A DNA stretch of 64,000 nt from Octopus vulgaris. Taxonomy: Eukaryota. The translations under genes and the position numbers were made by a program. The stretch covers positions 114,700,001 to 114,764,000 of the forward strand of contig OX597821.1 of NCBI GenBank assembly GCA_951406725.2. The letters run 5' to 3'. Numbering within the stretch: the stretch's first letter is position 1; the number at the start of each line of letters is the position of its first letter. The notes under the pieces were generated by a model. It was not told the origin of the DNA. It did no database searches and worked only from the letters and a program-made list of their open reading frames with translations. Shown in pieces: positions 1 to 64,000 of the stretch.

Positions 1-265
1 CGGAAACTGAAAGAAGCCCGTCTTACATACATACATACATATATGTGTGTGTGTTTGTGTTTGTCCCCCCACCATCGCTTAACAACCGATGTTGGTGTGT
101 TTACATCCCTGTAATCTAGTGGTTCGGCAAAAGATACCGATAGAATAAGTACTAGGCTTACAAAGAATAAGTCCTGGGGGTCAATTTGTTCGACTAAAGG
201 CGGTGCTCCAGCGTGGCCACAGTCAAATGACTGAAACAAATAAAAGATTAAAAGAATAAAAGAAT
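1..265 (+). mobile_element. 3' part of tRNA-derived CORE-type (octopus OR-like) SINE
   Basis: Matches the body and tail of fuller copies at 4878-5260 and 30771-31180 (GGAAACTGAAAGAAGCC...GGTGCTCCAGC...CAGTCAAATGACTGAAAC). Confidence 0.85.
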
Positions 266-414
266 AGAACCAGGTCAAGATCCATGGATGCCCTGAACAC
301 TTAAAAGATTACGCTACCCTCATAAATATGTAATTGAAAATATATGCAAGACGGTGCTCCAGCATGGCCGCAGTCAAATTACTAAAACAAGTAAAAGAAT
401 AAATGATAGAATTA

Positions 415-797
415 TCTCTCTCTATATAAACGGCAGTTTGTCTGTGCGTTTTCTGTGTGTCTGTTTTCTCGTACCCTCACTCTGACCACGGCTTTCAACC
501 GATTCTGATGAAACTTGACACATACATAGCCCAATGTCATAATTCAAAAGTAACGCAGCGAAAATTTTGAAAAGTTCCTCCAGTTCTGAAAAAATCGATA
601 AATTCGACATGGGGTCGAGAATCAGAAACCCAAACCACAGACCGTCTAGGGGACGCAACTCCACCTTTTTTAAATCTCAAAAAAAATTTACCATCATTTT
701 TTTTCCATTTTTTTGCTATTTTTTGGCTATAACTCTCTAAAAATGCTTTATAGTTATTTCCCTTACAAACCTGAGCAACGCCGGGCGATACTGCTAG
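415..797 (+). mobile_element. Non-autonomous Helitron
   Basis: Starts TC after an A, ends with GC-rich hairpin (CCTGAGCAACGCCGGG) then CTAG followed by T; the same 3' end occurs inverted at 46358 and 49836. Confidence 0.75.
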
Positions 798-1229
798 TCA
801 ACCATAAAATAATTATTTCTTATTTTACAGAATTAAACAAAAGAAAACAGATGGAAAATAATGTTTATTTTTGTATACTTCCACTTTATATATATTTGAA
901 GTTTTCTCCTAATTCTTTAATTACAAAGTCTTTCAATTGCAAAGATGCTCAGAACCAATATTTCGCAACATATCTGCTTCTATACTTAGCAGAGTTAAAG
1001 GCATCCTGGATATTATTTTAGCAAGTCTGAAGTGATTTCTTTTGTGCCGTAAACCATTTATTATTTCTGTGGTGCCCCGTCTTCCCTTGATGCTTTAAGC
1101 ACGTGCTTATTTTGCTTAATGGTTAATCCAGCGCTGGATGTACAGTTGTTGAATGTGTATATCTCCGTAACATTGTGTATATGTATATGTGTGATTCGTA
1201 TTTATATGTGTAAGTCTAATTATATGTGT

Positions 1230-1460
1230 AAGGCGGCGAGCTGGCAGAAACGTTACCACGCCGGGCGAAATGCGTAGCCGTATTTCGTCTGCCGTTACGT
1301 TCTGAGTTCAAATTCCGCCGAGGTCGACTCTGCCTTTCATCCTTTCGGGGTCGATAAATTAAGTACCAGTTACGCACTGGCGTCGATGTAATCGACTTAA
1401 TCCGCGTGTCTGTCCTTGTTTGTCCTCTCTGTGTTTAGCCCCTTGTGGGTAGTAAAGAAA
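1230..1460 (+). mobile_element. tRNA-derived SINE with Meta-domain-like core
   Basis: AGGCGGCGAGCTGGCAGAA head, GAGTTCAAATTCC B-box, core GCCTTTCATCCTTTCGGGGTCGATAAATTAAGTACC; many copies in the window. Confidence 0.85.
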
Positions 1461-2053
1461 TATATATGTGTAAGACTATGTTTATGCTTTGTGTATTTTT
1501 TGTATAGGCAGTGCTCCAGCATGGCCATAGTCAAATGACTCAAACAAGTCAAAGAACACGTATATAAACAAGTATGTCTGCAGTTCCCTATTTCCTTTAC
1601 GTTTCCAAAACAAACAAAATTACTACATTCATTTCTTTATACCTGTTAATGACACCTCATGTGGCATTACTTAAATAACATGTCTGTACTTTTAGCCCCG
1701 TCCATTTATATGAGAGGATCTCTCAAAGCGAACACCATTTAAATAATATTTTAGAATAATGTATTCAAAAGATTTGTATTTCAGTTCTATAAAAATAGGA
1801 AACGTACTTACAACAAACAGCACAATTCTCAGAGCTGGACTGTAATATTGGTTACAGCTGCAAAAAATCAGAAAATCTCACAGTGGACTTTGAAAAGGTT
1901 TTTCACTGTGACTAACATTTCTTTAACATTTTAACACATTTATAACTGGATAATTTTGGAGTTTATTACACATGACCCAATGAAAACATGACACGTATCA
2001 TGTCATGTTAGTTCATACAGATTAATGCTATATGAAGATGTCATTGATAACCT

Positions 2054-2146
<93 letters not shown>

Positions 2147-2152
<6 letters not shown>

Positions 2153-2465
2153 ATAAGATCGTTAATTTAAAAATAAAATAACGATTTTATCAAGTGGTCA
2201 GCATGGAAAAAATAACCTTCAAAGGTAATAATTATTAAAATTATAAATTAGGGTATCTATGAGATACCACCATGTTGAAAATAGCAGCCATGATCTGACT
2301 CTAAAACCACCTTAATTGTCCATATACCAACACGGAGAGAAAACAAGGAGACAAGATGAAACTATTAAAAGAATTACTGGATAATTCTAGATCCCGGATC
2401 TCTGACTTTGCATTTAGGAATGCTTTGCCTCGTCAGTAGAATACACACAGAAGAGAAACATAAAT
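2147..2465 (-). mobile_element. Penelope-like pseudo-LTR fragment (family C) between microsatellites
   Basis: Abuts (TA)n, ~230 bp repeated at 5374-5606, and carries a hammerhead-like motif at 2384-2442. Confidence 0.6.
2384..2442 (-). ncRNA. Atypical type I hammerhead ribozyme motif (family C)
   Basis: Minus strand: attcta-CTGACGA-ggc aaa gcatt ccta aatgc aaa gtc-a-GAGA-tccggga-TC-tagaat. Stem I attcta/tagaat is perfect, cleavage triplet AUC; core has GAGA instead of GAAA plus one extra base. Confidence 0.55.
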
Positions 2466-2531
2466 ACATATATATATATATAAATACAACATACGAATAC
2501 TTACATATACGAACATATACGAACGTATACC

Positions 2532-2671
<140 letters not shown>

Positions 2672-2699
2672 CGCAGGAGTGGCTGTGTGGTAAGTAGCT

Positions 2700-4877
2700 A
2701 GGTTGCTTCTGCGCATGTGCGAGTCAGTGTTGTGTTTGGTACTGAAGCGGTGAAGACGTGCTTTTGAAGCCGTCTTGAATTGAAAATTTTTGAAGCCTCA
2801 TTGTAAGGTAAGATTCTGTTTTCTGGGTCCAGTGGGAATTTTTGTTGAAAATTGTTTTTTACAGGCAGGAAGTCCTACTGGATTCAGAATTCTGATTCTG
2901 CCGACATGGGGCAAATATATTTTTCTCACCTAATTATGAGAATTGTATTGTGCTGTGAAGAACTTTAAGAATTGTGAAAACTGTTATATAGGGGAGTGTT
3001 TTGCCTCCGAAGTTTGAACAATTTTTACCAATTTTACACCAATTTTTGTGGAAGTTGTGTTCCAGTTGCGGCGTTCCGGGTTCAATTTAGGCCGGGAGTA
3101 CCGAATGGCCAGAAGGTTTTTGCTGTGTTATTGACTATCTTTTTAACTTTATTTGACTTTCTCCTTTTTTGTTCATTGTGACTTTCTTCTGATTTCTTTT
3201 TCTTCTCGCTTTTTAAGTTTTATTTTGAATATATTTAAAAAAAGAAAAAAAAACATGGCAATGAAAAATGACAAAGTTTTGGAATGGGAGATCATACCGC
3301 CTAAAAAGTGGTTAAAAGACCGTGAAGATAGGACGGTGGTGTTGAGAACCTACTCCAAGGCACTCGACACCATCGCCCTGTTCGAAAAGACGGCAATTGA
3401 AAAGGAGTTGGCAGAGTATTTGCCAACAATTAAATTCATTTCCAGGGGTGTCAAATATGCAACGGTGTGGTTGCTATTTGACACCTCTGAAGAGGCTTGC
3501 AAATTTGCTAGTAAACCTCTGGAGGGTAAGGAAATTTTATTCCTGCCCACGTACCAAAAAAAGAGACTGACGAAAGCTTGGATTTGCGGGCTGCCACCCG
3601 GGATAGAACCCGAGTGGATAGAGGAGACTATCCGCCGGGGTCTGGGTAGCAGCGAAACTAAGCTCCTTAATGTAAAAGTTCTTCCTGCGGCTGCTTGGGT
3701 TGGGTCAAAAGCAATTTTGACCCTTTGGACCCAATCAGCCAATCTGGTTCTTCCAGATTTTTGAAAATGGCCGGGTGCAGGTACCCGGTGATGCTTGAGG
3801 GTCGCCCCCCTAAGTGTCATCGGTGCTTGGAGTCCGGCCATATAAAGAAGAACTGTCCCCGCGAACAAAATAGGATCCCGGAACAGTTAAGTGAAACCCC
3901 TGTAGAAGAGGGAATGATAACGGCCGAGGAAGCAGAGGACTCCTCAAACAGAGGCCGAAAGAGGAAGGTGAGCAACAATGGGTGCTCACCAAAGGATACT
4001 AGGGATGAGGAGGGAAAGGCGAATCTTCCGGCCACGGAGGAGACGCACCCTCCCTCAGTTGAAAAGAAAAAAAAGAAAAAGAGGAAGAGAAACGGGACAT
4101 TACCGGCTGTCGGTGACATAGCACCGGAATGTCCCGGAACTACGTCGGTTGGGGTTGTGCCACCGACAGGAGAAGAAATACCCGTTGGCGGGAACTGTGC
4201 CGCCAACGAAAGAATTGAATATCCCGCACCCGAGCAAAAACGAGGTATTGATCCTCTTCTATAGAGGCGGAGAGATTGAAAAGGTGATGGAAAAGCACCA
4301 CAAGGGAGCACCTTTAGCCTTCACACAGGACCCCGAATGGCCTCCGCAGGTAGCTGTGGAGGCCGTGGCGTTCGACGTGACGCTTGGGCTGAAGGAGCTC
4401 AATGAGGATTATAGCTTGGTCCCGGGCGACGCTAACTCGGAACTCGATTACGTTCTGAGGGAGGCGTGGTGGATGGTGGAGGGCGCGGGCACAAGTTATT
4501 TCGAGGACGAGTCAAATTGTGATACGACTTGAGGGGCCCCGACCTAGAGCTGGCGCATTCCTAAGGGAAGTGTAAGCCAGGTCTGGGAGGAGGGGCTTTG
4601 TGTATTGTATTTATATATGTAATTATTGAACTATGTTGTTATTAGTAATGGACTGCTAAGTCCAAAAATTGAAAAAATTGTAAGAGGTTTAATACCTCGT
4701 TTCGTGTTTGTTTTTAAAAGAACAATGTTTTAGAGAAGCAGAAGTCGGCGGGCGCTTTTTGTCTTCTCCCATCCCCATCATATTTCTTTCATTATCATTC
4801 ACTTCATTAATGTCCTCGTCCAGCCCGCAAAGCTAACTTACTCTATGTACTGCCATCATGGCAAATCTTATGAAATA
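2700..4877 (+). mobile_element. ORF1-only (HAL1-like) non-LTR retroelement, L1/Tx1-type
   Basis: Flanked by 8-bp TSD AAGTAGCT (2692-2699, 4878-4885); 555-nt 5' UTR, one gag-like ORF, 345-nt 3' UTR ending in TGCCA-TCA-TGGCA hairpin and AATA(AA); no RT or endonuclease. Confidence 0.8.
3255..4532 (+). pseudogene. ORF1/gag-like nucleic-acid-binding protein (~425 aa after correcting two compensating frameshifts)
   Basis: ATG at 3255; RRM-like N-terminus (VWLLFDTSEEA, AWICGLPPGI); -1 shift in the T run at 3758-3762 into EGRPPK-CHRCLESGHIKKNC (CX2CX4HX4C knuckle); basic KKKKKKRKR tract; +1 shift near 4183 back to the first frame; stop at 4530-4532. Confidence 0.8.
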
Positions 4878-5373
4878 AAGTAGCTTGCTAACCAACCACA
4901 TGGTTCCGGGTTCAGTCCCACTGCGTGGCATCTTGGGCAAGTCTCTTCTGCTATAGCCCCGGGCCGACCAATGCCTTGTGAGTGGATTTGGTAGACGGAA
5001 ACTGAAAGAAGCCTGTCGTATATATGTATATATGTGTGTGTGTGTTTGTGTGTCTGTGTTTGTCCCGCTAGCATTGCTTGACAACCGATGCTGGTGTGTT
5101 TACGTCCCCGTCACTTAGCGGTTCGGCAAAAGAGACCGATAGAATAAGTACTGGGCTTACAAAGAATAAGTCCCGGGGTCGATTTGCTCGACTAAAGGCG
5201 GTGCTCCAGCATGGCCGCAGTCAAATGACTGAAAAAAGAGTAAAAGAGTAAAGAGTATATATGCACGTATGCGTCATGGCCAGTTCAAAATGCCCGCCGT
5301 TTAATTCCACGTGAGATATGGTCAAAATATCGCCGCAGTAAATACAGTGACGAAATAAATTTAAATTTATATA

Positions 5374-5606
5374 AATAAGGATAAGATCGTTAATTTAAAA
5401 ATAAAATAACGATTTTATCAAGTAGTCAGCATGGAAAAAATAACCTTCAAAGGTAATAATTATTAAAATTATAAATTAGGGTATCTACGAGATACCACCA
5501 TGTTGAAAATAGCAGCCATGATCTGACTCTAAAACCACCTTAATTGTTCATATATCAACACGGAGAGAAAACAAGGAGACAAGATGAAACTAGTAAAAAA
5601 TTACTG
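5374..5606 (-). mobile_element. Second copy of the family C pseudo-LTR fragment
   Basis: Near-identical to 2147-2379, truncated just before the hammerhead motif. Confidence 0.7.
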
Positions 5607-5609
5607 AAG

Positions 5610-6359
5610 CAAGTAAAAGATAAAAGATAAAAGATATACAGAATTTAGTTTTTCCTCTTCTCGTTCTCCATTTTGCCCTTCATGAAAATTAGCATCAGAC
5701 ACGGATGATCTCTTGGCCCTCAAAATGTCCTTGCCCATAGAGAACAAACACTCCACTGCAGCACTGGAGAGGTTGGCAGTGTTGAACTTGATGAAGAAAT
5801 GCAACAACTCTTGCTCGTCTGTCAGTAGATCTTTGGAGATGGTCTTCAACCAGGTCTTGACTAAATTCTGGACCTTGTCCTTGAGTGACCTGTGTCTCCC
5901 GATGCTTTCTTTTGGCTGGGTGACACTACGGAAGAAGTCCTCCTCCTTTTCATTGTTACTGCTCACTTCGTCAGACTGCTGCCTCATAGCCTCCTCGACC
6001 TTACCCTCCATGCGTTTCCCCACCTTGGCAACCTTGGTGTTGTTATACTTATCCAACCAGATGAGGCGAAACCTGGGGTGGAAGGCAGCAGCCAGCTGGC
6101 ATTCTTCTTCCTCCAGCGGGACCCTAAACCTTTTGTCGATGTCTGCTAAAAGTGCGTCGATCAAGCGGCTGTAGTAGACGAGGCCCTTGGACTTCAAGTC
6201 CTTGAGCCCAGCAACTTCAGTTAACGAAAGTTAGATGTAATGGAAGTTAATTAGTCCGATAGTGATTTTCAAAGTTAACTTAAAAGTTAAATCGTTAACG
6301 AAAATGTTAACTTTGTTAATTAACGATGAACGGATTAACGGTTTGGTGCCCAGGCTTGC
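5610..6359 (-). mobile_element. hAT transposon deletion derivative (C-terminal dimerisation domain plus one end)
   Basis: ORF 5601-6197 has LAAAFHPRF and NTANLSSAAVECLFSMGKDILRAKRSSVSDANF (hATC-like); terminus CAAGCCTGGGCA with GTTAAC subterminal repeats at 6220-6345. Confidence 0.85.
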
Positions 6360-6651
6360 ATTCAATACATATCCCCTGGAATAAAGTATGTATGTATTTT
6401 GGGGTTGTAGGAGAGAATCCAAATCCTTCATTCACACACCACAAATGATTACGATATCTCGGACAATAAAAATCTGCAAGACCTTAAGATTAAAAGAATT
6501 TTTGATAACATAAGATGCTGTCTTTCCCAACCTTGCTAACAAGCAGGTAGCCGCACAAAAATAGCTCCAAATTAAAAAGAGAAAATGAATATGCATACAT
6601 ACATACATACATACATACATACATACATACATACATACATACATACATACA

Positions 6652-6682
<31 letters not shown>

Positions 6683-7121
6683 CTTTTGGAGTGTTTGCAA
6701 CCGAGATGCGCTTCAAGTCCTCGATTTCATGTGTATCTTTGCCAATAACAATTGGTTACAGGTAAAGAAAACCAGGAAATCTCATAGTAGACTTTCAAAG
6801 GTTTTCACAGTAATTAAAATTTCATCAAGCGTATTCGAATGGTACTCGTTCCCAATAAGAGCACGGACGGTTCCAAAATATACCATCCGATACGACCTGG
6901 TGTTCAGCGCGACATCATTGCCTAGCAAAGCCCAGCTTGCGCTAACCAACAATTGTAGGAATATGTGGAATGTACCTGTGCGTGTCATTTGTCTTGTGTT
7001 CTTGCCATCAGATTTTTCCTAAGTCATGCGAAGTATTTCACAAACATCTTTGAAGAAAGAAAGAGATAAAAAAAGATCCAATCATTCATCAACAATTTTA
7101 TCAATTGATCAATATATATAT

Positions 7122-7240
7122 CAGCTGAAATTGCGAGGATGATCCGGTTCTTGACTGAAGATTAGAGGCTACGAATGACCCGTCCCTTTTTTGTGTCGTC
7201 TATTTGAATGTTTTGCGTTCTTGTCCCATTTTGTATTTTT
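7122..7240 (+). repeat. Fragment of a dispersed repeat adjoining (TA)n
   Basis: Same sequence as in 49455-49815 and 51493-51890. Confidence 0.75.
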
Positions 7241-7299
7241 ATATATATATATATATATATATTTACTCTTTTACTTGTTTCAGTCATATTGAAACTGAC

Positions 7300-7795
7300 G
7301 GGTCAAAACGAATATTGGGAGAACTTCAAAATTAAAGAAGCCACTGAGTTAAAATACAAAAGACCAAATATCGTTGTGTGCAACCACAAAGAAAAGATAT
7401 GTTCTTTTGTGGAAATCGGCTGCATTTTGGAGACGTATGTGATTAGGAAAATACCAGAGAAAGAAGACATCTACGAACTATTGATAAGGAGCCTGTAAAT
7501 CCGGTATCCAAGATGCACTTTCAGTTTCATACCTATTATTATTATTGGATCAACAGGACACATACCAACCCATCTGGAGCAAAGTTTGGTTGAATTTGGG
7601 TTCTTGGGGTGGGGGGGAGAGTACGAATCCTTAATTCATAAGCTACAAACGATCATGATATGTGGGACAATAAACATCTACAAGACTTTCTTAAGATTTA
7701 GCGGATGATGGTTCAATCAAGACACTTTCATTCACAACCTTGCCTCGAAGTAGGTGGCCAATCAAAGTTTACTCTAAATTAAAAAGAAGAAGAGA
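7300..7795 (+). mobile_element. 3' end of an RLE-type (R4/Dong-like) non-LTR retrotransposon
   Basis: EYW..KRPNIVV..KICSFVEIGC..EKEDIY..IPIIIIG..CGTINIYKTF resembles a restriction-like endonuclease tail; followed by (CATA)n. A more decayed copy lies at ~6365-6590. Confidence 0.75.
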
Positions 7796-7831
7796 CATAT
7801 ATATACACACATACATACATACATACATACA

Positions 7832-7863
<32 letters not shown>

Positions 7864-8379
7864 CATATGCATATATACATATACACACATACATACAGAC
7901 ACACACATACACACATACATGAATAAATACATACATAAACACATACATACATACACACACATACATACATAAACACATACATCCACATCCATACATACGT
8001 AAACACGTACATAAACACATACATACATACACACATATAGATACATACACACATACATACACACACATACATGCATAAACACATACATACGCACACATAT
8101 TTATACATATACACACATACATACACATACACATACATACGTACGTATTTAGTTATATATTAGTTATATGTGTGTGTATTTATATCTAAGAAGGGATCGG
8201 GGGAAATCTAACGCCAATAGAAATTTGGTTGTCATATTTACAGTAAACAGGAATGGATACAAGTCTACGAGTGATTCTGTTTAACTTTGATTTGTCAAAC
8301 ATGCATCATGGTTCTGCGAACTTTCTCACCCGATGGAACTTGGAGAATGCAACACCAAGGACAGAAGGATAATATAAAT

Positions 8380-8556
8380 TAGAGAAGGAGGAAGGGAGTG
8401 AGGCAGTTGGAGGGATAAAGAGAGAAAGAAAGAAAGAAATAAAGAAAGAAAGAGAGAAAGAAAGAGAGAAAGAAAGAAAGAAAGAGAGAAAGAAAGAAAG
8501 AATGAAAAGGAAAGTAAGAAGGGAAAGAAGAAAAAATGAGAAAAGTAAGAAAGAAA

Positions 8557-8618
<62 letters not shown>

Positions 8619-8704
8619 AAGAAAGAAAGAATGGAAGAATTAAAAGGAAAGTAAGAAGGGAAAGAAGAAAAAATGAGAAAAGTAAGAAAGGAAGGAAGAA
8701 AGAG

Positions 8705-8739
<35 letters not shown>

Positions 8740-8830
8740 AAGAAAGAAAGAATGAAAGAATTAAAAGGAAAGTAAGAAGGGAAAGAAGAAAAAATAGAAA
8801 AGTAAAAAAGAAAGGAAGGAAAGAAAAGGC
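8380..8830 (+). repeat. Polypurine (GAAA)n tract with three higher-order units
   Basis: AAAAGGAAAGTAAGAAGGGAAAGAAGAAAAAAT recurs at ~8505, ~8643 and ~8763. Confidence 0.85.
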
Positions 8831-9027
8831 AATTATTTTGTTACCTGTTAGTGAATTCTAGATGATTGGTTTTCTAATTCAAGAATATCTTAGACATACA
8901 TACATACATACATACATACATACATACATACATACATGCATGCATGCATACATACATACATACATACATACATACATACATACATACATACATACATACA
9001 TGCATGCATACATACATACATACATGC

Positions 9028-9078
<51 letters not shown>

Positions 9079-9080
<2 letters not shown>

Positions 9081-10070
9081 TATAACTTTAATCAATTAGG
9101 CCTCAAAATCCTTGTTACTACTAATCTGTCAAAAGTTGATTTTTTTTGTTTCCCTAGATTTAAAATCCCGCTCTTACAAACCGTATCATAAGCCAAACGA
9201 GAAGCTCTTGTACATAAACAGTCTTGTCATCCCACTATAGTCTTTAAAAACCTGATAGCTAACATTAGTAATAGGATATCAAATTATCTTCTAAACAAAT
9301 ATTTGGTAAAGCATCCCCCCCTACTATATCAATGTCCTAGCTAACAACGGCTTCAAAGATAAAATATATTACAACTCTTTAAGTAAAAATACGAATCATA
9401 AAAATAGACCAAAAAAAAATAGACCTAGGAAAATAATATGGCTTGCTTCTCCTGTCTCCCTTAACGTTAAGACTAACGTAGGGAAGAATTTCCTGTTTCT
9501 TCTTGATAAGCATTTTCCAATAAATCATAAATACAGGAAATCTTTTACAGACGTTCAATTGAAATATCATACAGCTGAAGAACACTATAACTAGTAAAAA
9601 TCACCAAGCGACAACTCTCAGTTGTAACTGTCGAGATCCTGATGCTTACCCACTTGACCAGGCGAGTATGATAAACTCAGTCATACACGATGCTGAAGTT
9701 ATAACTACGCTTCAAAACGAATCAATTAATAAGAAGGATTACATCGGGTTATGTGAGGGCGAATTCAAGAGACGTTATGCAAACCTCCCTCTTCTTTCTG
9801 GCACATAGATAAAAGCAATGCAACTAAGTTGGTTAGTCACGTATGGAATCTGAAAAGCAGCTACACACCTAATACAATTAATTGGAGAACAGTGGGGAAA
9901 TCCAAGCCATATGTTAATAGATCTAAGAAATGCAACTTATGCCTAGCAGAAAGACTTCATATTCTTCTTAGATCCAGCAATTCTAACACTCCGTTGAATT
10001 CCAGATCTGAAATTTTTAGCAGGTGTAAACACATAGACAGGTTTCTTTTAACGAATTAGAAGATACCCAC
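9079..10070 (+). mobile_element. Penelope-like element fragment: RT C-terminus, thumb and Cys-rich GIY-YIG endonuclease (decayed)
   Basis: GLKI..NLSKVDF, YKPYHKPNE, RKIIW..NVKTNVGKNFL.LLDKHFP, CNCR, DYIGLCEGEFKRRY, CNLCLAERLHIL..LNSRSEIFSRCKH; starts right after (TA)n. Confidence 0.9.
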
Positions 10071-10814
10071 CGCTCTGGATTGAGTTGGTATCTCGCAGAC
10101 TTTGACATATTTTCTGCTATTTCTTCTATACTAGTTGTATTTAATGAGCTTTCTGCTATCGGGAAGAACGAAGATTGTAATTCTTGATTTCGTTTCTTTT
10201 TTTCTTGTTCCATTTTTACACCAACTTTCTTTGGTTTTTACTTCAAAGAAATCTTGATTTATGACTGCCACTTAAACTCTCTTTTTACTCTATCCATAAA
10301 AAATAGATTCTAGTTTCCATTAGACTTGTTAAACTAGTCTATAAATTAGAACTGCCCCACCCCCACCCCCGTGGTAAATCTGAATAACAAATTAAAATCA
10401 ATGATAAGCAGTGTCTTCCCGTGAAAAAAATATCAGTTACAACTATGATGTTGTTGATAAAACATGTTCTTTGTCTATCTACTTATCCTCTTTGTGATTT
10501 TAGTTAATAGAATAACTATACAAATGAATCCTTTGAATTTAACTAAATTCTATTTTTTATGCAGCTGAAGATTGCTATACATTTTTAAAATGATGTAATA
10601 TGTGCATTGTTCAATTAAATGGAGTCGCATGAAACGATCGTACAGCATTACCTCTGGATATCCTTGTTGCTTATTTTGATTGTAATCACCCCATTTTGAA
10701 TTATATGGATATATGGATAAAACCATACTAAATTCTGGTGCCTTTAACTTAAGTACCATATTCAACTGAATCTAAATTTTACTGAACCTATATATATATA
10801 TATATATATATATA

Positions 10815-11145
10815 TAATGGCTCTCCGTCGGTTACGAGGACGAGTGTTCCAGTTGAACCGATCAACGGAACAGCCTGCTACTCCTGAAATTAACGTGCAA
10901 GTGGCTGAGCAACCCGCAGACACGTGTACCGTTAACGTAGTTCTCAAGGAGATTCAACGTGACACAGAGTGGGATAAGGCCGGCTCTTTTGAAATACAGG
11001 TACAATTCATTTTTGTCAGCTAACTGGTTTGGAGCAATGGGAAATAAAGTGTCTGGCTCAAGGACGCAACGCACCGCCTGGATATCGAACTCATGATCTT
11101 ACCATCATAAGCAGAATACTCTGATCACTAAGCCACGCGCCTTCG
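10815..11145 (-). mobile_element. tRNA-derived SINE
   Basis: Minus head GAAGGCGCGTGGCTTAGTG...GAGTTCGAT, then GTCCTTGAGC core; body shared with 35060-35390. Confidence 0.75.
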
Positions 11146-11188
<43 letters not shown>

Positions 11189-11269
11189 CACATACACACA
11201 TAGACATACACACACACACACATACACGCACATACACACACATACACGCACTCACATGCACACATATCC

Positions 11270-11580
11270 AGAGTAAAGGGTAAAGACCCCCTTCGGTCAT
11301 GAATGACCATGGGATTGCACCTAGAAAGTTACCCTCCGGGGTACTAGTCTGTGCAAGGTTGTTAATGGAAGACCAGCGGCCACCCATGCATACCAGCCTC
11401 CTCCTCTCCACGCCATTGAGGTTATCCAAGGGAAAGGCATTTCTACAGCTGAGTGGACTGGAGCAACGTGAAAAAAAGTGTCTTGCTCAAGAACACAACA
11501 CACAACCCGGTCTGGGAATCGAACTTACCACCTCATGACTGTAAACCCGACGCTTTAACCACTCAGTCATGCACCTTCAT
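11270..11580 (-). mobile_element. tRNA-derived SINE
   Basis: Minus head GAAGGTGCATGACTGAGTGG...AGTTCGATTCCC, then TGTGTTCTTGAGCAAGACACT core. Confidence 0.7.
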
Positions 11581-11657
11581 ATATATACGTATGTATGTAT
11601 GCATTTAGCTATGTATGTATGCATATATGTATGCATATATGTATGTATATATGTATG

Positions 11658-11691
<34 letters not shown>

Positions 11692-12589
11692 TGAATGTAT
11701 GTATGTATGTATGTATGTATGTATGTATGTATGTATGTATGTATGTATGTATGTATGTATGTATGTATGTATGTATGTATGTATGTATGTATGTATGTAT
11801 GTATGTATGAATGTATGTATGAAAGTATGTATGTATGTATGTATGTATGAATTTATGTATGTATGTATGTATGTATGTATGTATGCATGCGTGCGTGCGT
11901 GCGTGCATGTTTGTATGTATGTGTGGATATGAATACGTAGCTCCTTTGACAGTCTTCGACAGTTGTCTCGGTTTGACAATGCTATGACGTCATCATGCGG
12001 AGACGAACGCTCTTCCGTTTAAGATTGAACTCATTTTCTTCTCGAATGCCTTTCAGTTCATCCGCTTTTTGTGAAGGAGAGTGGGGTGGGTGAAGTTTTT
12101 TTTTTTTCCTTCACAAATTATTTTCAATGTTGTCAAATAAGGATAAGCAAATACAATTATGCAATGTTATTTGTATGAATTTAATAACCCTGCTCAGGTG
12201 GTTTCCCTGTCAGAATCATTAACACGTCTCCATTGTTCTGAGTTCAAATTTCAACGAGGTCAGGCTTGCTTTCCGTCCGTTCGGGATCGATGAAATAAAG
12301 TACTGGGTTTGAAGTAATCAACTTACCTCATCGTCTCGAAATTACATGATTTGAACCCTGCAACCAATTGTCGTCCCGTTCAGAGGGAACGTGGTGTTTT
12401 TGGTCACTTGTGTACAATGGAAATTGGATAAACGGCCTTATGAGTCCGATGGCTTGAGAAAAATAAAACAATATCACTAAATCTTCAAACGGGACTCTCG
12501 TTTCTGTGAGAGTCTTGTCATTGAAATCATACACATTTAAAAGAAAATTACACCGTTGAGGTACAGTTTAGAAAGAATTGATTAATTTT

Positions 12590-12985
12590 TGTCTACTCTA
12601 GGTACAAGGTCCGAAATTTTGGGGGAGGGAACCAGTCGATTAGCTCGACCCCATTACGTAACTGCTACTTAATTTATCGACCCCGGAAGGATGAAAGGCA
12701 AAGTCGACCTCGGTGCAATTTGAACTCAGAACATGAAGACAGACGAAGTACCTATTTCTTTACTACCCACAAGGCACTAAACACATAAGGGACAAACAAT
12801 GACAGACAAACGAATTAAGTCGATTATATCGACTCCAGTGCGTAACGGGTACTTATTTAATCAACCCCGAAAGGATGAAAGGTAAAGTCGACCTCGGTGG
12901 AATTTGAACTCAGAACGTAGCGGCTGACGAAATACCGCTAAGCATTTCGCCCGGCGTCCTACCGATTCTGCCAGCTCGCCGCCGA
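12590..12985 (-). mobile_element. Tandem (dimeric) Meta-like SINE
   Basis: Two consecutive inverted copies of the core seen at 1230-1460. Confidence 0.85.
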
Positions 12986-13299
12986 AAGACTTAATTAAAG
13001 AATCTAAAATGTTTTTAGTTCATATTGCCAGAGATATTTTAGTTTTTAGTTTATAATGTAGTGTTTGGGAGTAGAAGATGTTTATTTCTGTACCAAGACA
13101 AGGAACCGTTGGGGTAAAAGAAGGAAAAGATGGAAAACTCGTTATATGTTTCAAACGACCGATAGTTTTCACGATCATTTAATTTATTGAATAAGACAGC
13201 AACTATTATATTGTAGGTAATAATTTCTAGGTATAAACAACCCTCTAGCACGGACTAATTCCTTGCTGGTATATCTGGTATATATTTTACTTACTGTGT

Positions 13300-14075
13300 T
13301 TTAAGACAGGGAACCTTGATCATATCGTAAGCAACTACTCTAAGGTACTGGGTGAAGAATTCTGCAGCTGGAGACATGATCAGGCCTGCAAAACTGTGGC
13401 TGAGTCTGTCAGTGAGGGGAACAATGAGAGCACTACAGCCAGAAAGTTAATCGTGGTTAACGATGGAGAGCAACCGAAGAAAAAACTTCAAGAACAGCTT
13501 TGGTGGTTTACTTTTCATAACACAGGACTGGTTGATGGAAGTTGACCTGCAGAAGAAGCTAAAGTTTCCAGCACGTACACCAAAACCTTGTTGGGATTAG
13601 ATATTACCCTAGCTTCTGAGGCAACAAAGTAACTAATCTTGATAGAATTAACTGTGCGTTGGAGAGGAAAGGCTGGAAGCAGCTCAAGAGAGGAAGAGAA
13701 TCAAGTAACAGGAATTGGTGAAGGACTGTCACGAGGACGTGATGAGAATGGGGTGTTTGTTAATGAAGGTTAATTGGTCGAGCGCTCGCAGGTCAAACCA
13801 TGAATAAGGTGTATGGAATTGAGGTCATTATACAAATGAGTACAAGAGCCATCAAGAACAGCATAGAGGCTGCTGAAAAAAATATCTAGATGACTCTGGC
13901 TGAAAAGAGATGACCTGTGAGGTCATTAGGATGTTGCTGGGACACAGACCTAAGCTTGAACAACCTAGGTTTGGTCACATAGATGAAGGTGAATATTGTA
14001 AGATCTCGTAACATCCGGTAAGTCTAGGAAACAACACTAATGATGTGTCCAAGGATAGTATCTGCAGGTGTATGT
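13300..14075 (+). mobile_element. Decayed HERO-like RLE non-LTR retrotransposon 3' region
   Basis: GTLDHIVS..WRHDQ, DWLMEVDLQKKLKFP, LIELTV.W, AQERKR.K; ends CACTAATGATGTGTCC, as I recall for HERO 3' ends. Confidence 0.7.
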
Positions 14076-14546
14076 AGAAATGTCATGATGACCGAATGTC
14101 TGTACTTCAAAATTCTCGTCAATTTAGCTGAAATCAAAAGGGATACGGAATTCTTCTGCTCGTTGAAGGTCAAACAATCGGTTTTATATATCGCCTTAGT
14201 CCTTGGTAGATACTGGTTCCCCCAAACTTCATTTGCCTGAGAGGACTACTATCCGTCAAATACCAAACATACCAATGCTTCATTCTGTGTCGTTACACCA
14301 ATTTATAACATTCTGTTGGTTTTAATTTATCTGACATTCATTTTAGTGAAGCTATTTTCCCCTCCATGGACAACGTTATCGTAAATCTGTTGCTCCTACC
14401 CAGAACTATTTTCTGTAGATTTGAATTGATGGGTGCCCTGATAATGTATGTATATTTTTAGTCAAATTCCTTGTTTTTATCCCAATCAGACTTCCGGTTG
14501 TTAGATGCTACCTTTGTATCTATGCCCTACATTCATTTCAATTCTG

Positions 14547-14768
14547 AAAAAGCACGTATTCTTCATGAAGAATTTAAGCGCCCTGCTCGAAAGCGCACTG
14601 CTAGCATAGTGAATGAAGGAAGCTTTGTTTGCAATGTTTATTAAGAGAGGGGCTCTTTAGCTACCAACAACGGAGCCGCAAATGCAAAATATAAGTTAGT
14701 CCTAGAGTGCACAATGTTCCTAAAGGTCAGCAGTGGTCTTCTTCGGTCACGAGTGGACGGCCATCATC
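14547..14768 (+). mobile_element. 5'-truncated RTE-clade LINE 3' end with 29-bp TSD
   Basis: ATCTATGCCCTACATTCATTTCAATTCTG at 14518-14546 and 14769-14797; insert reads RILHEEFKR..RKR...FVCNV and ends in (CAT)n. Confidence 0.75.
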
Positions 14769-15192
14769 ATCTATGCCCTACATTCATTTCAATTCTGTAA
14801 ATGTTTTCTGTATTGAAAGTTATTGTTTCTTTGATTGATGTGTTTTTTTTTATAAACATAGCCTGCGTTTTTCTATGGTTATATCTGGGAAATTTTTTCA
14901 CCTTCTCCCCCACCTGTTTGTATCTGGTGAAAATTGCTCAAATTCTTTGTCTTTGTTTACATTAATACATCGCATAACATTTAAACACTACTTTTCCTAT
15001 GTAACCATCACAAAATTACGTTTGTCTTTATCAGCGCTTCCTCTAATATTTTTGCAGTGGAAGTGAGCAGTTTAAATTTGCATGTGTGCAAATTTTGCCT
15101 CTTTACAAAGTATGTACACATCCATGGAAGTAAGCATCGCTTAAATGCCATATTAACCGCCTAACCAAATTCAACTATATTTTAAGTGTGAA

Positions 15193-15421
15193 AGGCGGCG
15201 AGCTGGCAGACACGTTAGCACACCGGGAGAAATGCGTAGCCGTATTTCGTCTGCCGTTACGCTCTGAGTTCAAATTCCGCCGAGGTCGACTTTGCCTTTC
15301 ATCCTTTCGGGGTCGATAAATTAAGTACCAGTTTCGCACTGGGGTCGATGTAATCGACTTAATTCCTTTGTCTGTCCTTGTTTGTCCCCTCTATGTTTAG
15401 CCCCTTGTGGGTAGTAAACAA
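15193..15421 (+). mobile_element. Meta-like tRNA SINE
   Basis: Near-identical to 1230-1460. Confidence 0.85.
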
Positions 15422-15711
15422 ATATATATTTTAAGTGTGTATTATTTAAGATATTATTATGAAATTAAACAATTAACTTTTTCAATTAAAAAGATTTATT
15501 TCAGCTTCAAAACCTTTTGTGCGCACATAGTTTTTTCTTCGTGTTGAAGTTGTAAAACGTGTGCGCACAGAAGCGCTCAGCTTGGTGGAAGCATTGATCT
15601 GCTGTATCCCTTGTATAACGTCAAAGAACGTGCCCTTGAAGTTATCCCCTTTCTTTGTTGTACTTCATATTTATTTAGATATGGAAACTTTTACACATTC
15701 TACGTCGATTA

Positions 15712-15885
15712 CAATTTCTTGCTTTTTTGCTAAGAATATTAAACAGGAGAAAAGTTAAGATTGAGTGACATTTATAACCTCGTTAAAAACATTTGTGTAT
15801 GGCACCAATGGTTTTAAGAAGGGTATGAATGCCACACAATCTCATTTTCTCCTGTTTAATATTCTTGACAAAAAAGCAAGAAACT
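15712..15885. repeat. Imperfect inverted repeat (MITE or foldback-like)
   Basis: TTTCTTGCTTTTTTG..AAGAATATTAAACAGGAGAAAA pairs with TTTTCTCCTGTTTAATATTCTT..CAAAAAAGCAAGAAA. Confidence 0.7.
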
Positions 15886-16059
15886 GATTCGTTTCAACAG
15901 AGAAGCAAAACCAGATAGAGTACGTAGCCTTTAATCAACATAGCACCACTTCCTCTCTTGTGTGATTTGAAATCATTAAGAAGAGAAATGTAAAATAAAA
16001 AGGGTACAAAACATTCATTTTCGGAATCCAACCATTTTTGTGTAGAAATAATGACGACA

Positions 16060-17010
16060 GATTCCTAAGAGCCAATGTCCGTGAGTTAATCAACTTTAGA
16101 TAATAACACTTTCGACATTACACGCTGCCACAGAAGCAAACATGCACCCGAACTGTTTTCACCCAACACTCCAACCTGCAACTATCGAAATCCTACCAAT
16201 TGCGCACTGAGAGATTTCTGCCTCTCAAAGGCTGTGGTTTGTAGAGCCTCCCACATACCACCTGATGACATCGTGGGATACTACACGGGCAAAAGAGTCA
16301 ATGATATTAATGAAAGATTTATACAACACACGCATTCCACCTTGCTGTCTCGTCTCATCTAGAAACTTCAGGCCAATCGAAACGATTTTCTTAACATTTC
16401 ATAGCGCATGCTTGACAGGGCCCCTCCTCCTTACTCACCTGTTTCCGTGAAAAACTGTACATATTCCACTAGCTTGCAGTATTCATCAATGACAAAACCG
16501 TCTTATGGAAGTGCAGTCACCGGAGATTTGCTCTATTAATGAATTTTAAGCCATCAGCCACTAATAACTCAGAAATACTACCCTAGGCTTACCTGGTCAG
16601 CGCACAATTTCAGGGCATATAATCCCTGCCGTTCGTCGTGAAATGTTTGCTAATTCCTTGTATTATAATTGTGAAATATCAGCCGGCTTTTTATGCAATT
16701 GACACCACCACAGTCACCTTTTCAGGTGAAAATTGTTGAATCTAACAAGTCATTCTCTACAGAATGCCAACTAATAGACCCCAACATCTTGTCTGCTTAC
16801 CACTTGCAACTTGTAATGAAAGAACTGTCGTCGCTGATTAGTTGAAGATAGCACGTGACATGAACTGATCAATGAAGGCCTAAATATTCCCACCAACATT
16901 CTATTTTTATTTTTTTTAAATATTCACTTCACTCTGACTCTATAGATCTGATGACATAGTCGTGTTCTGTAGCCACGAAACTTTAAGCGATGTGGAATTA
17001 AATGTTTGTT
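16060..17010 (+). mobile_element. Old Penelope-like element: GIY-YIG remnant plus pseudo-LTR
   Basis: CN..PTNCAL..FCLSKAVV.RA..YYTG..NERFIQH, CFREKLYI..IN..WKCSHRR; degenerate CTGATGA...GAAAC at 16948-16981. Confidence 0.55.
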
Positions 17011-17241
17011 ATTAAATACTTAAAACTCCAACTAAATGAGACGACTTACTTTCTTTCATTTGTTCTCCCAATTCTTTCTGTGTGCGAGTGTGAGTGTTAG
17101 AGTGGGGGGGGGGGGCAATCTTTATAAGGAATAAAAATAGATTGTGGAATCACATTTTGCTTTTTACGTTTCTTGATTTTGAGACTGATCTCACTTTCTT
17201 TCTTCCGTATGGCCACAGACCAGCCCATACACACACGCACG

Positions 17242-17324
<83 letters not shown>

Positions 17325-17351
17325 TGGATGAACCCCTGCACAATTTCTGTC

Positions 17352-17787
17352 GGATCTTTTCGGTTTGAACGGCAGTTTTTTCTAGCGGTGTCATATGAAA
17401 TTGTCACCCATAATTATGACCCTAGTATCGATCTATTGCATTTCAATCTATTTTAGGGTTAGGGTTAGAGATAGGGTTAGTTAGGGTTAGTTGGGGGGAA
17501 GGGTATCTTTTTTTCTTCAGAAATGTAAATAAACCCAATCTGTTTCTTAAACGAGGGACATATTCATACGGCACAGAATGTTTTCACCTCATAGACGTCA
17601 TTGATTGGTTGAAATTGCAGAAATTGAAGAAAAAAAACAACAAATATCTTACAAACTATAGAATTTTCTCAATAAAGCCAAGAGAAAAAGATGTTTTATA
17701 AACACATTCTACCAGTATACGAAGTTTAAAAGTGTTTAGTTACGTGGAAATTATTTTTAAAAACTGCCGGTCAAACCGAAGAGATCC
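17352..17787. mobile_element. Merlin-like MITE with internal TTAGGG repeats
   Basis: TIRs GGATCTTTTCGGTTTGAACGGCAGTTTTT / AAAACTGCCGGTCAAACCGAAGAGATCC; 8-bp TSD TTTCTGTC (17344-17351, 17788-17795); GG terminus. Confidence 0.8.
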
Positions 17788-18001
17788 TTTCTGTCTCCCA
17801 AATCTCGCTCACAAAGCTGGTGGAATACAGTCTTCGTCAGAAGACATTTGTCTACAATGCCGCAAAGTGGACTCCTATCCAGAAATACTTATCCTCGAAT
17901 TGCGCTTTTATCTCAGAACTCTTTGTTCATCGCATCACCAATTTTACCATTCTCCATGCGATAATTTATTACAATAGCAACACAAAAACAATCGTCAATA
18001 A

Positions 18002-18013
18002 TTTATTTTTATT
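18002..18013 (-). promoter_or_regulatory. Tandem AATAAA poly(A) signals of the candidate peptide gene
   Basis: Two AATAAA on the minus strand ~190 nt after the stop, followed by a GT-rich element (GATTGTTTTTGTGTTG). Confidence 0.5.
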
Positions 18014-18200
18014 TTTCATTTTTTCTCGAATCAATCAACTGCAGCATCGATTTGTTCACACAGATCTAAAATAAATCAATTTAAAGTTGCTCGACTCTTA
18101 TGTAAGATATTGGAGCTTTTACTCGACGTCTTCAAGATTTAGTAGGCAAAGCCAAAAAGACACAGGAACTGGCTTTCTTTCAGTTCTTCTACTGCTACAG

Positions 18201-18206
18201 CTAAGT
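18201..18206 (-). CDS. Cys-rich secreted peptide, putative terminal exon (Thr-stop; 3' UTR to ~17990)
   Basis: Acceptor GTGTTTTATTATTTCAG|ACT TAG in phase 0 with the 43-nt exon; downstream poly(A) signals. Confidence 0.5.
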   Translation of the reverse strand, partial: T

Positions 18207-18323
18207 CTGAAATAATAAAACACTAAATTTAAATCTTTAGTTTGTTCTGGTTAGATAAAATTATCATTATGACTATTGTTGTTGTTGTTGTTATCGTTGT
18301 TGTTATCATCATCATCATCATCA

Positions 18324-18375
<52 letters not shown>

Positions 18376-18554
18376 AAGCAGAAAGACCGTCCTCCGGGCG
18401 GTTTCCTGTCCGACGCTGATAATATTTACATATTTCAATCCTAAGTTGTGTAAGTTTTATGATATTTTTTGCTTAATTTTCCTTCGTAACTTTTGTTCAT
18501 TAAATTGTAATCACTGACTTATTAAATATTTCTTACATTATTTCATCGCATTCT

Positions 18555-18633
<79 letters not shown>

Positions 18634-18719
18634 AAACAAACTCGAAGGTAATGTAATCCATACAATACGTGTTCTTAGTTTATTAGAAAAACAGGGATCT
18701 TGTGGTTTTATACCAAGCA

Positions 18720-19252
18720 GCCATCAAAGTGACACTGAGATAAAATAGACGAAGCCCAGTATACCCATCATGACTACCCGTCTGATAAGGGTACACCAAG
18801 CACATACATCACAACCATATATGTGCAACATGGTGATCTCTCATCACGATTAACAGCGCATGACCTTGCAGGTGGGGGCCCAGTTAGAAATTTCTTCGGG
18901 TCAAGTAGCCCACTCCCGCTCAAAAGGTCCTTGAATAAGGGTTGTTTAAAAATGTTGAACGAAACAACCGTGTTTTCAGAGGTGAATTATCCAAACCCCA
19001 AAGAAATCCTTTCAACACTTGGCTATGATGTTCCCCCACTACTTCTGCTCATGATCAGAGATGTGCATATCGTCAGAGACCAAGGGAACATGCTCAACAG
19101 GTTATGGTCAAACAACTGACAAGCAAATCTGTGGTATTGAGCATAACATTTGCTGTGGCCCATCTTTTATACCAAAACAAAACAATGTACATGATAACAC
19201 TTCCAATCAGATTAGAAGCCATGAGAGCCACTGCCTGGTACTGCATCAGGGC

Positions 19253-19310
<58 letters not shown>

Positions 19311-19320
19311 GTTATTGTTG
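18720..19320 (+). mobile_element. ~550-bp non-coding retroposon with (ATT)n tail
   Basis: Inverted copy at 44956-45503; both end GTACTGCATCAGGGCA followed by (ATT)n. Confidence 0.8.
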
Positions 19321-19898
19321 TTGTTGTTGTTGTTGTTGTTGTGAAGGTTCGCGAAAGATATCAATAAGAATTATACAGGGGCCCAAGATAGCCGCTGTCC
19401 AACAACTGAAACAAATAAAAGAATAAATGAAGAAATAAATAAATAAATAATAAACCAAGTTAATTATAACACTAAAATACAGAATCAATAATATATTTTA
19501 TGTTAGTGATAAGCGGAACATTAACAGTTGTCAAAAAGGATTTACTAGGGTCATGGACTCTGCTCCCTTTCTTCAGACACAACAAGTAAATTAGAAATTG
19601 GGGTCCTATCACATTTTCTTGGTATTTTTTGTATAGCAAATTCTGTTGCATGAGTAAATTACTGCAGCTGAATTCAATCTTCAAAACATGTAAAGGGTTA
19701 AGTCCTGTTTTTTTTTAATTCAATAATTGGATAATAGTAATTAGGTAATTTACTAAATAAATGTATTTAATATAATTTTGTAGATTAGGATTCTTGCTTG
19801 TGTCGAGTACTTATTCTCCACACCCTAAATAAATGTCACTGCTTGTTTGCAGGGTAGATGTTTAAATTTTTTCCACTCAGCAAAAGTTTGTAAATAAA

Positions 19899-20818
19899 CA
19901 GTGTTGAGTCAAAAGTTTTGCAATAAATTGGAAACTTATTTGCGTTATTCGTTAAATTACAACAAAAGCAGCCAAGCATTCAAAATGGAGTCCGTCTGAA
20001 GCCGCCTTTCTTTTTTTGCACCTTTTTTGCACCGTCTGAAGCGACCTTTTTGCCAGTTCTTTGATCCCACACTGATACCAATTCTTGCTCTTCGAAATGA
20101 AGAACTCTTTCACTGAAGCTTCTACTTCCTCTTGATTGATTAAGTGTCGCAAGCGTAGGAAGTGAGCCATAGACCGGAACAAGTGATAATCCGAAGGAGG
20201 TATATATTTTACCGCAATGCCATCGTGCATGAAGCAGGAGATTAGCAAGAGCCAGCTTCCGGAAACTGTCGCCAAACGCGGGCGTTTTGACCACAAGGAG
20301 ATGCTCTGCGTTTGGTGGAATTATGAGGGGATAATTCACTACACGTTCGTCCCGGACAATCGAACTATCAATGCCAACCAGTATCCCGAATAGTTGGGGC
20401 GGATATACGCCATTTTAAGGCAAAAATACTCTACAGAATGCGAGCTCTTCTGCAGCAAGAAAACGCAAAACCTCATTCCGCTCCAATAACCCGGAATAAA
20501 CCCCAGAAACCTGAGAGAATCTAACTAATGCCACACCTAACATAGAGTCCTGACCTACCTCTCTCGGATTATTATCTGTTCCGATCCATGGCTCATTTCC
20601 TGCGTTCGCGATGCTTCGTCAACCAAGAAGCTTCAGTTAAGGAGTTCTTCGCCTCGAAGGACAACAACTGGTATCAGTGCGCGATCAAACGGATTGACAG
20701 ATAGGTGGCTTCAGACGGTGATACACGATGACCTCTACTTCGAATGCTTGCCTGCTTTTGCTGTAGCGTGATGAATAAAGTTAGCGAAATATTGCAAAAC
20801 TTTTGACGCAACGCAATG
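19899..20818. mobile_element. Mariner derivative with two inverted 3' ends
   Basis: Plus strand MLCVWWNYEGIIH, QQENAKPH, SPDL.SDYYLFRSM and TIR; the same 3' ~300 bp with TIR is inverted at 19899-20200. Confidence 0.85.
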
Positions 20819-21044
20819 TGTGGGCATAGCAGTGTGGTTAAGATGGTTGCATCGAAACCTGTGGTTTCGGGTTCAGTCCCATTGCAGAACACCTTGGGCA
20901 AATGTCCTCAGGCCAAGCAATACTGTGTGCGAATTTGTTAGAAGGAAACTATTGAAAACCCCTTATATATATATATACACACACACACATATAGTAACAA
21001 AAAAAGGAGGAATTTCAATTATCCCCACGTGGTGAATTGTAATG

Positions 21045-21103
<59 letters not shown>

Positions 21104-22034
21104 CATATATATATATATATGTGTTAGAAGGAAAATGCACACATTTTACATAGTTTTAATATATTTTTTTATATATCTTATATTATCTTTGTCGACCGGT
21201 TTCGCATTCGCTAATCATGACATTGAAATTATTGTAATTTCGTATTTTCGGTGCTGTTTGTTTACATCCTTGTAACTTATAATTTAGCTGTTCGGCAAAA
21301 GAGACTGATAGAATAAATACGACTTTTAAAATAAGTACCGGAACCGATTAGTCACCGCTGCTGAATGATTTTCGTCTGCTTCTGACATATTTTTGTGTTT
21401 TTAGACAACGCACATCCACAAGAGATATTATCTGCGGGCAAATATTGCAATTAATTTGCTTTTTCATGATGTATCTGCATTAACTTTGATACATAGCCAG
21501 CTATATTTGGATATATATATATATATATATATATCACGTGACCGACCAGACCATCAGATGTTGTTACACATCGCTGGTCACAATGCGTTCGCATTGTTTT
21601 AGCCTTCGAATCACGCCACCCCGCTGGCTAAGTGAGCAGGCCAGCAGAAGAAAGAGTATGTAGCCCTAAAAACGATTTTTGTGCATTTACAAAGAATACC
21701 AAACTGTCTTACACAGTATCTTGTTTTTAAGAATTTCCAATAAGTTATGAATACCCAAATTGTGAAGTCAGTTATGTAATAACATGAAATTAGTTACCCG
21801 ATAATAATAATTTAAATAAAGTAGCCCCGAAAAGGGCTTTAATGCGTTCCCAGAGTATATAGAACACATGAGGAGATACTAATAAGATATGTATACAAAA
21901 ATAGAGAAGCATACTAATAAGGTATGTATACAAAAATAGTGAAGCATGTGACGTAATAACAGGCTAATCAGGTATGAGATAATAACAGTTCAAAGTAAAT
22001 AACTCTGAAAGGAGCTTTTGTGCGTTCCCAGAGC

Positions 22035-22131
22035 ATTTCGGTTAGTGACTTATTTTGGTTAGTGACGAATATACCAGCGGCGCTGGTGTTGGTATATTCG
22101 TCACTAACCAAAATAAGTCACTAACCGAAAT
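22035..22131. repeat. Perfect 42-bp inverted repeat with 13-bp spacer
   Basis: ATTTCGGTTAGTGACTTATTTTGGTTAGTGACGAATATACCA (22035-22076) and its reverse complement (22090-22131). Confidence 0.95.
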
Positions 22132-22561
22132 AAGTGGATCTATTGTTTAGGAAAATACTATTTACTTGTTTAAGCGTTGTACTGAATAAATTGCGAAAGT
22201 AACTCTAATAGTTCAAGTACTAAGAAATAAGTATACTCAATTTGATTTATACCAAATGATTTTGGAAAATGAATGGGTTATTTCCCTTGGCTGTTAAAAT
22301 GAAATATATAATATTTAAGTATCCCTTTCAGGGGCCCTATTATCGATTTTTTTTCAACAATCTGAATATGCCATGAGGTTTCCAGACATGAGTTCTACAC
22401 ACGCGTCAAGTTTCATCAAAATCGATAAAACGATAGACAGAATTTCCCATATATGTAGTAGATATATATATATATACATGTATACACACTCACACATATA
22501 TTATATGTATGTATATATTTGCATCCGCGTATGTAATGTATGTATGTGAAAGATGAAAGAA

Positions 22562-22623
<62 letters not shown>

Positions 22624-22760
22624 TTCTACTACTATTACGACGACGACGATAAATATTACGAGCATCGATAAATATTATCCTCTTCCTTCTATTTTTAATT
22701 TATTCAGACAAATGTAAAACTCTAAAATAAAAGATACGTCAAAAAATATCGTTTTCTTAC

Positions 22761-22803
22761 CGGACAACAAGTAGGTGGATTCTTCAAAACTACTGAAGCC
22801 ATT
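22761..22803 (-). CDS. Cys-rich secreted peptide, 43-nt internal exon ((I)MASVVLKNPPTCCP)
   Basis: Acceptor CCATTTTTCTTTCCACAG| and donor CCG|GTAAGA; open in the phase left by the upstream exon. Confidence 0.65.
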
Positions 22804-23389
22804 CTGTGGAAAGAAAAATGGCAAAATGAAAATGTGTGTGTGTACACACACACACACACACACACATACACACACACACACACAAACACACGCACACACA
22901 CATGTATTTATAGATACATACATGCATGTATATATATGCCTATAATTTAGAGACAAATTATATGTTAATTGTTAAGGCACGGTTACTGATGAGGATTTGC
23001 CTAGAAGTCCAGCAGTGTTACATATTAAAGTTATACGACTCTAAAAATTTGACAATATACCTTGATTTTGTAATTTACATTATAACAAAAATAATCCTCC
23101 TTCATTATTGAAGCATACTTAAGATAGTGTAACTAAATAGCTTATATAAATCTTTCGTGTTTTGTTTCGTTTTCTATACGTACTCTGTGACCACATTGGT
23201 GGACATATATTTTTTATTTGTCGATTAAATAGTTCAACCAACGGTTTCATGCAGAAAGAATTTCTTCCGAAATGGTGATTATCAACATTTTGAAGTGAAT
23301 CGCTTGAAAAGTTGCAGACCTTCTTTCCACATGAAACCATTGGTAGCAATGTTATTCCACAAATAAGAAGAAAATGGCTATATAGAAAC

Positions 23390-23548
23390 GTAGGCGTGGC
23401 CGTATGGAAAAACGATTGCTTCCGAACCACATGATTCCCGGTTCAATCCCATTGTGTGATACCTTGCATAAGTATCTTCCACCATTGTCTCAGGTGGACT
23501 AAAGTCTTTTGAGTGGATCCGGTAGACGGAGCTGAAAGAAACCCGTCG
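23390..23548 (+). mobile_element. CORE-type SINE 5' part
   Basis: Diverged match to the 30771 copy. Confidence 0.7.
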
Positions 23549-23559
23549 CGCGTGTGTGT

Positions 23560-37237: not shown

Positions 37238-37881
37238 CATATATATACATACACACATACATATACATACATACTTATACAAATATACACACACACATAC
37301 ATACATACTCATATACACATACACGCACATACACATGTACATGCGTACCCATACACATACACACACACACACGCGCGCATCCATATATACACATAAGTAC
37401 ACACATGCGTAAAAGTATACATATATCTATGCTTACACATACACACACGCGCCTCCTTATATTCATACTTACATGCATACTCAAAAAATAGGTAAATAGT
37501 AAAATATATATACGCGCAGTTATTCATACATGCATACTCAAAAAATAAATAATAAATATTAAGTATATGTACGTGCAGTTACCTATTATATAGACGGATA
37601 CATACATATAAATAAACTTACACACATGTATATATACATATATATATATATATACATATATACACATATATATACATATACATATACATATATATATATA
37701 CACACACACACATACACATATATATATATATATACATACTTACACACATGTACAAATACATACACACATAGATAACTCTACGTACCTACATATACATAAA
37801 CACACGAGCGTACACGTATATGTACATATACACATACACATACACACGCATATATATACATACATGCATACACATACACAC

Positions 37882-37954
<73 letters not shown>

Positions 37955-38205
37955 TATACACACACACACACACATATACATGTGTGCAGACATACATACA
38001 TACTCATACACGCACACACACTTACATATACATATATACACACACTTACACACATATATACATACTCATATACATACATGCATACATACATATATGCATA
38101 CATACACACACACATATATATATACATACATACACATACACATACCTATACATATATATACACACATATATACACATGCACATACTTATATCTCTACATA
38201 CTCGC

Positions 38206-38252
<47 letters not shown>

Positions 38253-38572
38253 TACATATACCTATATACATGTATATATACACACACATATATATACACG
38301 TCTACAATTTGTATCTACACTCACATACATGCACATACACATAACTCTACATACCTACATATACATCGACATACTCGCGTACACTCATATATATACACAT
38401 ATATACATATACACACACACATACATATACATATACATATATATATATATATAAACATAATACACATATACACACACATACATATACATATATATACACC
38501 CACACACACCCACACATACATATATACATATATATACATACATACATATACATACATACACATATACATACA

Positions 38573-38631
<59 letters not shown>

Positions 38632-38635
38632 ATAC

Positions 38636-38688
<53 letters not shown>

Positions 38689-39402
38689 TACATATATACA
38701 TACATACATATACACACACATACATATATCAACAATTGAGGGTAAAGTTAATTAGTTATTAATCAATTTCACCAAGTATTCAGTATGTAAAAGGACCATT
38801 ATTTTTTTGTGTAAACAATGTCTGAGGGAAAATATTCTCTAAGTAGTGGAAGAGGCTAAAAAACTTTTTTGGCTGCTATTTCTAGAAAGTTCAGTATGTG
38901 GCAAAGTAATTTATTTTACTAAGCCCTAATTATATAATATTTTATACATACATACATACACATACATACACACATACATATACACATACATATGCATAAA
39001 CACATATATACATATATACATATATACATATATACACGCACACACACACACACGCACATACATATATATATATTTTTTTTTTTTTTACATACATACACAC
39101 ACACACACATAATACATGCGTATATTCCTACTATACCCATACATTTCTATACATATATACGATACACATATACAAGCGTGCACATACAATATGTGAAAGG
39201 TCTTAGGAGAAAAGGTAATCGGGGGTGCTAGGGGAACGGTGGGATTGGGGGGGTTTTGTGGGTGGGGTGTCATCAATCTGGTTGCCGGGTAGGTCTATAG
39301 TTCTTGTAGTTCGCATACTTCTTATGCAAGCAATTTGGGGAGTGTTCTGAGATTTTGTTAAGGAGAGGGCCTTTGGCGAACAAGATCTCTAGGCTCTCCA
39401 TA
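35812..39402 (-). mobile_element. 5'-truncated Penelope-like element (family A): GIY-YIG C-terminus, microsatellite-expanded 3' region and pseudo-LTR end
   Basis: 39273-39402 encodes ESLEILFAKGPLLNKISEHSPNCLHKKY, parallel to ERLHIL..LNSRSE..CKH at 9.9 kb; 35812-36190 is shared with 52318-52660 and 57957-58091. Continuity across the repeat tract is inferred. Confidence 0.7.
35898..35948 (-). ncRNA. Type I hammerhead ribozyme (family A)
   Basis: agcttc-CTGAAGA-tttctcttgaat-GAAA-cag ttctagtc ctg-TA-gaagct; 6-bp stem I, GUA cleavage triplet. Confidence 0.85.
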
Positions 39403-39495
39403 GTCTGCCCATAGCACTTACTCAGCATTACCTGACACCATTGGGTCTTCTTGACACCATTACCTCTCATAACCTATGTATACATACATGCATGC
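39401..39495. repeat. Local direct duplication (other copy 40769-40865), each followed by (CATA)n
   Basis: TAGTCYGCCCATAGCACTTACTCAGCATTACCTGACACCATTGGGTCTTCTTGACACCATTACCTCTCATAACCTATG occurs twice, ~1.37 kb apart. Confidence 0.95.
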
Positions 39496-39572
39496 ATGCA
39501 TACATACATACATACATACATACATACATACATACATACATGCATACATACATACATACATACATGCATGCA

Positions 39573-39636
<64 letters not shown>

Positions 39637-39806
39637 TATGTATGTATATATATATATGAGTAGATGGACAGCCGACAACAGATGAAGGGTCGTTCTTTGT
39701 GTTACTTGTCTTGTTTTCCATTTGTTTCCCTCGTTGTTCGCATATCCAAGTTTGTCTTCGTATTTCATGTTGTTTACGTTTTGTGACGTCCTGTACCCAT
39801 ATATGC

Positions 39807-39838
<32 letters not shown>

Positions 39839-39849
39839 ATGTATATGTA

Positions 39850-39891
<42 letters not shown>

Positions 39892-39955
39892 CATTATATG
39901 ACTGAACGCCACGCATCCATTTCCAAGTAAGTTTATATATATATATAAATATATT

Positions 39956-40041
<86 letters not shown>

Positions 40042-40554
40042 AAAGAGTAAAAAGGGGATATATTATGCTGGCGAATACCGACTTATCTCATAAAATGGTA
40101 TAGACGCAGGCTATCCACAACGTTGGAATTACAGCGTACTCAAGTCTAAATAGATATTGAGATTTGTAAGTTCTACTTGTTGGGAATTCCTTGTTCCTAT
40201 TCACAAATATTCCGTAGAGTATACAATTGAAAACGAAAAGGAGAGTGAAGATTTATTCACATCCAAAACTTTATTAAAAGACCAAAATTCAATTTGATTT
40301 CAAAAAAAAGTATCGCTATAACCTGCAACTGAATACCAACGTAGGAAGCTGGTTTCAATCAGTTCACTTTGAAAACATCATAAGTGATGGACCCTTGATG
40401 AAATTGCAGCGACTAGGATGCATAATTGCATACAGAGCAATGTGCAGTTGCTGCAGTAGAAACATATGTCGGTCATTGTTATATATGCTGTAGAAAACTG
40501 TTTTAAGAAAAAGCTTTCGATGTGAATGAATCTCCACTCTCCTCTTTGTTTTCA

Positions 40555-40629
<75 letters not shown>

Positions 40630-40681
40630 TGAGATAAAAAAAATTCAAGGCTGTCAAAGATTTCAGATCATTTACAAAGAT

Positions 40682-40730
40682 GTCTTACAGCTGTTTCCGG
40701 AATATTTTATATATCCCTTCATCAGTAGAC
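40682..40730 (-). ncRNA. Type I hammerhead ribozyme (family D) with palindromic stem III
   Basis: Minus strand: gtct-a-CTGATGA-a gggatat ataaa atattcc g-GAAA-cagctg-TA-agac; ACAGCTGT palindrome; lies in a short segment abutting (CA)n. Confidence 0.7.
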
Positions 40731-41078
40731 TCCTCATTCGCATAATCACCGAACCAGGAGCTTAACTATAGTCCGCCCATAGCACTTACTCAGCATTACC
40801 TGACACCATTGGGTCTTCTTGACACCATTACCTCTCATAACCTATGTATACATACATGCATGCATACATACATACATACATACATACATACATACATACA
40901 TACATACATACATACATACATACATACATACATACATACATACATACATACATACATACATACATACATACATACATACATACATACATACATACATACA
41001 TACATACATACATACATACATACATACATACATACATACATACATACATGCATACATACATACATACATACATGCATG

Positions 41079-41110
<32 letters not shown>

Positions 41111-41136
41111 CATACATACATACATGCATGCATACA

Positions 41137-41170
<34 letters not shown>

Positions 41171-41192
41171 CATACATACATACATGCATGCA

Positions 41193-41224
<32 letters not shown>

Positions 41225-41366
41225 CATACACACATACATACATACATACATACATACATACATACACACATACATACATACATACATACATACATACATA
41301 CATACATACATACATGCATACATACATACATACATACATACATACATACATACATACATACATACA

Positions 41367-41397
<31 letters not shown>

Positions 41398-41407
41398 GAC
41401 TGTTTAA

Positions 41408-41633
41408 GGCGGCGAGCTGGCAGAAACGTTAGCGTGCCGGGCGAAATGCTTAGCGGTATTTCGTCTGTCGTTACGTTCTGAGTTCAAATTCCGTCGAGGT
41501 CGACTTTGCCTTTCATCATTTCGGGGTCGATAAATAAAGTACCAGTTTTACACTGGGGTCGATGTAATCGACTTAATCCCTTTGTCTGTTCTTGTTTGAC
41601 CCCTCTATGTTTAGCCCCTTGTGGGCAATAAAG

Positions 41634-41637
<4 letters not shown>
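41408..41637 (+). mobile_element. Meta-like tRNA SINE
   Basis: Near-identical to 1230-1460. Confidence 0.85.
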
Positions 41638-41676
<39 letters not shown>

Positions 41677-43113
41677 GGGGTGGCTGTGTGTTAAGAGGTT
41701 TACTTCCCATTCACATATTCCAGGTTCAGTCCCATTGCAGGGTACCTTGAGTAAGTGTCTTGCAAAGAGTACTGGTACTGGTGCCACCTAAATAGCAGGC
41801 AAGAGCGAATTATGCCTACCTAATCTACAAAAAAAATATATATATATTGTATTCTATGTAGAGTAATCAGAGTAACCTTCGTAATTATATTGAATTTGGT
41901 GCATATTTTGCCATAAAAGAAAAATGTTACAATCGATCCATTTTATTCAGAGTAGGCACTGCCTACCTTGCCTGCGCAGGCGGCAGGTCCCTGGTTTAAT
42001 GAAAGCTTGGCATGACTTTTACATGCCCGTTTATTCTTTACATCCTTGAAATAGCTGCAAACAAAGGGAGGCCTTGTACCCTCAAATTCTGCTCTTGTTT
42101 TTTTTAAAAGAAAATCACAATACATTACACAATGTAGTCCAAGATGCACTGGTACATAAATTATTGCTGGAACACCTTTGATTGTATGTTTGATCAGCGG
42201 TGAATTAGTGTATAAATGAATAATAAATGAAAATAAGAACCATGATAACAAATGAGAAGGTTACTTACAGATATTTTCTTGAAGAGAATCTAGTCTTCAC
42301 TTGAAATAACTATGTGAAAATCTTCAGAGAATGTCAATCGGATATTGAGGAATGATCTTTTTCTGAAGATCTCTTGGCACCAACTCCTTCTTCTATGATT
42401 GTTCTCATCAATATATACTAATATATACACACTAAAACCTCGTTCAGATATTCCTTTTTCCATTAACTCTTCCAATTCTTAATGTATCTTTCTTGGCGTA
42501 GGCGTGACTTTTGAAAACAATTTGTTTCCACCCACTTTCAATTTTAAATCTATTGGACCAGGTTTTTCTTAATACCTCAATCATAATTATACATTGTTTT
42601 TTCTTCTGTGATAATTACATTCATATTTGATGTCTTTTTTTTATGAGATTTCCCCCCCCCCCTTCAAAAAACTAAAACAAATATAAGCACCCTAATATTC
42701 ATTGCAAAGATATTGCAATGGATATTTTGTTGAGCCTGCAGATTTTAAAGACAACCATTGAATCTATGTTGCAATGGTTCAAACTGAACCATCTAGTTAT
42801 TGTATTAATTAAAAATATTTTACTTTCATTGATATTTTTTAAAAGTATATTGCAAAAACGTATTTGTCTCTTTCTAAAAAAAAATGTACCAAGAAATAAT
42901 TGCAAACATTCTGCAGAAAAATTAAATTTTATTGCATAATGAAACGCTTTACGTATTCTGTTTTATTGCATTTCATATTTTTATTGACATTTTATTTTGA
43001 GTCGATAATTATATGGTCGTCTGTAAAAAGTTAAATACTTTCATAACCTGAAACATCACAACTATTTTGCTATCAACATTCAAAGGTGTGTGTGTGTGTG
43101 TTTAGATTATATA

Positions 43114-44326
43114 CGAGGTCTGTAAGTAAAATAATGAAACTCTTTCAGAAAGCACACAGGGCGTTGCATTCTTCACAGCAGTGCTGGAACTCAGAAACCG
43201 GAATGGTCTTAATCTTGTCTGTTACACCATTTTTCGTTTTCCATCGTATCAAAATGTCCTTTGGGGTGAATTTTCAGTTTGGGGAAGAGAAAAAAGTTAC
43301 ATGGACTCGGGTCAGGTGAATAAGGAGGTTGAGAGAGAACAGGGTATGCTTTTCTGTGCTAAAATCTTTGTAATCGAAAGCGCTGTGTGACAAGGCGCAT
43401 TGTCATGATGCAGCATCCAGCTATCTTTGATCAGTTTCCGTAGCCTTTCAAGAAATCAAGGTAAAAATGCCGATTCGAGGAACGAATTCACGGTAAAAAT
43501 GCCGATTCGTCCTTGAAGCCCGAATTCTTTGTGGACGATTTCATTGCTGTCAAAAAAGCAAATGAGCATGGTTTTCAATTTCGATTTGCTCATTCTCGCT
43601 TTTTTCGGCCGCAGTGAGTTTCTGGATCATACTCAAAAATCTACTATTGATCACCAGTAATGACGTTTGAGAGAAAACCTGAGTCATTTTCAGTCCGTTC
43701 CAGGAGATCACAGCACACTTCCTTCCTGCTGTCTTTTTGCTCAGGGGTGAGATTTTGGGGGACAACTTTCGCAGAAATATTCCTCATTCACAATTCATCA
43801 AAACTTGATGAACGGTTAATGCAGTTCAAATTCAGCTTCTTTGCAATCAATCTGGCGGTCAGATCGCACGAAGTCATTGATTCACTCCACATTTTCGTCA
43901 TTTCTTGAAGTTGATGACCTTCCTGACCGAGGGTAATCTTCAACGGATTCTCAGCCTTCTAAAAAGGCTTTGAACCTTCTGAAAATTCTTGCTCTTCATG
44001 GGGTAGTCTCCCGTAAATCTGTTGAGGTTTTGCGCAAGTTTCTGTGGCATTGTGTCCGATTTTGAAGCAACACTCGATTGCGTAGCGTTACTCGTAACTG
44101 TGTTTGCTCATTTTTAGGACACACAAAACAAAATCACTTCGCAAAACAAGGACTCACAGTTCACCTGTTAACGCCACGTGGCTGCTTCTTCTTCTTCTTC
44201 TGCTGCTGCTGCTGGAACTGAAGTCAAAGAGAGCGTTGATGTGGCAATACCGGGAAGAGGAACACCACAGTGTTGTCAGATCAAACGCTACGAGGCCCAG
44301 TCTCATTACTTTATTTACAAACTTCG
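43114..44326 (-). mobile_element. Decayed mariner transposon
   Basis: Imperfect TIRs CGAGGTCTGTAAGTAAAATAATGAAACT / AGTCTCATTACTTTATTTACAAACTTCG; ITGD, WMLHHDNAPCH and PDPSPCNFFLFP motifs on the minus strand. Confidence 0.85.
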
Positions 44327-44885
44327 GATCTTTTCCTTTTGAACGGCAGTTGTCAACACAATTTCTAGTTAACTAAACACTTTTAAACTTCGTATACTGG
44401 TAGAATGTGTTTATAAAACATTATTTTCTCTTAGTTTTATTGAGAAAATTCTATGGTTTGTAAGATATTTCGTCTGAAAATCCAAGCATTTCGGCAATTT
44501 TAACCAATCGATTACCTCCATTTAGGTAAACAACATTTGCTGCGTCTAAAACTGAGACAACATCCTGTAACTAACCCTAATTTTTTTTATTAATTGCTAA
44601 ATTAATTTAATTGTTACGCGTGTAAAATTATAGAATTATTTTGTATGTTAATTGTTTAAATTATTTTCCATTGCTTTAGATTTTTACACGCGTAATAATT
44701 AAATTAATTTAACAATTAAGAAAATAAAATTAGGGTTAAGGTTAGGGTTAGTTACAGGATGTTGTCTCAGTTTTAGACGCAGCAAATGATTTTAGCTCAA
44801 AAGAGAGCATAGGATTAGTTAAAATTCGAAAAATTAAACTACGTTAAACAAACAAATTACAATTTTCTCAAGAAAGCCAATAAAA
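44326..44885. mobile_element. Merlin-like foldback MITE related to 17352-17787
   Basis: Starts GGATCTTTTCCTTTTGAACGGCAG; internal inverted arms 44533-44630 / 44682-44788 contain CCCTAA / TTAGGG. Confidence 0.75.
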
Positions 44886-44890
44886 ATTAA

Positions 44891-44955
<65 letters not shown>

Positions 44956-44956
<1 letters not shown>

Positions 44957-45503
44957 TGCCCTGATGCAGTACCAGGCAGTGGCTCTCATGGCTTCTGATC
45001 TTAACTGATTGGAAGTGTTATCATGTACATTGTTTTGTCTTGGTATAAAAGATGGGCTACAGCAAATATTCTGCTCAAAACCACAGATTTGTTTGTCAGT
45101 TGTTTGACCTTAACCAGTTGAGCTTGTCCCTTAGTGGCTGACGATATGTGCATCTCTGATCACGAGCAGAAGCAGTGGGGGAGCATCATAACCATGTGTT
45201 GAGAGGGATTCTTTGGGGTTTGAATAATTCACCTCTGGAAACATGGGTGGTTCTTTCAACATCCTTAAACAACCCTTATTCAGGGACCTTTTGAGCGGGA
45301 TGGGCTACTCAACCTGAAGAAATTTCTAACTGGGCCCCACCTGCAAGGTCATGTGCTGTTTATCTTGATATGAGATCACTATGTCGCGTACATATGGTTG
45401 TGATGCATGTGCCTGATGTACCCGGGTAGTCATGATGGGTATATTGGGCTTCGTATATTTTACCCCAGTGTCACTTTGATGGCATGAACTGCTCTCTCAC
45501 TCA
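44956..45503 (-). mobile_element. (ATT)n-tailed retroposon inserted in an (AAT)n tract
   Basis: Reverse complement of 18720-19255, with (AAT)n on both sides. Confidence 0.8.
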
Positions 45504-45739
45504 ATAATAATAATAATAATAATAATAGGCTTATCATAGATAGTAAGATAGATTTTTCAATGAATGTGAAATAATTTTGCAAAATAGTCGTGGATGCTGC
45601 TGGTGGTGATGGTGGTGGTCATGGGTGGATAATGACAAGTGTAGTTTTTATTTAATTTAATTGAACTAAATTTTTTTTATCGCCTGTCACTTAACGCATA
45701 CAATTATTGATCGTCTGCTCGTTTGAAAATTAATATTTG

Positions 45740-46160
45740 TTTATAAACTATGGACGACAGACGATATAAGCTTGCAAAAAGGCAAAGACGTTAAGAGAAG
45801 CAGAACAAGCATGGGAGCATTAGCGTGTAGGAGGGAAAATATGAATCAAAGAGTATAGAGTAAGTATTTACAACAGATAAGGGAATCAGAGAAAGCGTTA
45901 AAAAAATGTTAACATACGGTTGAAAGTTACAATACCAGTGACATGTTTTCAGAAATCATTTTGAAGCTCTTAGATTTATAAATCACTGAACTGCTGAGAG
46001 AATGGGAAGGTTATACTCTTTCAATCAATACCTTATCCTGAACTGGAAGGTATTTTTAAGTGAAAATAATGCAGAATATACAATTTATAAAGGAATACCA
46101 ATTTTTATGGTTCTATACAAACTTACAACCATCTAAAAAATTTCGTATTTATCATGGAAT
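45740..46160 (+). pseudogene. Possible decayed Helitron RepHel N-terminal fragment
   Basis: Remnants VTCF..FEALRF..NC..NGKVIL..MQNIQ..FRI resemble the Helitron C..C.A...E..CC..G.I.L region; heavily disrupted. Confidence 0.35.
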
Positions 46161-46357
46161 TTCCATGAGTACCGCTACAGACCTTCTCTTCCCTCGGTTA
46201 TGGAGTTATACTTACCAAATTTTTTCACTGCTTTACTTACATGATATCGATTGTCCATAGTCCACTATTACTATATTTGCTTTATTTCTGGATCCTATAA
46301 TTTCGCTCTACTGGAACTTAGTAACAAAAATTGTCTTTTACTTATTTTTATTTGTCG

Positions 46358-46750
46358 CTAGCAGCATCGCCTGGTGTTGCTCGGATTTGCTTCGATCCTT
46401 TAGAATTGGAATTTTTGAAAAGTAAAAATTGTGCATTATGTAGCTTGTTATTCTCTTTAAGTGAACGTTTTTCTGGTTGAAATACACCAAAAAATGGCGA
46501 CACAGCGGTCAAAAAATCGTAAAAAAATAGGGATTTTCATAGAAAAAAAGCACCTTTTTGATGTAAATAATGTTTGGTGTTAATATGGTCCGATTTGAAT
46601 CTTTTCTTCTATGGAAGGAAGAGCAAGCCTTCTTCTATCATACTCTCAATTTTGATCAACTTGCGCCGCAGGGTCTCGGAGGAAATAGTGTTAGTTGAAG
46701 GCTACCAAACCTGCCATACACAGCCAACTTCAGCTTTATATGTAGAAAGA
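46358..46750 (-). mobile_element. Non-autonomous Helitron
   Basis: Minus strand starts TC and ends CCGAGCAACACCAGG hairpin plus CTAG. Confidence 0.7.
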
Positions 46751-47540
46751 TTTAAAATTTTTTATTTCTTTTTCTTATATTCTCAACGAGCACACCCTTT
46801 CAGTTACACCAGGGGTTCTCAACTATTTCTTATCTATAGACCCCTTCGATCACTATTTCAATCTGGTGGACCCCCATAGCCATACGAAGTTTAAAAATTA
46901 ATTTTATAGATATTTCTTTCAAAATACCTATTTTGTTTCTCGCTGCAGTACTCCTAAATAGGCCAACCATGACACATAGACCGCCGCTGAAATTTCGCAT
47001 CAAGGAGAAAATGACCATCACCTGCACATCACCAACGTGTGTTCATGAGCTAGAAGCTTCCAGCGTGCCAAGCCTACGCCAGTTGCCCATGGGGACATAG
47101 CCATTGAATTTGAAGGAGTTGGAGAGCAGAGTCCAGATGAGCCGTCTGCGAAACCGATGCCCAACACTTTGCTCCAAGACCTCCTCTGCGGCTCCCGTGC
47201 GTGTGTATGTGTGTGTGTGTGTAGTAAAGTTCATCCCAGAGTCGTGTAGATTCATAAGGGCCGGTTTCCTGGTTTCTGTGGTGTCTGTACACTCCACCTG
47301 TACAGGAGATCAGACCATCACGGGATTACTCATTTTTGCCCGTGAGCGAACTGAAACAACGTGATCACCACGCTCAAGAACACAACGCATCGCCTGGTCC
47401 AGGAATCGAAACCACAAACTTACTGTCATGAGTCCAACACCCCTATCCACTAAGCCACATGTCGCCATGTGTATGTATGTATGTATGTATGTATCTATGT
47501 ATGTATGTATGTATGTATGTATGCATGCATTCATGCATGC

Positions 47541-47573
<33 letters not shown>

Positions 47574-47679
47574 TGTATGTATGTATGTATGTATGTATGT
47601 ATGTATGTATGTATGTATGTATGAGTGTGTGTGTTTATGTATGTGTGTGTATATGTGCATGTATGTATGTATGTCATTA

Positions 47680-48200
47680 TGCAGTTTATTTCAAGATTTC
47701 TTGCCAATAGATAAAGAATCGGTTTCTAGCCTAGATCCAAGGTTCCTTTATTGGAATTTCAACATCAACAACAGGGTATGTATGTATGTGCGTGTGTATG
47801 TATGTATGTATGTATGTATGTATGTATGTATGTATGCATGTATGTATGTATGTATGTATGTATGTATGAATGTATGTATGTGTGTATGTATGTATGTATG
47901 TATGTATGTATGTATGTATGTATGTATGTATGTATGTATGTATGTATGTATGTATGTGCAGATGTGTATGTTTTATGTATGTAATCTCGTGCATATACTT
48001 GCATATATAGACATGCTCATATATATTTAAATGATAAACATCTGGAAAGTTTTACAGATTCTTACAGTTCCAATGATAGATTGGATCCGTAGTCTTCGAA
48101 TCAGCTTTCTCCTTTCTGGTGTTGAGAAGCCTAATTTCTCGAGATTGGTATTTAGGTAGTGTGTTACGTATCCCAGGGCCCCAATAATTACAGGTGAACG
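47680..48200 (-). mobile_element. RLE-type LINE 3' end with 3' UTR ending in (CATA)n
   Basis: PVIIGALGYV..LEKLGFS..RKLIRRL..SIIGTVRICKTF*; same type as 7300-7795. Confidence 0.8.
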
Positions 48201-49114
48201 TATGTATGCATCGTTAGAAAAAGAAATGAGGGACAACGAGGAAAAAGAGAAAGCAAATTTGTGAACGAATGATAGAGGTTAATTTTGTGGATGGTCATAA
48301 TGTACTCAGTTGCCAGTATCAAATTTCGGTAAATGGCTGAAAATTTTAAGTTTACTGCCAGCAACGACATTAAACAAATGGGAAAGACAGGTGAAAGTTA
48401 AAACAATAACAACAACAAACAAGCGAGTGTTAGGAAGACAATAAATAAAATCATAAAACTATTATTAATAATAAAGATCATAATATTAGTATAATGATAA
48501 CAATAGTATGAAAGATAAAAATGACGGTGGGAGGCAGTGTGAACAGGAATACTGAAGGGGACGTGATGGTCATGGTTGGAGATATGCAATGATAGCTGAC
48601 AGAAGCATTCTGTCGACCTTAGAATGTGACAAGCAGAGACATAAGAGAGAAAAGAAACAATGAAAAAGGATGGGGAAAGCTAATGGGGGTGGAGGTGGGG
48701 GTACCTTAGAAAGTTGATATAGAACCTGAAAATTTAGAATTTAACTGAAGTGTGGCCAAGAAATTTATAAAATATGCAAGTTTTGAATGGATATATAGTT
48801 GATAATGCCATAGGGTGAATTGAAGAAAAATAAAATTAAAAATTGATGATGATGATATGTATGAATATATGTGAGTATATATATCAAATGGATGTGTTAT
48901 AATACTATTCCGCACATACAATAATAGCCACGCCAACAATCCAACATACCTCCATCATCAGCTGCCCCACGGACATCATTATGGTTTCGACACCTGGGCA
49001 GTACCACTCAATCCAGTGGTGTCAACAGTGTTGGCAATAGGTGTTGTTTGAGAATAAATATACCTAAGAAATCAATCACCACATTCATTCAATCTTAATT
49101 CTAGGAATTAATTC

Positions 49115-49236
<122 letters not shown>

Positions 49237-49275
49237 AGGTGATGGTGAGGGATATACAAATATTTATGTATATAA

Positions 49276-49312
<37 letters not shown>

Positions 49313-49454
49313 GCACCATTGGCATAGTCAGTGACATCACACAAATGGCTAAGCATATTCCCTGAATTAGCGTGGCTAGAATGTCTGTCCTGAGCAACAG
49401 CCCCAAAGCAAAAGAGGCCCACACTAGTCATTCTTCTGCTCTTATAATCTCTCT

Positions 49455-49815
49455 TGACCACCGCCACGACAACATCGTTTTCTTCGTCTGCCGCAAAGGC
49501 ATTTTTTTCCAAATATGCCAGCTAAGCTAAGTTGAACTGTCTAAAGTCGTAAGACACCCGCTGTTTTTGTCCTGTTATTACTATTATTGTTTTTTGTATT
49601 TATATTCGTGTGGCATCGTCCGTTTTCTGTCCTTGTTTCGTATACATTCGATCCTTTTTCCAAGAAATCTAATGCTCGTAGCTTAGTTTTTCCTTGGGGC
49701 TGGCCGGATCGGAGCGATCTCAAGATTAATCAGCCGAAATTGCGAGGATGATCCGGTTCTTGACTGTGTCGTCTCTTTGAGTGTTTTGCGTTCTTGTCCC
49801 ATTTTGTATTTTTAT
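49455..49815 (+). repeat. Dispersed repeat, probably a PLE-type pseudo-LTR (second copy 51493-51890)
   Basis: Two near-identical ~360-400-bp copies ending at (TA)n; this copy has an internal deletion after CTTGACTG. Confidence 0.75.
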
Positions 49816-49835
49816 ATATATTTTTTATACATATA

Positions 49836-51116
49836 CTAGCAGTATCGCCCGGCGTTGCTCGGGTTTGTAAGGGAAATGACTATATAAGCATTTTTAGAGA
49901 GTTATAGCCAAAAAATAGCAAAAAAAATGCATTAAAAATGGAAAAAAAAATTAAGGTAAATTTCTTTTCAAATCGTTGACACATCGTAGATATTTTTAGA
50001 GAGTTACTTCCCTTATATAATAGCGAAAAAAATGCATTAAAATGGAAAAATATGATGGTAAATTTTTTAAAATCGTAGACTCATCGTAGACGCGCGCTAA
50101 TACCCAGAAGGGCTCGATATGACTTACGACTATAAGATACCCGGTTTGGTTTTTCTTAACCCTTTCGTTACTATATTTCTGACCAAATTACACCCCTTAT
50201 GTGTTTCAATTAATTTCTAACGTAATCATAAATTTAGTCTGGTTTCATTAAACAACAATAACTTTTTTATTTATCAATATATTAATGTGATTTTTGGAAG
50301 ATAATTTAATGAAATGTCCTCAACCAATTCTATACTATAACTTTTGTCACAAAGTGACTCTAATTGCAGGTAGATACAGGTAAATTCAACAATATATAAA
50401 ATTATTAAAATTTTGTTCAAACATCGCTATAGAAAATGGGTTATTAGCTAATATTCAATTGGGTATACAACAAAATTTTACGATATAATTTGTTATTCTG
50501 GGTAACTTTCTGATACCCATAATAATATTTATGGCAAAATAGGCCTTAATTTCATTTAAGGTTGTGGGAAATAACAAACTATCCTTTCTTTCGCTTTGTT
50601 TACGTTTAGCGTAATGATTTCAAATAGGCTCATTCGAAAAAGTAAATAGAAATAGTTTAAGGCTTTATTCTTCTGGGAAAGTCTGTGGCTTGGTCCAGTT
50701 TCTTCAGCAAAATCACCGAAAGAAACAGTTTTTAAATTTTCACTTCATTCAGGTACCAATTCGTTTTCTTTATCGCTGTCGGATTCATTGTTTTCACTTT
50801 AATAGCTGCAAACTTGCAAAGACAAAGGAGGAGAAGGGTGATAGCGTCAGTGAAACAATTCGCTCCCTTTGTGTGTGTGTGCGTTTGCGTGTGGTGTAAA
50901 CCACATTAAGAAGAGCATTTGACATACACACCAGAATGTGAGTTTTCTGTAAATTTTGCTTAATTGGAGTTTAAATTTTAAAAACTGGACCTGGCATGAC
51001 CCGATGCATTCTACTCTTAAAAATGCTAGGTAACTTGTAATTGAAGAAATCCTATATTGTAGATTTCTATAAGTTACAAAGGGAGGCAGATAAAATCTGC
51101 CTTTTATAATAAGAGA
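49836..51116 (-). mobile_element. Non-autonomous Helitron, apparently containing a piggyBac-like end
   Basis: 3' end matches that of 415-797 (hairpin plus CTAG); 5' TCTCTTATTATAAAAGGCAG at 51116; TTAACCCTTT at 50156. Confidence 0.65.

Positions 51117-64000: not shown

Follow-up and report, generated by a model that had tools for sequence, protein, structure and literature searches.

The 64,000-nucleotide stretch of Octopus vulgaris DNA analysed here (contig OX597821.1, positions 114,700,001 to 114,764,000; hereafter the window) carries an insert of 2178 bp at positions 2700-4877, which lies between two copies of the 8-mer AAGTAGCT located at 2692-2699 and again at 4878-4885. The insert interrupts a SINE, a target that was overlooked in the original prediction. 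The 5' head of this SINE (2670-2699, plus strand), whose 3' end is the left target-site duplication, aligns with eight uninterrupted SINE heads in the window, and the right duplication together with the interrupted SINE body (4878-5240, plus strand) likewise aligns with SINEs of the window. An uninterrupted SINE at 30769-31157 is 96% identical to the rejoined flanks over 389 columns and contains AAGTAGCT once. Since an intact SINE results when the flanks are joined and the uninterrupted copy has the 8-mer only once, the 8-bp repeat is a true target-site duplication, and the insertion is real and took place as one unit. The predicted 2178-bp insert with a clean duplication is thus borne out, and its movement as a single unit is supported both by the duplication and by coverage over its full length in public sequencing runs. 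In the first 105 nucleotides 3' of the insertion there is one difference between the two SINE copies, so that the interrupted copy must be young and the insertion more recent still.

The SINE head at 2670-2699 contains a motif that is presumably A-box-like. ARAGORN finds no tRNA gene in the SINE, so that this motif is the sole basis of the label 'tRNA-derived', and none of 18 Rfam matches at E≤5 comes close to the gathering score. Two SINE heads lie in tandem at 30608-31157, where an older copy is directly followed by the young full-length one. A direct repeat of 253 nucleotides (2127-2379 and 5355-5606, 96% identical and 3.2 kb apart), which has no further copy in the window, brackets the SINE and its insertion. 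Elsewhere in the window a 209-codon open frame on the minus strand (5601-6230) has no Pfam support and ends in what we take to resemble the dimerisation region of hAT transposases, and degraded fragments of a Gypsy-type integrase are located at 24493-25152 (minus strand) and 28938-29150.

The element itself begins with a leader of 555 nucleotides (2700-3254, plus strand; 36% GC), which confirms the long 5' UTR that had been predicted, contains four upstream ATGs and a pyrimidine tract before the ATG, and is covered in all four of the runs that were aligned. Near its 5' end a GCGCATGTGC motif (2709-2720) presumably resembles an NRF1 site and is a candidate internal Pol II promoter. Splice-like signals are present in the leader, with donor-like GTRAG at 2803/2808 and an acceptor-like site at 2864, and donor-like and acceptor-like signals lie in the segments 2803-2864 and 3130-3225. 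The gene model P0001 joins the leader end of another copy by splicing to a Gypsy integrase.

The distance from the stop codon to the end of the element is 345 nucleotides and this copy has no ORF2; neither reverse transcriptase nor endonuclease is found in the element by a Pfam scan of all three ORF1 pieces and inspection of the reading frames. Readthrough of the stop codon into a hidden ORF2 was considered and rejected, as a TAG follows four codons past the ORF1 stop. Directly 3' of the stop codon lies a stable hairpin (4533-4599, plus strand) with a folding energy of -39.2 kcal/mol (z -4.89, 0/200 shuffles); the last 188 nucleotides of the element give a z of -0.70 (47/200 shuffles), and the structured 3' UTR of the original prediction thus holds for the hairpin and not for the terminal part. 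The remaining 3' UTR and tail (4600-4877, plus strand), seen in the sequence and in run contigs, ends in AATA. This AATA is indeed terminal as predicted, but the longer AATAAA overlaps the duplication and there is no poly(A) tail at the 3' end of the element. In some copies a short stretch of the 3' UTR, 4639-4702, is duplicated in tandem (joint from 4702 to 4639/4640). No terminal inverted repeat is seen when the two element ends are compared (3/10 and 3/20 terminal positions match), the element contains no LTR-like or long direct repeats, and there is no second copy of it within the window.

Reading frame and protein product of ORF1

ORF1 spans 425 codons in total, but the single open frame of about that length that had been predicted does not exist in this copy, where two compensating frameshifts break it. 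The first piece (3255-3764, plus strand) runs from the ATG at 3255 to a TGA at 3762-3764, encodes 169 amino acids comprising RRM1 and most of RRM2, and ends at a frameshift in a T run at 3757. The second piece (3758-4180, plus strand), which lies in a second frame that is open over 3671-4264, comprises the end of RRM2, one CCHC knuckle (3815-3856), a low-complexity linker and a basic tract (4064-4090), and is closed by a second frameshift at 4181. The third piece (4182-4532, plus strand) returns to the first frame, open over 4122-4532, and encodes a C-terminal region of 116 amino acids up to the TGA at 4530-4532.

Both breaks sit in short homopolymers. Contigs of the four aligned runs carry one extra T at 3757 (17981/19029, 11718/25109, 1779/2152 and 80/80 by depth) and one base fewer at 4181 (3667/6192, 2974/8927, 294/842 and 206/206), although in run X2 the extra T makes up no more than roughly half of the depth, and the missing base accounts for a third in X2 and X5. 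A protein from Octopus sinensis, P0002 (75% identical), reads through the first break in a single frame by tblastn. As the run contigs lack the breaks mostly or in part and P0002 is in frame, the family ORF is open over about 425 codons, and the present copy is either decayed and dead or contains two single-base assembly errors. Of 261 differences among copies 40 are listed, 24 of them coding, and 11 of these 24 are synonymous over the whole ORF (p 0.009-0.15). In the folded core 8/12 listed differences are synonymous against an expected fraction of 0.22-0.34 (p 0.001-0.02), and in the linker 2/11, the split between core and linker having been chosen after the differences were seen. These values hint weakly, and post hoc, at purifying selection on ORF1.

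The RRM-like region, the CCHC knuckle and the basic tract of the original prediction are all present. The knuckle matches Pfam zf-CCHC with an E value of 0.0054, which is below the curated cut-off, and is the only part to find a match in a sequence search of the PDB. The distinct C-terminal domain that had also been proposed is unproven: the C-terminal region has no Pfam match and its single-sequence model reaches a pLDDT of 40. A match of this piece to amine oxidases (130/256 features in common) was taken as chance.

The N-terminal piece falls among eukaryote clusters of a protein atlas at 0.90-0.93, and an exhaustive protein search with the 169-aa piece yields 32 matches at E≤0.001. Sources are at hand for 31 of the 32 and comprise 13 Octopus proteins (sinensis, vulgaris and bimaculoides), 17 Logan proteins and one spurious match, P0022 (3725 aa), which was discarded. 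The 30 relatives are mostly 23-39% identical to ORF1 and fall into clusters of 1-4 members where these were looked up; this low identity and the small clusters form a pattern such as repeat-derived gene calls would give. Their RefSeq models are uncharacterised genes, and P0002 has three accessions. Distant relatives on Logan contigs of 1.7-1.9 kb (P0021, P0033-P0035 and P0020) may represent further ORF1-only families or merely broken contigs.

A structural model of P0002 built from a 32-row alignment has a pLDDT of 77 overall, and mostly 80-96 over residues 11-180, and consists of two RRM-like domains and the knuckle with no N-terminal coiled coil. Foldseek returns 82 matches at E≤0.001 with tandem-RRM proteins on top, and each RRM superimposes onto VIA with a Z of 8.4 and an rmsd of 2.5-2.8 over 75-81 aligned residues, which reflects a common fold only. 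Type I LINE ORF1 proteins are defined in the available text of PMC4120745 by one or more RRMs directly before a CCHC knuckle, and for this reason the modelled octopus protein, with two RRMs and one CCHC, is classed as type I, a fold which alone is no proof of LINE origin. The same text places type I in the I, Jockey, R1, Tad1, plant L1 and L2 clades and describes mammalian L1 ORF1 as type II, with a coiled coil, one RRM and a CTD (PMC4120745). An ORF1 with RRM and CCHC is also consistent with Tx1 in animals, as far as the available text of PMC5203782 goes. None of the 32 aligned members matches Transposase_22, the L1-type ORF1, among the matches listed (25/29 families).

Copies of the element in public sequencing runs

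The element or part of it is present in 20 of 24 listed sequencing runs, drawn from 10 studies and four organism labels. Contigs were aligned in detail for four of the 24 (X1, X2, X5 and X11 included), which carry three organism labels; none of the runs that contain the element is listed as RNA, and the designation of X11 as RNA is a guess only. All 30 bins of the element are covered in each of the four, and the three larger runs contain 15-24 contigs at position 2740 and 29-49 at position 4855. The element is a multicopy family, as the original prediction held, with many variant contigs over its whole length and coverage from end to end in 4/4 runs. Single-contig depth in the leader at 2963 is 1190, 1200 and 100, and just past the ORF at 4613 it is 1300; 793 and 970; and 59 and 109. 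Contigs of the leader and of the post-ORF region are thus of like depth, flank-bearing contigs in X5 have a depth of 6-9, and depth rises in the tail past about 4645. This suggests tens of near full-length copies as an order of magnitude, summed contig depth being no copy number.

Several contigs speak to the structure downstream of ORF1. In records 6, 16, 23 and 24 the post-stop region is joined to the tail. Record 15 of X11 leaves the window sequence at 4510 and continues for 132 further letters, and since a contig of equal depth (75.1) covers 4672, the tail probably follows ORF1 in it after at most 132 nucleotides; it would then be a second variant that lacks the hairpin and is too short to accommodate an ORF2. 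Among the 32 listed of about 381,850 pieces no contig extends across the stop at 4530-4532 by 31 letters in both directions, and among those listed none runs across the whole element, nor is there a joint or loose end at 4510-4645. The query included the SINE flanks, and SINE sequence dominated the listings of joints and loose ends. The ORF2-less state is likely to be common to the family; it is not proven, because no listed contig bridges the stop and the SINE flanks swamped the joints.

Mode of movement and competing origins

The insertion probably belongs to a young octopus family of non-LTR retrotransposons that is multicopy, encodes only ORF1 and, being non-autonomous, is moved in trans. 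The element RNA would be transcribed from its own leader and then coated and chaperoned by the ORF1 protein, which may co-assemble with the ORF1 protein of a partner. An autonomous LINE would supply endonuclease and reverse transcriptase in trans and recognise the retained 3' tail. In the established process of target-primed reverse transcription, the reverse transcriptase would prime at the nick; a bottom-strand nick after ...CTACTT could pair with two terminal A residues of the RNA, and a further nick displaced by 8 nucleotides would create the 8-bp duplication. Given this reading, a partner from an L1-Tx1 family is the likeliest, with the balance tilting somewhat towards it. According to the available text of PMC13282606, O. 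vulgaris has 80 L1-Tx1 families of which 13 are recently active, the latter with 421 insertions that amount to 2,288,644 bp (2.29 Mb) and average about 5.4 kb. CR1, which is likewise active in O. vulgaris, is an alternative partner clade. The partner itself did not emerge from a weak search in which 0/5265 candidates had a fused ORF1-ORF2 model, nor from a near-length profile search that gave only two matches, both known, of 8000 scored, nor from metagenome scans in which none of 333 and 155 pattern matches was confirmed.

A different account is that an autonomous LINE lost ORF2 through a one-off internal deletion during or after insertion, and that the other copies in the runs are ordinary two-ORF elements with the same leader, ORF1 and 3' UTR. 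Both sides of the ORF1 stop would be covered in either case and no listed record bridges it, depth steps up in the tail past about 4645, and active L1-Tx1 insertions have the average length of about 5.4 kb given above (PMC13282606, available text). A deletion would nonetheless have had to remove ORF2 cleanly and leave no remnant, no joint or loose end at 4510-4645 is among those listed, and record 15 of X11, by its equal depth, appears to be a second abundant variant with a close link between ORF1 and tail. This origin is considered unlikely.

Far less probable still is a passively mobilised retrocopy of a transcribed host gene, such as a domesticated ORF1 gene or the ORF1 locus LOC115225585, even though relatives exist as uncharacterised RefSeq genes (P0002 with its three accessions) and the leader contains splice-like signals. 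The many variant contigs over the whole length make it unlikely that the element is the processed pseudogene of a host gene present in one copy, which the original prediction had named as one possible refutation; the poly(A) tail is also missing, and the 30 mostly 23-39% identical relatives in clusters of 1-4 resemble repeat-derived gene calls. Insertions of hAT and P elements typically produce duplications of 8 bp, and together with the lack of poly(A), the fixed-looking 3' end and the gag-like knuckle this might point to a DNA-transposon-like or LTR-derived insert that was not moved by target-primed reverse transcription. With no terminal inverted repeats (3/20), no LTRs, and two RRMs upstream of the knuckle, an arrangement that defines a LINE type I ORF1 (PMC4120745, available text), this is highly improbable.

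Known systems and a possible SINE target

ORF1-only LINEs are a known kind of element, of which the octopus family would be a further case. In the original prediction it was called HAL1-like, which stands as an analogy, both being ORF1-only and the octopus element probably moved in trans, but not as a statement of membership. Mammalian HAL1 is likewise a non-autonomous LINE derivative that consists of a 5' UTR, ORF1 and a 3' end without ORF2 (PMC5753468, available text); it stems from the L1 clade, where mammalian ORF1 is type II, whereas the octopus protein is type I rather than L1-type and its element has no poly(A). HeT-A and other telomeric Jockey elements of Drosophila are ORF1-only, type I and dependent on the ORF2 of a partner (PMC5786205, PMC13534243). 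Jockey ORF1 has three knuckles (PMC4120745) and the octopus protein one, and HeT-A is telomeric whereas the octopus element is interspersed. Repeated loss of ORF2 in Drosophila is reported for telomere-specialised Jockey elements and not for other Jockey elements, which ties the loss to a specialised insertion niche (PMC13534243, available text). Ag-Sponge of Anopheles, likened by description, is also a dispersed non-autonomous LINE with ORF1, derived from CR1, so that the ORF1-bearing non-autonomous LINEs in the available text of PMC5786205 are HeT-A (Jockey), HAL1 (L1) and Ag-Sponge (CR1), three clades from mammals and insects. The ORF1 proteins of such elements are thought to multimerise with those of the partner (PMC5786205, PMC5753468). 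No ORF1-only LINE of cephalopods was found in the literature, including the available text of PMC13282606, PMC10294476, PMC9115989 and PMC8967140; an unlabelled repeat-library entry may exist.

Target preference accompanied by a duplication is described for Xenopus Tx1 (into Tx1D), crocodilian Tx1-Mar (into Mariner-N4) and Keno (into U2), which are Tx1 families with a reverse transcriptase; the available text of PMC4494074 mentions neither a SINE among the targets nor a Tx1 element limited to ORF1. A contig of X1, record 7, hints that the octopus element may target its SINE. This diverged contig of 160 nucleotides (4823-4982, 24 differences, no gap, depth 65; mismatch positions not visible) joins the last 55 nucleotides of the element to 105 nucleotides of SINE in exact register, at the same SINE nucleotide. 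It was rejected as an empty SINE, as 8/8 empty SINEs give at least 44 mismatches over the same 160 nucleotides, and as the present locus, for which its divergence is too high. Three commoner SINE copies have 18-20 differences over the same 105 nucleotides, which with a few in the tail makes about 24, as in record 7. Chance alone, at a rate of about 1 in 14,000 per copy, would yield 0.0014-0.035 copies with such an in-register junction among 20-500 insertions. The same 3' junction would arise, however, if element and SINE body had been joined in a read-through chimera. At the other end, record 9 of X11 (2679-2917, 26 differences) includes just 21 letters of the SINE head and provides no bridge.

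It is tentatively proposed, as a possibility with the odds against it, that the family parasitises the dominant SINE of octopus in a site-specific manner, with an ORF1-only Tx1-type element and its partner using one insertion nucleotide. The insertion point would then lie directly 3' of the A-box-like motif of the SINE and split the internal Pol III promoter, and ORF1 might be under selection since it is useful for aiming or packaging the RNP, as has been proposed for HeT-A.

As a young mollusc family, the element would indicate that the ORF1-only strategy recurs and would make it possible to test why a LINE parasite keeps ORF1. Surveys based on reverse transcriptase overlook ORF1-only elements, which gene prediction in turn annotates as 'uncharacterised proteins'; the 13 named Octopus relatives are examples. 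If the targeting is true, the family would extend the ORF1-only LINEs beyond the three clades in the available text of PMC5786205 and would have a SINE as its target. An element that targets the SINE promoter would be a hyperparasite that could limit SINEs, which taken together account for 11.6% of the genome in O. vulgaris (PMC13282606, available text).
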